A DNA stretch of 64,000 nt from a phage. The position numbers and the translations under genes are program-made. The notes below the pieces were generated by a model. That model searched no databases. It was not told where the DNA came from and was given only the letters and a program-made list of their open reading frames with translations. The stretch lies in the sequence record PZ386980.1; one strand, 5' to 3'. Below, one piece after another: positions 1-64,000 of this stretch. Numbering within the stretch: position 1 is the stretch's first letter; every line of letters starts with the position of its first letter.

Positions 1-255
1 CTCTAGATATCGATATACACCCTCAAAACCCTCGTTGAATTCGTCGATGAGGGTTTTCTTATCTTCTTGAGTTAATTCAGAAACAATTTTACGGAATGAA
101 TTCTGATTTAATTTTCTACCTTCATGCATTACTCCAATCTCATTCAGAAATGCAATAAAATTAGCACGATTCTCAACAATATCTTCTCTGGAAAATTTAA
201 TCAAAATAGACGCAACAGTAATAATTTCACGAACTGTATCAATATTTTTATTCAT
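1..255 (-). CDS. asiA: AsiA anti-sigma-70 factor, 3' end cut by window edge
   Basis: minus-strand translation from ATG at 253-255 reads MNKNIDTVREIITVASILIKFSREDIVENRANFIAFLNEIG...; matches T4 AsiA from memory; last ~5 codons outside window. Confidence 0.85.
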   Translation of the reverse strand, partial: MNKNIDTVREIITVASILIKFSREDIVENRANFIAFLNEIGVMHEGRKLNQNSFRKIVSELTQEDKKTLIDEFNEGFEGVYRYLE

Positions 256-267
256 TAACTATACCAC

Positions 268-420
268 TCAATTAGTTGACTTTGTTATAATATCATCAGA
301 CGCTTGATTTGTAAACTGGTCTGTGTTATTTTCTTCAAAAATTTTTTCTACGAATTCCTTGAACGACTCACGTTCCTGAGCTACATTATGCTCGATTACT
401 TTTTCAAGATTATGACTCAT
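268..420 (-). CDS. small hypothetical protein (~50 aa)
   Basis: own translation MSHNLEKVIEHNVAQERESF...; ATGA overlap with upstream ORF stop; below ORF-track size cutoff. Confidence 0.35.
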   Translation of the reverse strand: MSHNLEKVIEHNVAQERESFKEFVEKIFEENNTDQFTNQASDDIITKSTN

Positions 421-695
421 TCGAAATAATCTTCAATTTCATAATCATGGACATAAATCATTATAGTTTTTAATACATCATCAATACTTTTTCCTGGTGC
501 TGGAATTACGTAGAAATATCCTGCTTTTGAGAGGTCTTTATAAGTTCCAATCAAGAAATCATTATTCTCAAGATGTAACTCTTCAACTAATTCATTAACA
601 ATTGAGTGGTATAAATTTGGTAGAAACTTATATAGCTTTTCTAGAATATCAATTTTGATTGTGTATTGAACCACAGACTGAGAATCAATAATCAT
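417..695 (-). CDS. arn: probable Arn anti-restriction protein (92 aa)
   Basis: 92-aa ORF MIIDSQSVVQYTIKIDILEKLYKF... with acidic C-terminus, between asiA and motA as in T4. Confidence 0.55.
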   Translation of the reverse strand: MIIDSQSVVQYTIKIDILEKLYKFLPNLYHSIVNELVEELHLENNDFLIGTYKDLSKAGYFYVIPAPGKSIDDVLKTIMIYVHDYEIEDYFE

Positions 696-778
696 AGACC
701 TTCCCCTTATGTTTCTGTTTGCGATTAGATTCTTTAAACGCTTTCTTCTTATCCTTATGAACAGAAGCTTTATTAAAA

Positions 779-997
779 TTATGCTTTGCGACTAAATTGT
801 TCATAGTGCTGAATTACCTCTCTTAAACATTTGCATGTGAATGAAAACTTTTTAGCTACACCGCATTCAAATATATGTTCTCTTAAATCACATGTATCAG
901 TATATCCCATCTCAACAATAAAATGCCTTATTAGATTTTTATCTTTATCATTGAGAGAATTAAAATAATCAGATTTTGAATTAATTTCCCTGGCCAA
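779..997 (-). CDS. hypothetical early protein (72 aa)
   Basis: ORF track; Cys-containing small protein in motA-asiA interval. Confidence 0.45.
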   Translation of the reverse strand: MAREINSKSDYFNSLNDKDKNLIRHFIVEMGYTDTCDLREHIFECGVAKKFSFTCKCLREVIQHYEQFSRKA

Positions 998-1277
998 ATT
1001 GAATCACCTTCAGTTGACGTTTTAATTCTTTTATCATTTCTTCGTTCATCGCAATATAAAGATCGCGTAAAGCAGGTTTTAGCATTCCATTTACCGGAGA
1101 ACTAAATGGGCATACATAATCTTTTCCTACAAGCTTTTTGGTAAATTCCATATCACAAAATTTAAATGCTGGCTCATTCGCATAAATTCCCCAATTAGTT
1201 GACATCATTTTATTGGCATATTCCAGTGCCTGAATTTGATTCATAATTCCATCAATTTGAAACTTTTTAATATTCAT
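981..1277 (-). CDS. hypothetical early protein (98 aa)
   Basis: ORF track; tightly packed with neighbours. Confidence 0.45.
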   Translation of the reverse strand: MNIKKFQIDGIMNQIQALEYANKMMSTNWGIYANEPAFKFCDMEFTKKLVGKDYVCPFSSPVNGMLKPALRDLYIAMNEEMIKELKRQLKVIQFGQGN

Positions 1278-1738
1278 TAGTAAAGGTCCTCAGAGTAAAG
1301 TTCTTTTTCACTGCCACCACGTTCAATACGTACTTGTCCAGCGTAAGTTGCAATAATCATTGCTTCTTCACGTGTCCAATAATTACTGTATTGGTCAATA
1401 AACCCTTGGTCATCATCACAAACTTGTTGAGTAACTAATTGAGGTTTAACTACATCTAAAACTTCTGCCATATCTTTAGAATAATGACGAGCACCTGGAA
1501 CAACGAGAGTTCGTCCATCTTTTAATTTAAAACGGTTGGCTGCACAGACAATTCGTCGTTGATACTTTTGGTTTTCATCCCAATACGCAGTCTGCCAACA
1601 TATTTCAGGAACTTCATCTAAAACATTTTGTTCTGTATATTCACCGCCGTAAGAAGCTAATTTAGCAGCCAGACTTTCCGGAGTCTCACGCAACAAAGCT
1701 TTATCTAACAGAGCTAAACGTTCTTTAAAAGTTTTCAT
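1277..1738 (-). CDS. hypothetical early protein (153 aa)
   Basis: ORF track; stop/start abut neighbouring genes. Confidence 0.5.
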
Positions 1739-2064
1739 TTAAACCATCCTTTAATACGTTGCCACAAAGTTTTCTGTTGAGCTTTGTTAACACCAATTGA
1801 ACGAATAACTGGTTGAGATTCCTGGAATTCTTTATAATCAGCAAGGTAAATTTCATAAGCCACTTGAACAAAAGTACTGATCGCTGCCATAAAGTTCTTG
1901 CGAATTCCCATAGAGGCTTCAGAACCGCCACGGATGATTAAATATTTACCAGTCTTAATCTTTACGATACTTCCAAGATAAGCTCCATGGTACCAGATAT
2001 CCCAACCTTCTTGAGTAGGTTCTGCGCAACGACGAAGTTCATTGATAATTTCTAACTTGTTCAT
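1735..2064 (-). CDS. hypothetical early protein (109 aa)
   Basis: ORF track; ATGA-type overlap with downstream ORF. Confidence 0.5.
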
Positions 2065-2074
2065 TATTTATTCC

Positions 2075-2710
2075 TCACAGTTCAGATGCTACAGTGATTA
2101 CTGCTTCAATGTTTTCTTCCGAGCGTTTAATGTCAAGATACACATTACCGTTTTTAGCAATTTTACATGACATTCCGATATCAGTAAATTTCTGAATATG
2201 ATGTTCCATCATTTTGTATCCAAAAATTCGCATATTTCCATTATTGTTAATTTCAAAATTGCGAATTCCATGAGTACGTTTTTCTAAAATAGCGAGATAG
2301 TTACTACGATAAGTTTCAACCTTTTTAAGAACAAATCCATTTTCATCTAAAAGTTTTAACATGAAGTCTTTATCTTCTTCCATATCAGAAGTAATTTCGC
2401 GAGCTTTACGAGTTGCTCGTTTTTTCAGCAGTTCAGGAGCGTTTTCCTGTGCGTATAAAGTTGCTGCATTTGAAATAATATCCTGAGCTTCACCAGTAAT
2501 GATTAATCCATCACCTGATTTCTCCACCAGGCCTTTTTTAATCAACACCCCAATATTACTATTAACTACTGCGTTACCTAAATCTGGATGCACCTCACGA
2601 ACTTCTGCAGCTGTAATGAAATCTTTCTTAGCAATAGTAATTAAAATCGCAGCAGTTTTTTCATTCAGAACATCGTTAGAAGCTTTGATGATGTAAGTTA
2701 CTTTAGACAT
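2075..2710 (-). CDS. motA: MotA middle-transcription activator
   Basis: 211 aa, MSKVTYIIKASNDVLNEKTAAILITIAKKDFITAAEVREVHPDLGNAV...; matches T4 MotA length and sequence from memory. Confidence 0.9.
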   Translation of the reverse strand: MSKVTYIIKASNDVLNEKTAAILITIAKKDFITAAEVREVHPDLGNAVVNSNIGVLIKKGLVEKSGDGLIITGEAQDIISNAATLYAQENAPELLKKRATRKAREITSDMEEDKDFMLKLLDENGFVLKKVETYRSNYLAILEKRTHGIRNFEINNNGNMRIFGYKMMEHHIQKFTDIGMSCKIAKNGNVYLDIKRSEENIEAVITVASEL

Positions 2711-2739
2711 TTTCTAATCTCCGTAATTCTGTATCAGTA

Positions 2740-2805
2740 GTTGATAGTTGTATAATACCACAGTATGCTTTGGTTGTAAACCGGTTTGTGAAAAAAATTT
2801 TTGAA
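2740..2805 (-). promoter_or_regulatory. early promoter cassette (PeSL-type) upstream of motA
   Basis: minus strand reads GTTTAC - 17 nt - GTGGTATTATAC, flanked by A/T-rich UP-like stretch; same cassette recurs at >10 sites. Confidence 0.5.
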
Positions 2806-2834
2806 ATAAAAAAAGGGAGAGCCGAGGCTCTCCC
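2806..2834 (-). terminator. rho-independent terminator downstream of the small ORF 2840-2989
   Basis: GGGAGAGCC/GGCTCTCCC hairpin followed by a U-run on the minus-strand transcript. Confidence 0.55.
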
Positions 2835-2839
2835 TAAAA

Positions 2840-2989
2840 TTACTGCATGACAGTTATCACAGTCATGATAACACGTTGAATTCCGAACGCAAGAAGACCT
2901 CCTGCTACGGCTGGAACAACACCTAAACCCGTCAGTAAAATGCTACCGGATACTAATGCAGCGCTTGTAATACCTATGAATGGACTCAT
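2840..2989 (-). CDS. small hydrophobic membrane peptide (49 aa)
   Basis: own translation MSPFIGITSAALVSGSILLTGLGVVPAVAGG...; ATGA overlap with gene 52 stop. Confidence 0.4.
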   Translation of the reverse strand: MSPFIGITSAALVSGSILLTGLGVVPAVAGGLLAFGIQRVIMTVITVMQ

Positions 2990-4314
2990 TTGATTTCCTC
3001 TAAATCTTTGGTGTATTCAGTAACTACATCAGTAGTTTTCCAATATTCGTTTTCTTCTTTTTTAGCTTTAGCTTCTTCAGCAAGTTTCTTTGCTTCATCG
3101 GAAGTCATATGAAAAATATTCATTCCAACTAGTTTATCAACATAAGAAGAATACATATCGATTTTCGAAAGTTCTTCGGTCAGTTCTTTACGAGTTTTAC
3201 CTTGAACAACAATTTCACCTGAAATTACTTTCTTAATGAAATGTGCCTTGGCAAAGGCTAAACGAAAAGCTGACTCAGTTTCTTTGATTTTGTTATCAAT
3301 TCGTTTTTGGACATAAGTTTTACGAACTTCAACAAAGTCTTTAATTAAATCGACTACGTTATCGTAAACTTGTAGTTTTCCTTTCTCATTAATAACCGTA
3401 ATATTCTGAGAACGACGCTCAATCAACCCGAAGTCTTTCATAATTTTTGCGTGGCGTTCTTCTTCATTATCGCTCAAAGAATATTCTTTACGGAATTTAA
3501 CTTTGAATCCAAAACCGTGCTCACCGCAAGCATCATCCCATGTAATGAAGCCTTTATCTTCAAGTGGGTCTAAAATTTTACTCACATAAGTTTCACGATC
3601 ATACTTATACGGAATCTCAGTGATATGCATTTGAGTTCGTGAAGTAAACTTATATGTTCCACGAATTTCATATTGCCCATCAATTTCAACGACTTCACCA
3701 CGAAATTCTGGGAATTCTACCTTCGGTTTAGTTACTTTCTTTCCTTGAAGAGCTTGTAATACAGCTTTCTTGACAGAAGAAACACTATGAGGAAGAATGT
3801 AAGTTGCATAACCAGTTGCAATACCGGAAACACCATTAAGAAGAACAGTAGGAATAATAGGCAAATAGAAAGCAGGCGGAATGTGTTCTTTATCTTGATG
3901 TACCGGAGCATATTCAGTATCTTTATATACGTTATAGAAATTTTTACTTACACGAGCAAAAATATAACGACTTGCTGCTGCTTTTTGGACGGTACGAGAA
4001 CCAAAGTTTCCTTGACCATCTAACAGAGGAAAGTTATTATTCCAAGTGTTAGCCATCAAAGCACCTGCGTCTTGTGCAGAGTTTTCGCCATGGTGATATC
4101 CAAGGTCCGCTACACCACCTGCAATAGAAGCGAGTTTGTGAAACTTATCTTTATTTCCTCGTGCCAAATCAAGAGCTCGAGCAATAACAAATCGTTGAAC
4201 TGGCTTAAATCCATCAATCATATTTGGAATAGCACGATTTTCAACCGTGTACATAGCATAAGCCAATGCTTCATTATCAATGATACTTTTTAAATCGCGA
4301 TTATTCAGTTGCAT
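2986..4314 (-). CDS. 52: DNA topoisomerase II medium subunit (GyrA-like)
   Basis: 442 aa; N-terminus MQLNNRDLKSIIDNEALAYAMYTVENRAIPNMIDGFKPVQRF is GyrA-like; length equals T4 gp52. Confidence 0.9.
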   Translation of the reverse strand: MQLNNRDLKSIIDNEALAYAMYTVENRAIPNMIDGFKPVQRFVIARALDLARGNKDKFHKLASIAGGVADLGYHHGENSAQDAGALMANTWNNNFPLLDGQGNFGSRTVQKAAASRYIFARVSKNFYNVYKDTEYAPVHQDKEHIPPAFYLPIIPTVLLNGVSGIATGYATYILPHSVSSVKKAVLQALQGKKVTKPKVEFPEFRGEVVEIDGQYEIRGTYKFTSRTQMHITEIPYKYDRETYVSKILDPLEDKGFITWDDACGEHGFGFKVKFRKEYSLSDNEEERHAKIMKDFGLIERRSQNITVINEKGKLQVYDNVVDLIKDFVEVRKTYVQKRIDNKIKETESAFRLAFAKAHFIKKVISGEIVVQGKTRKELTEELSKIDMYSSYVDKLVGMNIFHMTSDEAKKLAEEAKAKKEENEYWKTTDVVTEYTKDLEEIK

Positions 4315-4318
4315 AAAT

Positions 4319-4459
4319 TTACCATACTAGTGAATGTAGTGCCATAATAACATCAGAAATGAAAAGCACGACTTGAATTAATCCGAACATTATTCCGTAA
4401 TATAACGCTATCAATAAAATAACAAGGGTTAATGAATAGCCCAAGATTTTCTTAATCAT
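4319..4459 (-). CDS. small hydrophobic peptide (46 aa)
   Basis: own translation MIKKILGYSLTLVILLIALYYGIMFGLIQ...; in the position of the T4 ac/stp small genes. Confidence 0.35.
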   Translation of the reverse strand: MIKKILGYSLTLVILLIALYYGIMFGLIQVVLFISDVIMALHSLVW

Positions 4460-4607
4460 TTTTTGAACCGATACAAGCGAATAATGATAAAACTGCTAAT
4501 GTCCCTTGAGCTGTTGACTGCAAAAATACTGAAGTTTCTCCAGTTATTATTGTTCCGGCGAATGAAAAGGACCAACAGAAAAAGGCTATACCATTAACAA
4601 ATTTCAT
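4452..4607 (-). CDS. small hydrophobic peptide (~51 aa)
   Basis: own translation MKFVNGIAFFCWSFSFAGTIITGE...; SD-like GAGG upstream. Confidence 0.3.
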   Translation of the reverse strand: MKFVNGIAFFCWSFSFAGTIITGETSVFLQSTAQGTLAVLSLFACIGSKND

Positions 4608-4694
4608 ATTTTCCTCATTAGCGTCCGAAGACGCCTTTAGTTTTAAAATTATTACGATAGAACTGCATCACATGTTCGTTATGGAAATTACTCA

Positions 4695-5138
4695 TTAATA
4701 TGCCTGCAAAACGAATTTAAAGTTATCAGCCAACATACGGTTCATTTCTTCAAGTGTTTGATACTCAGAATGATGATTACGAGTAAACGCTAAAGCTAAC
4801 TGACCTTTACCAAATCCCGTCGTCAGAGGTTTCATCTTAGAAGCAGGCAGATAAAATACTGTGTATGCCATATTGTTATTTGCAATAGTACGCGCAAGCT
4901 GAGACCGGCGTTGACGAATATGACTTAGAACTGCGCTGAATCCTTGCTTAGAACGCTGATTACCAACATAAAATCGTGCAGACACACATGAACCATCGAA
5001 TTCACTTACTAAAAAGTAAAATCCAGGTTTAGATAAAATGTCTTTATGTGGAGTTCCCAAAAACCACTCACCGCCCTTGATTGTACCAATAACAGTAGCG
5101 CCTGCATTATTCAGATCAGTAACAGTCATATATTTCAT
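4695..5138 (-). CDS. possible Ndd nucleoid-disruption protein (147 aa from MKYMTV)
   Basis: track ORF trimmed to ATG preceded by GAGGAAA; size and position between 52 and denB fit T4 ndd; identity by synteny only. Confidence 0.45.
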
Positions 5139-5198
5139 ATTAATTTCCTCTAAATTATTTTCTACTCCAAGGCCGTATGTATTCATACGGCCATTAAA

Positions 5199-5414
5199 TT
5201 AATCGTCGCAGTCGACGCTCAATTCCCAAAACTCTTCTACAGTATAAGTTTCAGTATCATTTTCAATACAGAAACGTTCATTACTATTATTTTCTAAAGT
5301 AGCATTAACTGTCGGTTTCTCGCTAGTGCTCTTAAGAGGTGAAATACGAATTAACTGATCACCGTTATCTAAACAGAAAATTTCACCAACTTTTACATCT
5401 TTAAAACTTTTCAT
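5199..5414 (-). CDS. hypothetical protein (71 aa)
   Basis: ORF track. Confidence 0.45.
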   Translation of the reverse strand: MKSFKDVKVGEIFCLDNGDQLIRISPLKSTSEKPTVNATLENNSNERFCIENDTETYTVEEFWELSVDCDD

Positions 5415-5529
5415 AATTCACCTCAAGGAGTATAAAATCCAAATGCAGTTGTTGACCATCCCATCCAATATGGAAAATTTGCACCAATGTAAAACATAAG
5501 AATATAAAACCAAATGTTTAGTAAATTCA

Positions 5530-5727
5530 TTATTTTACACCATTCCAAATTGTTTCAACCACAGATTTTAAACCATTTTGATGAATATCAATTCCGACTA
5601 CTGTCATCAAATAGATTCCAACTACAACTGAACCCAAGGCAAAAATCAGCATGAAAATGAATAAAGCCGGAAAAATATTATCGAAAAACCATTCAATAAA
5701 TGTAAAAGCACTGCGTTTACGCTTCAT
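5530..5727 (-). CDS. small membrane protein (65 aa from MKRKRS)
   Basis: ATG at 5725-5727 preceded by GAGGAAAA; hydrophobic core FPALFIFMLIFALGSVVVGIYLMTVVG. Confidence 0.45.
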   Translation of the reverse strand: MKRKRSAFTFIEWFFDNIFPALFIFMLIFALGSVVVGIYLMTVVGIDIHQNGLKSVVETIWNGVK

Positions 5728-5734
5728 ATTTTCC

Positions 5735-5848
5735 TCACATAAATCCAAAGTAAACGTTTAATACATCAATCATTAAAACGATTGGGAATATACTCAAAAC
5801 TATTAGTATTATAACTACATTCCATATAGCTTTAACAATCTTTTTCAT
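5735..5848 (-). CDS. tiny membrane peptide (37 aa)
   Basis: MKKIVKAIWNVVIILIVLSIFPIVLM...; ATG directly after conserved cassette leader ...CAACTACGGAGGAACAGAAA. Confidence 0.35.
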   Translation of the reverse strand: MKKIVKAIWNVVIILIVLSIFPIVLMIDVLNVYFGFM

Positions 5849-5854
5849 TTTCTG

Positions 5855-5910
5855 TTCCTCCGTAGTTGATAGGGTAATAGTACCACGGAAGAACAGTCTT
5901 GTAAACAACT
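5855..5910 (-). promoter_or_regulatory. early promoter cassette (PeSL-type)
   Basis: GTTTAC -35, GGTACTAT -10 region, inverted repeat CTGTTCCTCC/GGAAGAACAG and conserved leader with GGAGG. Confidence 0.5.
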
Positions 5911-6091
5911 TTTTTAAAAATATTCGTAATAAATGTGAATACCAACTACTACCGCTGAAACTTGCACAACCCACCACGCACAAGCAATAAGTACAGAATT
6001 CAAAATTTTCATAATAACCTCATTACAAAAGTAAATGTTAAACAAATTACTGGAATACTAATTAACCAAACAAAACACCACCATAATGAAC

Positions 6092-6355
6092 TCATAGTTC
6101 AATCTCAGCGATTTTCATTTCATTACTATTAATAGCCTCTTTAAGACTATCTGAAAGAATTACATTCCAGTGGTCATTCATATGACCATTAACTAAGCGT
6201 GTAATTTCTTCAGGAGTTGAAAAATAAGGCTGATCAGACTCCCAATGCGATAATCCTAAGCGAGTATAAATCATGCCTTCATCATCACTAGAATATTCAA
6301 CTGACACAAACTCATCAGTTATTTTATGCTTAGCATAATAAAATTTAAATTTCAT
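6092..6355 (-). CDS. hypothetical protein (87 aa from MKFKFYY)
   Basis: track ORF trimmed; the first 33 track codons are read-through of the upstream promoter cassette. Confidence 0.5.
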   Translation of the reverse strand: MKFKFYYAKHKITDEFVSVEYSSDDEGMIYTRLGLSHWESDQPYFSTPEEITRLVNGHMNDHWNVILSDSLKEAINSNEMKIAEIEL

Positions 6356-6364
6356 TTTACTCTC

Positions 6365-6440
6365 CAAATCCGTATCAGTTGATAGTTGTATAGTACCACG
6401 GTCCTTGTGGTATGTAAACTGTTTTGTGAAATTTTTTAAA
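6365..6440 (-). promoter_or_regulatory. early promoter cassette (PeSL-type)
   Basis: minus strand GTTTACATACCACAAGGACCGTGGTACTATACAACTATCAACTGATACGG. Confidence 0.5.
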
Positions 6441-6993
6441 TGGAAAGATACCATCCGTTGTAGTTGCTTTTTCTTACAACCTTACGAAGGTCTTCTCTGT
6501 CACCGATGAACTTCGGAGTGTACTGGATGACACCTGGATGAATTTCTTTAGTGTTGAATATAATTATACAGTCAGCGACTTGATGATTTAGAATGGGCCC
6601 TAGATTTATTCCAGAACCATATGGATACTCTCCGCTGCATCCTGTTGTTACCGAAATCCAACGTGAGTCAGTTTGATGTGTCTTAACTTCTACACGAAGC
6701 CCGCAGTATTTTGGATGCGCCAATACATCCCATGCATATGTGTACGGATCATCGACATCTTCTTGGCCTTTATTGACATATCCGCTTAGCCAATCTGCCA
6801 CAAAAAACTCTGCGTACACAGCAATACGACATCTTTCGATAACTTCTGCCTTATCCTGATTTGGGTTCTGTTTTAAAGAGTATCTTGCAGTATCAGCAAT
6901 TTTGACCTTCATTTCATTGGTTAAATCGCTGTTCGATAGAGTAAATGTCGGAATCTGAAATAGTCTCTGTAACCCAGGATTCGTTTTCTGCAT
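6436..6993 (-). CDS. denB: probable DenB endonuclease IV
   Basis: 185 aa, same length and position (adjacent to rIIB) as T4 denB; sequence itself not recalled. Confidence 0.55.
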   Translation of the reverse strand: MQKTNPGLQRLFQIPTFTLSNSDLTNEMKVKIADTARYSLKQNPNQDKAEVIERCRIAVYAEFFVADWLSGYVNKGQEDVDDPYTYAWDVLAHPKYCGLRVEVKTHQTDSRWISVTTGCSGEYPYGSGINLGPILNHQVADCIIIFNTKEIHPGVIQYTPKFIGDREDLRKVVRKSNYNGWYLSI

Positions 6994-7050
6994 TTAAACT
7001 TTCCTTTATGTCGGAATCACTGATATTCATATAAATCATAATTTCTCTTA

Positions 7051-7075
7051 AAACAAAAGGGCCGAAGCCCCTTAT
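7051..7075 (-). terminator. CUUCGG hairpin with U-run (terminator-like)
   Basis: minus strand GGGGCUUCGGCCC followed by UUUUGUUUU. Confidence 0.45.
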
Positions 7076-7076
7076 T

Positions 7077-7271
7077 TTATTTGAATTGTGCAATTCTTTT
7101 CTCTAAACATTCAGCATAAGATTTCATTGAGATAAACTGCGAAAGTAGCAGTTCTTGCTCAACTGCGCTAACTGTTAGAAACTTTGCGCTTTCTAAAAAT
7201 TTACTCAGTGCATTAATTTTGAGCATTAATTGATCGTATTCTTCTTTTACTCGTGCTTGATAACCTAACAT
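7077..7271 (-). CDS. hypothetical protein (64 aa)
   Basis: ORF track; AAGGA SD upstream. Confidence 0.5.
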   Translation of the reverse strand: MLGYQARVKEEYDQLMLKINALSKFLESAKFLTVSAVEQELLLSQFISMKSYAECLEKRIAQFK

Positions 7272-7299
7272 AATTTTCCTTAGTTAAGGGCCGAAGCCC

Positions 7300-8238
7300 T
7301 TATTTAAATTGTTCAGTAACGTCTTCAACTACTTCGTATTGGCAGGTACGCATTTTAGCATCATTGTAATCAATCGGAATTGATACTACATCACGTGGAT
7401 GTACTTTAACTTTTACAACTCGGCTGGTTGAACCACCGAAGTGACGAATATAAGATTTAGAACACACATGCAGACCACGAGAACAAGTTTGTGTATCATC
7501 GTCATTCACACGAGTACGTGGCATTTTAACTACTTTACCAGGACTGTTATCAAAGGTGTTTGAGTGACAGTCAAAGTAATTGCTGCGAACTACTTTCCAA
7601 GCATAGAAGTAACCATCTTCTGTAATTTCAATATCGTTTGCTACCAAGAAATCAAAAAGTCGAGATACCGCTTTCTGGCTTGGGTTTTCCAGCAGATTTT
7701 CCAAGAACGGAAAATAAAATTCAAAGTTTTCGCCTTTTTCCATCGAATCAAGAATACGATCAACCAAACCAGACCGCAATTCAATATTTTGATAGAATAA
7801 GCTTCCACCTTCAATTCGAACATCGCCGGAAATATATTTTTCAACAGCGCGACGAACATTAATTTTTTGTGCCGCTTCTTCCAGCTTATCCGCTACAAGC
7901 AGATTGAGAATTTCCTGGAAGTTTGAATGAGTATTAGGTGTTGCATTATAAGTTACACCATCGACAGTAATCGAAATGAATTTTTTAGATGCATTCCAAA
8001 TAATGTCAGATTTAGTAACTGGAGCAATAACTGCATCGCTATTAACTTTAACTGTAATATCACCGCTAATAGTAACTTTAGAGCGTTTAGCTTCTTCAGC
8101 ATTTTTCAAAACACGACGGATTGTATCAACCGATACACCTTGCCAATCAGCCAATTCCTGCTGAGTATAATTACCGCTTGAATACAGTTTAACAATTTCA
8201 GCTTGTTCGTTTTTGGTCAGGCATTTAATATTGTACAT
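7300..8238 (-). CDS. rIIB: rIIB rapid-lysis / membrane-associated protein
   Basis: 312 aa, MYNIKCLTKNEQAEIVKLYSSGNYTQQELADWQGVSVDTIRRVL...; length and sequence match T4 rIIB from memory. Confidence 0.9.
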   Translation of the reverse strand: MYNIKCLTKNEQAEIVKLYSSGNYTQQELADWQGVSVDTIRRVLKNAEEAKRSKVTISGDITVKVNSDAVIAPVTKSDIIWNASKKFISITVDGVTYNATPNTHSNFQEILNLLVADKLEEAAQKINVRRAVEKYISGDVRIEGGSLFYQNIELRSGLVDRILDSMEKGENFEFYFPFLENLLENPSQKAVSRLFDFLVANDIEITEDGYFYAWKVVRSNYFDCHSNTFDNSPGKVVKMPRTRVNDDDTQTCSRGLHVCSKSYIRHFGGSTSRVVKVKVHPRDVVSIPIDYNDAKMRTCQYEVVEDVTEQFK

Positions 8239-8249
8239 AATTTTCCTTA

Positions 8250-10427
8250 TTAGGCCGCAAGGGCCTTCATAGTTTTAGCGATTTGGGAAACTTCATCATC
8301 ACTTAAAGAGTTGCGATATCCGATGAAGTCGGAAACAATACGGAATTTCTTGGTAAACTCAGCAACCATTTTATCACTATTTTTTGAAGCATTATTTGAT
8401 AATACATCAAAAAGATTAGTTACTGTCCAGATATCATGACCGATGGTATCTTTTCCACCATTAAAATATACACCGCGCAATGAACTAACTATATTAGCGA
8501 GTCGTGTATATTCTTCAGAAACTTCATCTGTACTGAAGTACTTCATCATAAAATCTAGCTCAGGATACTTGATAATTTTATCAATATATCGTTGAGCTGA
8601 ACTTGAATAACCTACATACTTATCATAATCTACATCATCAAAAGCATCTATATATAAATCACGCAAAGCTTCAAAAATACATTGGCACTGACCGAGTTCT
8701 TTTACCTTTTTCTGTAAAAGCGGACGAATAACATAAAATTCATTAATGCCAATAAGATTAGCCATACGAATCAAAATATTCATAGATGGATGACAAAGAG
8801 ATGTAGTACCATCCATAGAGAAAATATCAGAACGATGCATATACGCTACATAACCAGTAATTTCATCTGCTTCTGACGTAAGTGTAAATAGTTCCTCTTT
8901 TTCCCATCGCCCATCTTTAATTTCAAATTTAAATGCTGTAGCAGCTTTAGGACGAGGAGCTTTACTTTTAACTACCTTTGGAATATAGCTTTTAACTAAA
9001 TTTTCAATTTCTGACAAATAATGAATGTTAACTTCATCACTTTCAAACATTGCCATAATATCAGGTAGTAAATCAATCTGCGATTCTACTTCCGGATTAA
9101 TAAACAGAAGACGCTCATTGTGATGAATATTCAAAGTGTTATTAAATTCACTATCATCTAACGCGTGTGCTAATCCACGGACAATATTAACACGATTTTT
9201 AATATTATCAATAACGATATTAATTTTTGTTGTATTAATACCAAACAGACGATAACTTGATGCAACGGCTGAAGTTTCATGACTTTGCTTAATGCGTTTC
9301 AGTCGAGGGTCAAGATTTACTTCATACACCACGCCTGCATTACATAACTTACTGTCAGGTTCAAACATGCTCTGCATCTTTTTATATGACAGATTTTTAG
9401 TCGTGAATTTGACTGAATTACTAATCATATAATCTCGAGCAGAATACCCCATCTTCATCAATTCACGATATGTGTGACGGGGAGATGTTGATTCTTTAAA
9501 TCGTTTTACATCTTCATTAAATGCTTTCTCACTGAGTTCTTTAACTCGTTCAATAATATTTTTACGAGTACGATCATCCAGCGAAAGAGCCTCGCGAGAT
9601 GGAGCAATATCAAGTGAACCCATTGGAAACTTAATGTAATTCACTTCATTGCGAATGCTTAGCCAGTTACGGTCTCTAATAACACCATCGATAGGATAAA
9701 CAATACCGCCATAGATAGCATATAATCCACCACGATCTGGCCAGTATCTTTCTGGATTTACGCCATAATAATCATCAAAATCCGGAAAATAATCAATTTC
9801 GCGGTCAAGACCATTAATGATAGCCAAATCTTTGAACGGTCGCATGATATAAGAAACTTCATAAGCAAAGTTTCTAAAGTCTTTTTCTTCAACTGGAACT
9901 ACGATTTCAATACCAGTTTTATCATCTGGACCCATTTCTTTTACGAATGTAGGTTTAATCTGTGGGCCATCACCATCCATGTAAGCTACATAACCACGAA
10001 TTTCACCTTTATGATACGAAGTAATACTAAACGTATCAGTATAACTAAACGGAGATTTAGAACCTAAACCAAATCCGCCAATGAAATCGTTAGATTCAGC
10101 TTTAGATGAACTGAAGTATGAATTATACAAACCAGGAGAATTATCATCACCCTGAATATCAAAATCACTCATACCCGGACCAAAATCTCGGCAAACAAAT
10201 CGTGGATCTAAACGTCCAGGAACTTGAATGATAAATTTTTCAGGATTTCCATTGAGAGCATGGGCATCAATCATGTTGGTAATCAATTCACGGACTACTG
10301 CGCGAATTTTGTTTGTATACAAATCAGACGACAGAATTTTAAATACTTTAGGAGATGCTGTGATGCTAAATGCTTTTGATTTAGAACCATTACCAAGAAT
10401 TGTTTCTTTTTCAGTGGTGATAATCAT
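8250..10427 (-). CDS. rIIA: rIIA rapid-lysis protein (GHKL-type ATPase fold)
   Basis: 725 aa, [56 protein letters not shown]...; same length as T4 rIIA. Confidence 0.92.
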
Positions 10428-10437
10428 AATTTCCTCA

Positions 10438-10641
10438 TTAATTCATATTACGCTTAATGACTTCAGCAACTTCTAGTAGTTCATCTTTAGTTGCGGTGTC
10501 GGATTGAATTTTATCTCTAATATCTTTAAAGCGGTTTTTAAATTCTTCGGCTTCTCCCATATCGAAAAAGCGTTGAATGATTCTATATTCTCGATGAACT
10601 GCTTTATCAAAAAGTTCTAAATTTACTCTATATGATTTCAT
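10438..10641 (-). CDS. hypothetical protein upstream of rIIA (rIIA.1 position, 67 aa)
   Basis: ORF track; ATG at 10639-10641. Confidence 0.5.
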
Positions 10642-10654
10642 TTCAATATCCTCA

Positions 10655-10700
10655 TTTGCCCAATTAATTATACCACATCCTTGTGGTAAAGTAAACTACT
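10655..10700 (-). promoter_or_regulatory. early promoter for the rIIA.1-rIIA-rIIB unit
   Basis: minus strand GTTTAC - 17 nt - GTGGTATAATTA; the ~30-bp core recurs at 57689-57720. Confidence 0.5.
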
Positions 10701-12513
10701 GGCTCATCCATTCTTTACGAAGGTCAGCATTATCTCCCATGAGCATTTCAAAAAGCTCTTTCCAGTTCTCAGGAAGTTTAACAACATCATATACTGGATT
10801 TTGAATCATCTCACGATATTCAGATTTTTCCAAAGAGCCAAGTCCCTTAATATAACGGATACTATGTTTAGGTAGAGCATCTTTAGCACTCTCATATTCA
10901 GCGACTGTATAAAACCATTCTTGTTTTTTACCGACCTGAGCGATGATTACAGGAGTTTTGACAAAGCGAATTCGTCCTTGCTCAAACAGTTCTGGCCAAT
11001 TACTAAAAAATCCAAGAAGAGAAGGATAAATGCTTCCTAGACCATCATGGTCAGCATCAGTCATAATAGCAATATTGCGATAATTCAAGTTTTCAGCTTT
11101 TTCACCAAGAACTAGACCAGTGATTGCGCAAATATCAAATAGTTCTTTGTTTTTAAGCATATCGGCATATGACATACCCCAGCTATTAAGAACTTTACCG
11201 CGCAATGGATAACCACCATGAAGTTCTTTATCGCGAACATCAATAAGATATCCGATAGCTGAATCACCCTCAGTCAAGAACAATGTAGTGTCAGCATCTT
11301 TACCGCAAAGATTCGCTTTAATATGTTTATGAACCTTAGCTTTAGAAGCCTTTTTAGCTGCTTTAGTTTCTGCTGCTTTTTCTGCCGCCAATTTACGAGC
11401 CAAAGCAGCTTCAATAATCGGCATTAAAATTGCTTCATTATTTAGAATAGCGCGTGAAATCTTTTTAGCATCAAGCTGAATATGACTACGAATTTCGCCA
11501 AATGGAGAAGTCAAACGCTCTTTAGTTTGAGAATCAAATCGCATGTTTTTCATATCACGAACAAACATAACGATAGTCAAACATTCTTTGACACGTGCTT
11601 TAGTTACATCAATTTTGAATTTACGTTTGATTTGTGGAATAAGGTCTTCACAAATATCATCCATAACGCAGTCAATGTGATGGCCACCATTCTTAGTGTG
11701 AATGTTATTCACGTAAGTTAATTGACGAAATCCATCCGGTGAACGACCAACCGCAATAGAACAATTTTCTTGTTCTTGAACGATAGCATGTTCATCATAC
11801 TGTCGTGCATATTTCTTAAAATTGCCCTGAACCTTTTTACCATTAAAGGTAAATTGAATATCAGGATAAACGACAGCAAGTGTCTGGAGACGATCCAGTG
11901 TAATGTCAAGATAAACCTGGGACAGCTCATTAGTTTCAAATGACATAAAATCAGGAATGAAAGTAACACGAGTTCCTTTCCATTTTCCAGGAATAGTTTC
12001 CCAGGATTTATTTTCCATACCATTTGAACAACGAACTACAATATTATTTTGACCATCGCCAGTTTCACCAACAAACATCACAGAAAAAATGTTTGTCAAA
12101 CTAGAACCAACGCCATTCATACCACCGGTGACGCGTTCTTTATCATCACCGAAGTTACCACCTGCTTTTGGAATAGTCCAGGCAGCAACAGGACCAGGAA
12201 TTTCTTCACCAGTAGGTGTTTTAACCATCGCTTGTGGAATACCACGACCGTTATCTTCAACTGTTACTTGATTGTTTTTGATAGTAACATTAATTTTATT
12301 TGCGAATTTAAACTTAGTACGAATACCTTCATCTACTGAGTTATCGATAATTTCATCAATAAGCTTAACAAGACCAGGTACATACTGAACACTTTCCCAT
12401 TTACCAAACAGAAAGCGCTCATGCATTTCATTAGCAGAAGAGCCAATATACATGCCGCTACGCTTTTTGATATGTTCAATATCGCTCAGAATTTTAATTT
12501 CATTCTTAATCAT
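10696..12513 (-). CDS. 39: DNA topoisomerase II large subunit (GyrB-like), uninterrupted
   Basis: 605 aa from ATG at 12511-12513 (track start is GTG one codon upstream); GyrB-like N-terminus; ...DADHDGLGSIYPSLLGFF... is contiguous. Confidence 0.9.
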   Translation of the reverse strand: MIKNEIKILSDIEHIKKRSGMYIGSSANEMHERFLFGKWESVQYVPGLVKLIDEIIDNSVDEGIRTKFKFANKINVTIKNNQVTVEDNGRGIPQAMVKTPTGEEIPGPVAAWTIPKAGGNFGDDKERVTGGMNGVGSSLTNIFSVMFVGETGDGQNNIVVRCSNGMENKSWETIPGKWKGTRVTFIPDFMSFETNELSQVYLDITLDRLQTLAVVYPDIQFTFNGKKVQGNFKKYARQYDEHAIVQEQENCSIAVGRSPDGFRQLTYVNNIHTKNGGHHIDCVMDDICEDLIPQIKRKFKIDVTKARVKECLTIVMFVRDMKNMRFDSQTKERLTSPFGEIRSHIQLDAKKISRAILNNEAILMPIIEAALARKLAAEKAAETKAAKKASKAKVHKHIKANLCGKDADTTLFLTEGDSAIGYLIDVRDKELHGGYPLRGKVLNSWGMSYADMLKNKELFDICAITGLVLGEKAENLNYRNIAIMTDADHDGLGSIYPSLLGFFSNWPELFEQGRIRFVKTPVIIAQVGKKQEWFYTVAEYESAKDALPKHSIRYIKGLGSLEKSEYREMIQNPVYDVVKLPENWKELFEMLMGDNADLRKEWMSQ

Positions 12514-12534
12514 CACTTATCCTCGTTTGGTTTC

Positions 12535-12566
12535 GGGAATATTATACTCCGGCAATCATAAAGCTA
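12535..12566 (-). promoter_or_regulatory. candidate MotA-dependent middle promoter for gene 39
   Basis: minus strand AGCTTTA - 12 nt - TATAAT immediately after a CUUCGG hairpin. Confidence 0.4.
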
Positions 12567-12582
12567 AAGGCCCGAAGGCCTT

Positions 12583-12852
12583 TTATTTAAAACGAATAGT
12601 TGAATCCTTAAAGAACAGCCCAGAACATACTGTTCCTTCTACTTTCTGCCCAGTAGGTCCAATAGCACGAAATCCAGTATGTTGGAAATCATTTTCAGAG
12701 CAACCGAACCAGTTATATCCAGTGATTTCAATATTCGTAAAACCACTTGATGATAAAATTTTAGTTGCATTATCAGCATCAGTACATCCTACTAAAGATA
12801 CTGCTAATACTAATGCTGCAATAGAACGATTAATATATTTCATAGTTTTCAC
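12583..12852 (-). CDS. predicted lipoprotein (89 aa)
   Basis: signal peptide with lipobox LVGC (MKTMKYINRSIAALVLAVSLVGCTD...). Confidence 0.5.
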   Translation of the reverse strand: MKTMKYINRSIAALVLAVSLVGCTDADNATKILSSSGFTNIEITGYNWFGCSENDFQHTGFRAIGPTGQKVEGTVCSGLFFKDSTIRFK

Positions 12853-13223
12853 TTAAATTTAATGGCTTGAAGGAGACTAATAATTCTCAAACGGCTTCTT
12901 TCATCTTTAACTGTAAAAGAAAGAGGGTCGCCAGATTTCATGGTAATAGTGCATTCAAAATCAAAATCTTCAGTGACTTCTTCGAAGAAGTCAAATTCTT
13001 CATCATAAATTAGAACACTACTTTGCAGACTGTGAAGAGTTTTTCCAGCATTTCTGCTAACTGCTGTACTAATCATTGTAACATTATGACCTTTCATATC
13101 TTCGACGATAAATTCACTAGTCAATATTACAGCATTAATAGAACTATTCCTATTACTAGCAGAAAGTAGAAATTTCTGTTCTTCACCTTCACGAATACGA
13201 TATTTCTTACCAATTTTAAACAT
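12849..13223 (-). CDS. hypothetical protein (124 aa)
   Basis: ORF track; ATGA overlap with upstream gene. Confidence 0.5.
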   Translation of the reverse strand: MFKIGKKYRIREGEEQKFLLSASNRNSSINAVILTSEFIVEDMKGHNVTMISTAVSRNAGKTLHSLQSSVLIYDEEFDFFEEVTEDFDFECTITMKSGDPLSFTVKDERSRLRIISLLQAIKFK

Positions 13224-13225
13224 AA

Positions 13226-13402
13226 TTATCCCTTAAGTAAGTCGTAAAATCCACCATTCACATGCTTAGGAGCAGAAGGCCGACGAGTAGACAAACGATG
13301 ACATTTAGGACAAACATCATTTTCTCGTTCAGAAATCTTTTTAATTTTTTCATATTCATGCCCGCAATCTTTAGATTGGCATTTATAATCATACATCGGC
13401 AT
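13226..13402 (-). CDS. small zinc-ribbon protein (58 aa, two CxxC pairs)
   Basis: own translation MPMYDYKCQSKDCGHEYEKIKKISERENDVCPKCHRLSTRRPSAPKHVNGGFYDLLKG; below track cutoff. Confidence 0.45.
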   Translation of the reverse strand: MPMYDYKCQSKDCGHEYEKIKKISERENDVCPKCHRLSTRRPSAPKHVNGGFYDLLKG

Positions 13403-13404
13403 AA

Positions 13405-13830
13405 TTATTCCTTAAAATGTGCTTTCAACATCTGATACAAGGACCATGCCTGTTCATTATTTTCAATAGTAACTTTCATGACTGGAAATTCTGTGAAATC
13501 TTCTATTTGTTCTTGCTCTTTCTCTTCCTGCTCTTGCTCTTCAGCTGCCTGGTATGGATTTTCCACTTCATCAAAGAACACAGCTTCACTCGTTGAAAGC
13601 CAGATAAAATCTTCATCCAAAATATCTTTACCAGAAGATAACGCCAATTTTCCACTAGATGTCACAAGTTTAGTAGGACGACCAAGATAGTCAATATCTG
13701 TAACTCTAAAAGGTTCCATACCAAGACGTCGTGCATAAATTCCGTTTTCAGTATGGTCCTTGATAAAATCTTCTTGAGCTTGTTTATTTTTAAATTGATA
13801 CCATTTATTAACTTCAAATTTAATAGCCAT
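13405..13830 (-). CDS. hypothetical protein (~142 aa), acidic [11 protein letters not shown] tract
   Basis: ORF track trimmed to second ATG (MAIKFEV) to remove overlap. Confidence 0.5.
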
Positions 13831-14045
13831 TAATAAGTTTCCTTCCAATAAGTTGTACCATCTTCAGTAATTTCGCGAAACACACCATAAATTGGTTGTT
13901 TATCACCAACTTTTTCGTACACATAAACCGAAGTCAAGTGAGTAAACTTATTAGTATGTTCCTTTTGAACTACTACCAGATTTGGATCAAATAATACATC
14001 TTCAAATTCGTCATTAGTGCAATTCTGAACAATTTTACGTTTCAT
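13830..14045 (-). CDS. hypothetical protein (71 aa)
   Basis: ORF track. Confidence 0.45.
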
Positions 14046-14058
14046 TACAATTTCCTCA

Positions 14059-14328
14059 TTAATTGAACAGTGGAGCGATGCGTTTCAGAAGAGTAGCAGC
14101 ACCTTTAGCGAATTTTACATCATGAAAAACAGTTTCTTCTTCCGTTACAACACGAACTTTAATGTTTTCACAATCCCAATTTTTACGAACAATCTTCAAA
14201 AGCTGCAGTAAATCTTTACATTCAGCAATATCGATAACACATCCACGAGAATCTTCCATTATCGCACGATAACCGTAAGCCATACCATAATCGTTGAAAG
14301 ATTGCTCGATGATAATTAAGTTTTCCAT
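14059..14328 (-). CDS. hypothetical protein (89 aa from ATG; track start is TTG)
   Basis: ORF track; ATG at 14326-14328. Confidence 0.5.
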   Translation of the reverse strand: MENLIIIEQSFNDYGMAYGYRAIMEDSRGCVIDIAECKDLLQLLKIVRKNWDCENIKVRVVTEEETVFHDVKFAKGAATLLKRIAPLFN

Positions 14329-14341
14329 TTTATTCTCCAAG

Positions 14342-14400
14342 TTATTTTCTGTATCAGTAGTTGATATTGATATAGTACCATAATCAACTACTGATGTATA
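14342..14400 (-). promoter_or_regulatory. promoter-early-stem-loop element
   Basis: inverted repeat ATCAGTAGTTGAT ... ATCAACTACTGAT enclosing GGTACTATAT. Confidence 0.45.
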
Positions 14401-14435
14401 TAGTTTTATGAAAAAATTTTAAACTTTATGCAAAT

Positions 14436-14855
14436 TTATGCTAAAGCTGCTTCGCACCATTTTTTAATTTGGAATTCAGGAACTACCATGAACTGGCCTG
14501 CAAAAACAATATTGTAGAGCTTGACACCATCTTCTACCCAACGGTCCGAAATAAAACCAGCGACTTGATTCGTTGTCCATGGAGTTCCATCTGTTGCCGC
14601 CGCAATTGTGAATTTATGGTCTTTTACAACTAAAACTGAAGAACAAAGTTTCCATTTAAATGCGCTTTCTTCTGGCTCAATGAACTGACTTGAGACATAG
14701 CCAATGTTACCATCAGCGTCACGAACTTTAACCTCGTTACGACCAAAAACTGGATCACTTACAGAAAGAACTTCAACCAGCTTTCCTGCAACTTTAGAAC
14801 GAGAAGCAACGGATACATATACGTAATCACCAGTAGAGAGATTTACAATATTCAT
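14436..14855 (-). CDS. paralog family member A (139 aa), unknown function
   Basis: shares C-terminal module GFISDRWVEDGVKLYNIVFAGQF and N-terminal SRSKVAGKLVEV with the next ORF. Confidence 0.55.
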   Translation of the reverse strand: MNIVNLSTGDYVYVSVASRSKVAGKLVEVLSVSDPVFGRNEVKVRDADGNIGYVSSQFIEPEESAFKWKLCSSVLVVKDHKFTIAAATDGTPWTTNQVAGFISDRWVEDGVKLYNIVFAGQFMVVPEFQIKKWCEAALA

Positions 14856-14864
14856 AATAATTCC

Positions 14865-15338
14865 TTAAGCTTTACGAGGAGAAGCATAACGAGTGATTTC
14901 AGATTCTTCAACAACCCGGAAGTCACCTAAGAATACGATATTGTAGAGCTTTTCACCATCTTCAACCCATTGGTCTGTGATGAAGCCACACATCCTATCA
15001 GTTTTACTTGGACCAGCGAAATCATCAATATAATCGAATTCTTCATCAGTTACAAATTCAACGCCTTTACACAACGCCCATTTAAATTGTGCATTAGACT
15101 CAGTGGATTCAACTTCTTCAACAGAAGTAAAATGAGAGCTAACACGAGTTTCCAGAAATTTAGGACTTACGTAAGCGTACTGAGTTTCAGTTTTTCCAGA
15201 ACTAGGAATGATTCGAACTTTAACTTCTTTAACACGACCAGTACCATTAGTACGAAGTCCTACCACTTCAACTAGACGACCTGCAGCTTTAGAACGAGAT
15301 GCAGACGATACACGCTTAATTTCACCGATAGTAATCAT
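14865..15338 (-). CDS. paralog family member B (157 aa), unknown function
   Basis: C-terminal GFITDQWVEDGEKLYNIVFLGDF; N-terminal SRSKAAGRLVEV. Confidence 0.55.
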   Translation of the reverse strand: MITIGEIKRVSSASRSKAAGRLVEVVGLRTNGTGRVKEVKVRIIPSSGKTETQYAYVSPKFLETRVSSHFTSVEEVESTESNAQFKWALCKGVEFVTDEEFDYIDDFAGPSKTDRMCGFITDQWVEDGEKLYNIVFLGDFRVVEESEITRYASPRKA

Positions 15339-15410
15339 AATTTTTCTCTCTTTGTTGTTAAGATTTATTCTCCATGAGAGCCATTATAACAGGCTCTCTA
15401 TAAAGTAAAC

Positions 15411-15920
15411 TTAATTAAGGATATTAATTACTGCACTGCGTGGAACTACACTAAAATCACCTGCATGAACAACGTTCAGAAGTTCAACACCATCTTCAAG
15501 CCACTGGTCAGTTACCCAACCACTTACTGGACCAGCAAATGGTCGACGAATTGAAACAGCTTTACACAACAAGTCAGTAGGCTCGATAGGCTTAACCAGA
15601 GTACCGTACATACAAGCAATGTCCATATCAAAGTGGAGACCAGTGCTAACAGGTGCTTCTTCAATCAACAATTCGAAATCTTGTTCTGTAATATAGACCG
15701 TAGATATTGTACCATATAAGTTTTTAATTCTTAAGAATGATACAGATGAAGCTGTGGCAGTTGATGCAAAAATAGGACCAGCATTTACAATAGTGAAACC
15801 TTTACCTTGGGTAACACCAATAAGCTCGCAAAACTTACTATAAGAACCATTATTTGCTTCAAACCAGTTTACTTGCTTTTCGTCTTTCAGGATGTAAGTA
15901 GCTGTAGTACTGATATTCAT
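15411..15920 (-). CDS. paralog family member C (169 aa), unknown function
   Basis: C-terminal GWVTDQWLEDGVELLNVVHAGDF; N-terminus unrelated to A/B. Confidence 0.55.
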   Translation of the reverse strand: MNISTTATYILKDEKQVNWFEANNGSYSKFCELIGVTQGKGFTIVNAGPIFASTATASSVSFLRIKNLYGTISTVYITEQDFELLIEEAPVSTGLHFDMDIACMYGTLVKPIEPTDLLCKAVSIRRPFAGPVSGWVTDQWLEDGVELLNVVHAGDFSVVPRSAVINILN

Positions 15921-15932
15921 GATGTTTTCCCC

Positions 15933-16436
15933 TTAATCTAAGGTAATAAAGCCTTTTAATTCGGCATGTGACTTGCGGAACATTACTTGATGACCGCCAA
16001 TGATAACTTGGTCATCAGGTACTTCGTATACAGCGAGATAAAATCCTTTAGAAGCTAATTCTTCGCGCTCTTCTCGTGTGAACCATCTCATCATATCATA
16101 TTCGCTAGCGAAAGCAAAATGATAAAGAGCTATAAACCATCCTGGAATATAGTGATCTACGCCTACATATTCTTCTTTCTCAAAATTAGTATTAATTGCT
16201 ATATTAGCATTTTTAACTAATAATTTGTCTTCATGCGGCACAGGAATTCTTTTATTATCATTACTATGATGCATAAAATTGGGTCTGTCATAACCTACGC
16301 GTAATAACCACTCTTCGCTCCATGAATCTATTATACTCCTGTATGGCGTTATTTGAACACAAAGATCTCGACGTATTGTTATAGCATCTTCATAATTAAG
16401 AATACTAAATGATGATTCAACACGATAAATTTTCAT
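15933..16436 (-). CDS. hypothetical protein (167 aa from MKIYRV)
   Basis: track start is TTG; ATG at 16434-16436 preceded by GAGGA. Confidence 0.5.
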   Translation of the reverse strand: MKIYRVESSFSILNYEDAITIRRDLCVQITPYRSIIDSWSEEWLLRVGYDRPNFMHHSNDNKRIPVPHEDKLLVKNANIAINTNFEKEEYVGVDHYIPGWFIALYHFAFASEYDMMRWFTREEREELASKGFYLAVYEVPDDQVIIGGHQVMFRKSHAELKGFITLD

Positions 16437-16454
16437 TTTATTATCCTCAGTAGC

Positions 16455-16495
16455 TATGGTGTTATAATACCACAACTAACCGAGGAAGTAAATAA
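16455..16495 (-). promoter_or_regulatory. candidate early promoter
   Basis: minus strand ATTTAC ... GTGGTATTATAAC. Confidence 0.4.
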
Positions 16496-16499
16496 CTTT

Positions 16500-17183
16500 T
16501 TATCGTTTTGTTGGAAGAGATAGAGGATCGCATTCTTCCTCTGATGGAGCGTCTTCAAGACCCATAGCATAGCGCAAAGCATACTTCATCATCAGGATGT
16601 CTTTCGCACAGTCATGAATAGAATCATGCGCAACGAATCCATCTAAAGTTCCTTTTGGAAGAGGACACGTGGTCATATCACGAACAAGGAGAAGTGCTTC
16701 AATTCTGGTACGAATATCACGCTGATTCCAGAATTTACATGGTTCTAACTTAAATGTGTCAAGCTCATTCTCGGAAACGCCGTTAAGACGTTGAATATCG
16801 CGAATGAGATCGACTAAAATTGGAAAATCAAACGACATTCCACGGCACCAGCCTTGAGATTTCCAAGGATCGATATTATGCGCATTGATGTAATCATTAA
16901 ATTTTGCAATACCATCGATAGTGCTTACATCTTCATCTGATGGCGCAATATTTTTTCGAGCTTCAGGAGATTGATTCTTCCACCATTCGATAGTGCTTTT
17001 AGTAAAAAGACGATGTCCTTTTTGGCTTTTTAAATCAAATTTGATTTTAATGCCACGTGAAACTAATTCATCAAATGTTTCAACGACTTCTGGATTAGGG
17101 TCAAAAGCAATTACAGCCAAATCAATAACAGCTGCTTTTTCACCGCTTCCCATTGTTTCAAAATCTATAATAAAATCAAACAT
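16500..17183 (-). CDS. dexA: DexA 3'-5' exonuclease A
   Basis: 227 aa, MFDFIIDFETMGSGEKAAVIDLAVIAF...; matches T4 DexA from memory. Confidence 0.9.
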   Translation of the reverse strand: MFDFIIDFETMGSGEKAAVIDLAVIAFDPNPEVVETFDELVSRGIKIKFDLKSQKGHRLFTKSTIEWWKNQSPEARKNIAPSDEDVSTIDGIAKFNDYINAHNIDPWKSQGWCRGMSFDFPILVDLIRDIQRLNGVSENELDTFKLEPCKFWNQRDIRTRIEALLLVRDMTTCPLPKGTLDGFVAHDSIHDCAKDILMMKYALRYAMGLEDAPSEEECDPLSLPTKR

Positions 17184-17440
17184 TAAATTTTCCTTGCTAA
17201 ATCGCGAATTTGACCTACAGTATAATCTTGGATATAAACTTTATTAATAGGCTCATCAATAAATTTTGCCATAGATTCAATATCTTTTTGTATCTCTTCA
17301 AGACTGTATACTATCTTTAAAGCTTTTTCGCGAATAGTAACATTATCAGGTCCTGGATTTTCTTGAATGACAGCTTTAACATTTGTCATAAGAGATTTAA
17401 ACTGGTACCAACTTAATTCAATCATTAATAATCGCCTCAT
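17183..17440 (-). CDS. small protein, tandem paralog 1 (85 aa)
   Basis: ORF track; shares LEEIxxDL ... DYxxGxI pattern with the next two ORFs. Confidence 0.45.
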   Translation of the reverse strand: MRRLLMIELSWYQFKSLMTNVKAVIQENPGPDNVTIREKALKIVYSLEEIQKDIESMAKFIDEPINKVYIQDYTVGQIRDLARKI

Positions 17441-17678
17441 AAAGATAGCTAATTTCGCCTAAAACGTAATCATTGATTGTAACAGTTTTCACTTCACCAC
17501 AAAAGAATTCTAACGCAATTAAATCTCGTTCAATTTCTTCTAATTGAAGCATCAACTTACTAGATTCAATTTTTACAGTTTCACGATTTTTACCATGAGC
17601 AATTTCATAAATTTCGCTCACTTTATCTTGAAGCAGATAAAACTGGTCTTTAGTTATTTCCACGAATAGCTTCCTCAA
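17418..17678 (-). CDS. small protein, tandem paralog 2 (86 aa)
   Basis: ORF track; same pattern. Confidence 0.45.
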   Translation of the reverse strand: MRKLFVEITKDQFYLLQDKVSEIYEIAHGKNRETVKIESSKLMLQLEEIERDLIALEFFCGEVKTVTINDYVLGEISYLYEAIIND

Positions 17679-17910
17679 ATTTAATTAGTAATTTACAGAC
17701 ACTTTCATCTAGTGTAATTACCGTATCTGTATTACTGTGATATGATTGTTTTTCAATTCGTTTAATTGCTAATATAGTATCACTTATAAGATAAAGCTTA
17801 TGAAGGAGCTCAGCTCCTGTTACCATAACATCGAGATTATCTTGCTTATTAGTATGCTTCCTTATACCATCTATTAGACGATTTAAATATTTTGAATTGA
17901 TGTTAATCAT
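17650..17910 (-). CDS. small protein, tandem paralog 3 (86 aa)
   Basis: ORF track; weaker similarity. Confidence 0.4.
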   Translation of the reverse strand: MININSKYLNRLIDGIRKHTNKQDNLDVMVTGAELLHKLYLISDTILAIKRIEKQSYHSNTDTVITLDESVCKLLIKFEEAIRGNN

Positions 17911-17916
17911 ATAGCC

Positions 17917-19236
17917 TCACACATAAAACACATCATAACGACCACGTGTTACACCAACATAAAGAAGCTGCTGAGCTAGTTCAGCATCTGCATAATGAAT
18001 ACAAGGCGTATAAATGAAAGCACGGTCTACAGACATACCCTGAGCTTTATGGAATGTTGATGCAGGAAGTGCTTTCACTTTACTAAACTGTGATTTAGCA
18101 TCCCAAAAATCACTCCACGGAGCCTTTCCGCCTTTATTCCAATTTTTATAAGTTTCTGCTGTTTTACCTAAAAACAGGTTAAACTTATATAGCTCTTCAT
18201 CAGATGAAATTATTTTAATCTTTTCACGATAATATTCATCATCGCCGTAAGTTTCTACTGTTAAATCCCAATGACGAATTAAGTATTCTCCAGGAACACC
18301 ACGAGCTTTAACAAACGTCGATGTATACTCTGCTTCTATAATACGAACTAATTGTCCATTATTAAAAATAATTTCTGATACAGGCTTTCCATCAATTTTA
18401 TATGTTTTAATTAACGGTTCTTGCATTACAATAATTTCACCGACAATAAAGTCTTTATCAGTTTCAAAAATCTTTTTACGAATAATGCTATTTAACTTGT
18501 CAACAGATTTATTCGTAAATGCCATTACGCGATTTTCAAACAAATCATCTAGTGATTTGACGATTGAAAAATAATTTACCATAAAATCGCGTAAAGCGGT
18601 ATCACCAGTAAATCCACGTACTCCATGCCCATCAACAACTTTATCATAAATCCATTTACCGTTGCGAACATCAGTAGCTACATCAATAATAGGAGCATTA
18701 CTGCGTTTAACTTCAGTAAGTTCACACTGATAAAAATCTTTGTGTGTAAAGAATGGACTGATATAAGCAGTATTTTCTCCTGGGTCAACAGGTCTAATTT
18801 GCTTATTATCGCCTATTCCAATTATAGTACACCACGGTGGGATAGTTGAAAGCAAAATTTTGAAGAGCTTTCTATCATACATTGACACTTCGTCGCAGAT
18901 TAATACCCTGCATTTAGCTAAATCTGGTACTTCTTTTTGTTCAAAAAGAACGTTTTCTTCATATGTTACTGGGTTAATTTTAAGAATACTGTGAATAGTA
19001 CTCGCTTCTTTCCCCGACAGTTTTGAAAGAATCTTTTTAGCTGCATGTGTAGGAGCTGCCAAAATGATACCAGTTTCACCCGTAGATATTAAAGCTTCAA
19101 TGATGAACTTAGTAAGAGTAGTCTTACCAGTACCAGCAGGTCCATTAATAGTTACATGATGTTTCTTTTCTTTAATAGCCCTCATAGCGATGTTAAAGGC
19201 GTTTTTCTGGCCTTCTGTCAAATCATCAAATGTCAT
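17917..19236 (-). CDS. dda: Dda DNA helicase (SF1)
   Basis: 439 aa, MTFDDLTEGQKNAFNIAMRAIKEKKHHVTINGPAGTGKTT (Walker A); matches T4 Dda. Confidence 0.92.
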   Translation of the reverse strand: MTFDDLTEGQKNAFNIAMRAIKEKKHHVTINGPAGTGKTTLTKFIIEALISTGETGIILAAPTHAAKKILSKLSGKEASTIHSILKINPVTYEENVLFEQKEVPDLAKCRVLICDEVSMYDRKLFKILLSTIPPWCTIIGIGDNKQIRPVDPGENTAYISPFFTHKDFYQCELTEVKRSNAPIIDVATDVRNGKWIYDKVVDGHGVRGFTGDTALRDFMVNYFSIVKSLDDLFENRVMAFTNKSVDKLNSIIRKKIFETDKDFIVGEIIVMQEPLIKTYKIDGKPVSEIIFNNGQLVRIIEAEYTSTFVKARGVPGEYLIRHWDLTVETYGDDEYYREKIKIISSDEELYKFNLFLGKTAETYKNWNKGGKAPWSDFWDAKSQFSKVKALPASTFHKAQGMSVDRAFIYTPCIHYADAELAQQLLYVGVTRGRYDVFYV

Positions 19237-19544
19237 CGGAAAGTCCCTGCAATTGGAATACTAACAATACGCCCAGTATCTAGAATTCGTTGATATAATC
19301 TTTGTGTATCTACATCAGGCTTAACATGTTTAACTTCTATTTTATTAAACCAAAACTTGCGTGGAGTCTCAACTAGTCTTGGAATTCCCATACCTAAAGC
19401 TAGTTTATATTGGTCTTTGAGAGTAGTAAAAACTCTATCAGCAATCTCTCTTTCAAAAAACACAGCAGGACGATGTTCATCAAGTGGAACTGGCGCCGTA
19501 AATCCGTCTTTGTCTCGGTAAACTATCGCATATACATAAACCAT
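19233..19544 (-). CDS. hypothetical protein (103 aa; dda.1 position)
   Basis: ORF track; ATGA overlap with dda. Confidence 0.5.
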   Translation of the reverse strand: MVYVYAIVYRDKDGFTAPVPLDEHRPAVFFEREIADRVFTTLKDQYKLALGMGIPRLVETPRKFWFNKIEVKHVKPDVDTQRLYQRILDTGRIVSIPIAGTFR

Positions 19545-19545
19545 A

Positions 19546-20292
19546 TTATCCTCGGATAAGTTTAAAAATTGAACAATTTAGCGGGTATCCTCTTTTCAGT
19601 TTAAGTTTATCAATAAAAGACAAGTTTTGATACCGCTCTACACCTTGAATAATTTTATCACACATATCATATTGCATTTCTGCTTCTGACAACTTTTTCA
19701 CAATTTTCCAATCCGAGCCTTTAAGAAGAACGTTCAGTTTAACAACTTCAGCGCCTTCTGCTATGCGAGAACCATCAATACGAGCTTTAAGTGCTATAAT
19801 CCTTAGCTTAATGTCAGAGGTCTGTTTTGATTTAGAAAGCTGAGAAATGTGTTCAATTCGATTTTCACGCTTTTTCTGTATAGCTTTAATTTGATTATAA
19901 GTCTTTTTGATTTTAGCCCATTTCTTTTCATCTAAATTTAGTTTATGAACTTTTTTCGCAGATGAACGACCAATTCGCAAAGCAAATAAATCCCGTTTTT
20001 CAATCAACTCTTCTAAAGTATAATCAGAACGAAATGTATTATACTTTTTCTTTACTGCAATAACATTCCCTTTAATGTATCCAATGTTATTATCAAAACG
20101 TTCTAATGATAATTTCTCTCCTTCAATACGATTATCAAAAGGTTCTCCTGAATAGGCACAAACTTTTTGATCTAAAATGTTCTTAATGTAATTGAAGTCT
20201 AAGTTAAAATCTTTAGAACGTCTTTTTGCAGATGCCTGAGTGTGCTCTAAACGACGTTTAATTTTACGAATTTGATTATTAGACAGTTTCAT
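19546..20292 (-). CDS. Srd-like protein (248 aa), by position and size
   Basis: lies between dda.1 and modA as srd does in T4; basic K/R-rich; sequence identity not verified. Confidence 0.4.
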   Translation of the reverse strand: MKLSNNQIRKIKRRLEHTQASAKRRSKDFNLDFNYIKNILDQKVCAYSGEPFDNRIEGEKLSLERFDNNIGYIKGNVIAVKKKYNTFRSDYTLEELIEKRDLFALRIGRSSAKKVHKLNLDEKKWAKIKKTYNQIKAIQKKRENRIEHISQLSKSKQTSDIKLRIIALKARIDGSRIAEGAEVVKLNVLLKGSDWKIVKKLSEAEMQYDMCDKIIQGVERYQNLSFIDKLKLKRGYPLNCSIFKLIRG

Positions 20293-20414
20293 ATTTTTCT
20301 CACATCTTACGGACGATTGACTACTATACTATAACATTTTTACCTTAGCTTGTAAACAACTTTATGTAAAAATGCTTTAAAAATTTCATGGTATAATGAA
20401 TCTAAGTCCTTCCA

Positions 20415-21017
20415 TTATAGATTAAATCCTTCAAAATCAAGAGTATAGATAGTGTATGTTGAATACTTTTTATACTCATATCTATCCGCAATTCTAAATA
20501 CACTTCCAGCTGGTATCATTACTTCTTGTTCATCTGAAACTAATTCCATATTACGATAACGATGGCTATCCGGAAACTTAAAGTTTGGATTGTATTCTTT
20601 ACAGCGTAGAGCTTTTATAGCATACTCCTGGAAATTGAATACCATAGGAGCTTTGAATTCAAAAATAACCTGTGTGTTATACTCTAAACCGGAAGCAAAA
20701 TGTAGAGCTATATTTTTATCATATGAAGCTGATACTACTTTATCAAATGTAATAATATCAATTCCTTGATTTAACACTTGCTTAGTCTCGACTGGAACAC
20801 CTCTCCAAAGAGGTTTATCGTTTGGAACCAAACGAGATTTGATTATTTCATTTAACCAAGAATGGTCATCTGGTTTGTTGGTAATACAATGAATTAAAAG
20901 TTCAATTTCAGATAAATTAAACCCTTCAGAAAGCAATTCTTCACGAATAGAAGCACGCACCGATGCATCCATTGATTTTATTTTAAAATCTTTTAGTTGC
21001 ATTACTGAGTATTTCAT
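20415..21017 (-). CDS. modA: ModA ADP-ribosyltransferase
   Basis: 200 aa; R-S-E ART signature (LWRG, SAS, EQEVMIP); size and order match T4 modA. Confidence 0.8.
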   Translation of the reverse strand: MKYSVMQLKDFKIKSMDASVRASIREELLSEGFNLSEIELLIHCITNKPDDHSWLNEIIKSRLVPNDKPLWRGVPVETKQVLNQGIDIITFDKVVSASYDKNIALHFASGLEYNTQVIFEFKAPMVFNFQEYAIKALRCKEYNPNFKFPDSHRYRNMELVSDEQEVMIPAGSVFRIADRYEYKKYSTYTIYTLDFEGFNL

Positions 21018-21637
21018 TCAACTACCTCAATATCATAAACTTTAAATGTTCCAAATGAATCGTGTAATTTTTCTTTTGAAATAGAATTTATTTTATACTT
21101 TCCAATTGGAATCATCCATTCTTGTTCATGTACAATCATCATTAAGTTATCAGTTCTTTCTGAATCTAACCCATCAGTATCTTCATACGTGTACTTAAAC
21201 TCAGTATTAGGAGAAGAAAGTATAATATCGCTGATATGGTCAGAATAATTAAAAGCTTTATCAGTTTTTAAACGAAGTATTGTTTCAGTGAAATATTCAG
21301 CATAAGAAAAAGAACACGCTGTATGCAAACTAGTAGTAAATGAATCTACCCTGTTCGTTGAAAACACTTCTCCAACCTGTAAATCTTTAATAAGTTCTTT
21401 TGTCGATTTTGATATACCACGATATAATTGATAAGGCGATTTAGTTAAATGCTTTTTAATGATTTTATTCAACTGTCTGTGAAGAGCTTCATTCTTTTTG
21501 GCTTCCATACATTGCCAAAGAACAGACTGCTCAAAGTCAGTAAATTTTTCACAGACTTTTTTATACATATCATATTGAAAATCAACGCTTTCAGCTTTTA
21601 TAGATAACTGTTCAACATCTGCAGGATTAATAATCAT
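21014..21637 (-). CDS. modB: ModB ADP-ribosyltransferase
   Basis: 207 aa; ART-like (LYRG ... STN ... EQEWMIP); immediately upstream of modA. Confidence 0.8.
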   Translation of the reverse strand: MIINPADVEQLSIKAESVDFQYDMYKKVCEKFTDFEQSVLWQCMEAKKNEALHRQLNKIIKKHLTKSPYQLYRGISKSTKELIKDLQVGEVFSTNRVDSFTTSLHTACSFSYAEYFTETILRLKTDKAFNYSDHISDIILSSPNTEFKYTYEDTDGLDSERTDNLMMIVHEQEWMIPIGKYKINSISKEKLHDSFGTFKVYDIEVVE

Positions 21638-21704
21638 GATAGCCTCCGTATACTTCAGAAGCTATCATATCATCGTTAGAAAGGAAAGTAAACAACTTTT
21701 TGAA

Positions 21705-21887
21705 TTATTTTGCCCAGGGAGCCCAAGGCGGAGGGTCAAGATGGTATGAAGCTAGTTCTTCTAGAAGAGCATCTGGGGCTTCAATTCCATAATTCTGTAA
21801 TACTATACGGTACTCTTTCTTATAATCACTAGAATCATTCTGGATATTCGTAGAATGATTATCTTCTAACATCTCAAATAAATCCAT
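21705..21887 (-). CDS. hypothetical protein (60 aa)
   Basis: ORF track. Confidence 0.4.
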   Translation of the reverse strand: MDLFEMLEDNHSTNIQNDSSDYKKEYRIVLQNYGIEAPDALLEELASYHLDPPPWAPWAK

Positions 21888-21895
21888 ATTAATTC

Positions 21896-22378
21896 CTAGC
21901 GATAAAAACCAAATTGACGATTAGCTTCAATAATCTTTCTTTCTTCTTCGGACATTCTCCAGCGTAGTCCAACATCAAAATGAGCCCAGACCATCTTAAC
22001 AAATGCATTTATATCTTTAATATCTTCAATAATGAATGTTTTACTTTTAGAAGGTTGACCTGCTAAATTAAGTGCTAATTTAACGTTATCATCTTCAAAC
22101 AAGTCAAAAAGACCATATTCATGAGCTCTTTTATAGCCTTTAATAGTTAAAGCTTCGGAAGAAGAAAACGGTGAATCAGTATTCTGTAAAATATCTTCAG
22201 TATGCTTTATAATTAGAATAACATTTTCTGGATATTTTCTTTCTTTTATATCTTTAATTAAAAAATCCGGATTTTCTGCTAAAGGAATAATTAATGAGCA
22301 TTTTTTATCAAGTGTATTTACTGATTTACCTTCTTTGGACATAAATTCTATTGAATAATGTTTTGCTACTTCAATCAT
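21896..22378 (-). CDS. hypothetical protein (160 aa)
   Basis: ORF track. Confidence 0.5.
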
Positions 22379-22535
22379 GTGATTTCCTTTTGCCTACTAA
22401 TGGACCGTCAGGAATTTTATTTTCCTGGATATACTTCTCATTTTCTTCCATCATTTTACTGCCAATTTTAAGAAGCAAATCCAAGGCTTCATTTGCTTTA
22501 GCCTTTGCCTCTTCTAACGTCATATCTTTGGTCAT
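22371..22535 (-). CDS. small hypothetical protein (~54 aa)
   Basis: own translation [31 protein letters not shown]...; ATGA overlaps both neighbours. Confidence 0.3.
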
Positions 22536-22735
22536 GATTTATCACCATAGATGTCTCTCATCAATTTAAGCGCTGAGCGTTCTAATTTCTTTTCTTTCTC
22601 AGCACTAATCATTGATTTCATCCATTCTTCCGATTCGTTCTGCATTTCTTTATTTGCTTGTTCAACCCAACCATCATCAATATACATTGAGTTTGGTCTA
22701 TTGAACCATTCAAGAATCTTCTTGAGAGCTTTCAT
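22532..22735 (-). CDS. hypothetical protein (67 aa)
   Basis: ORF track. Confidence 0.45.
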
Positions 22736-23207
22736 TTATTTTACCTAAAACAATAGTATGGACACCGTCAAATTCATGAATTTTTAGCAAATTTGGATTT
22801 AAATTATTCCATAAAGAAGTAATAAAATATGATAACGCACTTTCGTCCGTAATTATAAATTTATTTCCTTTATCTATTTTCCAATCATATATTGAATCAT
22901 ATGAATAGAAGGATAACGGTTTATTATTATAATATGCTTCAGCAACATCAATATAGTTAGATTTAGTAAATGCTTGAATTGCCATAAATGGAGAATTTTG
23001 TACAGTTTCAATAATTCCGATCTTTTTAAGTTTTATTTCAACATCTTCTGGAACTGGCATTGAAATAAAATCTTCTACTAGATACATGTTATTGTCATAT
23101 CTTTTGTCAATCATTACTGCTACGGTAATTGGAACATCCTTGACAAACGCCATACTAATACTATTGATAGACATTTCAAACAAAATCGCTTCCATAATTT
23201 TCCTCAA
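22710..23207 (-). CDS. hypothetical protein (165 aa)
   Basis: ORF track; start may be a downstream Met. Confidence 0.5.
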
Positions 23208-23548
23208 TCACAAGATGTAGATGAACAACTAGAATCACAAGAACTTCCACATGAATCGCCCGTCCATACATGAACAGGAACATTAGTATCATATGAATCA
23301 GAACTAGATTGTGTATTCTGTGTGTTAGATGATGTAGTAGGTGTTGACCAGCGCCAAGGATTTTTATAATATTCTTGGGCTTCTTCATAAGTCATAGTAA
23401 CTGCTTCTACTGTTCCATCTCCCATATAAACATACTCAACTACAGTTAAAGGAAGGTAGTTATTTGAAATAGGAACTACACCTTCCCCAGGAGTCGTAGA
23501 GAAAAAATCCGTAAAGAATCTTTTAAACCATTTAAAGATAAACATCAC
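23204..23548 (-). CDS. hypothetical protein with Cys/Ser-rich tail (114 aa)
   Basis: ends ...[20 protein letters not shown]. Confidence 0.5.
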
Positions 23549-23757
23549 AAAAATCCTCTTTGAAATTCGACTCTTTGAAATCCATCCCAGTCAGTATATC
23601 GCATTTCAGCATTGAACTCGACTGAACCATCCGCATGCATCATGAATGAATGCGTGACAACATCACAATCCCAGCTTTTCATACCCCATTTATCAGAGAT
23701 AGCTTTATCAAGAACCTTCTGAAGGTCTTCATTTGGTTTAATCCAACGATTTAACAT
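23545..23757 (-). CDS. hypothetical protein (70 aa)
   Basis: ORF track. Confidence 0.45.
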   Translation of the reverse strand: MLNRWIKPNEDLQKVLDKAISDKWGMKSWDCDVVTHSFMMHADGSVEFNAEMRYTDWDGFQRVEFQRGFL

Positions 23758-23821
23758 AGTGTTCTCCTCTATAAGATATTTTTATTATACCACACTCATT
23801 TTGACATGTAAACCATAAAAT

Positions 23822-23848
23822 GAAAAAAGGAATCCCGAAGGATTCCTT
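23822..23848 (-). terminator. rho-independent terminator downstream of soc
   Basis: GGAAUCCUUCGGGAUUCC hairpin plus U-run on the minus transcript, 8 nt past the soc stop. Confidence 0.55.
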
Positions 23849-23855
23849 AAATTAT

Positions 23856-24113
23856 TTAACCACCTACACCTGGTGTAGGTGTAACAGTCCAAAGACCTTC
23901 ATTAGCAGTGATCCATTCAGTACGCTGATTTTCTTCATATACTGTAGAATATGCTGCTTTTTCAGAAGGGAATGTCTGATAATGAGCACCAGAAATTTTG
24001 TGAACATCAGAATAAAGAGGGAAAGCTACAGAAATTTCTTTACCCTGAATTGTACCACCATCAACTGTTTGGTCAAATGTTTTAATATTAACATAACCGC
24101 GAGTACTAGCCAT
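23856..24113 (-). CDS. soc: Soc small outer capsid protein
   Basis: 85 aa, MASTRGYVNIKTFDQTVDGGTIQGKEISVAFPLYSDVHKISGAHYQTFPSEKAAYSTVYEENQRTEW...; matches T4 Soc. Confidence 0.85.
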   Translation of the reverse strand: MASTRGYVNIKTFDQTVDGGTIQGKEISVAFPLYSDVHKISGAHYQTFPSEKAAYSTVYEENQRTEWITANEGLWTVTPTPGVGG

Positions 24114-24181
24114 GTAATTCTCCTTTTATTTAAATTACATGATTATTTATAATAAATTCTCGCGGCTTTTAAGACGAGCTG

Positions 24182-24700
24182 TTAATAACCTCGGTCTTGA
24201 CGTGCGAAATTTTCAGCATTTTTCAGGTAATAAAGTTTAAAGATTTCTTCAGCTGTAAGACCAAGACCCTGGAACATATTCAGAACGAAATGGAGAATAT
24301 CAATCATTTCAAATTTAATTTCCAATTGGTCTTGTGGAGACAAATCAGTAATCAGAGTTTCACGGCGTTCACCATGCTGCGACTTCCAAGGCTTCCATAC
24401 AGCAGATGCATCTTTTTCACCATTGCTCATACCACCAAGAGAAGTCAGAAGTTCGCGGAATTCATCATCAATATAATCTTTCTGATTACGCAGCCAATCA
24501 ACAACTTCACCTGCGGTAGCCAAATCATCAGGATGACGGTTATATTCAGGTTTATCTTTAGCTAAACGAACCTGTAGAGATTTCTGCATATCAAGCATAA
24601 CCTGCAGCGGGTCTTTTTCATCACCAAGAATATCCCAGTATTCATTTTGAGCTTTATCAGCGCCTTCAATCAGTTGTGAACATTCGTTAAAGTAAGCCAT
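24182..24700 (-). CDS. 56: dCTPase/dUTPase (MazG-like)
   Basis: 172 aa from MAYFNECSQLIEG (track ORF over-extended upstream); matches T4 gp56. Confidence 0.88.
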   Translation of the reverse strand: MAYFNECSQLIEGADKAQNEYWDILGDEKDPLQVMLDMQKSLQVRLAKDKPEYNRHPDDLATAGEVVDWLRNQKDYIDDEFRELLTSLGGMSNGEKDASAVWKPWKSQHGERRETLITDLSPQDQLEIKFEMIDILHFVLNMFQGLGLTAEEIFKLYYLKNAENFARQDRGY

Positions 24701-24729
24701 TATTTTTCCTTTCAATTCATGGGTTAGTA

Positions 24730-24762
24730 GATTAATTATACAATAAATATATAAAGCAATAA
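24730..24762 (-). promoter_or_regulatory. candidate MotA-dependent middle promoter for gene 56
   Basis: minus strand ATTGCTTTAT - spacer - TATAAT. Confidence 0.45.
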
Positions 24763-24771
24763 GGAGGACAT

Positions 24772-24972
24772 ATGGTACAAAAATTAATGGCACTTGTTAA
24801 TGCCATCAAAGGTAATAAAAAGCGTATAGCTTTTACTATTTCTGCTATGGTAGGAATTTTACTCTGGAACTTTATTTTATCACCAATTGCAATTGCGCAT
24901 GGTGTTAATATTCCAGTAGTTACTCTTGATACATTTGTAGATTTAGCATTTGCTTTAGTTGGGTTAATTTAA
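24772..24972 (+). CDS. candidate plus-strand small membrane protein (66 aa)
   Basis: ATG 4 nt after AAGGAGGA; two hydrophobic segments; sits in the 56-61 gap, convergent with gene 61. Confidence 0.4.
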   Translation: MVQKLMALVNAIKGNKKRIAFTISAMVGILLWNFILSPIAIAHGVNIPVVTLDTFVDLAFALVGLI

Positions 24973-25997
24973 ATCTTAGCATATTTAGATAACCGCATTT
25001 TAGCCATCAACCCCTGTGCAATATTATTTTTCATATATTCCATAATTTGTTCAGGGGTTGCACCTTCCTTTCTAATCATATCATTAACATCTTTTGATTT
25101 CCAGGGAGATTTATCCCAAAACATAACCCTTTCTCCTGCATCAACTAATTTAGTCATTCGTTTGATAGTGTCAGGGTGACGAGGTTCATTATCTAAAACC
25201 CACACACGTCTATCTTTAAATGGAACAACTTCTAGGTCTAATTGACCACCTGTAATAGCTATACCATTTTCAATAAAAAGTGAATCTATAGGTCCTTCTA
25301 GAACATATACATCACCATCTTTAACTCGTTCGACTCCATAGATTTTTGTTGCTTCAGGATAAGCTTTGATAGTGATATATTTTTGGGGAGCATCTTTCTT
25401 TAATGCACGTCCTTGAAAAGACTCGGCTTTTCCATTAGCATTATAAATTGGAATAACAAGACGAGGCTCAGAAATTTCCTTTTTGTATGTTCCCGGTGCT
25501 ATGCTATTAACTAATTTAGGCCATTCAGTTGTAAACCAAAGATATTTCCATTTATCCTTTGGAATACAACGAGCTTTTACATATTTTATAATTGGATGGT
25601 CTTCCGCCAGTTTATCTAATCTAACACATGACGGAAGAGATTTAATCATTTTCTTCTCAGGTTGTTTAGGAAGTTCTTTAGGTTTTTCTACTGGACGACT
25701 TTTACCTTTTTCTTTTCTTATTTCAAAGATATACTCACGATATAAATCAGGTTCAAACTCCTTTAAATATATTCCGATTGGTGCATGATAGTTACAGTTA
25801 TAACAATGAATATTTCCTTCATTATTATCACCATAATACCATCCACGAGCTTTATTCTGGTCGGTTTTTGAATCTCCGCAAACAGGGCATCTAAACCGTA
25901 ATTTAAAAGTTGAACTATTATTTACTTGTGTGAATTTAGGTAAATGAGCCAATGCACGATACGCAAACTCATTATCAATCCAAGGTATTGATGACAT
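24969..25997 (-). CDS. 61: DNA primase
   Basis: 342 aa, MSSIPWIDNEFAYRALAHLPKFTQVNNSSTFKLRFRCPVCGDS (zinc ribbon); matches T4 gp61. Confidence 0.9.
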   Translation of the reverse strand: MSSIPWIDNEFAYRALAHLPKFTQVNNSSTFKLRFRCPVCGDSKTDQNKARGWYYGDNNEGNIHCYNCNYHAPIGIYLKEFEPDLYREYIFEIRKEKGKSRPVEKPKELPKQPEKKMIKSLPSCVRLDKLAEDHPIIKYVKARCIPKDKWKYLWFTTEWPKLVNSIAPGTYKKEISEPRLVIPIYNANGKAESFQGRALKKDAPQKYITIKAYPEATKIYGVERVKDGDVYVLEGPIDSLFIENGIAITGGQLDLEVVPFKDRRVWVLDNEPRHPDTIKRMTKLVDAGERVMFWDKSPWKSKDVNDMIRKEGATPEQIMEYMKNNIAQGLMAKMRLSKYAKI

Positions 25998-25999
25998 TT

Positions 26000-26164
26000 T
26001 TACTCTTCTTTTTCTTTAGATTCCTCTTTTTTCTTTTTAGGAATCTGTTCAGGACCTTTATTTACTACAGCACCTGATGTTGTTCCAGTAGAGATATTTT
26101 CAGGATTACCACCTGAATCTCCAGCTACCATATCTTCTTTAATAAATTCTTTATATGTTTTCAT
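26000..26164 (-). CDS. small hypothetical protein (54 aa)
   Basis: own translation MKTYKEFIKEDMVAGDSGGNPENISTGTTSGAVVNKGPEQIPKKKKEE... Confidence 0.4.
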   Translation of the reverse strand: MKTYKEFIKEDMVAGDSGGNPENISTGTTSGAVVNKGPEQIPKKKKEESKEKEE

Positions 26165-26165
26165 A

Positions 26166-26522
26166 TTAACCTCTATTCATAAAAGCATTAAAAATTTGGT
26201 CATCAATAGATGGAATAGCAACCTTTTCGGCATCATTTAGCAAATCATTAATTTCATCAGATAACATAACACATGTGCCTTTATTTCCTGTAATTGTTAC
26301 TGCACAATTACGAACGTTTTCTTTATCAAATTTTAGGTTAATATTTTCGTAGTGAAAATCCTTTAATGCCGAATATATCTTTAAAATGAAATTGTCTTTT
26401 ACTACAATAAACCCAACCTCACTATTAAAACATGGTTCATGGAAACTGTAATAAACCTTTTCATCTATAAAATCGTATGAAATTTTTTCCATTTTTAAAT
26501 ATGAAAATTCAGAACTATACAT
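26166..26522 (-). CDS. hypothetical protein (118 aa) with shared C-terminal cassette
   Basis: C-terminus ...SIDDQIFNAFMNRG almost identical to the next ORF. Confidence 0.5.
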   Translation of the reverse strand: MYSSEFSYLKMEKISYDFIDEKVYYSFHEPCFNSEVGFIVVKDNFILKIYSALKDFHYENINLKFDKENVRNCAVTITGNKGTCVMLSDEINDLLNDAEKVAIPSIDDQIFNAFMNRG

Positions 26523-26523
26523 A

Positions 26524-27165
26524 TTAACCTTTATTCATAAAAGCATTAAAAATTTGATCGTCAATAGAAACATTTACTTTAGACTGTTCTTCAAACGGTA
26601 ATTCATATCCACATATTACAATTTTGTGATCGATACCAAAATACACAGAAGCAATATGATTAATATTATTTTCAGTGAAATCTAAATCAACATCAATATC
26701 TTTTTGACTAACGCTCAAAGGATAATTAATACGAATAATTCGATTATCTTTAACAAAGATTCCACCGACATACTCTGTGTTGCGTTTAAAGTTTACACGT
26801 TTCCTAAATGAAAAATATTCAGGTTCTTTATGAGCCCGACTCATAGGACACAATGAGTAGCTAGAATAAGAGATGTCAAATCCTACACCTTCAATATGAG
26901 CCAACGTGTCATGATTAAACCAATTATAATCATATGCCAAATCCATTATATTGTAATATGTGAAAGGCACCGGATTAACATCATGTGTTGTACCTTTAAA
27001 ATCTGCCCAGGCAACGATTTCGTTATCTTTAACAATTACAAAAATTGTGCCAATAAGATATCCACGGTTATTTTCATCAGGCGTTATATTATAACATTGC
27101 GCATCAGGAAATTTACCGTATTTAAACGGTGGATTTTTGTGCATATAATAAATCATATTATTCAC
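26524..27165 (-). CDS. hypothetical protein (213 aa) with shared C-terminal cassette
   Basis: C-terminus ...SIDDQIFNAFMNKG. Confidence 0.5.
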   Translation of the reverse strand: MNNMIYYMHKNPPFKYGKFPDAQCYNITPDENNRGYLIGTIFVIVKDNEIVAWADFKGTTHDVNPVPFTYYNIMDLAYDYNWFNHDTLAHIEGVGFDISYSSYSLCPMSRAHKEPEYFSFRKRVNFKRNTEYVGGIFVKDNRIIRINYPLSVSQKDIDVDLDFTENNINHIASVYFGIDHKIVICGYELPFEEQSKVNVSIDDQIFNAFMNKG

Positions 27166-27451
27166 CTGTGATTTCGGTTACGATATTTTTGTTATTAAAG
27201 TTTTTATCGCAATACAGAACATAATTATACTGCATTACACCACCAGACTTAAGTTGTTTTTGCACTTCAGCTTTCATTTTAGGACGATCGCGCTCAACAA
27301 TATTCATAATATCCGCTTCAATTTGAGTTTCAACTTCAGTCTGATCTGCAGTCATAGACCATTCACACAAGTCTTTATCATATCCTGCCATAGCAGGCTG
27401 AGCAGCACAAGAAGCCAAAGTAAAAATTGTAGCAAAAATAAATTTTTTCAT
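27158..27451 (-). CDS. periplasmic or lipoprotein, possible Spackle (61.3 position)
   Basis: 97 aa; signal peptide MKKFIFATIFTLASCAAQPAMA; same size and location as T4 sp, identity by synteny only. Confidence 0.45.
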   Translation of the reverse strand: MKKFIFATIFTLASCAAQPAMAGYDKDLCEWSMTADQTEVETQIEADIMNIVERDRPKMKAEVQKQLKSGGVMQYNYVLYCDKNFNNKNIVTEITGE

Positions 27452-27459
27452 GATAATCT

Positions 27460-27512
27460 CCTCAGTAGTTTATGTTTATATAGTATCTCAATTTCCAACA
27501 AAAGTAAACAGC
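27460..27512 (-). promoter_or_regulatory. early promoter
   Basis: minus strand GTTTAC - 17 nt - GATACTATATAAAC. Confidence 0.45.
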
Positions 27513-27811
27513 TATTTTAAAACTTCTGCGTAATCACATGTTACAAACTGTTTCTCTAGCTTAACGATTTTACGAAAATACCTTTTATACTGACGAATCT
27601 GCCTCTTCGTAGGACGTACAGCAAACTTAATAAATTCCACTCGACCAAATGGAGGACTTTCTTCTGCTGGAATATCTAACACCAATTCCCATGTATCCGC
27701 AATAAGTGCTTTGAATTGAGTATTTTTCCTGACGTTATACGGAGTAGGTTTAAATAAAACAATATGCATATTATCCTCGGCAATCCACTTCGCACACTTT
27801 CTTGTCATCAA
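27512..27811 (-). CDS. hypothetical protein (99 aa)
   Basis: ORF track. Confidence 0.45.
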   Translation of the reverse strand: MMTRKCAKWIAEDNMHIVLFKPTPYNVRKNTQFKALIADTWELVLDIPAEESPPFGRVEFIKFAVRPTKRQIRQYKRYFRKIVKLEKQFVTCDYAEVLK

Positions 27812-27953
27812 TGAAAGCTTTAACTAATGCTTTATTAACTTCAGCATATTGAGTAGTAGCCCATTGAACGTCATCTTTCATCATTGTGATTTCTTTAGTA
27901 AACATGCTTTCATTCTTAAACCACCCCATAAAAACTACCTTTACCAATTCCAT
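27771..27953 (-). CDS. 60-aa protein at the dmd (61.5) position, possible Dmd antitoxin
   Basis: exactly 60 aa, immediately downstream of gene 41; assignment by size and synteny only. Confidence 0.4.
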   Translation of the reverse strand: MELVKVVFMGWFKNESMFTKEITMMKDDVQWATTQYAEVNKALVKAFIDDKKVCEVDCRG

Positions 27954-27974
27954 AACAATCTCCTCATTTAACCA

Positions 27975-28012
27975 ACAAGACTACTATACCATAGTCTTGT
28001 CAGCTTGTAAAC
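27975..28012 (-). promoter_or_regulatory. early promoter overlapping gene 41 stop
   Basis: minus strand GTTTAC - 17 nt - GGTATAGTAG. Confidence 0.45.
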
Positions 28013-29439
28013 TAAAATTTTAATTCATTTGCCAAAGCATCTAACTGAGCTCGAGCTGATTCATTTCTTTGATAGCGATTCTGTTCAGCCTGAATCTGTT
28101 GTGAACCTGCTACTTCACTCACTTCGGTTGGAGTAGAATCTTGTTCAATTTCTACCCATTTTTGATTTCCTTTTTGAACACCCATCAAAAACTTATTCCA
28201 CTTATTCTTATCACCATATCGTGATTTGATTTGCTTAATAAGTTGTTGTTCAGCAGCTGCTAGCTCCTCGGTTTCAATGACCGCAAGCATAAAATCAGCT
28301 GTTGCTGGAAGACCAGCAGATTCTGCAATATCGCTCATGTTAACATCGGAAGAGTCCCAAGCTTGTTTACCGACCTGTGCTGCAGTCCAAAGAACAGTTT
28401 CGGTTTCAACAGCCAGAGCACGCAATTCCTCTGCGATAGCTTTAACAGTTGTGTAACTATTTTCTGAATAAACTCTAATGCGGCAAGATTTACAAATACC
28501 TAGATAGTCGACAATAATGATTGTTGGAACAAAATTCTTTTTGAGCTTTAATTCATTTAAAAGTGATCGAAATGTATTAGCGTCTGCTCCACCAGTAGGA
28601 TATTGCTTAACGATTAAACGACCAAGGGTAGATTTCTCACGCCATTTTTCCATTTTTCCTTTATATTCAGCGTAAGAAATATGCCCATCATCAATGTCAT
28701 CAAGAGAAACATCAAGCATGTTAGCGTCAATACGCTTAGCACAGACTTCTTCTGCCATTTCCATGGAAATGTAAAGAACATTATGTCCGAGCTGTAAATA
28801 ATCTGCTGCTAATGAACACAATCCTAATGATTTACCAACGTTAACGCCAGCCATTAAAACGTTCAGTGTTCCAGTTTCAGCTCCGCCTTTCGTAATTTTG
28901 TTTAGAATTCTGAGTTTAAATGGAACTTTACGAGCTTTATTCATATAAGATAGCCAGCGTGCTTCGTAGTCATCCATCCAATCATGACCAACGTAGCTAT
29001 CAAATGAAATTGATAATGCTTGACGCATGATGTCAGGAATAGCACCAACATCCGGCATTTTCTTATTTCGTTTTTCCGGAGGAAGCTCAGCATTAGTTTG
29101 AATTTCGATTATTTTAGACGTAGCATTAAACATCGCCCTTTGCTGAACATATTTTTCTGTTTCTTTTACTAACCAGCTGTGGTCTTCTGGAGAATCGGCT
29201 AGTTTTGAAATAAGTGTTTTTACACCAGAATATTCCGTTTCAGTAAATGAACTATTTTCTAATGCAACATTTAACGCATTAATAGATGGAACGCTATGAT
29301 ACTCATTAACATGAGATTTAATTAATTTGAACGTATTTTTAGCTGGACCACTTTCAAAATATTCTGAATCCATATATGGCCAAACTTTTGAAAAATAAGC
29401 TTGATCAAATATAAGATGAGAAAGAATAATTTCTACCAC
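28012..29439 (-). CDS. 41: replicative DNA helicase (DnaB-like)
   Basis: 475 aa, MVEIILSHLIFDQAYFSKVWPYMDSEYF...; Walker A GVNVGKS; matches T4 gp41. Confidence 0.92.
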   Translation of the reverse strand: MVEIILSHLIFDQAYFSKVWPYMDSEYFESGPAKNTFKLIKSHVNEYHSVPSINALNVALENSSFTETEYSGVKTLISKLADSPEDHSWLVKETEKYVQQRAMFNATSKIIEIQTNAELPPEKRNKKMPDVGAIPDIMRQALSISFDSYVGHDWMDDYEARWLSYMNKARKVPFKLRILNKITKGGAETGTLNVLMAGVNVGKSLGLCSLAADYLQLGHNVLYISMEMAEEVCAKRIDANMLDVSLDDIDDGHISYAEYKGKMEKWREKSTLGRLIVKQYPTGGADANTFRSLLNELKLKKNFVPTIIIVDYLGICKSCRIRVYSENSYTTVKAIAEELRALAVETETVLWTAAQVGKQAWDSSDVNMSDIAESAGLPATADFMLAVIETEELAAAEQQLIKQIKSRYGDKNKWNKFLMGVQKGNQKWVEIEQDSTPTEVSEVAGSQQIQAEQNRYQRNESARAQLDALANELKF

Positions 29440-29448
29440 ACTTACTCC

Positions 29449-29811
29449 TTAAAAGAATTTAAACTTTTTCTTTGACCTTTTATTAAATGCATCTTGTAGT
29501 TGCATTGTAATACATTTTTCTACATGAGGAGCTAACTCAGCTTTTCTTTCTTGGTCAAGAACAGCAAAGTCCATTACGACTTTTCCATCAACCCAATCTA
29601 ATTTTGTCACATACACAATGTGTGTAGAACCATCTTCTAGTTTAATGACAATCTCCTGGATAACATTTTCCATGGCAGATTTAATTATCTTAAGAGATTC
29701 ATTAAAAAGACGTTCTTTTCTTTCTTCTTCCCCCTCCGAAGAGGGGGATTCATCGATAATTTCTAGATCTAAATCTAAATCATCTTTATTCATTAAATTC
29801 TTCCATATCAC
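29449..29811 (-). CDS. 40: probable gp40 head-vertex assembly protein
   Basis: 120 aa between uvsX and 41 as in T4; start may be the second Met. Confidence 0.5.
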   Translation of the reverse strand: MIWKNLMNKDDLDLDLEIIDESPSSEGEEERKERLFNESLKIIKSAMENVIQEIVIKLEDGSTHIVYVTKLDWVDGKVVMDFAVLDQERKAELAPHVEKCITMQLQDAFNKRSKKKFKFF

Positions 29812-30967
29812 TTAACTGCTCGAGGTCAGTTTCTAAATCAGCAGCTGATTTACTTTTACTTTCTGGAGATTTAAATTTTTCAACCTTTGAGTTAATCAAT
29901 TCATCAACTTCAGCTTCAACAATTTCATTACTATCAATAGCACCTAACTGATAAGCACGTTTAATAGCATCTCGGAATGGTTGATGCTTAAATAAAGGAC
30001 CCCAGAATGTGGTGCAGTTGGTATCTTTTGCACGCCAAGATTTTTCTTCGCGAATCATCTCACCGGTTTCTTCATCAAGAAATTCACGAGCATACCAACC
30101 ATTTTTAGGTTTTACCACGAATCCTAATTCTAGAGCCATATCTAACAATCCAGAATAAGGATCGATACCGCCGTCAAATTTAACATCAATAAAGAATTTA
30201 CTTTTTTCTTTAACGGTACGAGATTTTTCTACATTTAGAACAAATTGATACCCTTGAAGATCAGAACCATCTTTAATCTGACGTTTACCGATAATGAATA
30301 CGGTATCAGCCGAATACATTACGCCTGTACCACCTGTCATCACGGTTTTACTAAACATTTCAATTGTTTCAATTGTATGGTTAACCGCAACACATGGAAT
30401 ATTTTTAATGCTAAAGTAAGGAGTAACAATACGGAATAATGACTTCAGTGATTTAGCACGAGTCATATCTGCCACAGATTTTTCATTCAAGGCATCTTCC
30501 GTTTCTTTCTTAGAAGCCATATTACCAATTGAGTCGATGAATACAATAACCTTTTCACCACGCTCAATAGCTTCAAGCTGGTTCACCATATCAATTTTCA
30601 GCTGTTCAACTGACTGAATCGGCGTATGAATTACTCGTTCCGGGTCAACTCCCATGGATCGCAAATAAGCTGGAGTAATACCAAATTCACTATCATAGAA
30701 TAGACAAACCGCGTCAGGATATTTGTTCAAATATGCCGCAACCATAGTCAAAGACATATTTGATTTAAAGTGTTTAGAAGGCCCTGCGAAAATAGTTAAA
30801 CCAGACTGCATGCCGCCATCAATCGCACCAGAAATAGCAATATTAAGCATTGGAATTTTTGTACGAATTACATCCTTTTCATTAAAGAATTTAGATGTAG
30901 TCAGTTCAGCAGTCATTTTAGAAGTGGAAGCTTTAATCAAACGGGATTTTAAATCTGCAATAGACAT
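29786..30967 (-). CDS. uvsX: UvsX RecA-like recombinase
   Basis: 393 aa, MSIADLKSRLIKASTSK...GLTIFAGPSKHFKS (Walker A); matches T4 UvsX. Confidence 0.92.
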   Translation of the reverse strand: MSIADLKSRLIKASTSKMTAELTTSKFFNEKDVIRTKIPMLNIAISGAIDGGMQSGLTIFAGPSKHFKSNMSLTMVAAYLNKYPDAVCLFYDSEFGITPAYLRSMGVDPERVIHTPIQSVEQLKIDMVNQLEAIERGEKVIVFIDSIGNMASKKETEDALNEKSVADMTRAKSLKSLFRIVTPYFSIKNIPCVAVNHTIETIEMFSKTVMTGGTGVMYSADTVFIIGKRQIKDGSDLQGYQFVLNVEKSRTVKEKSKFFIDVKFDGGIDPYSGLLDMALELGFVVKPKNGWYAREFLDEETGEMIREEKSWRAKDTNCTTFWGPLFKHQPFRDAIKRAYQLGAIDSNEIVEAEVDELINSKVEKFKSPESKSKSAADLETDLEQLSDMEEFNE

Positions 30968-31044
30968 TCATTTTTTCCATAGGCATCATTATATTTTCCT
31001 CACTGGTTAAAGATAGAGTAATTATAACACAATAAATTTAGGCA

Positions 31045-31893
31045 TTAATCAACTGCTATTGGATGAATAGCATTAAACTTATGAAATGCTTCTGATTTTT
31101 CTTTACGTGAAACGCACATGCGAAGAACCTTTAATGGTTCGTCTTCTTCACCCAACGATTTTCGTTTTTCAATATTAGAAGTTTTCCAACGAGCTTGCTC
31201 TGGAAACTCTCTATTAATCTGCTCAAGCGCTCTATTATGTTTAGAATTACTACGAATTGAACTGCACCCGCCAGGAGCTTGTGCTTTTCCAGATACAACT
31301 AGATATTTGAACAAGGCCAAATGCGGATAACCTTGATTAATTAAATTGAGAAATGCATACATATCTTCGCATAAATCAATTTTTCCATACCCAATTTGTT
31401 CTGTCGTAAGTTTTCCGAGGTCATACCATGTATTCGTGAATCCATATGAATTTTCACGATAATTACCCCAAGATGAAGTAATTTTAAAAATAGGTAGACG
31501 AGCATGGCCATGATAATACCCGCAATCCATGGCATCCTCAACATATTGAATCAATTCATAGAACTGTTCACGAGTCAATTGATTGACTTTATCTACGCAA
31601 CGACGATCATCTCTTTTTCGCATTGAACTCATACGAATAGTAGTATCATCGTCAATCATCCAGATTCGTTGACCTGCATACATATCGGTAATTGCTTTAC
31701 GAGTACCGGCAATTCCGTTTACATCATCAGGAATAGTTATAATTTTAGCTCTAGACCCATAAGCGTCATGATAAGCTTTTTCTTCATGTTCACGCACTAC
31801 AATATGCGGTTCATAATCAGTCGGAAACATATCAAGGGCAGAAACTGCCCTGACACGCTGATAACTTGGAATTACGAATTGAATCATTTCCAC
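31045..31893 (-). CDS. GT-A-like glycosyltransferase at the beta-gt locus (possible T2/T6-type beta-alpha-gt)
   Basis: 282 aa with DxD-like motif RIWMIDDDTTI; sits between uvsX and 42 where T4 has beta-gt but does not resemble T4 beta-gt. Confidence 0.5.
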   Translation of the reverse strand: MEMIQFVIPSYQRVRAVSALDMFPTDYEPHIVVREHEEKAYHDAYGSRAKIITIPDDVNGIAGTRKAITDMYAGQRIWMIDDDTTIRMSSMRKRDDRRCVDKVNQLTREQFYELIQYVEDAMDCGYYHGHARLPIFKITSSWGNYRENSYGFTNTWYDLGKLTTEQIGYGKIDLCEDMYAFLNLINQGYPHLALFKYLVVSGKAQAPGGCSSIRSNSKHNRALEQINREFPEQARWKTSNIEKRKSLGEEDEPLKVLRMCVSRKEKSEAFHKFNAIHPIAVD

Positions 31894-32624
31894 TCACCTT
31901 TATAGTCTTTTTTCACAATATGAGTTTCGCCAGTATTCCACCAATGATCAACCAAGTAAAAATGACGAGAATATACATGAAGACTTCCGACATTCCATAT
32001 AATAGAACCTGCTTTATACTGACGAGATGAATCGCCGGCATTCAAATCAGATACTAATTTATCTAATACGTATTTTTGCCATGCATAATCATTACGGAAT
32101 CCGAAGACCACGTCATTTGAGCGCATGCTTACTACTGCATTGACTTTCTTATCACGAATCAGGTACTGTACTGTATTAGTACACATGAAATCTGACATAC
32201 CATCTTTATTGTAGTCAAATTGCATGGATGGACGAGTATAAATCATGATACCACGTCGAGAATCAGGATTTTGACCAAGTTCAGCTAAACACATATCATA
32301 CTGGGCATAGTTATCTTCTGACCAAATAGCCCAACCATAATTCGAGTTAATTTCGCCTTTAGAAGATGCTACCTGCTGCCAAATCTTTGGTGTTTCACCT
32401 GGAATATCTTTAACAAACAAGCTCTTAGATTTATACCATTCAAGTTCACGTTGAATGTATTCATCATTAAGAGCGCCAAAAATAAACGGTTCATCTGCTA
32501 CAAATGATGCGCCAATAATTTCAATAGTTTTAACACCAGTTTTATCAACTACGAAATCTTTTTCTTTTAATGCAAGCCCCAAATGAAGACGGATTTCTTC
32601 AACTGTCATAGAGTCACTAATCAT
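31884..32624 (-). CDS. 42: dCMP hydroxymethylase
   Basis: 246 aa, MISDSMTVEEIRLHLGLALKEKDFVVDKTGVKTIEIIGASF...; matches T4 gp42. Confidence 0.9.
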   Translation of the reverse strand: MISDSMTVEEIRLHLGLALKEKDFVVDKTGVKTIEIIGASFVADEPFIFGALNDEYIQRELEWYKSKSLFVKDIPGETPKIWQQVASSKGEINSNYGWAIWSEDNYAQYDMCLAELGQNPDSRRGIMIYTRPSMQFDYNKDGMSDFMCTNTVQYLIRDKKVNAVVSMRSNDVVFGFRNDYAWQKYVLDKLVSDLNAGDSSRQYKAGSIIWNVGSLHVYSRHFYLVDHWWNTGETHIVKKDYKGEWK

Positions 32625-32631
32625 TTAAACC

Positions 32632-32781
32632 TCAATTGATACATTCATATTTAACTTGTAACAGTAATAAACCCCAACCTAAAATAATAGTTGGAATCAT
32701 AAGAGGAACCGTTACACTATAGTATATACTTATTATAATCATCAAGATTAAAAGCAACACTGTTATAATTTTGCTTTTCAT
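32632..32781 (-). CDS. tiny membrane peptide (49 aa)
   Basis: own translation MKSKIITVLLLILMIIISIYYSVTVPLMIPTIILGWGLLLLQ...; ATGA overlap with imm stop. Confidence 0.35.
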   Translation of the reverse strand: MKSKIITVLLLILMIIISIYYSVTVPLMIPTIILGWGLLLLQVKYECIN

Positions 32782-33029
32782 TCCTTCTCTCTGATGATAA
32801 TTACCTGATTTGGTTGTGCAGACTTTTTAGTTTCACCCGCAATTGACCAAATAAATGTAATAAACCAACCAATAATTGACCAGTTAAACAGTAAAGATGT
32901 GAAAAAGATTCCTACTGTCGATTTTGACCCACGCATCAAGGCGATAAACCATGGAAGCATGTATATAATAATAGCCAACACACCTGAAACTAAAACCATA
33001 AAAATTGAACCTGCTACTAAAGTTTCCAT
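32778..33029 (-). CDS. imm: Imm superinfection immunity membrane protein
   Basis: 83 aa, two hydrophobic helices; matches T4 Imm size, position and sequence. Confidence 0.8.
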   Translation of the reverse strand: METLVAGSIFMVLVSGVLAIIIYMLPWFIALMRGSKSTVGIFFTSLLFNWSIIGWFITFIWSIAGETKKSAQPNQVIIIREKE

Positions 33030-33036
33030 GTTTTCC

Positions 33037-33417
33037 TCACTTAGTCAAATTTTTTACGCATGAATTATAAGAATTCACTACATACTCCATCGGAGCATTT
33101 TTACCAGTACGCCATTGGTAATTATTAGCCCAATTAGCCCAAAGCTCGGCGCAGTAATTTTCAATTTTTTCTTCGCGTGTAATTACATCCGAATTACGAT
33201 ATGCTTGAGCAGATTCATCTGGACGAATAGCTTCGTCAAAATTCGCCTGCATTTGTTCTACTGTTTGCTTTGGAGCTTCTTTATAACACTTGACATTAGG
33301 ATTATAAAATTTGCTTGAACAGTTTACAATTTTTCCTACATCAGACTGATTTACTACCGGTCCTTGAGCTACACAACCAGTAAGACCTAATGCAATAACC
33401 AAAATAGCGATTTTCAT
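33037..33417 (-). CDS. predicted lipoprotein (126 aa)
   Basis: signal peptide with lipobox LTGC (MKIAILVIALGLTGCVAQG); several Cys in the mature part. Confidence 0.5.
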   Translation of the reverse strand: MKIAILVIALGLTGCVAQGPVVNQSDVGKIVNCSSKFYNPNVKCYKEAPKQTVEQMQANFDEAIRPDESAQAYRNSDVITREEKIENYCAELWANWANNYQWRTGKNAPMEYVVNSYNSCVKNLTK

Positions 33418-33429
33418 AATAATTTCCTC

Positions 33430-33681
33430 TTAAAACTTAACAAATAACTTTAAAGCATCTTCAATTTTAATTCCTTTTCTTACACCCATAACAGAAATTG
33501 GCTGTGACTGAAATTTTCCTTTACCATTATAAATTTCTAATCCAGTCACCATTCCATTTTGTTCTATAATACCGTAAGTGTTGCCTTCATTTTCAAATTC
33601 TTTAACTTTAAAGAGTTTATTAGCTTTTTCTGCGTTAATAACTTTTAAATTTTGAATAAAATTAGTTTGAATATTTTTCAT
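33430..33681 (-). CDS. hypothetical protein (83 aa)
   Basis: ORF track; ATG follows conserved cassette leader with GGAGG. Confidence 0.5.
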   Translation of the reverse strand: MKNIQTNFIQNLKVINAEKANKLFKVKEFENEGNTYGIIEQNGMVTGLEIYNGKGKFQSQPISVMGVRKGIKIEDALKLFVKF

Positions 33682-33689
33682 TTTCGGTT

Positions 33690-33745
33690 CCTCCGTAGTT
33701 GATAGTTGTATAGTACCATGGAAGAACAGTCTCGTAAACAGTTTT
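33690..33745 (-). promoter_or_regulatory. early promoter cassette (PeSL-type)
   Basis: minus strand GTTTACGAGACTGTTCTTCCATGGTACTATACAACTATCAACTACGGAGGAA. Confidence 0.5.
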
Positions 33746-33855
33746 GTGAAAATTTTTTAGGGAATTCTAAAGGTCCAGAATCATCTGTTTTTCATAAGTA
33801 TAGATTTATATTACTTGTATGAAAAGGGGACCCGGAGGTCCCTAGATTTATTCTA

Positions 33856-36552
33856 TCAGCCAAACAGGAAGTCTAACGAAGCTTTTTCTTCATAGTCCAT
33901 ACCAGCCGATTCACACATGCCTGCAAGCGGTTTAACAAACGATTTTTGGAACAAAGTTGAGTAGTCAATCCAAGACAATACGTCAGAACGAATTTCTTTT
34001 GGAAGTTCTGTGCCCGACGGCCAAGCAATGCACTTGTCACCAAATGGATTTCCTTCACGCAATGGAAGAACCATTACTTTATTTCCATCCAAAATTGGAG
34101 CTACACCCAGACCACTAACAGCTCGACGATAAGTTAGCACACCACGAATATGGAACGGACATTTAAATCCTGGCCAACCTTTATCATCATATTTCGCTAT
34201 ATCGTTCGCAGTTTTTACTTCAGCAATAACTTTATAGTCAAGTTGACGATATTCTTTCTCAAAGTTCTTATAATATTCTTGAACAGACTCTTCGCCTTCT
34301 TGAAGAATACGACGAATACTTTCTTCAAGAGCTTCTTGAACTGCTTTAGGCGTTGAACTTTGCTGAGTTTCCATACCCATGATTTTTAGATGCGGTTCAG
34401 CAAAACGCTTATCTTCCATATCATATACGTTCAGAGCATAACGCTTTTTCGCTTTCCAAAATCCACCAACGCCCTTTGAACCAAGTGGAGGGCAAGAAAT
34501 AGCTTCACGGTCCATATGCATCAGATGCTCGCGGTTATTCATATAATCACATAACTCACGATATGCAACATCAATCATAGGTTCCATCTTTTTCTTACCG
34601 AACTGATTCATGAATTCAACTAAATCGTTCTGCTCTTTGAATCGGTCAAGACCAACTTTTTCAATAACTTTATCTACACAAACATATACCGAATCAGTAT
34701 CACCTGCTGCAATGAAATCTTCGCCATTAGTTCCGCACACTTTATTCAGATACTCATTAATTTTACGAGCAATCCACTGAATACCAACTTGGCCGAAAAT
34801 TGTGATAGCAGTAGCATTTCGCAAATCATAGTAACGGAAATGAATATTACCAAGAGCACCGTAAAGGCTGTTAATAAGAATTTTACGGTTCAGCTGATTT
34901 GTATTAGCAAGTGTAGCCGCTTTTTCACATTCTTCAATCAAACTATTGAGAACAGATTCAGTATAATTCGATAGTTCATTTAAGAAATCATCACTGAACT
35001 TAACATATCGTTCAACTTCAGGTTTAGTTGAACAAGACCCTGCGCCTTTCATAATAATCTTTTTAATAGCTTCGGCATTCATTTCTTCAGCGAACATTTT
35101 CTTTTTCCAATCTTTACGCTGGAAAAATACTTTAGCGATTTCCTTTGGAATGATACCTTCTTGATGCTTATCGTACATCCATCCATTCGGAGAACAAGAA
35201 TATTCATCACTCGGTTTAGGAGCTGTTCCTGCGATATATTCATGAATTGGATGAACTTTAAACTGACCACGAATAGTCTCAGGACTAATGTTAACCTGAC
35301 GAATAATGCTCGGATACAGAGACGTCAAGTCAAAACTCATAATATATCGACGAGCAATTGGTTTAGGTTCAAATACAAATGCACCCGGAAAACTCTGTTT
35401 AACATGCGAACCTTGTTGAGGAATAACCTTGTGTTCACCTTTCAATGAGTTAAAAATAATAGCATCCCAGGTTTTAATAGGACTCATTACACCAGAAAAA
35501 GGCATTTTAGCGTAATAAGACATACTTAAAACTAGATCGATAAACCCGCGAATTTTATCAATTGCTTGAACTGATTCTACGTCAATGATGTTATAACTAA
35601 TGTATCGTTGATGATTAGTCTCACGAAGTTTATTAATAGGACCGTCGTATGGTAATTTACCTTTTTTGGTTTCATGCTGAGCAACTGATTCCAAAGAGAA
35701 TGACGGCAAATTAGTAAATGCGAATTTCTTATACAAATCTAAATAATCAAGAATAGATACGCCATCAATAGAATAAATTTCTTTGCTACCGTACATATTT
35801 TGGATAAGTTTAGATTTTACTCGACCGATTGGAGAGAAGCGTTTCATACTACGTTCACCGAGAACCATTTTAACGCGATTCATGATATACGGAACGTCAA
35901 ATCCCTCAATATTCCAACCAGTAAAAATAGCAGGTCGTTTCTGTTCCCAGAGATTGATATATTCCATGAGCATATCACGCTCATTATCGAATGGCATATA
36001 AATTACTCGGTCAAGAATTTCTTGAGGAACTTCATCACCACCTTCACAGTCAAGCTTAGCAGCTAACTTTGCATCCCATTTTGATACTGAACCATACATT
36101 GAATTCAAAAGGTCGAAAACATAAAAACGATCATCAATTGAATCGTAATGAGTGATAGCATCAATTTCATATTCAGCTTTCATTGGGTCAGGAAATTTAT
36201 CACCAGTAACCTCAATGTCACAGTTAGCTACACGAACAAATTTTCGGTCATAAACAATTTCTGAACCGTATGTATCACTGATATAAGCGAGTTTAAAATC
36301 GTTCATACCGAGAGCTTCGAGACCGATGTCTTCCATTCGTTTCATCCAATCTCGAGCATCTTTCATTGATGGAAATTTTTGAGGAGCGCAGTTTTTACCA
36401 TAGATGTCTTTGTATTTTGACTCTTCCTTACAATGCCTAAACATAGTCGGAAGATATTCTACTTCACGAGTACGTTCCTTTCCGTTTTCATCAATATAAC
36501 GTTCAACAATGTTATTTCCAACTGTTTCGATAGAGATATAAAATTCTTTCAT
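33856..36552 (-). CDS. 43: DNA polymerase (family B)
   Basis: 898 aa, MKEFYISIETVGNNIVERYIDENGKERTREVEYLPTMF...; same length as T4 gp43. Confidence 0.95.
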   Translation of the reverse strand: MKEFYISIETVGNNIVERYIDENGKERTREVEYLPTMFRHCKEESKYKDIYGKNCAPQKFPSMKDARDWMKRMEDIGLEALGMNDFKLAYISDTYGSEIVYDRKFVRVANCDIEVTGDKFPDPMKAEYEIDAITHYDSIDDRFYVFDLLNSMYGSVSKWDAKLAAKLDCEGGDEVPQEILDRVIYMPFDNERDMLMEYINLWEQKRPAIFTGWNIEGFDVPYIMNRVKMVLGERSMKRFSPIGRVKSKLIQNMYGSKEIYSIDGVSILDYLDLYKKFAFTNLPSFSLESVAQHETKKGKLPYDGPINKLRETNHQRYISYNIIDVESVQAIDKIRGFIDLVLSMSYYAKMPFSGVMSPIKTWDAIIFNSLKGEHKVIPQQGSHVKQSFPGAFVFEPKPIARRYIMSFDLTSLYPSIIRQVNISPETIRGQFKVHPIHEYIAGTAPKPSDEYSCSPNGWMYDKHQEGIIPKEIAKVFFQRKDWKKKMFAEEMNAEAIKKIIMKGAGSCSTKPEVERYVKFSDDFLNELSNYTESVLNSLIEECEKAATLANTNQLNRKILINSLYGALGNIHFRYYDLRNATAITIFGQVGIQWIARKINEYLNKVCGTNGEDFIAAGDTDSVYVCVDKVIEKVGLDRFKEQNDLVEFMNQFGKKKMEPMIDVAYRELCDYMNNREHLMHMDREAISCPPLGSKGVGGFWKAKKRYALNVYDMEDKRFAEPHLKIMGMETQQSSTPKAVQEALEESIRRILQEGEESVQEYYKNFEKEYRQLDYKVIAEVKTANDIAKYDDKGWPGFKCPFHIRGVLTYRRAVSGLGVAPILDGNKVMVLPLREGNPFGDKCIAWPSGTELPKEIRSDVLSWIDYSTLFQKSFVKPLAGMCESAGMDYEEKASLDFLFG

Positions 36553-36570
36553 AGATATTCCTTAGTTTAT

Positions 36571-36589
36571 AGCCCGAGTTATTAGGCTC
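36571..36589 (-). promoter_or_regulatory. gp43 translational operator hairpin
   Basis: mRNA reads GAGCC-UAAUAACUC-GGGCU about 20 nt upstream of the gene 43 AUG, as recalled for the T4 gp43 operator. Confidence 0.6.
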
Positions 36590-36632
36590 TTGATATATTA
36601 TACTCCAAATAAGGGGCCGAAGCCCCTTTGCT

Positions 36633-36920
36633 TTAAATTTCTATTGTACAACGCGATATAACGGACTTGCCATCTTTATTTGTGGTTTTGATAATCGCAT
36701 GAAATGCGCGTTGGCGTGGGTAAACTAATCGTTGGAATTCTTTTTGGAATTCTATTTGTTTATCTTCCGGGAGGTCAAAAACCAGTTGGGTAGAAGACAG
36801 ACCATATGTTTGTTTTAGATTTTCGAATATTAGAAAAGCTTCGGTAAACTGAATCTCTGATTGTGTCATATAATTTACCTTAATTACCAATCGTATATTT
36901 AGGAACGAGTTTCCATTCAT
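36633..36920 (-). CDS. hypothetical protein between regA and 43 (95 aa, or 78 aa from second Met)
   Basis: ORF track; overlaps the regA 3' end. Confidence 0.4.
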   Translation of the reverse strand: MNGNSFLNIRLVIKVNYMTQSEIQFTEAFLIFENLKQTYGLSSTQLVFDLPEDKQIEFQKEFQRLVYPRQRAFHAIIKTTNKDGKSVISRCTIEI

Positions 36921-37248
36921 GTTTTTGTTTAAAAGAAATAACTCGGAAGTTATTAGTTAAATCTTTCATAAAAGTTCTTTGACCAGGAACGATTTCAATC
37001 AGTCCCCAATCTTCTAACAGCCATGCAATCGAATCACGACGAACTTCATCTTCTTCTGTCATTTCAACTTGACGGCCATCCATACGAAGCATTTCTTTAA
37101 AATGAACGATATAGTATAGTCCTTTTTTCTGAAGAATATGACAGGACTGATACAGAACTTTATCTTTATTATTAGCAATTCCCATACGAGTCAAAGTTTC
37201 TTTTACTTTCAGAAAATCTTCAGGTTTTTTAAGAGTAATTTCAATCAT
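36880..37248 (-). CDS. regA: RegA translational repressor
   Basis: 122 aa, MIEITLKKPEDFLKVKETLTRMGIANNKDKVLYQSCHILQKKGLYYIVHFKEM...; matches T4 RegA. Confidence 0.88.
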   Translation of the reverse strand: MIEITLKKPEDFLKVKETLTRMGIANNKDKVLYQSCHILQKKGLYYIVHFKEMLRMDGRQVEMTEEDEVRRDSIAWLLEDWGLIEIVPGQRTFMKDLTNNFRVISFKQKHEWKLVPKYTIGN

Positions 37249-37249
37249 T

Positions 37250-37813
37250 TTACCATTCCAATGCTAGTTTTTTGAGTTGTTTCTGTTCTTTTACGTTCTT
37301 AGTCACTTCTTTCAAAAAATCATCCGTGACTAATCCTTTAAGTTCTTTTAATACTAAAGGTAGTTTTCCATTTTTAGTAAGAATTGATTTATAGTTAATT
37401 GCATCATTTGTGTTAACTTGATACCGCTTAGCAAGTAACTTAATAATCAATACTTCGGTGGAATCTTCAACTAGTTTTGCCCATTTACCATATCTTTTAC
37501 CACGAGGAACTGCAGCCATCAGATAATTAAAATGGGCTTCATCGCTTAAACCTGATCCAATTAAATTCATAGCATATACAGCTGGCATGCACTCCGGAAA
37601 TTGTGATAATGCATTTTCAACCATGAATTTTGAATAATCTTTTTGAGCAATAGAGCATTTAGTTTTATTATTAATAGCTCCAATTATTTCAAAAAACTCA
37701 TTTTCAGCTTTTTCTTTAAAAGAATCAGCAGCGGATTGGACAGCTGTCCAATCTTTTGAATACCAAGCAACTTGATGCTCGTTTAATTGAATATCATCTT
37801 CAAATAAGCTCAT
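37250..37813 (-). CDS. 62: clamp-loader small subunit
   Basis: 187 aa from [22 protein letters not shown]; ATGA overlap with gene 44. Confidence 0.88.
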
Positions 37814-37814
37814 A

Positions 37815-38774
37815 TCACTTCCACTGCATTTCACATGCTAACTGAATGAAAAGATAAGCTAAATGCAATTCAGTATTAGCTGCAATACCATGATACTGAT
37901 TATTTTCGCCGACAATTTCGTACATACGAATAATACTCTGTGGAGTTACACGTGAATAGATTTCTTCGGCAAGTTTACCCACGAACCACGAATAATCGGC
38001 TGCATATTTTGGTGCTAAAGCTCTGAGTTGTTTAACATCTTTATTTTTGAGAGACTCAAGAACATCATCAATAGCACCACGATCGTTAGTAACCAGTGAT
38101 AAAATACCAGCATCCAAAACACCTTTAGATGAATAACTATCGAGCTCGCCAATAGTTTTACGAAAATCAGGAAAATTCTTTTTAACCAAAGCTGCTACAA
38201 CTTTCATATCAGCTATAGCAATTCCTTCATGCTTGCAGATTTCAGTCAATCGACGAATCATCTGCTTCATCATTTCAATTTTATCTTCATCGGTCGGTTG
38301 ACCGAACGTAATAACTCGGCAGCGTGACTGAAGCGGTTTAATAATACCATCAATATTGTTAGCAGTAATAATAATACTACAGTTTGAACTATAAGCTTCC
38401 ATAAAGGAACGAAGATGTCGCTGAGACTCTGCTAATCCTGAGCGGTCAAATTCATCAATAACGATTACTTTTTGACGACCATCAAATGAAGCGGCGCTGG
38501 CAAAATTAGTCAAAGGACCACGAACGAAATCAATTTTACAGTCTGATCCATTCACAAACATCATATCAGCATTTACATCATGACACAATGCTTTTGCTAC
38601 AGTTGTTTTACCTGTTCCTGGAGAAGGAGAATGAAGAATAATATGTGGAATCTTACCTTTACTTGTAATAGATTTAAAGGTTTCTTTATCAAAGGCGGGA
38701 AGAATACATTCATCGATAGTAGATGGACGATATTTCTGTTCAAGAATGTGTTCTTTTTCATTTACGGTAATCAT
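37815..38774 (-). CDS. 44: clamp-loader large subunit (AAA+)
   Basis: 319 aa from [17 protein letters not shown]; Walker A GTGKTT; matches T4 gp44. Confidence 0.9.
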
Positions 38775-38825
38775 AATTTCCTCATTCAAGTTTTAGTGTA
38801 AATTATAAAGGGCCGAAGCCCTCTA

Positions 38826-39512
38826 TTAAAAATCGTGGGTAGAATCAGCTTCAAGAGCTACTACATAATTCGCGTGTTCACCTTCAAATTTAGCAGCGCC
38901 TTGTTTACCTTTTGCCCAGAGCAGAAGTTTATAATTTCCTGGTTGCATTTTCATATTTGCCATATTGATAATGAAATTAAATGTATTTTCACCATCATAA
39001 TCACCAAGAGTCAAAGAATATTTAACACGGGTAAGAGCAGAATCTTCTACTTTATTAAAACCATTAATTACGATTTTACCTTCTTTTACCGTGATAGCAA
39101 TTGTATCAATTTGCAGACCACGAGATACACGCAACAGTTGTTGAAGGTCTTCAGCTTTAATTTCAGTAACAACAGATGCTACCGGGAATGGAATTGGTTT
39201 ATTAGGAGCAACTACTGTACTCGGATCGGCTGCTGGCCAAAAAATTGTTGAGCGGGCATCAGCAATTTTAATATTTCCATCTTCTGACTGGGAAATTTCT
39301 GCATCATCATTAACTAGAGACAGAATACCGAGAAAACCGTTCAAATCGTAAATTGCTACATCAAAATCAATAACGTCAGAAATATTTGCTTCCGCGTAAG
39401 TTGTACCATTAACTGCGCGAGTCATAATAAATTGACCGGATTTAAGCATAATGCCAGAGTTAATAGTAGCGAAATTTTTAAGCAGAGCAGTAGTATCTTT
39501 AGACAGTTTCAT
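38826..39512 (-). CDS. 45: sliding clamp
   Basis: 228 aa, MKLSKDTTALLKNFATINSGIMLKSGQFIMTRAVNG...; matches T4 gp45. Confidence 0.92.
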   Translation of the reverse strand: MKLSKDTTALLKNFATINSGIMLKSGQFIMTRAVNGTTYAEANISDVIDFDVAIYDLNGFLGILSLVNDDAEISQSEDGNIKIADARSTIFWPAADPSTVVAPNKPIPFPVASVVTEIKAEDLQQLLRVSRGLQIDTIAITVKEGKIVINGFNKVEDSALTRVKYSLTLGDYDGENTFNFIINMANMKMQPGNYKLLLWAKGKQGAAKFEGEHANYVVALEADSTHDF

Positions 39513-39539
39513 GTAATTTCCTTCAATTCAAATGAGATT

Positions 39540-39570
39540 TAATTTTATAACTAATTTAATAAAGCAATTA
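39540..39570 (-). promoter_or_regulatory. candidate MotA-dependent middle promoter for gene 45
   Basis: minus strand ATTGCTTTA - 10 nt - TATAAA. Confidence 0.35.
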
Positions 39571-39957
39571 ACGATTAAAATCAGTTGCGATTGTTTCGGC
39601 AACAATTTGTGCAGCAACAATTAGACGTTCATCTGCATTACCGCAATAATCATCTTCAAGGCGTTCACCACATGAAGTCATAATAAATTTAGCACCGGCG
39701 TTTAGGGATTCTGTAGTATGTTTGCGCATTAGTTCAATCCATTTATTACTTACTTCACGATCGATAGCTTCATAATACGCATGACGAGCAGGTGCAGATT
39801 TAATTTTGTTCTGAATAACTTCCATTGCGTTATCAGAAAGAGACAAAACCCATGCGCGACGAATTTTATTTTGGTTTTGTGGATTTGATTCAGAACGCAC
39901 GTGTTTTGGCTGAATATCTTTTACATCAACAGTATAATTCACAGTAATTTTAGTCAT
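39568..39957 (-). CDS. rpbA: RpbA RNA-polymerase-binding protein
   Basis: 129 aa, directly upstream of gene 45 as in T4. Confidence 0.75.
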
Positions 39958-39966
39958 AATACACCT

Positions 39967-40158
39967 TTAGTCATAATAATCAGTAACAGTCCAAGCTTCA
40001 TTTCTATTGGACATTATTTTTGTATATTCTGCTTTAAATGCATTCCTAAGCATAGATTCAGTAACTATATGCTCTTCATTAGAAAAATTATTTCTCAGAA
40101 TATATCGTTTTATTTCAGGAAAAGTTAATAAATGCTGTCCAGTTGAATATTCTGCCAC
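39967..40158 (-). CDS. hypothetical protein (63 aa; 45.2 position)
   Basis: ORF track. Confidence 0.5.
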   Translation of the reverse strand: MAEYSTGQHLLTFPEIKRYILRNNFSNEEHIVTESMLRNAFKAEYTKIMSNRNEAWTVTDYYD

Positions 40159-40168
40159 AGTTCCTCCG

Positions 40169-40176
40169 TATAAATA
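40169..40176 (+). promoter_or_regulatory. candidate late promoter (TATAAATA) for the HNH gene
   Basis: exact TATAAATA on the plus strand 34 nt upstream of ATG 40210; AAAAGGA SD in between. Confidence 0.45.
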
Positions 40177-40209
40177 TGTTTATCACTCGCTGTATCAAAA
40201 GGATATGTT

Positions 40210-40923
40210 ATGAATTATAAACTAATTTATGAAAAGTTAATCTCTAATGCTAAATCTCGAAAACTTGATTGCTATACTGAATCTCATCACATTATACCAC
40301 GCTGTTTAAATGGCAGCGATGATGCTTCAAACTTAGTAGATTTAACACCGGAAGAGCACTATGTAGCTCATCAACTTTTAGTAAAAATTTATCCTTCTGA
40401 ACCAAAATTAATCTATGCTGCTAACATGATGACAGTTTCCACGAAATACGCTAAACGTAACAATAAAACTTTCGGTTGGATTCGTCGTAAACTCTGGGAA
40501 ATAGAAAAGAATAAAGAATTCTCCCAGGAGACACGAAAGAAAATGTCTGATGCAGTAGCTAATAAAGCAAGACTAACTTGTCCACATTGCGGTAAGTCCG
40601 GATTAAGCGGGAATATGAATCGATGGCATTTTGATAACTGCCCGAATCACCCTAATCCTAAAGTTAGACCACCGATGTCTAAAGAACACAGAAATAATAT
40701 CTCAAACGGGCTTAAAGCAATCATTCTTGAAGAAACATCCTGCGAATTCTGCGGAATGATAGGCAAGAAATGCGTTATTGCAGCGCATAGAAATTTCTGC
40801 AAGAAAAATCCAAATGGACGCAAGAAAACTGAAAAGACTGGTACTTGCGTCCATTGTGGTAAAGTTACCACTTTCGGAAATTTATCAAGGTGGCATAATG
40901 ATAACTGTAAGCACAAACATTAA
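40210..40923 (+). CDS. free-standing HNH homing endonuclease (237 aa), plus strand
   Basis: HNH motif ESHHIIPRCLNGSDDASNLVDLTPEEHYVAH; two C-terminal repeats CPHCGK...NMNRWHFDNC / CVHCGK...NLSRWHNDNC. Confidence 0.75.
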   Translation: MNYKLIYEKLISNAKSRKLDCYTESHHIIPRCLNGSDDASNLVDLTPEEHYVAHQLLVKIYPSEPKLIYAANMMTVSTKYAKRNNKTFGWIRRKLWEIEKNKEFSQETRKKMSDAVANKARLTCPHCGKSGLSGNMNRWHFDNCPNHPNPKVRPPMSKEHRNNISNGLKAIILEETSCEFCGMIGKKCVIAAHRNFCKKNPNGRKKTEKTGTCVHCGKVTTFGNLSRWHNDNCKHKH

Positions 40924-42608
40924 TTAATAGTGGCAACACTAAATCTACCAACTTTTTCCATTTTAATATGCTGTCCATAATCCTGCGGATCATGGTCTTT
41001 ATGCGAAATTATGAAGAAGTTGGTATCCTTCAAACCATCTAAAATTTTAGCTACATTTTTAATGCCTTCAGCATCAAATGCACCGTCATACACTTCATCA
41101 AGAAATAAACAACTTATTTTAACACCTGAAACTTTTTCAGCAATATCACGCCAAGTAAATAAAAGAGCAATATCAATTCGCGCTTTTTCACCTTGACTGA
41201 ATGAAGCATAACTAAAATCTTCACGACCACGGGATTTAATTGTCTCATTAAATTCTTCATCTAATGTAAACACATAATCCGCTTCCATTATTTTAAGATA
41301 ATGGTTAATCTGCTTATTAAATAATGGAATGTACTTTTTAATAATAGCACCTTTAATACCAGAATCTTTGAGCATATCAGTCAAAATTCCTCGGTGGTAT
41401 TTTTCCATTACTAAATTAGTTTTTGTCTTAACAATTTTATCAAGTTCTTCTTGAAGCAGTGCTATTTCATCAGCATGGTCAATAAACTCAGAAGATGCTT
41501 TTTCTATAGCTGCTTTAACTTTTTTAGCTTTATCTACCGTCGTGATTAGAGATTGCTTTTTATTGCGAATATCATTTGCCAACGACTGCTGAGTTTTAAT
41601 ATTATCTCGGTATTCATCAACAAGAACTTTTAAATTATCACGGTGTGTTGAAAGCTGTTCAAACGAATGCGTACATTCAGAAACTTTATCTTTAATTTTA
41701 GAAACAACTTTATCACCGGAACTTAATTGTGACAAACAGGTTGGACATAATCCACCTTCGTGATACATATTAATGACTTTATTATACGAGTCAATTTTTG
41801 ATTTAATTAAAACTGCTTCTTGACCGATTTTATTAAACGCATCAGTCGGATCTTCATCCAAAACAATATTAACTAATCTTTCATTAGCTTCTTCTATTTC
41901 CGATTTTAGCGTTCTAGCTTCTTTTGCCAAATCATCATACATATTTTGCAGACGAGTAAGATTGTCACCCGTTAATTTTTTCTGGCGTTCAACGTTATCA
42001 TTATATATTTTAATTTGTTGGATAATACTATCTTTTTTAACATCAAGCACTTGGTTCTGCGAATTTAATTCACGTATTAGTGCTTTATTAAGCTTATCCA
42101 TTTCAGCTAATGTTCCTACCTCAAGCAGGTCTTCCACAAGCTTTCTTCGTGCAGGGGTCGACAAACCCATGAAAGGGGTATACCCTGCTGTACCAAGGAC
42201 AACAATCTGCTTGAAACTGGCATATGACATTCCGATAAGCTGTTCAAATTCTGCTTGGAAATCTTTACTGCTGGCAGATTCATTAAGACGTGTACCGTTA
42301 ACGGTGATTTCGAAAACGTTTGGTTTTTGTCCTCTTTTGATATAGTACTTTTTCTCATCATATTCCATCCACAGTTCAACTAAAAGTTCTTTCTTATTTG
42401 TGCTGTTTATTAATTGACCTTTCTTTACATCACGAAATGGCTTACCAAAAAGCCCAAATGTGATGGCTTCTAACATAGTAGACTTACCACCGCCATTTCG
42501 TCCAGTAATAAGAGTTTTTTGAACCTTATCTAATTGAATGTCAACTCCATTTTGACCAACTGACATTATATTTTTATATTTTACTCTATTAAGTTTAAAT
42601 GATTTCAT
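40920..42608 (-). CDS. 46: recombination nuclease ATPase subunit (Rad50/SbcC-like)
   Basis: 562 aa; Walker A GRNGGGKST, long coiled coil, CPTC hook, C-terminal ABC signature; matches T4 gp46. Confidence 0.9.
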   Translation of the reverse strand: MKSFKLNRVKYKNIMSVGQNGVDIQLDKVQKTLITGRNGGGKSTMLEAITFGLFGKPFRDVKKGQLINSTNKKELLVELWMEYDEKKYYIKRGQKPNVFEITVNGTRLNESASSKDFQAEFEQLIGMSYASFKQIVVLGTAGYTPFMGLSTPARRKLVEDLLEVGTLAEMDKLNKALIRELNSQNQVLDVKKDSIIQQIKIYNDNVERQKKLTGDNLTRLQNMYDDLAKEARTLKSEIEEANERLVNIVLDEDPTDAFNKIGQEAVLIKSKIDSYNKVINMYHEGGLCPTCLSQLSSGDKVVSKIKDKVSECTHSFEQLSTHRDNLKVLVDEYRDNIKTQQSLANDIRNKKQSLITTVDKAKKVKAAIEKASSEFIDHADEIALLQEELDKIVKTKTNLVMEKYHRGILTDMLKDSGIKGAIIKKYIPLFNKQINHYLKIMEADYVFTLDEEFNETIKSRGREDFSYASFSQGEKARIDIALLFTWRDIAEKVSGVKISCLFLDEVYDGAFDAEGIKNVAKILDGLKDTNFFIISHKDHDPQDYGQHIKMEKVGRFSVATIN

Positions 42609-42623
42609 TTTGTATCCAATTGT

Positions 42624-42944
42624 TCACAATGAAGAAAATTCTTTAACTAAAGCCTGTAATGAAGCCTCTATTGGATATCCATTCTTAACTAACATTTTCC
42701 TAAACATTACATGTTTAGGACGATTATATGATATCCACAATTCATACAATTTATCTTTATTATCCCAATGATAGCCTTTTCGTCGAGATGCTATATGAGC
42801 TTTTCTAATCTCCGGATTTTTCCAACTAGCAGCTACTGAATTTGATATAGCTATTTTATATTCAGGTTTTGATAAAGCAGCACGAACAGCCTTTTGGTGT
42901 TTAATTTTATTTTCTTCGTTATTAAACCATTCCCTTGAAGCCAT
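42624..42944 (-). CDS. NUMOD-like DNA-binding repeat module, out of frame with the upstream HNH ORF
   Basis: 106 aa with repeated K/R-rich motifs (KHQKAVRAALSKPEYK, RKAHIASRRKG); overlaps 42851-43477 by 94 nt in another frame. Confidence 0.4.
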   Translation of the reverse strand: MASREWFNNEENKIKHQKAVRAALSKPEYKIAISNSVAASWKNPEIRKAHIASRRKGYHWDNKDKLYELWISYNRPKHVMFRKMLVKNGYPIEASLQALVKEFSSL

Positions 42945-43477
42945 TGAAATTTTTGTTTTGTTTTAAAATTATTTAATCTTTCTTTATTATCTTTCCTATT
43001 TTTTGCTACTGAAAAATATTTTAATGCCCTTTCTCTAGCAGCATTTCTATTTTGCGGATTTGAATAATACTGTTGAAGCCTTTTTGATATTGTGTCACTT
43101 ACATCTTGTTTTATAAAACTATATTCAGCAGCTATTAAATCAACTTCGGCTAAAGATAAATTTTTATATGTTTTTCCTGACATCATTCTATTTAAAGCAT
43201 TTAGCATTTTTCCATTTTTACCTTTTGCTAATAAGAAGTGTGCTTTAAAATGATTAAAATGACTTAAATTAACTAAATTCCATGTAGATTTTAAATATTC
43301 AGGAAATATTGATTTAGGAAGCACGTGGTGTGCTTCCGTTTTACCTGGAGTTTTAACAGTTGAATTCACAGAAATAAAATTAATGTAAGACTTGGCGTCT
43401 TCTTCACTCAACGCTAATTTTTCAACTAATTCCTTTATTAAAAATTCATCATTAATGTCAAGTTTAAAATTCTTCAC
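42851..43477 (-). CDS. HNH homing endonuclease, catalytic part (208 aa)
   Basis: HNH motif EAHHVLPKSIF...NLVNLSHFNHFKAHFLL; track start is GTG. Confidence 0.6.
   Translation of the reverse strand: MKNFKLDINDEFLIKELVEKLALSEEDAKSYINFISVNSTVKTPGKTEAHHVLPKSIFPEYLKSTWNLVNLSHFNHFKAHFLLAKGKNGKMLNALNRMMSGKTYKNLSLAEVDLIAAEYSFIKQDVSDTISKRLQQYYSNPQNRNAARERALKYFSVAKNRKDNKERLNNFKTKQKFQWLQGNGLITKKIKLNTKRLFVLLYQNLNIK
43443..43477. repeat. 35-bp direct repeat, copy 1 (encodes the KNFKLDINDEF start of the HNH gene)
   Basis: aattcatcattaatgtcaagtttaaaattcttcac; 29/35 identical to 43646-43680. Confidence 0.6.
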
Positions 43478-43737
43478 AAAAGATTCCTTTTAATGTATCT
43501 TTTAGACCATTCTATCATATCATCATAATCTAAAAAGTATTCATCAAATTCAGCCATGCAAACAACGCCTTGTGCTGTTTTTGATGTAATATAAATTATT
43601 CCAACATATCTAGAATCTTCTTCGGTATAATCAATATTTGCTATAAATTCATCATTAATGTCAAATGTCGAAAACTTCACAGTATGCATCCTTAATACAA
43701 GATACAGCCATATCTCGTAATGATTTAGGTGTGTCAT
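43474..43737 (-). CDS. hypothetical protein (87 aa; likely shorter, from MHTVKF)
   Basis: contains KFSTFDINDEF, encoded by repeat copy 2. Confidence 0.4.
   Translation of the reverse strand: MTHLNHYEIWLYLVLRMHTVKFSTFDINDEFIANIDYTEEDSRYVGIIYITSKTAQGVVCMAEFDEYFLDYDDMIEWSKRYIKRNLL
43646..43680. repeat. 35-bp direct repeat, copy 2
   Basis: aattcatcattaatgtcaaatgtcgaaaacttcac. Confidence 0.6.
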
Positions 43738-43924
43738 TATCTAAAATGTTGAAGTTAAAAGATACAGCCCAGTCAGTGCAGACCGTAACCTTTTTAATAC
43801 AATTATCTTCAACCTCTAACGGTTCAAACCAATATTCAATAATTTCTTTATGCCCAATATCATCTTTTACTTCGCATTCAAAATGCTGACTCATCATAAC
43901 ATTTTTAAATTCATCAAAAGTCAT
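43661..43924 (-). CDS. hypothetical protein (87 aa)
   Basis: ORF track; ATGA overlap with gene 47. Confidence 0.45.
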   Translation of the reverse strand: MTFDEFKNVMMSQHFECEVKDDIGHKEIIEYWFEPLEVEDNCIKKVTVCTDWAVSFNFNILDNDTPKSLRDMAVSCIKDAYCEVFDI

Positions 43925-44940
43925 TGTGTTGCCTCTACATATAACTGATTTGCATATTGAATAAGTGCTTCGCGGTCAGAATCAGTGATGTCTGGAATTG
44001 CATTAATGTATTCTTCCATCAACGTCTGAAGAGATTGAACTTCAACTTCTTCGCTTTCATCTGACTCGACAGAGTTATCAATTTTTGACACAACTCGTAA
44101 TGAATGCACAACTTTTTCTAGTTCAGATTCGAACTTCGTCAGATTTTTGTCTACCTCAGTTACTATAACACGTACTGATAGATTTGTAAAATCTTTATAG
44201 TCAATTTTTCCTTTAAATGGATAATGAATTCTACGATGCCAGGTAGTATTGTTTGGAATAAATTCCATTCGTTCTGTTTCTGTATCAAACATCCAGAACC
44301 CGCGAGGGTCATTCTCGTCACCTGCAGTTAGTGTCCATGGTGTCCCAATATATCTGACGTTTGCAGCCTCAGAAATAGTATGGAAGTGACCAGACCACAC
44401 TTCTTTATAAGTCTTAAGGAAATCAGGTTCAAGACCGTGAGATTTCATTCCTTTATAAAAATAAAATCCATTCAGTTCCCAGTGACCAACACAAAAAGAA
44501 GCAGATGAAGTTTTTATGTGCTCGAGAATTTCACCAGTATTTTCTTCACACATCCAAGGAATTAAATCAATTAAACATCCGTCAAAATCTACTGTAGTAG
44601 GCTTATCATATACTTTAACATTAGGATATTTAGCCAAAAGCTCAGTAGAGGCATTTGGAGTTAAAGTATTTTTAAAGTGCATATCATGGTTTCCTACAAC
44701 AGTATGTAGGGTAATACCAGCATCATCAAGCATTTGAACTATTTCACGAGCGAACTCCATAGTTTTATGCGTGATTGCTTTTCGCACATCAAAAATATCG
44801 CCATATTGAATCCAGGTAGTAATTCCATTTTTCTTAGAATATTCTATTGCTTGTTTAATTCCATCCAACTGAATGGATTGAACCCACTCGTCATCGGCTT
44901 TAACGCCTAAATGCCAATCACCTAAATTTAAAATTTTCAT
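43921..44940 (-). CDS. 47: recombination nuclease (Mre11/SbcD-like)
   Basis: 339 aa, MKILNLGDWHLGVK...GNHDMHF phosphoesterase motifs; matches T4 gp47. Confidence 0.9.
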   Translation of the reverse strand: MKILNLGDWHLGVKADDEWVQSIQLDGIKQAIEYSKKNGITTWIQYGDIFDVRKAITHKTMEFAREIVQMLDDAGITLHTVVGNHDMHFKNTLTPNASTELLAKYPNVKVYDKPTTVDFDGCLIDLIPWMCEENTGEILEHIKTSSASFCVGHWELNGFYFYKGMKSHGLEPDFLKTYKEVWSGHFHTISEAANVRYIGTPWTLTAGDENDPRGFWMFDTETERMEFIPNNTTWHRRIHYPFKGKIDYKDFTNLSVRVIVTEVDKNLTKFESELEKVVHSLRVVSKIDNSVESDESEEVEVQSLQTLMEEYINAIPDITDSDREALIQYANQLYVEATQ

Positions 44941-45069
44941 ATATCAAGAACCGTCATTGAAATGCAAAATAAAATTATTGAAATAAACCCATCTGGTGTG
45001 CTAAAGAACCCAATCCAACATGCTCTAGTGAATAGATAAAATGCAAGAAAAAGTATCACATATCCAAGA

Positions 45070-45100
45070 AATATCATTATATCAAACTCCGTATAAAGCT
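45070..45100 (-). promoter_or_regulatory. candidate MotA-dependent middle promoter for gene 47
   Basis: minus strand AGCTTTA - 12 nt - TATAAT right after a CUUCGG hairpin at the agt stop. Confidence 0.4.
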
Positions 45101-45116
45101 AAAGGGCCGAAGCCCT

Positions 45117-46319
45117 TTATTTTGTAATAATGTCAAACTGTTCTTTAAAGCAGAAGCTTGAATCTTGATGCTGATACAAAAATTCATAAGCTTTTTCGCG
45201 TTCGCGGTCATAAAGAGTTCGGTCAGATGACAGTTCTTTAATACGTTCAAATGTTGATTCCATGTCATTTTCATCAAACCAAATGATACCGCTATCATGC
45301 GAGGTCAAAGGAGTATTATCAACACGGAATTTTAAATTTTCGCCAGTAGATTTCCAAAATACCGGAATTGTTCCACATGCACCAAGCTCGAGATGAGTAT
45401 ATTCTAAAGAACGTTGTAGATATTTTTTATCCAACTTACTCAACTGATAACCAAAACCGGATTTACTCATACGTTCAAGCATTTCGCTATTTACATAACG
45501 GTCAAGAATTTGCGTTGGCAAATTAGGAGCAATTTTAATTTGGTCTACTTGATGAAGACGATAATACTCGTATGGAATTCCTTTTTCTTTAATAGGAATG
45601 AACGCTGGAGAACGTTCCAGACCTTCCATAATAGTACTTAGTCCTGCAGGTTTAAGATGTTTTTCGTGAAAATCAAACATCTGATAAAAACCTTTCCATG
45701 TAGTCGTACGACCAATCCAACGGTTGATATTCATGTTAATTTCAGAAACATCTTTCCAGTAAGTTGACCGAACCTTCGCAATATCCATAGGAGGCTGAAA
45801 GTTATATACGGTCGGTGCTTCTTCAATATCATCAAACAGAGAAACAGTTTCTGGATACCACTCTTTCATCAGAACTTTATTAAAATCACCATTATCAGAA
45901 TGGCTAAAAATAACATCAGCTCGACGAACAGTTTCTTCTAATCCCAAATTTCGACGCAAAGAAAGAGAAGAATGGTCATGCTGATAAACTACAACACGAA
46001 CAGAAGGTTTAATATTATCAATAATTTTTTTATAGTTATTAATAGTGTCTTCTTCAACCGAAGTAGCAGGAACTGAATTGATAATTAGAATATCACAATC
46101 ATTTACCAGCTTAAGTGTTTTATCGTATTCTTTTGCCAATAAAACCGGAATTGAAAATGATTTATAATCATGCGCGCAATTACGAGTAAATGATTTATCT
46201 TTAGCATAAACCAAAGTCACTTCATGACCATTTTTAATAAACCAATCACGTTGCTCGAGTGAGAATTTTGTTACACCACAACCTTCAAGACCTCGAGCCA
46301 TAAAAATACATACTTTCAT
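45117..46319 (-). CDS. agt: alpha-glucosyltransferase
   Basis: 400 aa, MKVCIFMARGLEGCGVTKFSLEQRDWFIKNGHEVTLVYAKDKSF...; matches T4 alpha-gt. Confidence 0.9.
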   Translation of the reverse strand: MKVCIFMARGLEGCGVTKFSLEQRDWFIKNGHEVTLVYAKDKSFTRNCAHDYKSFSIPVLLAKEYDKTLKLVNDCDILIINSVPATSVEEDTINNYKKIIDNIKPSVRVVVYQHDHSSLSLRRNLGLEETVRRADVIFSHSDNGDFNKVLMKEWYPETVSLFDDIEEAPTVYNFQPPMDIAKVRSTYWKDVSEINMNINRWIGRTTTWKGFYQMFDFHEKHLKPAGLSTIMEGLERSPAFIPIKEKGIPYEYYRLHQVDQIKIAPNLPTQILDRYVNSEMLERMSKSGFGYQLSKLDKKYLQRSLEYTHLELGACGTIPVFWKSTGENLKFRVDNTPLTSHDSGIIWFDENDMESTFERIKELSSDRTLYDREREKAYEFLYQHQDSSFCFKEQFDIITK

Positions 46320-46339
46320 TTAATATCCTCTTTGTTTTG

Positions 46340-46370
46340 GTTTATTTTACCAAAAATTTATAAAGCAATA
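46340..46370 (-). promoter_or_regulatory. candidate MotA-dependent middle promoter for agt
   Basis: minus strand ATTGCTTTA - 11 nt - TAAAAT preceded by GGAGCUUCGGCUCC hairpin. Confidence 0.45.
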
Positions 46371-46385
46371 TAGGAGCCGAAGCTC

Positions 46386-46559
46386 CTATCCACATAATAC
46401 GCCATACAGAGGCTCATTAGAACTTTTAAATTTTATACGCTTATATGTTATAGTTCCTTCTGCTTTAGCTTTATCATGAGACTCTTTAAAGCGTCTCATC
46501 ATTTCCTCTTTAGAGGAACGAATTTTATTATAATCTATTTCAGAAGTCTGGATGTTCAT
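46386..46559 (-). CDS. small hypothetical protein (57 aa)
   Basis: own translation MNIQTSEIDYNKIRSSKEEMMRRFKESHDKAKAEG... Confidence 0.35.
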   Translation of the reverse strand: MNIQTSEIDYNKIRSSKEEMMRRFKESHDKAKAEGTITYKRIKFKSSNEPLYGVLCG

Positions 46560-46562
46560 CTT

Positions 46563-46769
46563 TCATAACTGCCACCATTTTTTGACTTGATAAGAATCAA
46601 CCCACACTTTCATATTAGGGTCTGCTCTTACAATAGGAGGATTAACTTCTTTAATTGAACTATCATGGTATTCTTTTTCAGAAATTTTCACACAAAGATG
46701 ACCATTCAAAGATTCAGTAAATCCTGCATTAATTTTAAGACGCTTGAATTTTACGTGTGTAAGCATCAA
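46563..46769 (-). CDS. hypothetical protein (68 aa)
   Basis: ORF track. Confidence 0.45.
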   Translation of the reverse strand: MMLTHVKFKRLKINAGFTESLNGHLCVKISEKEYHDSSIKEVNPPIVRADPNMKVWVDSYQVKKWWQL

Positions 46770-47052
46770 TCATATCCTCAATCTGCGATCTAGTAGTCTT
46801 CCAAAGAATACTGATAAGTTCATCGTTATATGGCTGTTTTAGAATATCCCGACTTTTCTTGATAGCATATTCGTATTGAGCAAAATTATTATTTTCAGCC
46901 GCAATCTGAGCATGCTTATAAAGACGATTCAGTTCGCGTTTGTTTTTAGACAATAACTTATTTGCTTTTCTTTCTGCTTCAAGACGGTTCTTTTCTTCAA
47001 TAGAAGAAATAAGCTTTTCCACTTCATCATTAATTTCGGGTTTATCAGTCAT
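46735..47052 (-). CDS. hypothetical protein (105 aa)
   Basis: ORF track. Confidence 0.5.
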   Translation of the reverse strand: MTDKPEINDEVEKLISSIEEKNRLEAERKANKLLSKNKRELNRLYKHAQIAAENNNFAQYEYAIKKSRDILKQPYNDELISILWKTTRSQIEDMIDAYTRKIQAS

Positions 47053-47053
47053 A

Positions 47054-47272
47054 TTATTTCTCTAATATAAAATAAAAATCATCATCTGTTAAATGATACC
47101 GATAGTTTAATTCTACACCATTAGATTTAAAAGCGGTATCATACGGATTTTCTGGATCAATATCAATGTCAAGAGCTAAAACTTCCCTGAGATACATTTT
47201 AAGTAAATAGGGAATAGCTTCAACTTCAGGTATTTCTTCCAAGAATCCGGAGAGGTTAATCGTTAGCCTCAT
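47054..47272 (-). CDS. hypothetical protein (72 aa)
   Basis: ORF track. Confidence 0.5.
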
Positions 47273-47813
47273 ATAAAAAATCCAAACTAGGAGAATCGTC
47301 TACAACACTTTTCTTTTCAGCCCCCGGTGTTCTATAGGTTGATTCTTCGTAATGCGTCATTTTATCATAGATGTCTTGAATAAAAGTTTCATCTACTAAC
47401 GCAACCATATCGTCGTCACGACTGTCATAGACATTGTGAACGAAGTAACTATATTTCTTTGCAACTTCCTTACGTTCTTTTTTAATACGTTGGACGAATG
47501 CATTAAAACAAGCTTGAGTTATATACGCATGTGGGTTTTTATATTTCGTTTCATCAAAATTGTGAAGCCCCTTAATAGAAGCTTCTATACCATCTGCAAT
47601 CATTTCTTGTTTCCAAGACTGGGTGTATCCTGAAAAGTTGAAACGTTTAGATAAGCCTTCTGCAATAAGCATAATGGCTAATCCGATAGTATCATTCTGA
47701 CGAACTACTTTATTTGGGTCTTTATTATTTGCTAATTCTGTTTTCCAATCAATAATAGCTTGTAAAAGCTCTTTATTGTTTACGTAATTATATTTAGGCT
47801 TAGTTTCTGACAT
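47256..47813 (-). CDS. 55: late sigma factor gp55
   Basis: 185 aa from [35 protein letters not shown]...; matches T4 gp55. Confidence 0.9.
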
Positions 47814-47891
47814 TTTCACCTCTTAGCTCAATTCATAGATCTATTATATCATAATATTTGAAGATCTATCTTAAAGCATAGAGGATATCAG

Positions 47892-48161
47892 TTATCTAAG
47901 TAAACAGTATGCTTGGAACACTTTCTCCATCATCTTTTTAAATTCATGAATATCTATGTAATGACTAGTTAGTTCAGCATGATATAAAAAGTCTAAAAAC
48001 TTTTCATGTGTACTAACATATTCACTTTCATTTAATTCAGAAACATGGCTTTCCCAGTATCCAACACCAGTCTTATTTGGGAAAAATGAAATTTTCATGT
48101 ATTGGTCAACATAGAAAATGCCATAATTTTCAATAGTAATAGAAATATTAATAAATTTCAT
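47892..48161 (-). CDS. hypothetical protein (89 aa)
   Basis: ORF track. Confidence 0.5.
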   Translation of the reverse strand: MKFINISITIENYGIFYVDQYMKISFFPNKTGVGYWESHVSELNESEYVSTHEKFLDFLYHAELTSHYIDIHEFKKMMEKVFQAYCLLR

Positions 48162-48373
48162 ACATTCATCAACTTAGCCGCTTCAAGAGCTGCATCTAGT
48201 GAATCAAATTGGTCAACGTATTCAATCAATTCGCCGTAATTGGCATATAACCACCATTGGCTAAATTCATACTCAAGGATGAATCCATTTCCTTCAATTT
48301 GAGTTAAACCATTGCCGTTTGTATTTACTTCATATCCGGCAAGACGCAAATCGTTAATAAGAGCTTCGTTCAT
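48158..48373 (-). CDS. hypothetical protein (71 aa)
   Basis: ORF track; ATGA overlap. Confidence 0.5.
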   Translation of the reverse strand: MNEALINDLRLAGYEVNTNGNGLTQIEGNGFILEYEFSQWWLYANYGELIEYVDQFDSLDAALEAAKLMNV

Positions 48374-48375
48374 AA

Positions 48376-48702
48376 TTATACCTTAGTAATTTTCAGGTCT
48401 GCAAATTTTTTCTTGCGTTGATTTTTCATGCGACGAATAGTTTTATCGGAAATTTCATGCTTTTGATAAGCTTTAGATTCTACACCAAAAGCTTTAACAT
48501 CAAATTCTGACAAGATATATTGAACCAACAATTCACGGACAGTATTGCGTCCAATTTTCTGATCATTCTGTTTCATCGTCTGATGAAGTTCTTTTTCCCA
48601 TTTATCCAAAATTTGAGGAGTTACAATATCGCCTTTTTCTAGCAAAGAAACTACTTTATCATATGCATAAGAATTAATGACGTTTTTAATCTGAATAGTC
48701 AT
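48376..48702 (-). CDS. hypothetical protein (108 aa)
   Basis: ORF track. Confidence 0.5.
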   Translation of the reverse strand: MTIQIKNVINSYAYDKVVSLLEKGDIVTPQILDKWEKELHQTMKQNDQKIGRNTVRELLVQYILSEFDVKAFGVESKAYQKHEISDKTIRRMKNQRKKKFADLKITKV

Positions 48703-48754
48703 ACATTATCCTCAATTACGTTAAAATTTTATTATCCAAAAAGGGCCGAAGCCC

Positions 48755-48955
48755 TTAGCTAAACTTTTTGGCACCCTTCCAGCCTTCATACATCATTGCG
48801 GCTGATATTAATATTGCTCCTGAGCAACTTGAATATTTGTGATTCCAAAACCAGTTTAGAAAAACTTCGTCATCAATACCTTGGGCTATCATATTTTCAA
48901 AGAACTGACGACGAGCTTCGGCAATTCGCTGCGATAATTTAGATTCAGGATTCAT
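48755..48955 (-). CDS. hypothetical protein (66 aa)
   Basis: ORF track. Confidence 0.5.
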   Translation of the reverse strand: MNPESKLSQRIAEARRQFFENMIAQGIDDEVFLNWFWNHKYSSCSGAILISAAMMYEGWKGAKKFS

Positions 48956-49087
48956 TTAAATTTCCCAATTGCCATTTTCATCAATAAATTTAATCCAGTC
49001 ATTTACTGACCACTTAGTTGTATCGCCTTTTGGAGTAACATTTAAAGTGTATAACCCCTGCTTAAAAAGCATTCGTTTAATATTCAT
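48956..49087 (-). CDS. small hypothetical protein (~43 aa from MNIKRM)
   Basis: track ORF trimmed to remove overlap with the next gene. Confidence 0.3.
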   Translation of the reverse strand: MNIKRMLFKQGLYTLNVTPKGDTTKWSVNDWIKFIDENGNWEI

Positions 49088-49094
49088 ATTTTCC

Positions 49095-49388
49095 TCAGCT
49101 GTAACGATAACATTCGTTTGATTTGCGCTTAGCAACTCGTTGAGATGTATTATAATCAAAATCATCGTCAATGTAAACTGATTTTTTCAACTTTCTTACT
49201 TCACCACGCAGTTGACGATTCAATTCATTCTTAACCTCTGAATCAACACCTCGCATACGTCGCCATTTATCTGAACGAAAAATGTTTTCAACCATATCTT
49301 TATGACTTACCCCATCAGGAGCTTTACGCTTTCCGAAATAGTCATAATCACGAACTTTCAAGTCTTTACGACGATACGTTTTACCCAT
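49095..49388 (-). CDS. basic hypothetical protein (~97 aa from MGKTYRR)
   Basis: track ORF trimmed; K/R-rich. Confidence 0.4.
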   Translation of the reverse strand: MGKTYRRKDLKVRDYDYFGKRKAPDGVSHKDMVENIFRSDKWRRMRGVDSEVKNELNRQLRGEVRKLKKSVYIDDDFDYNTSQRVAKRKSNECYRYS

Positions 49389-49563
49389 GGAGTTTAATTT
49401 CCTTAGCAACTGAACTAAATACAGCACGATCACAAATCATGTGTTTATGTAACTTAAGTATAAGATAATAAACATCATAACCATTTACGTAAGTAACACG
49501 AACAACATTACCATTAATAAAATAATATTGTCCCTTTTTAATTTCTTTATCAATCATAACCAT
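49381..49563 (-). CDS. hypothetical protein (60 aa)
   Basis: ORF track; ATG at 49561-49563. Confidence 0.45.
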   Translation of the reverse strand: MVMIDKEIKKGQYYFINGNVVRVTYVNGYDVYYLILKLHKHMICDRAVFSSVAKEIKLHG

Positions 49564-49584
49564 ATCAATTCCTCAAAGGCAATT

Positions 49585-49625
49585 CATGTGTTAATAATAC
49601 CACAGTTTGAGCTTGTTGTAAACAA
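49585..49625 (-). promoter_or_regulatory. early promoter
   Basis: minus strand GTTTAC - 17 nt - GTGGTATTATTAAC. Confidence 0.45.
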
Positions 49626-49721
49626 CTTTGTGAAAATTATTTTAGGGAATGATAAGAAGGGAACGATAGCTTAGAATGGTAATATACAGAATGTGAGAAA
49701 GAAAGGCCCAGAGGGCCCGTC

Positions 49722-50045
49722 TTAGTCTTCTATGATATCTCTATCATATCCAAGTGAAATGAGAGTTTCTTTGAAGTGTTTAATGTTCTTTTGTCTAGAA
49801 TCATTAATGAAAATGACTGGATAACGAATGTTAAGAGATGTGAATCCAGCGCGTTTAGCAAGAGATACAATCAGTGGGCGATCATACTCAATCTTACCAT
49901 TATTTGTAAGAACTTTATAGAAAGTAAAAGGAGCATTAAGCTCCTTTAGAAGTTTTGTAACTGATTGACATCCAGGACAACGACCTACTTCATCTGGAAT
50001 TCCATAGACTTCAATCTTATTCTTTAAGTTCGAGTTTTGTTCCAC
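49722..50045 (-). CDS. glutaredoxin-like protein (NrdH-like), probable GTG start
   Basis: KIEVYGIPDEVGRCPGCQSVTKLLKE (CPGC redox motif); no in-frame ATG near the N-terminus. Confidence 0.5.
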   Translation of the reverse strand: MEQNSNLKNKIEVYGIPDEVGRCPGCQSVTKLLKELNAPFTFYKVLTNNGKIEYDRPLIVSLAKRAGFTSLNIRYPVIFINDSRQKNIKHFKETLISLGYDRDIIED

Positions 50046-50328
50046 GAGAAATAATTCCTTGGTAAGCCCAATAAGGAGGATTAACAGAATCCTCACCAGA
50101 GTTTTCTTCAGGAAAATAAACCTGGATAACGAAGCCGGATTCATCAAAGGTGAAATAAGTAGTAGGCAGTTCACCTAACAAATCGGCACGAGCGTTGATT
50201 TCTTCGAGGTCTTGTTCACGTCCAGCCCAGAAGCTTGGGTTCAGACTACATTCATAGAAATAATAGTCATTACCGAACATATCAAAACCATTCCAACTCT
50301 CTACTACATACCGCTCAAAACTAATCAT
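50017..50328 (-). CDS. hypothetical protein (103 aa)
   Basis: ORF track. Confidence 0.5.
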   Translation of the reverse strand: MISFERYVVESWNGFDMFGNDYYFYECSLNPSFWAGREQDLEEINARADLLGELPTTYFTFDESGFVIQVYFPEENSGEDSVNPPYWAYQGIISRGTKLELKE

Positions 50329-50330
50329 AA

Positions 50331-50546
50331 TTAAGCCTTTTTATCAAGAACAGCATTCAGCTTGTTAGTAATTTTATCCAGACGCTTATTGAACTCACTA
50401 GAAGATAAGCCCTTTTCTGGAGAAATTAAACTAATCACGAAAAATATAGCAATAAAAGGAATAAGGAAAATAGCTCCAACTGCCATAAACAGAAAGAATG
50501 TTACAGTTGTAAGAAAATCAGCTAAACCTTTACGAAATTTATACAT
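50331..50546 (-). CDS. small membrane protein (71 aa)
   Basis: hydrophobic core FFLFMAVGAIFLIPFIAIFFVISLI. Confidence 0.5.
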   Translation of the reverse strand: MYKFRKGLADFLTTVTFFLFMAVGAIFLIPFIAIFFVISLISPEKGLSSSEFNKRLDKITNKLNAVLDKKA

Positions 50547-50661
50547 ATTTTACCCTTAATTGATTAACCAAGCATTGATAAGCACTAAACTATATTGCGA
50601 ATAAAATTCTGGACCAAAATGAAAAATCATATCATTTATAGTATCCATAATGTAATTCAAT

Positions 50662-51132
50662 TTAATCATGTGTCCACACCCCATCGGTATTTGACCAAAG
50701 TCGCTGATTATCTGATCCTCGCCACAGCTTTTTGGTCGGAAGATTTTTCTCATACTTCCCATCAATAATAACATCAACATATTTAAGCATTTCTAGTTGT
50801 TTAATATCTTCAAACTTATATCCTGTCCACAACCAAATGCTTTTATTGGGATAAAGATTTTTAATAGTTTGAACCACAGAGTGAATCACGTCTCTGTTAT
50901 CAGGATAAAGAGGGTCACCTCCGGTTATAGTTAATCCTTCTATATAATCATTATTCAAACATTCAATCAATTGTTCTAGTGTTTCACCAGTGAATGGAAT
51001 ACCATTTCTAGCATTCCATGTTGATTTATTATAACACCCTTCGCATTTATGCAAACAACCTGTAACGAAAAGAACGACCCTGCATCCAGGGCCATTCACA
51101 AAATCACAGGGATAAAATCTATCGTAATTCAT
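50662..51132 (-). CDS. nrdG: anaerobic ribonucleotide reductase activase (radical SAM)
   Basis: 156 aa; CxxxCxxC motif GCLHKCEGCYN; ATGA overlap with nrdD. Confidence 0.88.
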   Translation of the reverse strand: MNYDRFYPCDFVNGPGCRVVLFVTGCLHKCEGCYNKSTWNARNGIPFTGETLEQLIECLNNDYIEGLTITGGDPLYPDNRDVIHSVVQTIKNLYPNKSIWLWTGYKFEDIKQLEMLKYVDVIIDGKYEKNLPTKKLWRGSDNQRLWSNTDGVWTHD

Positions 51133-52946
51133 TGGTGTTTAACCCTATGCATGATTTCTTTATTTTTACCGAGATTAAATCCGCGCTCGTTCGGATTTCC
51201 CAAATAACCACATGTTCTTCTTATTGTGTTCATCTTTTTAGGATCAGTTTCTCCACAAATAGAACAAACAAATCCGTTTTCAGTAGGAGTCATTTCATGG
51301 GTACTTCCACATGTAAAACATTTATCTACTGGCATATTAACACCAAAATAATCTAAATGTTGTGCGGCATAATCCCATACAGCCTCAAGACCTTTTAAGT
51401 TATTTTTCATATCAGGAAGTTCAACATAAGAAATGTGACCACCTGTCGCAATGAAATGATATGGCGCTTCACGAGAAATCTTTTCAAACGGAGTAACATT
51501 TTCTTCTACTGAAACGTGGAAACTGTTAGTGTACCAGCCTTTATCAGTAACATCCTTTACACTTCCATATTTTTCTGTATCAAGTTTACAGAAGCGATAG
51601 CAAAGGTTTTCAGCAGGAGTAGAATACAAACTAAAAGCAAACCCAGTTCTTTCAGTCCACTGTTTAAGATGAGCATTCATTTTAGTTAAAATTTCTTGTC
51701 CAATATCACGACCGATAAGAATATTCAATTCGTGAATACCAATGTATCCTAAAGACACTGAACTTCTACCGTTTTTAAATAACTCAATTATATCGTCATC
51801 GGGTTTAAGACGAACCCCGAATGCACCTTCTTGGTAAAGAATAGGAGCAACAGTAGCTTTAACTCCTTTTAAGGAACTAATTCTACACATCAAAGCTTCA
51901 AAACATAAATCCATTCGTTCATTGAACAATTCGATAAATTTCTGTTCATTGAGCTGTGTTCCAATATAAGAATCTAATGCGATACGAGGAAGATTCAGTG
52001 TTACAACACCGAGATTATTACGTCCATCAAGAATTTCATTGCCAGTCGAATCTTTCCATACGCTCAAGAAACTACGACAACCCATTGGAGAAACAGGAAC
52101 AGATGAACCAGTGATAGCTTTATTGTTCTTAGCTGAAATAATATCAGGATACATCCTTTTGCTTGCACACTCTAAAGCAAGCTGCTTAATATCATAGTTC
52201 GGATCGTCTTTATAAAGATTAACACCTTCTTCAACAAACATAACAAGCTTAGGGAAAATAGGAGTTATCCCATCACGACCAAGACCTTTAATACGATTTT
52301 TCAGAATTGCTTTCTGAATCATTCGTTCAGTCCAGTCAGTTCCTGTACCAAATGTAATTGTTACAAAAGGTGTTTGTCCGTTTGAACTAAAGAGAGTATT
52401 TACTTCATATTCATAAGCTTGGAATGCATCGTATACATCTTTTTCTGTTTTAGATTGAGCATAATTTAACGCATCAGCGATTTGCCATTTTTCTGCATCC
52501 TCAATATGTTTTGCATAGGTGCGTTTAACATAAGGAGAAAGTACTTTATCTACATTAGCAAAAGTCGTTCCGCCGTATTGATGGGAAGCAACCTGTGCAG
52601 TAATTTGTGCCATAATTGCAGTAGCAACACCGATTGATTTAGGAGTTTCAATCTGTGCATTACCAAGCTTAAATCCGTTCTCAAGCATTCCTTTTAAATC
52701 TACTAAACAACAATTAGTAAATGGAAGAGCAGGGGAATAATCAATATCATGGAAATGAATAATTCCGCTTTCATGCGCTTTCATAATAAAAGACGGGACC
52801 ATATTTTTGGCAATGTGTTTAGACACAATACCAGCCATAAGGTCCCGTTGAGTTGGAAAAACACGAGAATCTTTATTAGCATTCTCGTTTAAAAGGTCTT
52901 TATTAGTTTTATGAATCAATCCTTCAATTTCTTTTTCAATTGTCAT
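51129..52946 (-). CDS. nrdD: anaerobic ribonucleotide reductase, intronless
   Basis: 605 aa; C-terminal glycyl-radical motif RTCGYLGNP; single continuous ORF. Confidence 0.92.
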   Translation of the reverse strand: MTIEKEIEGLIHKTNKDLLNENANKDSRVFPTQRDLMAGIVSKHIAKNMVPSFIMKAHESGIIHFHDIDYSPALPFTNCCLVDLKGMLENGFKLGNAQIETPKSIGVATAIMAQITAQVASHQYGGTTFANVDKVLSPYVKRTYAKHIEDAEKWQIADALNYAQSKTEKDVYDAFQAYEYEVNTLFSSNGQTPFVTITFGTGTDWTERMIQKAILKNRIKGLGRDGITPIFPKLVMFVEEGVNLYKDDPNYDIKQLALECASKRMYPDIISAKNNKAITGSSVPVSPMGCRSFLSVWKDSTGNEILDGRNNLGVVTLNLPRIALDSYIGTQLNEQKFIELFNERMDLCFEALMCRISSLKGVKATVAPILYQEGAFGVRLKPDDDIIELFKNGRSSVSLGYIGIHELNILIGRDIGQEILTKMNAHLKQWTERTGFAFSLYSTPAENLCYRFCKLDTEKYGSVKDVTDKGWYTNSFHVSVEENVTPFEKISREAPYHFIATGGHISYVELPDMKNNLKGLEAVWDYAAQHLDYFGVNMPVDKCFTCGSTHEMTPTENGFVCSICGETDPKKMNTIRRTCGYLGNPNERGFNLGKNKEIMHRVKHQ

Positions 52947-53416
52947 TTTAAACTCTTTCTAAGCTGCTTCTTAAATGAAGCTATTAATTGTGTTTTAGTG
53001 TCAGATTCATTATATTCAAATCCTCTTTGAAGCATCTCAGCCATCATTTCCTCTTTTCCTAAACGAGAAAATTCCTTTGATTTATCTCCAACAAAGTTAG
53101 GGTGAATATTATTTTGGGTGTAATCGGATTTTAAATAAGTAAGTAAATTTTCTAACCATTCAAGATAATCAACACCCTGTCCCTTTAAGCCAGAACGATT
53201 AAATTTATGCTTCATTTGACCTTCTGCGGCATTGCAGAGATTACAAAGCAATCCACGTACCTTTCCTGCTTTTGGTCCATTTAATTCATGGTCATGATCA
53301 AGATGATTAGCTTGAACATCAGGATTTAGTTCTCGTTGGCAAATTAAACATTTACCATTTTGTGCATCATAAAATTTCTGTTTTTCTTCTTTATATAATT
53401 TGCCAGTCAATAACAT
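52943..53416 (-). CDS. 49: endonuclease VII (Holliday junction resolvase)
   Basis: 157 aa; CLICQRELN...HLDHDH...CNLCN motifs; matches T4 gp49. Confidence 0.85.
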   Translation of the reverse strand: MLLTGKLYKEEKQKFYDAQNGKCLICQRELNPDVQANHLDHDHELNGPKAGKVRGLLCNLCNAAEGQMKHKFNRSGLKGQGVDYLEWLENLLTYLKSDYTQNNIHPNFVGDKSKEFSRLGKEEMMAEMLQRGFEYNESDTKTQLIASFKKQLRKSLK

Positions 53417-53457
53417 AATAAACCCTTACCTTAAATAGATAAGGGTATTTATTATTT

Positions 53458-53943
53458 TCAAGTATTGTAAAACATTTGATTCAATCGCTTATATTGCCGA
53501 ATCTTTTGGTCAGAAAAAGAAATTTGGGTTTCAAGCCATTCAATATATTCTGCCGCAGCTTGCATCAAATTTCCTTCATAGCCATCGTTATTTTCTTGTG
53601 CAGCTAATTTAGCTAATGCGTATGAAATACGTTCACCTTGAAAATCAGCTTTAGGCTTCTGAACAACTTGATTAGTTCTCTCTACAACTTCTTCAATTTC
53701 GCCATTTTCTACTGATTCAGTATTCCACAAGCACCAATACGTAATTGGCTTATCGTAGATGTTAATAATCTTTCCATCAGAAAGTTCAATTTCAATAATT
53801 CCAGTATCAGGCTCTATATCATCTTCACATTCTTTTGCAAGTTCACGAACTTTAAAGACAGTACCTGCACTAAGTTCCGGCCAGTAATTACACAGCCCTA
53901 TATCAGCACGATTAATTCTAAACCACTTATCTACTGTAATCAT
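53458..53943 (-). CDS. possible Pin protease inhibitor (161 aa from second Met)
   Basis: size and position next to gene 49 match T4 pin; sequence not verified. Confidence 0.4.
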   Translation of the reverse strand: MITVDKWFRINRADIGLCNYWPELSAGTVFKVRELAKECEDDIEPDTGIIEIELSDGKIINIYDKPITYWCLWNTESVENGEIEEVVERTNQVVQKPKADFQGERISYALAKLAAQENNDGYEGNLMQAAAEYIEWLETQISFSDQKIRQYKRLNQMFYNT

Positions 53944-54066
53944 GTCCCATCTCCATATCAATTAAGTCATTTATCGTCGGTTCATTATATATTGTTTCTT
54001 CATCAGTGTAAACCGGTTCTTCCGGCTCTGGCTCTACAGTTTCCCATCTAGCCGCCCACCAAGGTT

Positions 54067-54387
54067 TTATAGCGTAATCCATTCTCGTACTGTCTGAGTT
54101 ACTACACGTTCATGGGGCTCGACTAGTTCAACAGTCGGAACTGCATAATACCAGTCAGAATGATAAGAACCTGACCGAGATTCATTTACCGCTACATGTA
54201 CATTATGTTTTGGACTAAAGTAAACACACTGACGATATTGACATTTACCATCTTGCACCCAGTCTTCTATTTCGACAGGTTTAAGATAATCGGAAAAATC
54301 GAAATCATAGTTTTCCGAAAATGCATCATGGTCTTCAATGATTTCGCTCAGAACTGCATCAACATCTAATTTATTTTCAATAGTCAT
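54067..54387 (-). CDS. hypothetical protein (106 aa)
   Basis: ORF track. Confidence 0.5.
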   Translation of the reverse strand: MTIENKLDVDAVLSEIIEDHDAFSENYDFDFSDYLKPVEIEDWVQDGKCQYRQCVYFSPKHNVHVAVNESRSGSYHSDWYYAVPTVELVEPHERVVTQTVREWITL

Positions 54388-54400
54388 TTTTCACCAATTA

Positions 54401-54568
54401 ATTTCGCAATTTATTAAGTTCTTCATCATCAATCCAGGATTCTAGTCCTGATGGCAGGGCACATTCAATTTCCCAAAGAAGTTCTTCAATTTTCTGAAGA
54501 CGATCTAGTTCTTCGGCTGGAATAGTAACCATTGACGGAGCTCGTGATACATTAATATCGTAAATCAT
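54401..54568 (-). CDS. small hypothetical protein (~55 aa)
   Basis: own translation MIYDINVSRAPSMVTIPAEELDRLQKIEELLWEIECALPS... Confidence 0.3.
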
Positions 54569-54570
54569 AT

Positions 54571-54786
54571 TTACCCCAATTTAACCATACAATCGCCGTA
54601 TTTCCACTTAGAAATAGACTTTTCACCATTAGAATAATAAACTTCGAGTTTAGCACGATTATTTTTAATTTGAATAACCTTGGCTGTCATCAAAGTTCCA
54701 TACCCATAATAAACTGCAACTTCATCACCTACATATACCGCGCTTCCGCGGTAATCATGAATATAGTCAGTTCCTTCGAGCATCAT
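54571..54786 (-). CDS. hypothetical protein (71 aa)
   Basis: ORF track. Confidence 0.45.
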   Translation of the reverse strand: MMLEGTDYIHDYRGSAVYVGDEVAVYYGYGTLMTAKVIQIKNNRAKLEVYYSNGEKSISKWKYGDCMVKLG

Positions 54787-55046
54787 TTAAAATATTCTCG
54801 CAGTTGGTCAAATCCACCAATATGACTTCCATCAGGAGCAAATACCTGGGGCATTGTCAAGCCGATTTGAGTATCACGACCTAGTTTAGTCAGAAGCTCA
54901 GCGATTTTCTCATCATCAAAAACACCTTTTTCCGGCATAATGTTGATAAATTCAAACGGCTGTTTCTTCACGGTCAAAAGACGTTTTGCATTATCGCAAT
55001 ACACACATTTATGAATGTTGCTATCATAACCATATACTTTAAACAT
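54783..55046 (-). CDS. nrdC: NrdC thioredoxin/glutaredoxin
   Basis: 87 aa, MFKVYGYDSNIHKCVYCDNAKRLL (CVYC active site); matches T4 NrdC. Confidence 0.85.
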   Translation of the reverse strand: MFKVYGYDSNIHKCVYCDNAKRLLTVKKQPFEFINIMPEKGVFDDEKIAELLTKLGRDTQIGLTMPQVFAPDGSHIGGFDQLREYFK

Positions 55047-55047
55047 A

Positions 55048-55290
55048 TTATTCCTTAATTCCTAGTACTTGTTTAAAAGTCTCGTCGTAATCAAGACTTT
55101 GGCCTGTTTGTTCTTTATGTTTGTATATAATATCACTTACTTCTGATAGCATATTTTTATATGAACGAGTTAAAGCAGATTTAAGTACGCTGTACCTATC
55201 AGGAAATTTACCATGTTCATTATAATAAGCTATTGCTAATTCACGGACTGCCTTTTCAGCAGCCTCCATATATTCTTTACGCTTGGTCAT
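55048..55290 (-). CDS. hypothetical protein (80 aa)
   Basis: ORF track. Confidence 0.5.
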
Positions 55291-55292
55291 TT

Positions 55293-55682
55293 TTAATCCA
55301 AAATATTATTAGGCATTGGTTGAACACTCACAAGTTCTTTAAAGAACTCAGTAGAGTCAGGCAATTTAACCATTTCCGGAGCATGCTTACTGAATTTATG
55401 TTTACATTGACGGCATTTATATTCAAGCTCTGGTTTACGCCAGTTAATCAATTGAACTTGTTCAGTACCGCATTCAGGGCAATTAGGAACGTTTTTAGAA
55501 GCTCTTTCACGTCGTTCAACCATAGCCATAATAGCATCCCATGCTGGAGGTTTAAAATCTAAATCGTCGCAGCCGTGAATCTTTCCACGCATTTCCAAAT
55601 CGTCTTCTTCACCAGCCATAATAATTTTAATTAGACTAGAATTACTTGAAGCTGCAATGTCTTCTAATAAACGCTTTTTCAT
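55293..55682 (-). CDS. zinc-ribbon protein (129 aa)
   Basis: CPECGTEQ ... CRQCKHKF motif pairs. Confidence 0.5.
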
Positions 55683-56605
55683 TTCAATACCTCAATAGCA
55701 TTACGTAAACCATTTGCTTTGGCGGTTAAAGCCTTAAGAACTTTAGTATGCTCTTCAATCTGTTTTTCAACTTCAATCAAACGGGCACTGAGATATTCGC
55801 GTTCTTCTTTCATAGTATCATTTCCATGATTGGATTTTGGTGTAGGTTTAAATTCACTAGGGTCCTTTAATTTAATAACAAATTTAGTTTCAAACAGTGA
55901 AAGACCATAATTCGTATTATCATCAAAGGATTTGACTACATCCATATCAGATAATAACACGCGCAAATTATAAGCCAAAGAACTAATAGTTTCATTGTGT
56001 TTATTAGCTTCGCGTGGTTTCATATACGGAAGATTTTTATATATCTCATGCGGAGCGCAAACGATAATTGACAATTCAAATTGTCCATTCTGGGACGATG
56101 GAGTGAATTTAGCCGTAACCCAGTCTTTTACATTCACATTAATAGTACGGTTATCACCATGACAAAACAGTCTACGAGAATGCTTAAAAAGCATATTCAC
56201 GTTATTATTGAATTCGTGTGAAAATTCACTAGCAAATTTTTCTTTACTATCTTTAGAAAACCATTCTTCTAAATAAGTTCTTTTCACGTCGTTAATAATA
56301 TTAAATGTAACAACACTAGCATTTGATACATTAGTCTCAATGTAGCTTGGATACATAAATTTTTTAATATTATTAACAGCTATCACAGAAGATAGTAATC
56401 GGGAACGTTTGAACCACTCGAGCAAAGAACCAAGAGAATGTGAATACGCATTTTGTGTATCTTTACAAATATGGTTTTCCCATCCAATATAGTCTAAAAA
56501 ATCACGAAGAATATTATTGATTACTTCTCTATGTCCTTTCTGATAATCACGATGTTTAGTAATAAGACTGTCAAAATAATCAATATAATGTTTACGAGTT
56601 TTCAT
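55679..56605 (-). CDS. coiled-coil-tailed family member 1 (308 aa)
   Basis: N-terminus MKTRKHYIDYF; C-terminal ~45 aa predicted coiled coil. Confidence 0.55.
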   Translation of the reverse strand: MKTRKHYIDYFDSLITKHRDYQKGHREVINNILRDFLDYIGWENHICKDTQNAYSHSLGSLLEWFKRSRLLSSVIAVNNIKKFMYPSYIETNVSNASVVTFNIINDVKRTYLEEWFSKDSKEKFASEFSHEFNNNVNMLFKHSRRLFCHGDNRTINVNVKDWVTAKFTPSSQNGQFELSIIVCAPHEIYKNLPYMKPREANKHNETISSLAYNLRVLLSDMDVVKSFDDNTNYGLSLFETKFVIKLKDPSEFKPTPKSNHGNDTMKEEREYLSARLIEVEKQIEEHTKVLKALTAKANGLRNAIEVLK

Positions 56606-56659
56606 GTTCTTCTCACTTGGTTAATGATTTATACTCCGAGCCATCCTTGGCTTTAAATT

Positions 56660-57661
56660 TTACTTAATTAACTGTAAAGCTTGTTCCAGACGATCAAGAC
56701 GATTAACAGATTCTTCCCAAATCCTTTTAGCCTGCTCATATTCTTTCTGTGCTTTATTAGAAATTTCTAGAACTTCTTTATAAGCTTTTTCTAGTGCAAT
56801 AACTTCTGGACGAATTTCTATCGGTTCAGGTGAATCATCAAGATTATCCATTAGTTCCTCAAGGGTAGTTTCTTCTTTAGGAGTATTCACAATTTCATCA
56901 CATTTTTGTTGATAAATTTCTTTATCAGTAGGTGAGTACGCGCACTTTACTTCACGAAGACTAATTACAATTTTATATCCTTCCCAACCACCCATATTTT
57001 TGAAAGGATATGTATGAATACTTTTTACAGTTTCCATACAATCCAAAGCCGTCTCTAATTGATGAGTTATAGTGCTAGCAATTGAGAAAAATTTATTAAT
57101 ATTCTTTTGGTTAGCTTCTGGTGTAAAAAATTCGTAATTCACAAAAATAGCTACTTTATTTTTATCAAGCTCATATTCTTTTACGATAATCATATCAGAA
57201 GCCAAAGGATGAATTTGACGATAATCGCCATAACATAATTTAGAAGCTGATTTTAGAATTTGTCCTTTAAAAAGTCTGAAATTGCTAATCCAACGACGAG
57301 TAAAAATATTCTTAGGGTCTTCTTTGATATTAAGATGATAAGAATTAACATCACCGAACCAATTGTATCCTATTACACCTTTAGTTCGTTTAATTTCTTT
57401 CCCAAAATTACCAAGAATATCCCGATTAACCAAATATGAAAGAAGACGAGACCCTTTAAAGATTATCTTAATATCATCTTTATCTACACGGCTAGAAATT
57501 TCACGAACTTCATGAATAAATTTACTGGAAGAAACAATACTTGCATCAATACTGCTGAGCCATTGATTGATAATAGAAAGAACAGCGTTCTGACTAGACA
57601 TGGGTTTAACTTTATCATCAATAACACTATTGAATGATTTGATATATTCGTTACGAGTCAT
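56660..57661 (-). CDS. coiled-coil-tailed family member 2 (333 aa from MTRNEYIKSF)
   Basis: track ORF over-extended into the promoter; ATG at 57659-57661 with GAGGAG SD. Confidence 0.55.
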   Translation of the reverse strand: MTRNEYIKSFNSVIDDKVKPMSSQNAVLSIINQWLSSIDASIVSSSKFIHEVREISSRVDKDDIKIIFKGSRLLSYLVNRDILGNFGKEIKRTKGVIGYNWFGDVNSYHLNIKEDPKNIFTRRWISNFRLFKGQILKSASKLCYGDYRQIHPLASDMIIVKEYELDKNKVAIFVNYEFFTPEANQKNINKFFSIASTITHQLETALDCMETVKSIHTYPFKNMGGWEGYKIVISLREVKCAYSPTDKEIYQQKCDEIVNTPKEETTLEELMDNLDDSPEPIEIRPEVIALEKAYKEVLEISNKAQKEYEQAKRIWEESVNRLDRLEQALQLIK

Positions 57662-57688
57662 AATAATCTCCTCAGTAGAAAGTAAGAA

Positions 57689-57720
57689 CATTATACCACA
57701 TCCTTGTGGTAAAGTAAACT
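57689..57720 (-). promoter_or_regulatory. early promoter, near-identical copy of the rIIA.1 promoter
   Basis: CATTATACCACATCCTTGTGGTAAAGTAAACT matches 10665-10697; CCACA/TGTGG stem between -35 and -10. Confidence 0.5.
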
Positions 57721-58744
57721 AGTTCAGTGCATTTAATGCATTGTTCAGTTTAGAACGTTGCTTCGTGAGATTTTTGACTTTTTCTTGTGCTTTTTCTAGC
57801 ATCTTTTCAGCTTCTAACACTTCATTGGTCGCTTTAACGAGTTCATCATCTACTGCCTTGATAGACTTCTCAATCGCATCCGCGTGCCATTTTTCAACAG
57901 GTTTAAGACTCGGATTTTCAATAGGAAGAAAATTCACTTTATTGAATTTCCATGCATCCTTATTACCTGAACTATACATCCAAAATTTAGGATCGTTTGA
58001 TGAGTAATTGGATAAATTTAAATTTAAGTTATCTTGCACTTCCTGCTTCTTCTCTTGCGTGACTTCGTCCTTTCTCAAAAAATCATATTTAAATGAAACA
58101 ATCATATCAAGTTCATATGTTGTTGTGTCTAATTTAAATCGTTCGAAATGCTGTGAAATCTTAGACTGAACAGCGGCAACAACATCCATATACTTAAATG
58201 CTTCTGTCAACTGTGATTTAAGGCATTCACAAATTGAAAGAGAATTTTTTGTATTAGGTTTAAAGCTAATTCGTGCAGTTCTATTATTTTCTTTTAATGG
58301 TCTTACTTCCATCTGAAGAGTATAACCATCAAATTTCAAGTTCTTTAAGTTAATATCAGAACCTTTTAATCGACTAGCAGTTGATAAAATTTGCTTTAAT
58401 TGTCTACGGAACAGAGCAATAAATCTCCATTCAATACGATAATGATTTGGATTGAAAAATCCAGATGATAAATCGACCTTACTCTGACCAACACCTTGAA
58501 CAAATAGAGGATTTTTATAATCAATAGTTTTACAGAAATCGGTGAGCTGCTCACGAGCAGTCATTTGTGTAATATATCCCGCTTTACTAAAATGACGTAA
58601 CCATTCACTGCTATTCATATACTTAAAGTGAATGGAACTATTAACTCTATCAGGGTCTAAATTATTTTGGCACAAAAATGTCATAACATCACGAGTATAG
58701 CTGGCATTACGAACCATATCTTCAATTTGAGAACGAGTTTTCAT
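57719..58744 (-). CDS. coiled-coil-tailed family member 3 (341 aa)
   Basis: N-terminus MKTRSQIEDMV; coiled-coil C-terminus. Confidence 0.55.
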   Translation of the reverse strand: MKTRSQIEDMVRNASYTRDVMTFLCQNNLDPDRVNSSIHFKYMNSSEWLRHFSKAGYITQMTAREQLTDFCKTIDYKNPLFVQGVGQSKVDLSSGFFNPNHYRIEWRFIALFRRQLKQILSTASRLKGSDINLKNLKFDGYTLQMEVRPLKENNRTARISFKPNTKNSLSICECLKSQLTEAFKYMDVVAAVQSKISQHFERFKLDTTTYELDMIVSFKYDFLRKDEVTQEKKQEVQDNLNLNLSNYSSNDPKFWMYSSGNKDAWKFNKVNFLPIENPSLKPVEKWHADAIEKSIKAVDDELVKATNEVLEAEKMLEKAQEKVKNLTKQRSKLNNALNALN

Positions 58745-58752
58745 AGTGTTCC

Positions 58753-59658
58753 TTAAGATTTAAGTAAATCAACAATTTTAATTAATTTTTCACGCTCAGA
58801 TTTAGCTTTATTACTCAATCCAGATAGTCTGAAAATTTCATCGTCATACTGTTGAATAGAAATATTCAGCTCTTCAATTTGCTTATTAAAATAATCAATT
58901 TGCTCAGAATGTTTTTCGTTACTACGAACTGGTACAGGGTTTGTAGGCAATTTAGTTAAACTGGATTCATCCGGGCGATAAATTAAAATGCAATTTGAAC
59001 CAATCGGGCATTTAGCACCAGATGAATATTCTAACGTTCCAGCTTCTTTTAAAACTTCAAAAGCTAAACAGAGATGATGCCCCATATTAACATAATCTGT
59101 AGAGTGAGCTCTGACGTAATAATCATCTCCACGAGTACTAAATTTAAAGCATTTAAGGTCTTCTGTATTATTAGTTTTAAAAATCATTTGTTTATCTAGA
59201 CCTTTAGCCAATCGAGCACCTAATGCTAATAATCGTCGTTGATTTTCCCACAAATCCGCAATCATTTGATCGAATGACAATTTCGGCATTAGTCGACCAT
59301 AAAGGTCATATCCTTTATTATAATTGCGAAGAATTTCACTCGCGTTAATGCGAGACAATGCTCCAATTTTATTAAGGGCTTTCATGATGCGATTAGATAA
59401 ACTCATTCCAGACCCATTTGTTCGCTGTAAATGTTTTTCTAATCCAAACCCAATATCAACTTTAAATTTATCTAAAATTTCAGCATGAACATCTCTGTCA
59501 ATAACATTCAAATCCAAAGTTGGGTTAAATCTATGAAAAAATTTATCTGGCTCTCCACGACGAAATACAGTCCATTCATTCATCATTTTTTTATTAACTA
59601 AAGATTTAATTACTGCATTGACATTATTAATTACTACTGACATATTTTTCTCACTCAA
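58753..59658 (-). CDS. coiled-coil-tailed protein 4 (301 aa)
   Basis: coiled-coil C-terminus. Confidence 0.55.
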   Translation of the reverse strand: MSEKNMSVVINNVNAVIKSLVNKKMMNEWTVFRRGEPDKFFHRFNPTLDLNVIDRDVHAEILDKFKVDIGFGLEKHLQRTNGSGMSLSNRIMKALNKIGALSRINASEILRNYNKGYDLYGRLMPKLSFDQMIADLWENQRRLLALGARLAKGLDKQMIFKTNNTEDLKCFKFSTRGDDYYVRAHSTDYVNMGHHLCLAFEVLKEAGTLEYSSGAKCPIGSNCILIYRPDESSLTKLPTNPVPVRSNEKHSEQIDYFNKQIEELNISIQQYDDEIFRLSGLSNKAKSEREKLIKIVDLLKS

Positions 59659-60059
59659 TTTTCAATTTTACTAAATACACAGAATATGATGGAAAAGACT
59701 ATATAAGCACCGCACACAGATTGAACTAATACCATTCCAAAGAACCAAATAATATTATCAAACAGTGTCTGTTTTACGTCGAAAGGACGTAAACTTACAG
59801 TAATATTATCACCTTTTTCTATTGAAGAATACATCTCTGGTGAAATATATTCACTAAATCTATAACCGTCTTTGAGTTCATATACAGCAATAAACGATAA
59901 ACTAGACCCCTTTCCTTGAGTTCCTGTAAGGGTATTAACTACAGTAACATCATAATCTTTATAATGCATATAATCATTAATTGCGTAATAACCATATGCA
60001 ACTACTACACATAAACAACATATCAATAAATTCAATCTTTTAATTATCAACTGTTTCAT
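59655..60059 (-). CDS. membrane protein (134 aa)
   Basis: N- and C-terminal hydrophobic segments. Confidence 0.5.
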   Translation of the reverse strand: MKQLIIKRLNLLICCLCVVVAYGYYAINDYMHYKDYDVTVVNTLTGTQGKGSSLSFIAVYELKDGYRFSEYISPEMYSSIEKGDNITVSLRPFDVKQTLFDNIIWFFGMVLVQSVCGAYIVFSIIFCVFSKIEN

Positions 60060-60084
60060 AATAATCTCAATTAAAAGGGCTTAG

Positions 60085-60115
60085 AACCATTATACCATCC
60101 TTGGTATAAAGCGGT
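60085..60115 (-). promoter_or_regulatory. candidate middle/early promoter with stem-loop
   Basis: minus strand GCTTTA - 12 nt - GGTATAATGG; TACCA/TGGTA inverted repeat. Confidence 0.4.
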
Positions 60116-60642
60116 TATGCGAGTACCGTCTTTAACCGTTCTTCAAACTTCCGAAGAGTATTCTGGCGTTCAGCTCTTTGCTTTTTGTAAGTTTCAATAC
60201 GCTCTGAAATGAGATTGTATCGTTCATTTACTGTTTCTTTCATAAAATCAGGAATTTCACGAGAAGCTTTAATCTCGTCAAATTTATCAATAACAGCTTG
60301 CTCTTCAGCAATTAAGTTATCATACATCAAAATATCTTTCTTGATGAACTCAATATCTTCTTGAGTTACACGAGATAACTTAGATGCTTTATCCTTTTTG
60401 TACTGTTCGTTAGTATCACGAGACCAGTGTAATGTACGATTTTTATTCGTATTCTTGTAAATTTCTACAATACCAATCTCATCGATAATAACGATCCAAT
60501 TCCAACGGGATTTGTAAATTTGTCCTCCATCAACAGTGATTTCACCACCGATTGAGACATCATTAAAGAACTTGCTTTGAGCTTCAGATTTAAATTTACC
60601 ATCATTGTAGTTTACCAAGTTGAAAATATCTTTAGCATTCAT
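60115..60642 (-). CDS. coiled-coil-tailed protein 5 (175 aa)
   Basis: coiled-coil C-terminus; ATG after the conserved cassette leader. Confidence 0.55.
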   Translation of the reverse strand: MNAKDIFNLVNYNDGKFKSEAQSKFFNDVSIGGEITVDGGQIYKSRWNWIVIIDEIGIVEIYKNTNKNRTLHWSRDTNEQYKKDKASKLSRVTQEDIEFIKKDILMYDNLIAEEQAVIDKFDEIKASREIPDFMKETVNERYNLISERIETYKKQRAERQNTLRKFEERLKTVLA

Positions 60643-60644
60643 TT

Positions 60645-60702
60645 TCTGTTCCTCCGTAGTTGATAGTTGTATAGTATCACAGAGGAACAGTCTTGTAAAC
60701 CA
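60645..60702 (-). promoter_or_regulatory. early promoter cassette (PeSL-type)
   Basis: GTTTAC -35, GATACTATAC -10, 9-bp inverted repeat CTGTTCCTC/GAGGAACAG enclosing the -10. Confidence 0.5.
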
Positions 60703-61017
60703 CTAAAAGAAACTTCTTTCACAATTTTTTCCACTGAACCACGCGCTCACTGCTTTCTTAGTCTCAGGAGCAGTGTTATCCATAAACCATTCAAAGGCAG
60801 CCTTTTTATGATTCTGGAGGGCTTCTCGGGCTTTAATCTGCTCACGGTCTATTAACACTAACATATGAGCCTTTCTTGTCACCAGGGGCTTCTTATGATT
60901 TTTTGAATATTCCCAATCATTTGTCCATCGCATTGTTGTTGCGAACTGAAATACTGCTTCTTTAATTTTAGTTTCATAAATTTCACGAGCCTTTGAGTAT
61001 AACATCATTACCTCCAT
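60703..61017 (-). CDS. hypothetical protein (104 aa)
   Basis: ORF track. Confidence 0.5.
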   Translation of the reverse strand: MEVMMLYSKAREIYETKIKEAVFQFATTMRWTNDWEYSKNHKKPLVTRKAHMLVLIDREQIKAREALQNHKKAAFEWFMDNTAPETKKAVSAWFSGKNCERSFF

Positions 61018-61087
61018 TTACCAGTTTAATTCTAGTCATCTTTTTGATGGCAGTCCATATAATCTATTTCTGAACTGCCTTTTTGTC

Positions 61088-61807
61088 TTAGGATTCTTCT
61101 AAATGTCTTTTCTGAAAAGTTGATACCATACTACGATACGGTTCATTTGGATATCCGTGTTTTATAGCTTCCTTTGTAAATTTTCTCCATCCATATTTAG
61201 TTTCTTTCCAAAGCTCGAATAATTCATCTTCATATTGCCATATAGTTAAATGAGAACGCTTTGCAGCTTTAATTCCATTAATATGCTTTTCTTTTACTAC
61301 AGGATTGCTTAGTTTCTTTTTAATAATATTACTAACTTTTCTAACAAAAACTGGGTCCTTATATCGTTGCGAAGTTTTTATTGAAGTGTTTAATTTAGCT
61401 TCCGGCGTGGATGTGACCTCTTTCATCTTTTTCTTCATATGCTGTATATGATTAGGATTTTTCCATAAATTTATAGAATGCTTTTTGCATTTTATCCTAG
61501 TTTCATCTGCAACCTTTCCTCCTTCACCCCCGTATGACAGGTTAACACAGTTTTTTCCATATTTCAATTTACCTGCCATGATATATAATATTTCAGCTTG
61601 TACCATTTTATCATAATTATCAAAAACTTCTAAAACCGTTTTTGATAATATGTGGTCATTTGACACTTTTACACGTTCTATATAATTTCCACTACCAACA
61701 TACGAATCATTGATGTTATTAGTTATATGTCGACCATAATAGTATTTCTTAATACCTGTCTTTAAATTTAATATTTCAGTTTTATAGATAGTAAAATATT
61801 TTTTCAT
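61088..61807 (-). CDS. GIY-YIG homing endonuclease (Seg-like, 239 aa)
   Basis: N-terminal FTIYKTEILNLKTGIKKYYYGRH (GIY-x11-YIG-like); K-rich repeats in the C-terminal half. Confidence 0.55.
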   Translation of the reverse strand: MKKYFTIYKTEILNLKTGIKKYYYGRHITNNINDSYVGSGNYIERVKVSNDHILSKTVLEVFDNYDKMVQAEILYIMAGKLKYGKNCVNLSYGGEGGKVADETRIKCKKHSINLWKNPNHIQHMKKKMKEVTSTPEAKLNTSIKTSQRYKDPVFVRKVSNIIKKKLSNPVVKEKHINGIKAAKRSHLTIWQYEDELFELWKETKYGWRKFTKEAIKHGYPNEPYRSMVSTFQKRHLEES

Positions 61808-62772
61808 TTTAATAATACCGTTTCAGCGATTTCTTCCCAACCGTTTTTGTCGGTCATAATAAAGTCAGCAAGATAAAGTGCAGTACGCAGTGAAACATTA
61901 CGTAAACGATTAACATTGACTTTCATCCATGATAATGCTTTATAAGTTTCTTCATCAGAAAGACCGCGCTTTTGCATCATGTCGGTTGAAAGAATAACAT
62001 CTTCAACCCTGACCATAATTTCTTCATTAGTGTGAACACCCAAATCCAAATAAACTGAGCGGGACACTAATGCTTGTAAATGTGGAGCAAGTTTAGTACC
62101 ACGGTCTAATTCGCGGTCAATGTCAACGTTTGTGATAAAAACAATCGTTCCTTTAAATTCAAACTCACGCTCAATGCCTTTTTCTTCTAAGTAAGAAGAT
62201 GCGGTGCTCCAGCAGACTTTACGGGTCTCTCCAGTGTCCAGAGCAGCTTTCAGAAGATTAAGAATGTCCATATCAGAGAAAACATCCACATCATCAATCA
62301 AAAGGACAGAATTCTCTTCACGATTATTCCAAAGCTGTTCATAAAGACCAATACCAGAGATTTTACCATTAATGCTTTTATACTCAATGTATCCAATATC
62401 ATTTGCTTTATTTAAAGCTTTATCTAAAGAATACGTTTTACCAATACCTGCTGCTCCCGAGATAATTAATGAACGAATGTTTCCGTTAATAATACCATTC
62501 GTCATCATTCCCATAACATTAAATCTTTTATTAATGCGGGTTTTCATATCTTCATACGATTCTTTAACTTCTTCAACTTTTACACCATCATATGAAATGT
62601 CTGATTTGTAAACCCAAACACCGCGACGCTTACCGTCAATTTCAACAAAAACTTTACCATCTCCTTGTGCATCTACCGGAGCATTATCTGGGAACCATTC
62701 GCCTAAGAGCTCAAAAGTTCCAGAGATTTCTTTACCGAAGTAGATACCCTTATTGATAGTTACAGTTTTCAT
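61804..62772 (-). CDS. AAA+/P-loop ATPase (322 aa from MKTVTINKG)
   Basis: Walker A GAAGIGKT, Walker B VLLIDDVD; first 22 track codons are promoter read-through. Confidence 0.65.
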   Translation of the reverse strand: MKTVTINKGIYFGKEISGTFELLGEWFPDNAPVDAQGDGKVFVEIDGKRRGVWVYKSDISYDGVKVEEVKESYEDMKTRINKRFNVMGMMTNGIINGNIRSLIISGAAGIGKTYSLDKALNKANDIGYIEYKSINGKISGIGLYEQLWNNREENSVLLIDDVDVFSDMDILNLLKAALDTGETRKVCWSTASSYLEEKGIEREFEFKGTIVFITNVDIDRELDRGTKLAPHLQALVSRSVYLDLGVHTNEEIMVRVEDVILSTDMMQKRGLSDEETYKALSWMKVNVNRLRNVSLRTALYLADFIMTDKNGWEEIAETVLLK

Positions 62773-62774
62773 TT

Positions 62775-62840
62775 TATTCTCCAAATCTGTATCAGTTGAT
62801 AGTTGTATAGTACCATAAAGCTTTATGCTTGTAAACAACT
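62775..62840 (-). promoter_or_regulatory. early promoter cassette (PeSL-type)
   Basis: minus strand GTTTACAAGCATAAAGCTTTATGGTACTATACAACTATCAACTGATACAG. Confidence 0.5.
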
Positions 62841-62857
62841 TTGTGAAAAATTTTTGA

Positions 62858-62885
62858 AATAAAAAAGGGAGCCCGAAGGCTCCCT
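62858..62885 (-). terminator. rho-independent terminator downstream of the 337-aa gene
   Basis: GGGAGCCUUCGGGCUCCC hairpin plus U-run; same terminator-UP-promoter arrangement as 2740-2834. Confidence 0.5.
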
Positions 62886-62886
62886 A

Positions 62887-63900
62887 TCATTTATAATAAC
62901 TTCGATGGTTTTCGAGATACACCTTCTCAAGGAAGTCATCCCAGAAACCCATGTCTACTTTTTGCTGCATACCGTTCTTAGAAGCTTCAGTAGATGCTGC
63001 TTCTACTTGATCGACCACATCTTCCAAAAACTCTTGAACTGTTTTAAATGGATGTTTACCCAACTTCACGTCGAGAATAAATGGAGCATCTTGGAGTGGA
63101 TAAATCAAGTCGCCAGTTTTGTAAATTTCCAATAGTTGAAGTCCACCACGACAAGCATGACTTAGTGCTTTCCAATCAATGCCTTCATTGGCTTCGGCCT
63201 TACGAGCACGTTCACCATATTCAGCATCTAATTTGTTCAGTGACTGCTTAAGCTCAATAAGAGAAAGCGTTGTCTGATATTTACGACCCAACACAGTGTA
63301 GAACGTTTGCGGGCCTGTTTTCTCGTGATTATGGAACACCCATTCACAGAATTCGTTTTCTGGAAGACGATGCTTAATATCTTCAATTTTAGTGCGACGT
63401 TGTCCTTGTGTTCCATCTTCTCGGTAGACATTCCGTTGATCAGGAATTTGATTAACTACTTTCAATACATCACGTAATGCAGCCAAACGAGAACCCTTGA
63501 CACCGTATTTAGAAGCTTGCTTGCGAACATATCCTAAATAGGATTTCATGTTAGTCGTATAAAAACGAGAACGGTTGTCTTGAATAAACTTCCACACATC
63601 AGGCAAATCTGATTTAACTACTAGCTCAGGTGGAGTGTGAAGCATATCCAATGCTACGGTTTCACCATCTGCTGCTAATTTAAAGAAATATTTAAGACTG
63701 TATAGTTCATGGTCAATATCATCTTTAGTGTTTTTAGATGATGTGTTGTTAGTGTTTTTACTCATGTGCTCTTTGACATTTCCGATAAGAATATCACGAG
63801 CAGGAGGAACAAAGATTTCTTTAAAATCTACATCAGATTCTGGGGTAGAAGTTCCATAAAGATGACTACCAAAATAGCTTTTCATTACTGTTTTCATCAT
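62887..63900 (-). CDS. predicted nucleotidyltransferase-fold protein (337 aa)
   Basis: N-terminal FGSHLYGTSTPESDVDF (GS ... DxD, Pol-beta-type NTase signature). Confidence 0.5.
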   Translation of the reverse strand: MMKTVMKSYFGSHLYGTSTPESDVDFKEIFVPPARDILIGNVKEHMSKNTNNTSSKNTKDDIDHELYSLKYFFKLAADGETVALDMLHTPPELVVKSDLPDVWKFIQDNRSRFYTTNMKSYLGYVRKQASKYGVKGSRLAALRDVLKVVNQIPDQRNVYREDGTQGQRRTKIEDIKHRLPENEFCEWVFHNHEKTGPQTFYTVLGRKYQTTLSLIELKQSLNKLDAEYGERARKAEANEGIDWKALSHACRGGLQLLEIYKTGDLIYPLQDAPFILDVKLGKHPFKTVQEFLEDVVDQVEAASTEASKNGMQQKVDMGFWDDFLEKVYLENHRSYYK

Positions 63901-64000
63901 TCAGCCTTATATTCAATAACAGGACATACTTTAGCTTTACGAGCTTTTAAAAATTCAACGATAATCGATTTCTTGGGTTGAATAGGAGGTAAACCTTTAT
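63901..64000 (-). CDS. 3' end of a gene that starts beyond the window
   Basis: in-frame ...KGLPPIQPKKSIIVEFLKARKAKVCPVIEYKAE*; stop overlaps the start of the downstream gene. Confidence 0.5.

Follow-up and report, generated by a model that had tools for sequence, protein, structure and literature searches.

The window, a 64,000-nt stretch of phage DNA (sequence record PZ386980.1), is 100% identical to phages RB51 and RB68. Between gene 46.1 and gene 46, and on the same strand as both, it carries two open reading frames (ORFs) at 42851-43477 (208 aa, GTG start) and 42624-42944 (106 aa) that lie in different frames and share 94 nt, as the original prediction had described. We refer to the two jointly as the homing endonuclease gene (HEG). 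The features of the interval are collected in Table 1.

Table 1. Features at the gene 46.1-gene 46 junction, in window coordinates
Feature	Position	Strand	Remarks
Gene 46.1, DUF5487, 68 aa	43474..43680	-	GTG start at 43680; directly upstream of gene 46
Source copy of 20-nt repeat	43645..43664	-	in gene 46.1; also in HEG-less T4
Predicted HEG pseudogene, Mob-like HNH	42624..43477	-	intact alleles have 855 nt (284 aa), this copy 854 nt
HEG 5' fragment ORF, 208 aa	42851..43477	-	predicted HNH core, bba at residues 47-84, first helical repeats
GTGAAGAATTTTAAACTT, original gene-46 start and first 6 codons (MKNFKL)	43460..43477	-	now serves as HEG start
20-nt exact copy of 46.1 codons 6/7-12 (TTGACATTAATGATGAATTT, DINDEF)	43442..43461	-	within HEG N-terminus
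HEG frameshift site	42950..42954	-	A5 run; A6 in all intact relatives; 1-nt deletion
HEG 3' fragment, shifted frame	42624..42949	-	NUMOD3-like helical repeats and conserved C-terminal domain
Segment absent from T4	42591..43459	-	length 869 nt, or 870 nt where the HEG is intact
15-nt spacer ACAATTGGATACAAA	42609..42623	-	between HEG stop and new gene-46 ATG
New gene-46 start with 6 recoded codons (MKSFKL), ATGAAATCATTTAAACTT	42591..42608	-	
Gene 46, Rad50/SbcC-like recombination nuclease subunit	40920..42608	-	5' end invaded by HEG

The two ORFs had been proposed to be one endonuclease gene split by a frameshift, through decay or slippage, and a comparison with relatives had been suggested as a check. 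Aligned against Aplg8 and PP01, the whole 900-nt interval contains a single 1-nt gap, and the ORF is intact in the relatives. Their AACAAAAAATTTC is AACAAAAATTTC in the window, and the addition of one A produces an 855-nt ORF whose product is identical to the 284-aa protein of Aplg8. Because PHROG 655 ('homing endonuclease') matches the repaired protein from residue 1 to 282 (E = 7.8e-45) and the ORF of relatives is intact, we read the two ORFs as one gene that was broken up when an A6 run lost 1 nt. The deletion truncates the protein after codon 177, which is followed by 31 out-of-frame residues, and parts the HNH core from two NUMOD3-like repeats and from the conserved C-terminal domain, which in the intact protein spans residues 236-284. 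The copy in the window is predicted to have lost its C-terminal DNA-binding part. The 5' fragment is identical to a 208-aa RefSeq 'homing endonuclease' of RB68, and the mechanical ORF of the 3' fragment takes the ATG at 42944 as its first codon. Among the matches listed, the A5 allele had exact matches in RB51 and RB68 only (4 records), and 55 other related phage records have one extra base at this site. RB51 and RB68 are near-identical phages and represent one lineage, not two events. The HEG of T2 carries an independent 2-nt deletion at nt 608-609, found in 7/7 T2 records and in SV76, at a position that is intact in 63 other records; the allele is intact in T6 and most wild isolates.

An error made in the homopolymer during sequencing or assembly, under which RB51 would encode the intact 284-aa enzyme, is very unlikely to account for the frameshift. 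Such a reading fits a single-base difference in an A run, an early-generation genome such as that of RB51, and the A6 found in every other carrier among the matches listed. However, a run of 5/6 nt is short for an Illumina indel error, and the identical A5 is present in RB68. The RB68 genome is a de novo assembly of MiSeq data at 3,187x (PMC4293622), independent of the RB51 sequence, which came from Tulane (PMC2993671). Because of this deep de novo Illumina assembly of RB68, we regard the A5 as a mutation rather than an artefact. There is also a slim chance that the A5 allele is attenuated, with a rare -1 slip of tRNA-Lys on CAA-AAA-T or the addition of an A by RNA polymerase yielding low levels of the exact wild-type 284-aa enzyme; if so, weak homing would be retained while endonuclease toxicity is avoided.

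It is also very unlikely that the A5 is a site of programmed or leaky -1 recoding, where slippage of the ribosome or during transcription would make small amounts of full-length enzyme beside a truncated HNH protein. A tRNA-Lys -1 slip on C-AAA-AA-T would restore the wild-type ...KQKISMA... exactly, and expression of T4 endonucleases is commonly held low (PMC2988022). Against this, the zero frame reads CAA AAA TTT, which offers a P-site A-AAA slip only and no X XXY YYZ heptamer, and the downstream 108 nt have a minimum free energy of -9.8 kcal/mol compared to a shuffle mean of -11.9 (z = +0.81). Nor is the two-frame layout conserved, the other carriers among the matches listed having a single ORF. 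An A5 run is, moreover, too short for efficient transcriptional slippage. The motif, the RNA structure and the lack of conservation all led us to reject programmed frameshifting. Of the two routes originally offered, decay is favored over slippage, because the deletion is private to RB51/RB68 and neither a slippery heptamer nor a downstream structure accompanies it.

The assignment to the HNH homing endonucleases draws on family-level evidence and is a prediction. Pfam, NCBIfam and word-indexed protein searches were insensitive for this protein, and an exhaustive HMMER search was required, which recovered 967 homologues in a representative library. The HNH models of Pfam and NCBIfam did not match the HEG protein. 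By tblastn, it aligned to T4 MobD at 30% identity over residues 47-281 (83% of the protein; E = 2e-11 to 3e-11) and also matched MobE-annotated genes. The motif originally noted in ORF 42851-43477, EAHHVLPKSIF...NLVNLSHFNHFKAH, is present, and across 83-90 homologues H50, H51, P54, N67, H76 and H80 are invariant or nearly so, giving the His-His...Asn...His...His pattern of an HNH catalytic/metal motif; Y31 is also invariant. AlphaFold2 models (pLDDT 95.1 and 91.8) place strands at residues 47-51 and 68-72, followed by a helix at 73-84, so that a two-strand hairpin and a motif-bearing helix are predicted, with a helical array after this bba part. In fold searches, no solved HNH nuclease was matched significantly; the best hits, to teneurin and Cas9, were non-significant, and the N-terminal 110-residue model gave no others. 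A PDB sequence search matched no chain.

The claim that NUMOD-like repeats continue into the second ORF found support through homologues and not through a direct Pfam match. Pfam PF07460 (NUMOD3) did not match the intact or the split protein, even at E = 10. Among 83 homologues, 28 match Pfam NUMOD3 and 5 match I-HmuI_NUMOD-like, and Pfam HNH is matched as well. The NUMOD3 region of these homologues aligns to approximately residues 135-235 of the HEG, and a full-length homologue with HNH and three NUMOD3 stretches aligns to residues 37-281, across the frameshift. We call the repeats 'NUMOD3-like', an assignment made by homology only.

Comparison with HEG-less T4 locates the insertion. RB51 matches T4 up to GTGAAGAATTTTAAACTT and then again from AATAGAGTA, the T4 gp46 start being VKNFKLNRVKYKNIMSVGQNG. 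The HEG start overlaps the stop of gene 46.1 (GTGA), and ahead of this start lies the AGGA Shine-Dalgarno of T4 gene 46. Downstream, 9 nt of the replacement start (TTTAAACTT, within 42591-42608) are an exact direct repeat of 43460-43468, which leaves the ends of the T4-absent segment ambiguous by this length. In Mosigvirus JS09 and Gelderlandvirus UoN_LG358_1, the junction ahead of gene 46 is similar to the 15-nt spacer. In this arrangement, the HEG sits after codon 6 of gene 46 and is served by the original Shine-Dalgarno, GTG and first 6 codons of that gene, while the 3' end of the insert supplies the spacer, a new ATG and recoded first 6 codons, leaving gene 46 intact. The original prediction of an insertion or recombination footprint was right in kind, and its anatomy needs revision: the insert truly joins gene 46 behind codon 6, the HEG carries 6 codons grafted from 46.1, and gene 46 now begins with a replacement start. 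That gene 46 has its first 6 codons duplicated as well had gone unnoticed. Taken on its own, the sequence is compatible with either insertion into a T4-type site or precise loss, with recombination between the 9-nt repeats.

The 35-bp repeat from which the footprint had been proposed holds on exact alignment (43443-43477 vs 43646-43680, 29/35 identical). Its 20-nt exact core exceeds the longest exact direct repeat in each of 300 first-order Markov simulations of 42400-44100 (maximum 16 nt, mostly 11-12). The second copy had been placed inside an 87-aa ORF; it is actually the start of gene 46.1, since Pfam DUF5487 matches that ORF from residue 20 onward and the GTG start agrees with the annotation of relatives. 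The motif F-x-[IL]-[GN]-D-[GE]-[WF] is kept in 46.1 of five genera and was not found in HEG homologues. Because of this distribution, we interpret the DINDEF motif as native to 46.1 and HEG codons 7-12 as copied from 46.1 codons 7-12, rather than the reverse.

It is extremely unlikely that gene 46.1 is instead what remains, in degenerate form, of the N-terminal part of an earlier HEG copy, with the repeat reflecting paralogy between tandem HEG copies. BLASTP does align 46.1 with the HEG over residues 1-39 (E = 3e-4), and MAFFT sets SKT-AQGVV...FDEYF opposite GKTEAHHVL...FPEYL. However, 46.1 is a conserved family of 734 phage records in at least five genera, lying directly upstream of gene 46 in several Tevenvirinae genera, and the motif common to both proteins is native to it. 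Once the first 12 residues were removed, an HMM of the HEG N-domain scored the real 46.1 no better than shuffled sequences, and the hhalign probability was 0.2%. On these grounds, the relic origin of 46.1 was rejected.

That the repeats are target-site duplications of a transposition-like insertion, or chance matches in AT-rich DNA, has hardly any probability, for although a 9-nt exact direct repeat flanks the insert in an AT-rich region, the right-hand repeat is part of a longer, imperfect recoded copy of 18 nt that has an ATG of its own, the spacer resembles donor-type junctions of other genera, the 20-nt repeat lies above all simulations, and HNH homing endonucleases spread via recombinational repair, not transposition (PMC2988022). 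The recoded copy and donor-like spacer fit imported flanking DNA rather than a staggered-cut duplication.

The HEG is patchily distributed, being carried by about 71-72 of 519 matching Tequatrovirus records and cleanly absent from T4, and so is an optional ORF present in some close relatives and not in others. Gelderlandvirus and Mosigvirus have HEG homologues at 43-44% identity directly upstream of gene 46. In Mosigvirus phiEC1, the first 22 nt (7 codons) of the HEG are common with Mosigvirus 46.1, the rest of which has been replaced. The C-terminal tails of the phiEC1 and UoN HEGs show a likeness to the 46.1 C-terminus in the ribosome-binding region of gene 46 that is too weak to claim. When a synthetic chimeric query, 46.2-46.1(1-12)::HEG, was searched, all of the best 30 phage records gave two-piece matches in the normal arrangement, and the intermediate 46.1(1-12)::HEG without 46.1 was not found among them. 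Exact-pattern scans of IMG/VR and JGI metagenomes lacked even the real junction used as a positive control; these collections do not contain the locus and were uninformative.

Considering all of this evidence, we are confident in the explanation as a whole, namely that a predicted free-standing, Mob-type HNH homing endonuclease gene was inserted in the 5' end of gene 46 and survives at the 46.1/46 junction as a decayed pseudogene. The intact enzyme of T6 and most wild isolates would cut HEG-less alleles near the 46.1/46 junction in mixed infection, and the HEG would then be copied in through recombinational repair, i.e. intronless homing. The Tequatrovirus HEG may have come from a donor that had the start of 46.1 joined to its HEG, as present-day phiEC1 does, with the gene-46 start of the donor imported together with it and the left join made by microhomology between the similar starts of 46.1 and 46. 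The original double-strand break may have been at gene 46 codon 6/7, as marked by the chimeric HEG N-terminus and by the duplication of the gene-46 start; if true, this predicts the cleavage site of the HEG lineage. Inactivation in RB51/RB68, and separately in T2, would correspond to the degeneration phase of the homing-endonuclease life cycle. A genome with the junction ...TTTTCGACATTTGACATTAATGATGAATTTTTAATAAAGG..., in which the start of 46.1 is fused to the HEG, would fix the order of events, as would an HEG-less gene 46 starting ATGAAATCA directly after 46.1.

Known systems offer several points of comparison. First, the HEG shares the HH...N...H...H core with T4 MobD and MobE and, like T4 mob genes, is a promoter-less cassette in the orientation of its neighbors, with a start overlapping the upstream stop (GTGA) and a patchy occurrence among close relatives (PMC2988022). 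It differs from MobD and MobE in its locus, 46.1/46, in an ORF that begins with codons of two resident genes, in its position within the 5' coding part of an essential gene that has received a replacement start, and in the frameshift of the present copy. MobE is the sole Mob with demonstrated activity, and that of T4 MobD is given as 'not determined' (PMC2988022). Second, an architecture like that of I-HmuI, the intron-encoded HNH nicking endonuclease of SPO1, is suggested by the homologues, with an N-terminal HNH domain, NUMOD-type helical repeats and a C-terminal DNA-binding domain; unlike I-HmuI, the HEG is free-standing, and it has no PDB sequence match or significant fold match. Third, the HEG resembles the defunct, truncated I-TevIII of the T4 nrdB intron in being inactive in some laboratory T-even phages and intact in relatives, degeneration after fixation being the expected fate of an HEG in the Goddard-Burt life cycle (PMC2988022, PMC2790892). 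Its lesions are 1-base (RB51/RB68) or 2-base (T2) frameshifts rather than a large deletion, and no trans-acting rescuer is known. Lastly, SegF and SegG, a case of intronless homing (T4 vs T2 or RB3), are likewise free-standing and adjoin essential genes (56 and 32), and the HEG is also predicted to cut the HEG-less allele and co-convert flanking DNA. SegF and SegG are, however, GIY-YIG enzymes with demonstrated cleavage, whereas the HEG is a predicted HNH enzyme, and its flanks, 98-100% identical to T4, show no diverged co-conversion tract.

The HEG belongs to a known kind of element, has decayed, and shows a tidy footprint of recombination; it leaves the understanding of homing endonucleases unchanged, and its usefulness is modest. 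Natural null alleles (RB51/RB68, T2) beside intact ones (T6, many wild isolates) allow a clean genetic test of homing, with the 46/47 recombination-nuclease locus as the test locus of a Mob-type enzyme. The junctions offer a legible record of how a free-standing HEG could enter the 5' end of an essential gene without killing gene 46, and the presence of one HEG lineage at one locus in three Tevenvirinae genera suggests long-term specialization on the gene 46 start region. A search of the accessible literature found no description of the HEG, its frameshift or DUF5487, and no biochemical or genetic results on its cleavage or homing; the gene is merely counted in an HEG inventory table (PMC2993671). 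RB68 records annotate it as two unrelated ORFs, and the GenBank and RefSeq records of RB51 leave without annotation an 870-nt stretch for which an explanation is now given.

Two overlapping reading frames of a putative HNH endonuclease had been predicted beside gene 46, and both were present as described: minus-strand ORFs at 42851-43477 (208 aa) and 42624-42944 (106 aa), in different frames with a 94-nt overlap. They lie between genes 46.1 and 46 in an interval where every gene is on the minus strand. The 1.5-kb interval around this homing endonuclease gene (HEG) was 100% identical in phages RB51 (FJ839693 / NC_012635) and RB68 (KM607004 / NC_027979) and 95-99% identical in ~500 other Tequatrovirus records. 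In the relatives Aplg8 and PP01, a single 855-nt coding sequence annotated 'homing endonuclease' occupies the position of the split ORFs. Alignment of the window to these relatives contained one gap in 900 nt, at which AACAAAAAATTTC in the relatives becomes AACAAAAATTTC in the window and an A6 run is shortened to A5 (42950-42954). With one A added, the window sequence reads through as an ORF of 284 aa whose product is the same as that of Aplg8, and PHROG 655 ('homing endonuclease') matched residues 1-282 of the repaired protein (E = 7.8e-45). The split ORFs therefore make up a single gene, and the proposal of a single endonuclease gene split by a frameshift held. The pseudogene is unannotated in both RB51 records (positions 34375-35228), and RefSeq annotates RB68 with a 208-aa 'homing endonuclease' and an unrelated 38-aa hypothetical protein.

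Coordinates of genes at the 46.1/46 locus and of HEG copies in other phages
Feature	Sequence	Coordinates	Strand	Remark
Gene 47	Window	43921-44940	-	
46.2	Window	43661-43924	-	
46.1	Window	43474-43680	-	DUF5487
HEG	Window	42624-43477	-	Split by frameshift
Gene 46	Window	40920-42608	-	
HEG homologue	L006 (Mosigvirus phiEC1)	1447-2304		Gene order 47-46.2-HEG-46
HEG homologue	L007 (Gelderlandvirus UoN_LG358_1)	1489-2331		Gene order 47-HEG-46
HEG	L008 (phage T2, MH751506)	801-1653		2-nt deletion

A 91-nt query centred on the frameshift site matched exactly only in four RB51/RB68 records, and 55 other records among the matches listed have one extra base at the site. The A5 run might be a homopolymer artefact, but RB68, sequenced independently of RB51 (MiSeq, 3,187x, Velvet de novo assembly; PMC4293622), carries the identical allele, which makes an artefact unlikely. 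Programmed recoding was rejected: an X XXY YYZ heptamer is missing from the site (zero frame CAA AAA TTT), folding of the next 108 nt does not exceed that of shuffles (z = +0.81), and the split two-ORF arrangement is not conserved among relatives. An improbable reading is that a rare P-site slip occurs at the A5 run, which would regenerate the wild-type sequence.

The frameshift, at codon 177, costs the product ~108 residues, among them two of its NUMOD3-like repeats and, at the C-terminus, the domain that is best conserved (GYHWDN...LWISYNRPKHVMFRKMLVKNGYP); by analogy with I-HmuI and I-TevI, these parts should carry DNA recognition. In phage T2 the HEG has independently lost 2 nt (TCAAAACC to TCAACC, HEG nt 608-609), a deletion common to all 7 T2 records and SV76; these positions are intact in 63 other records, and the HEG of T6 is intact. 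Small frameshifts inactivate the HEG in RB51/RB68 and T2, the stage of degeneration expected of such elements. A 2010 inventory of T4-related genomes, in which the 46.1/46 HEG is counted, lists one 'other HNH' in each of T2, T6 and RB51 (PMC2993671); according to the same source T2 has a single HEG, which may be the defective 46.1/46 copy. RefSeq labels the relatives' copies 'homing endonuclease', and our literature search found no paper describing the 46.1/46 HEG, its frameshifts or its junctions. Only two points are new: that the HEG start is chimeric and that gene 46 has received a replacement start. Separately, the metagenome-derived homologue P0044 (107 aa) is a third truncated variant, identical over 78 residues before diverging inside the HNH motif, perhaps because of a further frameshift or through misassembly.

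Sequence searches of Pfam, NCBIfam and PDB did not recognize the HEG protein. With tblastn it matched T4 MobD (30% identity, residues 47-281, E about 2e-11) as well as MobE-annotated genes, and an exhaustive HMMER search returned 967 homologues. Alignments of the homologues contained invariant Y31, H50, H51, P54, N67, H76 and H80, which together are the HNH signature. Pfam matches among 83 homologues were to NUMOD3 (28/83), HNH (5/83) and the I-HmuI NUMOD-like family (5/83), and P0058, a homologue with HNH and three NUMOD3 stretches, aligned to residues 37-281 (E = 1e-20). A confident AlphaFold2 model (pLDDT 95) placed strands at 47-51 and 68-72 and a helix at 73-84, followed by an extended array of helices and, at the C-terminus, a compact domain; fold searches with the HEG models gave no significant HNH match. 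We also observed a perfect 8-bp inverted repeat at 43317-43337 (GGAAGCAC-ACCAC-GTGCTTCC), scored as terminator-like on the antisense strand, that exactly covers the codons of the catalytic E-A-H-H-V-L-P motif.

Phage T4 lacks the HEG, and its 46.1 stop overlaps the gene 46 start (junction ...AAAAGGAATCTTTTGTGAAGAATTTTAAACTT|AATAGAGTA...; gp46 N-terminus VKNFKLNRVKYKNIMSVGQNG). RB51 follows T4 through GTGAAGAATTTTAAACTT, whose GTG is the HEG start in RB51, and T4 identity returns at AATAGAGTA. Between this point and the stop of the HEG, RB51 has a spacer of 15 nt and then ATGAAATCATTTAAACTT (MKSFKL), where gene 46 now starts; the insert is therefore located within the gene 46 coding sequence, at its 5' end. 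The HEG now uses the Shine-Dalgarno sequence and start codon that belonged to gene 46, along with its first six codons (MKNFKL). The insert measures 869 nt in the window and 870 nt in intact alleles, its flanks match T4 at 98-100% identity all the way to the junctions, and it is bordered by an imperfect 18-nt / exact 9-nt direct repeat that the original prediction did not include.

The 35-bp repeat that had been predicted (43443-43477 and 43646-43680) is real, with 29/35 identical positions and a 20-nt exact core (43442-43461 and 43645-43664). It is not due to chance: 300 Markov simulations of the region gave longest exact repeats that usually measured 11-12 nt and never exceeded 16 nt. Codons 7-12 of the HEG (DINDEF), together with the TT before them, repeat 46.1 codons 7-12 exactly. 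The sequence DINDEF originates in 46.1, since it belongs to a conserved N-terminal motif of that family (F-x-[IL]-[GN]-D-[GE]-[WF]), and the motif is absent from HEG homologues, whether they sit at this locus or elsewhere. This makes the HEG N-terminus a chimera of gene 46 codons 1-6 and 46.1 codons 7-12, followed by the HEG proper. Beyond those 12 residues 46.1 and the HEG have no detectable homology (hmmsearch scores no better than shuffles; hhalign probability 0.2%), and on this ground, with the native DINDEF and the breadth of the 46.1 family, the idea that 46.1 is a decayed HEG copy was rejected.

By tblastn, 734 phage records from at least five genera have a 46.1 homologue, in every case directly upstream of gene 46 and in most cases overlapping its start; a word-indexed protein search had given a narrower spread (35 clusters). 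Carriers include Tequatro-, Mosig-, Kanagawa- and Gaprivervirus and Citrobacter phage Ursula (loci L010-L014), and the position of 46.1 hints at a function tied to gp46/gp47. In a Logan contig (ERR10686928; L009, 2501-2740), a mosaic 46.1, Mosigvirus-type in its N-terminal two thirds (MTKTDYEIHRHEF...) and Tequatrovirus-type in its C-terminal third, precedes an intact RB51-type HEG, which shows recent inter-genus recombination right at this locus.

Homologous HEGs (43-44% identity) occupy the same locus in two other genera, Gelderlandvirus and Mosigvirus. The HEG ATG overlaps the gene 47 stop in UoN_LG358_1, and here as well as in phiEC1 the final codons of the HEG share ~14 nt with the start of gene 46. 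The first 22 nt of the phiEC1 HEG (7 codons, MTKTDYE) are common with Mosigvirus 46.1, the rest of which is replaced, so that phiEC1 is an extant phage with a 46.1::HEG fusion. The spacer and new gene 46 start of RB51 (GGATACAAAATGAAATCATTTAAA) resemble the pre-gene-46 junctions of JS09 (GAATACATATGAAATCATTTAAA) and UoN_LG358_1, suggesting that they were imported together with the HEG.

Judging by homology and context, the HEG is a free-standing homing endonuclease gene: a promoter-less cassette oriented as its neighbours, with a start overlapping the upstream stop and a patchy presence (~71/519 relatives). In the most likely history, whose details we regard as about evenly balanced between right and wrong, an HEG of this lineage, joined to a Tequatrovirus-type 46.1 behind codon 12 and accompanied by a donor-type gene 46 start, would have met a T4-type genome. 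The right-hand exchange would have been homologous, within gene 46, and the left-hand join would have used microhomology between the starts of 46.1 (GTGAAGTTTTCGACATTT) and 46 (GTGAAGAATTTTAAACTT), preserving the conserved 46.1 gene. The proposed 46.1::HEG intermediate was not found among the best 30 phage records; scans of IMG/VR and JGI metagenomes yielded neither it nor the actual junction that served as positive control, so these collections lack the locus. If the two TTTAAACTT copies recombined, the T4 sequence would be restored exactly, so HEG gain and precise loss are indistinguishable. In mixed infections the enzyme would be expected to cleave 46.1/46 alleles that lack the HEG, and recombinational repair would then copy the HEG into them, a course shown for MobE, SegF and SegG (PMC2988022).

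A second Mob-like HNH ORF (40210-40923, plus strand, 237 aa), probably the 'first' HNH of the original prediction, runs convergently to gene 46, with 4 nt of overlap at the gene 46 stop, and is absent from T4; RB51 gene 46 therefore has HEGs on both sides. Its motif, ESHHIIPR...NLVDLTPEEHYVAH, is followed by three CxxC...WHxDNC zinc-finger-like modules, and the HEG N-domain HMM matched it with E = 3.5e-19. The 3' end of gene 46 (40920-41210) is 63-82% identical to T4 and the rest of the gene 93-100%; this tract looks like an imported or co-converted flank of the downstream HEG, and the flanks of the 46.1/46 HEG have no such low-identity tract. Local patches in gene 47 (44600-44900) and a-gt (45400-45700) are 67-90% identical to T4, against 96-100% elsewhere, and are typical T-even mosaicism.

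Follow-up and report, generated by a model that had tools for sequence, protein, structure and literature searches.

The 64,000-nucleotide stretch of phage DNA analysed here (sequence record PZ386980.1), which will be referred to as the window, carries at 61088–61807 on the minus strand an open reading frame (ORF) with an ATG start, coding for 239 amino acids plus stop, which very probably represents a free-standing Seg-type GIY-YIG homing endonuclease gene and is located between nrdC.10 and nrdC.9. All genes across 60600–62900 are encoded on the minus strand, and this part of the window has the same sequence as in phages RB51 and RB68 (100% identity) and is 98–99% identical to T6, RB32, RB14, AR1 and others. 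The ORF corresponds to RB51ORF100 and RB32ORF093c and is carried by RB32, RB51, RB14 and T6. Copies with at least 95% identity in 67 phage records and 1419 homologues detected by HMMER at E ≤ 1e-3 clearly demonstrate that it is a real gene rather than a chance ORF.

The neighbouring gene nrdC.10 (61804–62772, minus strand) encodes a P-loop/AAA-like ATPase of 322 amino acids with a Walker-A-containing P-loop domain, as judged from sub-threshold Pfam matches to AAA_14, AAA_22 and AAA and from the RB51 annotation. Its start was corrected from the TTG at 62838 of the longest ORF to the ATG at 62772, which is accompanied by a GGAG Shine-Dalgarno sequence. On the other side, nrdC.9 (60703–61005, minus strand), encoding a DUF7203 protein, is the downstream neighbour in Tequatroviruses. 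An earlier note on this DNA had described the 239-aa ORF with a GIY-YIG-like N-terminus and a 4-nt overlap between its start and the stop of the ATPase gene. Both are indeed present: the N-terminus reads MKKYFTIYKTEILNLKTGIKKYYYG, and the plus strand reads TCAT at 61804–61807, so that the ATG of the ORF (61807–61805) and the TGA of nrdC.10 (61806–61804), read on the minus strand, overlap as ATGA. The note had, however, placed the ORF upstream of the AAA+ ATPase gene; since the genes are on the minus strand, it lies downstream (3′) of it.

The gene as such is already known, its seg-like annotation going back to the RB32 record DQ904452, and RB51ORF100 carries the RefSeq label ‘DNA endonuclease; similar to seg putative site-specific intron-like DNA endonuclease’. 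Two seg-like genes were counted for RB51 in Table 5 of Petrov et al. 2010 (PMC2993671); the ORF is presumably one of them, because it is the sole full-length Seg match in the window. Literature searches for the name of the ORF, and for nrdC.10 together with homing endonucleases, retrieved no characterisation or experimental work, the only mention being this per-genome seg-like count (PMC2993671), and a review of T4 mobile elements contains no discussion of the ORF (PMC2988022). In sequence records the gene is labelled ‘segE’ in RB68 and AR1 and ‘hypothetical’ or ‘thioredoxin-adjacent’ in many others, the nrdC.x genes are widely labelled ‘thioredoxin’, and mobD.1 appears in RefSeq as ‘molybdopterin-guanine dinucleotide biosynthesis protein MobD’. 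The labels ‘segE’, ‘thioredoxin’ and MobD are name-based transfers without homology support.

The encoded protein is composed of three parts. The catalytic GIY-YIG domain (aa 1–98; 61514–61807, minus strand) contains the two name-giving motifs as TIY (residues 6–8) and YYG (residues 23–25), followed by H27, Y36-G38-S39-G40, E72 and N89. A lysine-rich linker/DNA-binding region (aa 99–190; 61238–61513, minus strand) is built of four or five degenerate helical repeats, each 17 residues long with the pattern (N/T/D)P-x4-K-x5-K-x4, which resemble NUMOD3. The C-terminal part (aa 191–239; 61091–61237, minus strand) is predicted to form a three-helix, helix-turn-helix-like DNA-binding domain shared with T4 SegA and SegF. 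Lysine accounts for 13.3% of the N-terminal 98 residues, 17.7% of the C-terminal half and 20.7% of residues 99–190. When the protein was scored against itself with BLOSUM, offsets 17 (z = 2.5) and 34 (z = 3.0) stood out as the top two among offsets 10–39, which makes the 17-residue period weakly significant, and helices modelled by AlphaFold at 101–116, 118–132, 135–150 and 152–166 agree with this spacing. NUMOD3 itself gave no match in the ORF (34 of 104 homologues match). Thus, the modular C-terminal DNA-binding region of Seg-type enzymes, repeats followed by a terminal three-helix domain, is present, an assignment that draws among other things on the C-terminal alignment with SegA and SegF.

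A direct scan of the 239-aa ORF returned no Pfam family at E ≤ 1 and no NCBIfam family. Two controls bear on this result: SegA–E and SegH match PF01541 and/or PF19835, and T4 SegF and SegG, both experimentally characterised GIY-YIG enzymes, likewise hit no Pfam family, as does the homologue from Klebsiella phage Merci. Since the proven enzymes SegF and SegG also score nothing, the Pfam miss is a false negative due to insensitivity of the profiles. It is likely caused by the hairpin between the two motifs, which exceeds that of most Seg proteins by 4 residues; the hairpin columns 12–13 and 18–19 are gaps in 73–91 of 104 aligned homologues. The ORF matches PHROG 314 ‘homing endonuclease’ with an E value of 1.8e-30, and when aligned alone by hhalign against an alignment of I-TevI, SegA–E and SegH, it gave a probability of 97.3% (E 2.2e-11) over residues 2–104. 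Of the 104 aligned homologues, 33 match PF19835, 16 PF01541 and 34 NUMOD3. By tblastn, SegB of T4 (1e-5) and SegH of T6 (2e-5) were detected, together with a SegA-like gene (1e-13) and, in Aeromonas phage 25, a ‘GIY-YIG homing endonuclease’ (5e-11). A word-indexed protein search found two relatives only, and exhaustive HMMER searching was needed to obtain the 1419 homologues mentioned above. As just two of these reach E ≤ 1e-30, the ORF represents a divergent branch.

The residues Y8, G25, Y36, G38, E72 and N89 are invariant in the 104 homologues and are all kept in the ORF, as are the near-invariant positions Y23 (103/104), H27 (101/104), T29, D34, S39, G40, G93 and G94. Y8, Y23, E72 and N89 align with Tyr6, Tyr17, Glu75 and Asn90 of I-TevI. 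An equivalent of the catalytic Arg27 of I-TevI was sought and none was identifiable, the Seg proteins aligning with a 9-residue deletion there; the column of R45 of the ORF contains R in 38 and K in 16 of the homologues (R/K 54/104). A single-sequence AlphaFold model was of no use (pLDDT 42), and a model based on the alignment was taken instead (mean pLDDT 95.7). It places strand-strand-helix-strand-helix in residues 4–86 and displays the three-stranded antiparallel sheet flanked by helices of the GIY-YIG fold. Foldseek against BFVD yielded 92 matches at E ≤ 1e-3; the names of nearly all of them refer to homing, Seg or GIY-YIG endonucleases, and the best T4 match is the gp69/SegF entry P04523 (5.6e-10). 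Nothing was found by Foldseek against PDB or by phmmer of the ORF against PDB sequences, and I-TevI scores no better than E 0.11 against the profile of the 104 homologues.

The missing Pfam and NCBIfam matches, the lack of a Foldseek match in PDB and the Arg27 counterpart that could not be assigned might be explained by a DNA-binding protein that is not a nuclease and resembles GIY-YIG enzymes at its N-terminus only. This is scarcely conceivable in view of the hhalign probability, the invariant Tyr, Tyr-Gly, Glu and Asn residues and the fact that the proven nucleases SegF and SegG miss Pfam too. By sequence and fold, the ORF very probably belongs to the T4 Seg family of free-standing homing endonucleases; from this membership, together with the population patterns described below, we infer nuclease activity, a target and homing. 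The earlier note had proposed a GIY-YIG Seg-like homing endonuclease with a lysine-rich, repeat-like C-terminal half, to be given up if no GIY-YIG profile was hit. Read literally, the Pfam and NCBIfam scans gave that outcome, yet the profiles miss SegF and SegG as well, and the proposal is upheld by PHROG 314, by hhalign and by the Pfam matches of the homologues; the repeat-like half was recovered as well, with its 17.7% lysine and weak 17-residue periodicity.

Identity to the named T4 seg genes ranges from 22 to 34%, mostly in the catalytic domain, and judged by these comparisons the ORF is the orthologue of none of them. Nearest in overall architecture are SegF (gene 56/soc region) and SegA (uvsX/beta-gt region) of T4, which show the same succession of GIY-YIG domain, basic helical repeats and C-terminal helix-turn-helix and align with the ORF over residues 7–200 and 21–232, respectively. 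SegF also shares the long GIY-YIG hairpin and the absence of a Pfam match, and all three genes are inserted between conserved genes and sporadic among relatives. They differ in that identity amounts to just 22–26% and the locus and presumably the target are others. The catalytic domains of T4 SegB, T4 SegE and T6/U5 SegH are 27–34% identical to that of the ORF, with the common signature Y..(K)T.....Y.G.H.T...DxYxGSG....E....N..GG.GG, whereas their C-terminal halves cannot be aligned with it beyond NUMOD3-like stretches. I-TevI, the td intron endonuclease and structural prototype of GIY-YIG homing enzymes, resembles the ORF in having a nuclease domain tethered to a separate DNA-binding domain, at a sequence identity of about 15–18%. 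Unlike the ORF, it is intron-encoded, contains a zinc finger and has a helix with the catalytic Arg27, in place of which the Seg proteins, including the ORF, have a shorter HxT..DxYxGSG loop. Two identifications with T4 genes were rejected. T4 segE, after which the gene is named in RB68 and AR1, lies between inh and uvsW (112057–112674) and is 34% identical over residues 11–117 only; T4 mobD follows nrdC.11, is of the HNH type and is missing here.

Other endonuclease loci also deviate from T4. A second endonuclease insertion relative to T4 is found at 42624–43477 (minus strand), between gene 46 and 46.1/46.2/47, and comprises two overlapping ORFs, one of 208 aa with an HNH motif (EAHHVLPKS...NLVNLSHFNHFKAH) and one of 106 aa in which the family profile recognises, with E 3.4e-9, the DNA-binding module from the C-terminus of the Seg-like ORF. 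This locus has the appearance of a Mob-type HNH gene that a frameshift has divided, and it shows, beside the Seg-like ORF, the same DNA-binding module on two different nuclease domains. The HNH gene mobD, which follows nrdC.11 in T4, is missing from the RB51-type genome (window 63900–64000 and beyond; L001, 6298–7283; L006, 429–1208), where two small ORFs, RB32ORF096c and RB32ORF097c, take its place. Because mobD is missing and the Seg-like gene is present, two neighbouring junctions are occupied by different endonuclease genes in T4 and in this phage.

The earlier note had further suspected an extra insertion relative to T4, to be dropped if T4 had the gene at the same position, and had called for a comparison of this junction in related genomes. 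The comparison confirmed the insertion: T4, with nrdC.1 to nrdC.11, lacks the gene, and its nrdC.9 and nrdC.10 are separated by no more than a 94-bp spacer. The window is homologous to T4 (~97%) as far as 61091 and again from 61825. When 10 carriers were aligned with 10 empty-site genomes, the sequence was shared until ...GAAATCGCTGA and then again from TAAGACAAAAAGG; the whole inserted block comprises 731 bp (61092–61822), where the empty-site allele has about 35 bp (T4: 38 bp), and homology resumes with the ORF's stop codon as its first triplet. With 29.4%, the G+C content of the insert is below the 36.5–38.5% of the flanking genes and falls into the lowest 2.4% of 720-bp windows. Just 3′ of the endonuclease stop, an inverted repeat GGCAGT-N19-ACTGCC is present at 61049–61079; it is common to carriers and empty-site genomes and therefore belongs to the nrdC.10–nrdC.9 spacer, not to the insert.

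Across 503 Tequatrovirus phage records, the site at the nrdC.10 locus is empty and uninterrupted in 435 and occupied by the gene in about 67 (counted at a protein identity of at least 95%). The gene is thus missing from ~87% of relatives, and T2 and T4 also lack it. A search for further carriers in IMG/VR identified only one among 37 nrdC.10 loci. The ORF thereby displays the stand-alone position between conserved genes and the sporadic distribution of Seg-type elements, and it marks a presence/absence polymorphism, which will appear as a breakpoint when T-even genomes are compared.

Nucleotide diversity of the gene among the 10 carriers is 0.005, compared to 0.009–0.039 in their flanks, in a sample of 10 versus 10 genomes partly picked for broken copies. 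Flank diversity within carriers is similar to that within non-carriers and to that between both groups, and both flank haplotypes (AACGGTTGGG..ATC and AACCATTGGG..ATT), located at most 25 bp from the junction, occur in carriers as well as in non-carriers. Fixed differences between carriers and empty-site genomes are confined to 61810–61822 and 61092–61107; the remaining flanks differ by 1–4% with no fixed difference between the groups. Flank SNPs tied to the presence of the gene, possible marks of a distant cleavage site, were searched for in the 10 versus 10 genomes, and none was found outside the replaced segment.

One of the two fixed blocks falls into nrdC.10 itself. In the alignment of 10 carriers and 10 empty-site genomes, the last six codons and the stop of nrdC.10 (61804–61822, minus strand) are recoded, a change brought in with the endonuclease cassette. 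Every carrier reads GAA ACG GTA TTA TTA AAA TGA (ETVLLK*), whereas the empty-site Tequatroviruses read GAG GTT ACT CTT CTG AAA TAA (EVTLLK*); in the letters of the junction segment, the empty-site form is GCTGAGGTTACTCTTCTGAAATAA and the recoded form GAAACGGTATTATTAAAATGA. The two termini are separated by 11 fixed nucleotide differences, and still four of the six residues are the same, the others amounting to a V/T swap. Across genera, nearly all nrdC.10 genes end with ...EIAEVT(L/M)LK*. Since the terminus is recoded in all carriers and the flanks show no other fixed differences, the cassette includes a replacement end for nrdC.10. This is the arrangement expected if the site of the enzyme overlaps those codons, the carrier being immune and NrdC.10 remaining intact. 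T4 has an unusual terminus of its own: its NrdC.10 ends with ...EEIATGYSSEINS and departs from the EVTLLK of the homologues examined (L002, 12336–12373, compared to window 61804–61830), because of one extra G (ACGGGTTAC versus ACGGTTAC in the closest empty-site contig), which is either a T4-specific frameshift or a sequencing error.

A sister lineage of the gene was found in Klebsiella phage Merci (gp266) and Serratia phage 92A1, whose homologues are 46% and 45% identical to the ORF over the full length; the Merci type is represented in nine Klebsiella records (Merci and eight others). Both homologues lie directly 3′ of nrdC.10 orthologues (74% and 60% aa identity, respectively), and nrdC.9 is not next to them. 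Since these copies follow nrdC.10 in the absence of nrdC.9, the endonuclease is tied to the end of nrdC.10 and not to the intergenic region. The Merci sequence is 97% identical to the empty-site contig L018 until nt 965 of the 981-nt nrdC.10 and diverges thereafter, so that the terminus changes from EVTMLK* in L018 to EVTQLRG*; this junction is 6 nt away from that of the window lineage. A similar ending, EVTQLR*, is found in the more distant nrdC.10 loci L037 and L040 (60–64% identity to NrdC.10 of the window); the resemblance may be the trace of a cross-genus donor. Thus, the sister lineage has the long hairpin, the position directly after nrdC.10 and the recoded nrdC.10 terminus in common with the ORF, but differs in that its junction lies 6 nt further 3′, an 8-nt spacer replaces the ATGA overlap, the downstream neighbour is another one and the 92A1 copy contains a stop codon. 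In these data the mobile unit appears as a cassette larger than the ORF, with two lineages of 46% identity in at least three host genera that have kept the insertion point in nrdC.10 to within 6 nt, each with recoded codons preserving the C-terminus of the ATPase, a view to which we would give a little less than even credence.

Concerning expression, neither a Shine-Dalgarno sequence nor a promoter of its own was found for the endonuclease gene, and searches in its vicinity revealed no exact T4 late promoter (TATAAATA), no MotA-type middle promoter nearer to the ORF and no start-masking RNA hairpin of the kind described for mobE and I-TevI (z = -0.5). A sigma-70-like match across the junction (61840–61812) was rejected, as with 9/12 it is no better than shuffles and transcription would start at the ATG. 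Upstream of nrdC.10, a terminator-like hairpin (62885–62866) is followed by a promoter-like TTTACA-17-TACTAT (62835–62807; together 62807–62885, minus strand), the sole candidate promoter able to serve the endonuclease gene. This promoter-like block is repeated 5′ of nrdC.10 (62807–62835, minus strand) and of nrdC.8 (60671–60699, minus strand), and similar short intergenic blocks (6350–6431 and 33677–33740) show an 87–89% match to T4 intergenic sequence; they are probably repeated early-promoter regions. As the simplest reading, the endonuclease is probably expressed by coupled, low-level translation: the ATGA overlap would couple its start to nrdC.10 on the early transcript of the latter.

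The full-length ORF is intact in 57 of the best 60 records, and several broken copies exist: AR1 has a 1-nt deletion at nt 458, RB3 and RB10 a 7-nt insertion at about nt 277, G157lw a 1-nt deletion at nt 252, and Serratia phage 92A1 an in-frame stop at about codon 21. Some of these lesions could be sequencing errors, and inactivation of this kind is the life-cycle decay typical of homing endonuclease genes. Eleven substitutions in the gene, five synonymous and six non-synonymous, give a dN/dS of 0.36, a rough value from such a number. The independent frameshifts in AR1, RB3/RB10 and G157lw, the nonsense codon in 92A1, the lack of an own promoter or ribosome-binding site and the six non-synonymous changes out of 11 might also be attributed to a decaying relic, a former homing endonuclease that no longer cuts or homes and is kept since deletion is slow. 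Such a relic is unlikely, as the invariant residues of the catalytic domain are all intact, the full-length ORF persists in 57 of the best 60 records, and a gene diversity of 0.005, lower than in the flanks and combined with several flank haplotypes, argues for recent spread rather than long passive residence.

The most likely behaviour of the enzyme is homing into the 3′ end of nrdC.10, of which the low diversity of the gene on mixed flank haplotypes and the recoded segment are indirect population signals. During co-infection, the enzyme would attach to the last nrdC.10 codons of the empty-site allele, or close to them, and cut this allele; repair of the break by recombination with the carrier genome would then transfer a copy of the 731-bp cassette. 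The carrier would be protected because the cassette exchanges the last six nrdC.10 codons for a recoded version that keeps the C-terminus of the protein. The characterised Seg enzymes SegF and SegG can cleave hundreds of bp from their insertion sites (PMC2993671), and for this reason the target may lie elsewhere than in the replaced segment; we consider the chance that it is the nrdC.10 3′ end to be even or slightly better.

Selfish homing would not be the sole or main role if the nuclease were kept for the benefit of the phage, either by marker exclusion of T-even rivals or by breaks that drive the amplification of accessory or anti-defence genes. SegB of T6 drives amplification of anti-defence loci including gp49.1–nrdC.1 (PMC13096335), which lie in the same genome arm as the ORF, the ORF is located within the hypervariable 40–75 kb accessory region (PMC2993671), and it is coupled by ATGA to a conserved ATPase gene, all of which would suit such a role. 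Nothing in the sequence, however, sets a benefit apart from plain homing, ~87% of the relatives do without the gene, and its repeated inactivation is unexpected for a beneficial gene, so that a role of this kind appears very improbable.

The recoded terminus and the conserved insertion point are the modest additions of this analysis. The understanding of Seg-type elements is left unchanged, and the ORF is an ordinary selfish gene of about one in eight T4-like coliphages. Its practical value lies mainly in annotation, since curated profiles overlook this member of the Seg family. From the precisely mapped junctions, together with the recoded end of nrdC.10, a hypothesis follows as to where an uncharacterised Seg enzyme may recognise its DNA. 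Should immunity be determined by the recoded codons, the window lineage and its sister lineage would form a clean, directly testable natural pair for the question of how GIY-YIG homing enzymes retain a target over long divergence and at the same time protect their own genome.
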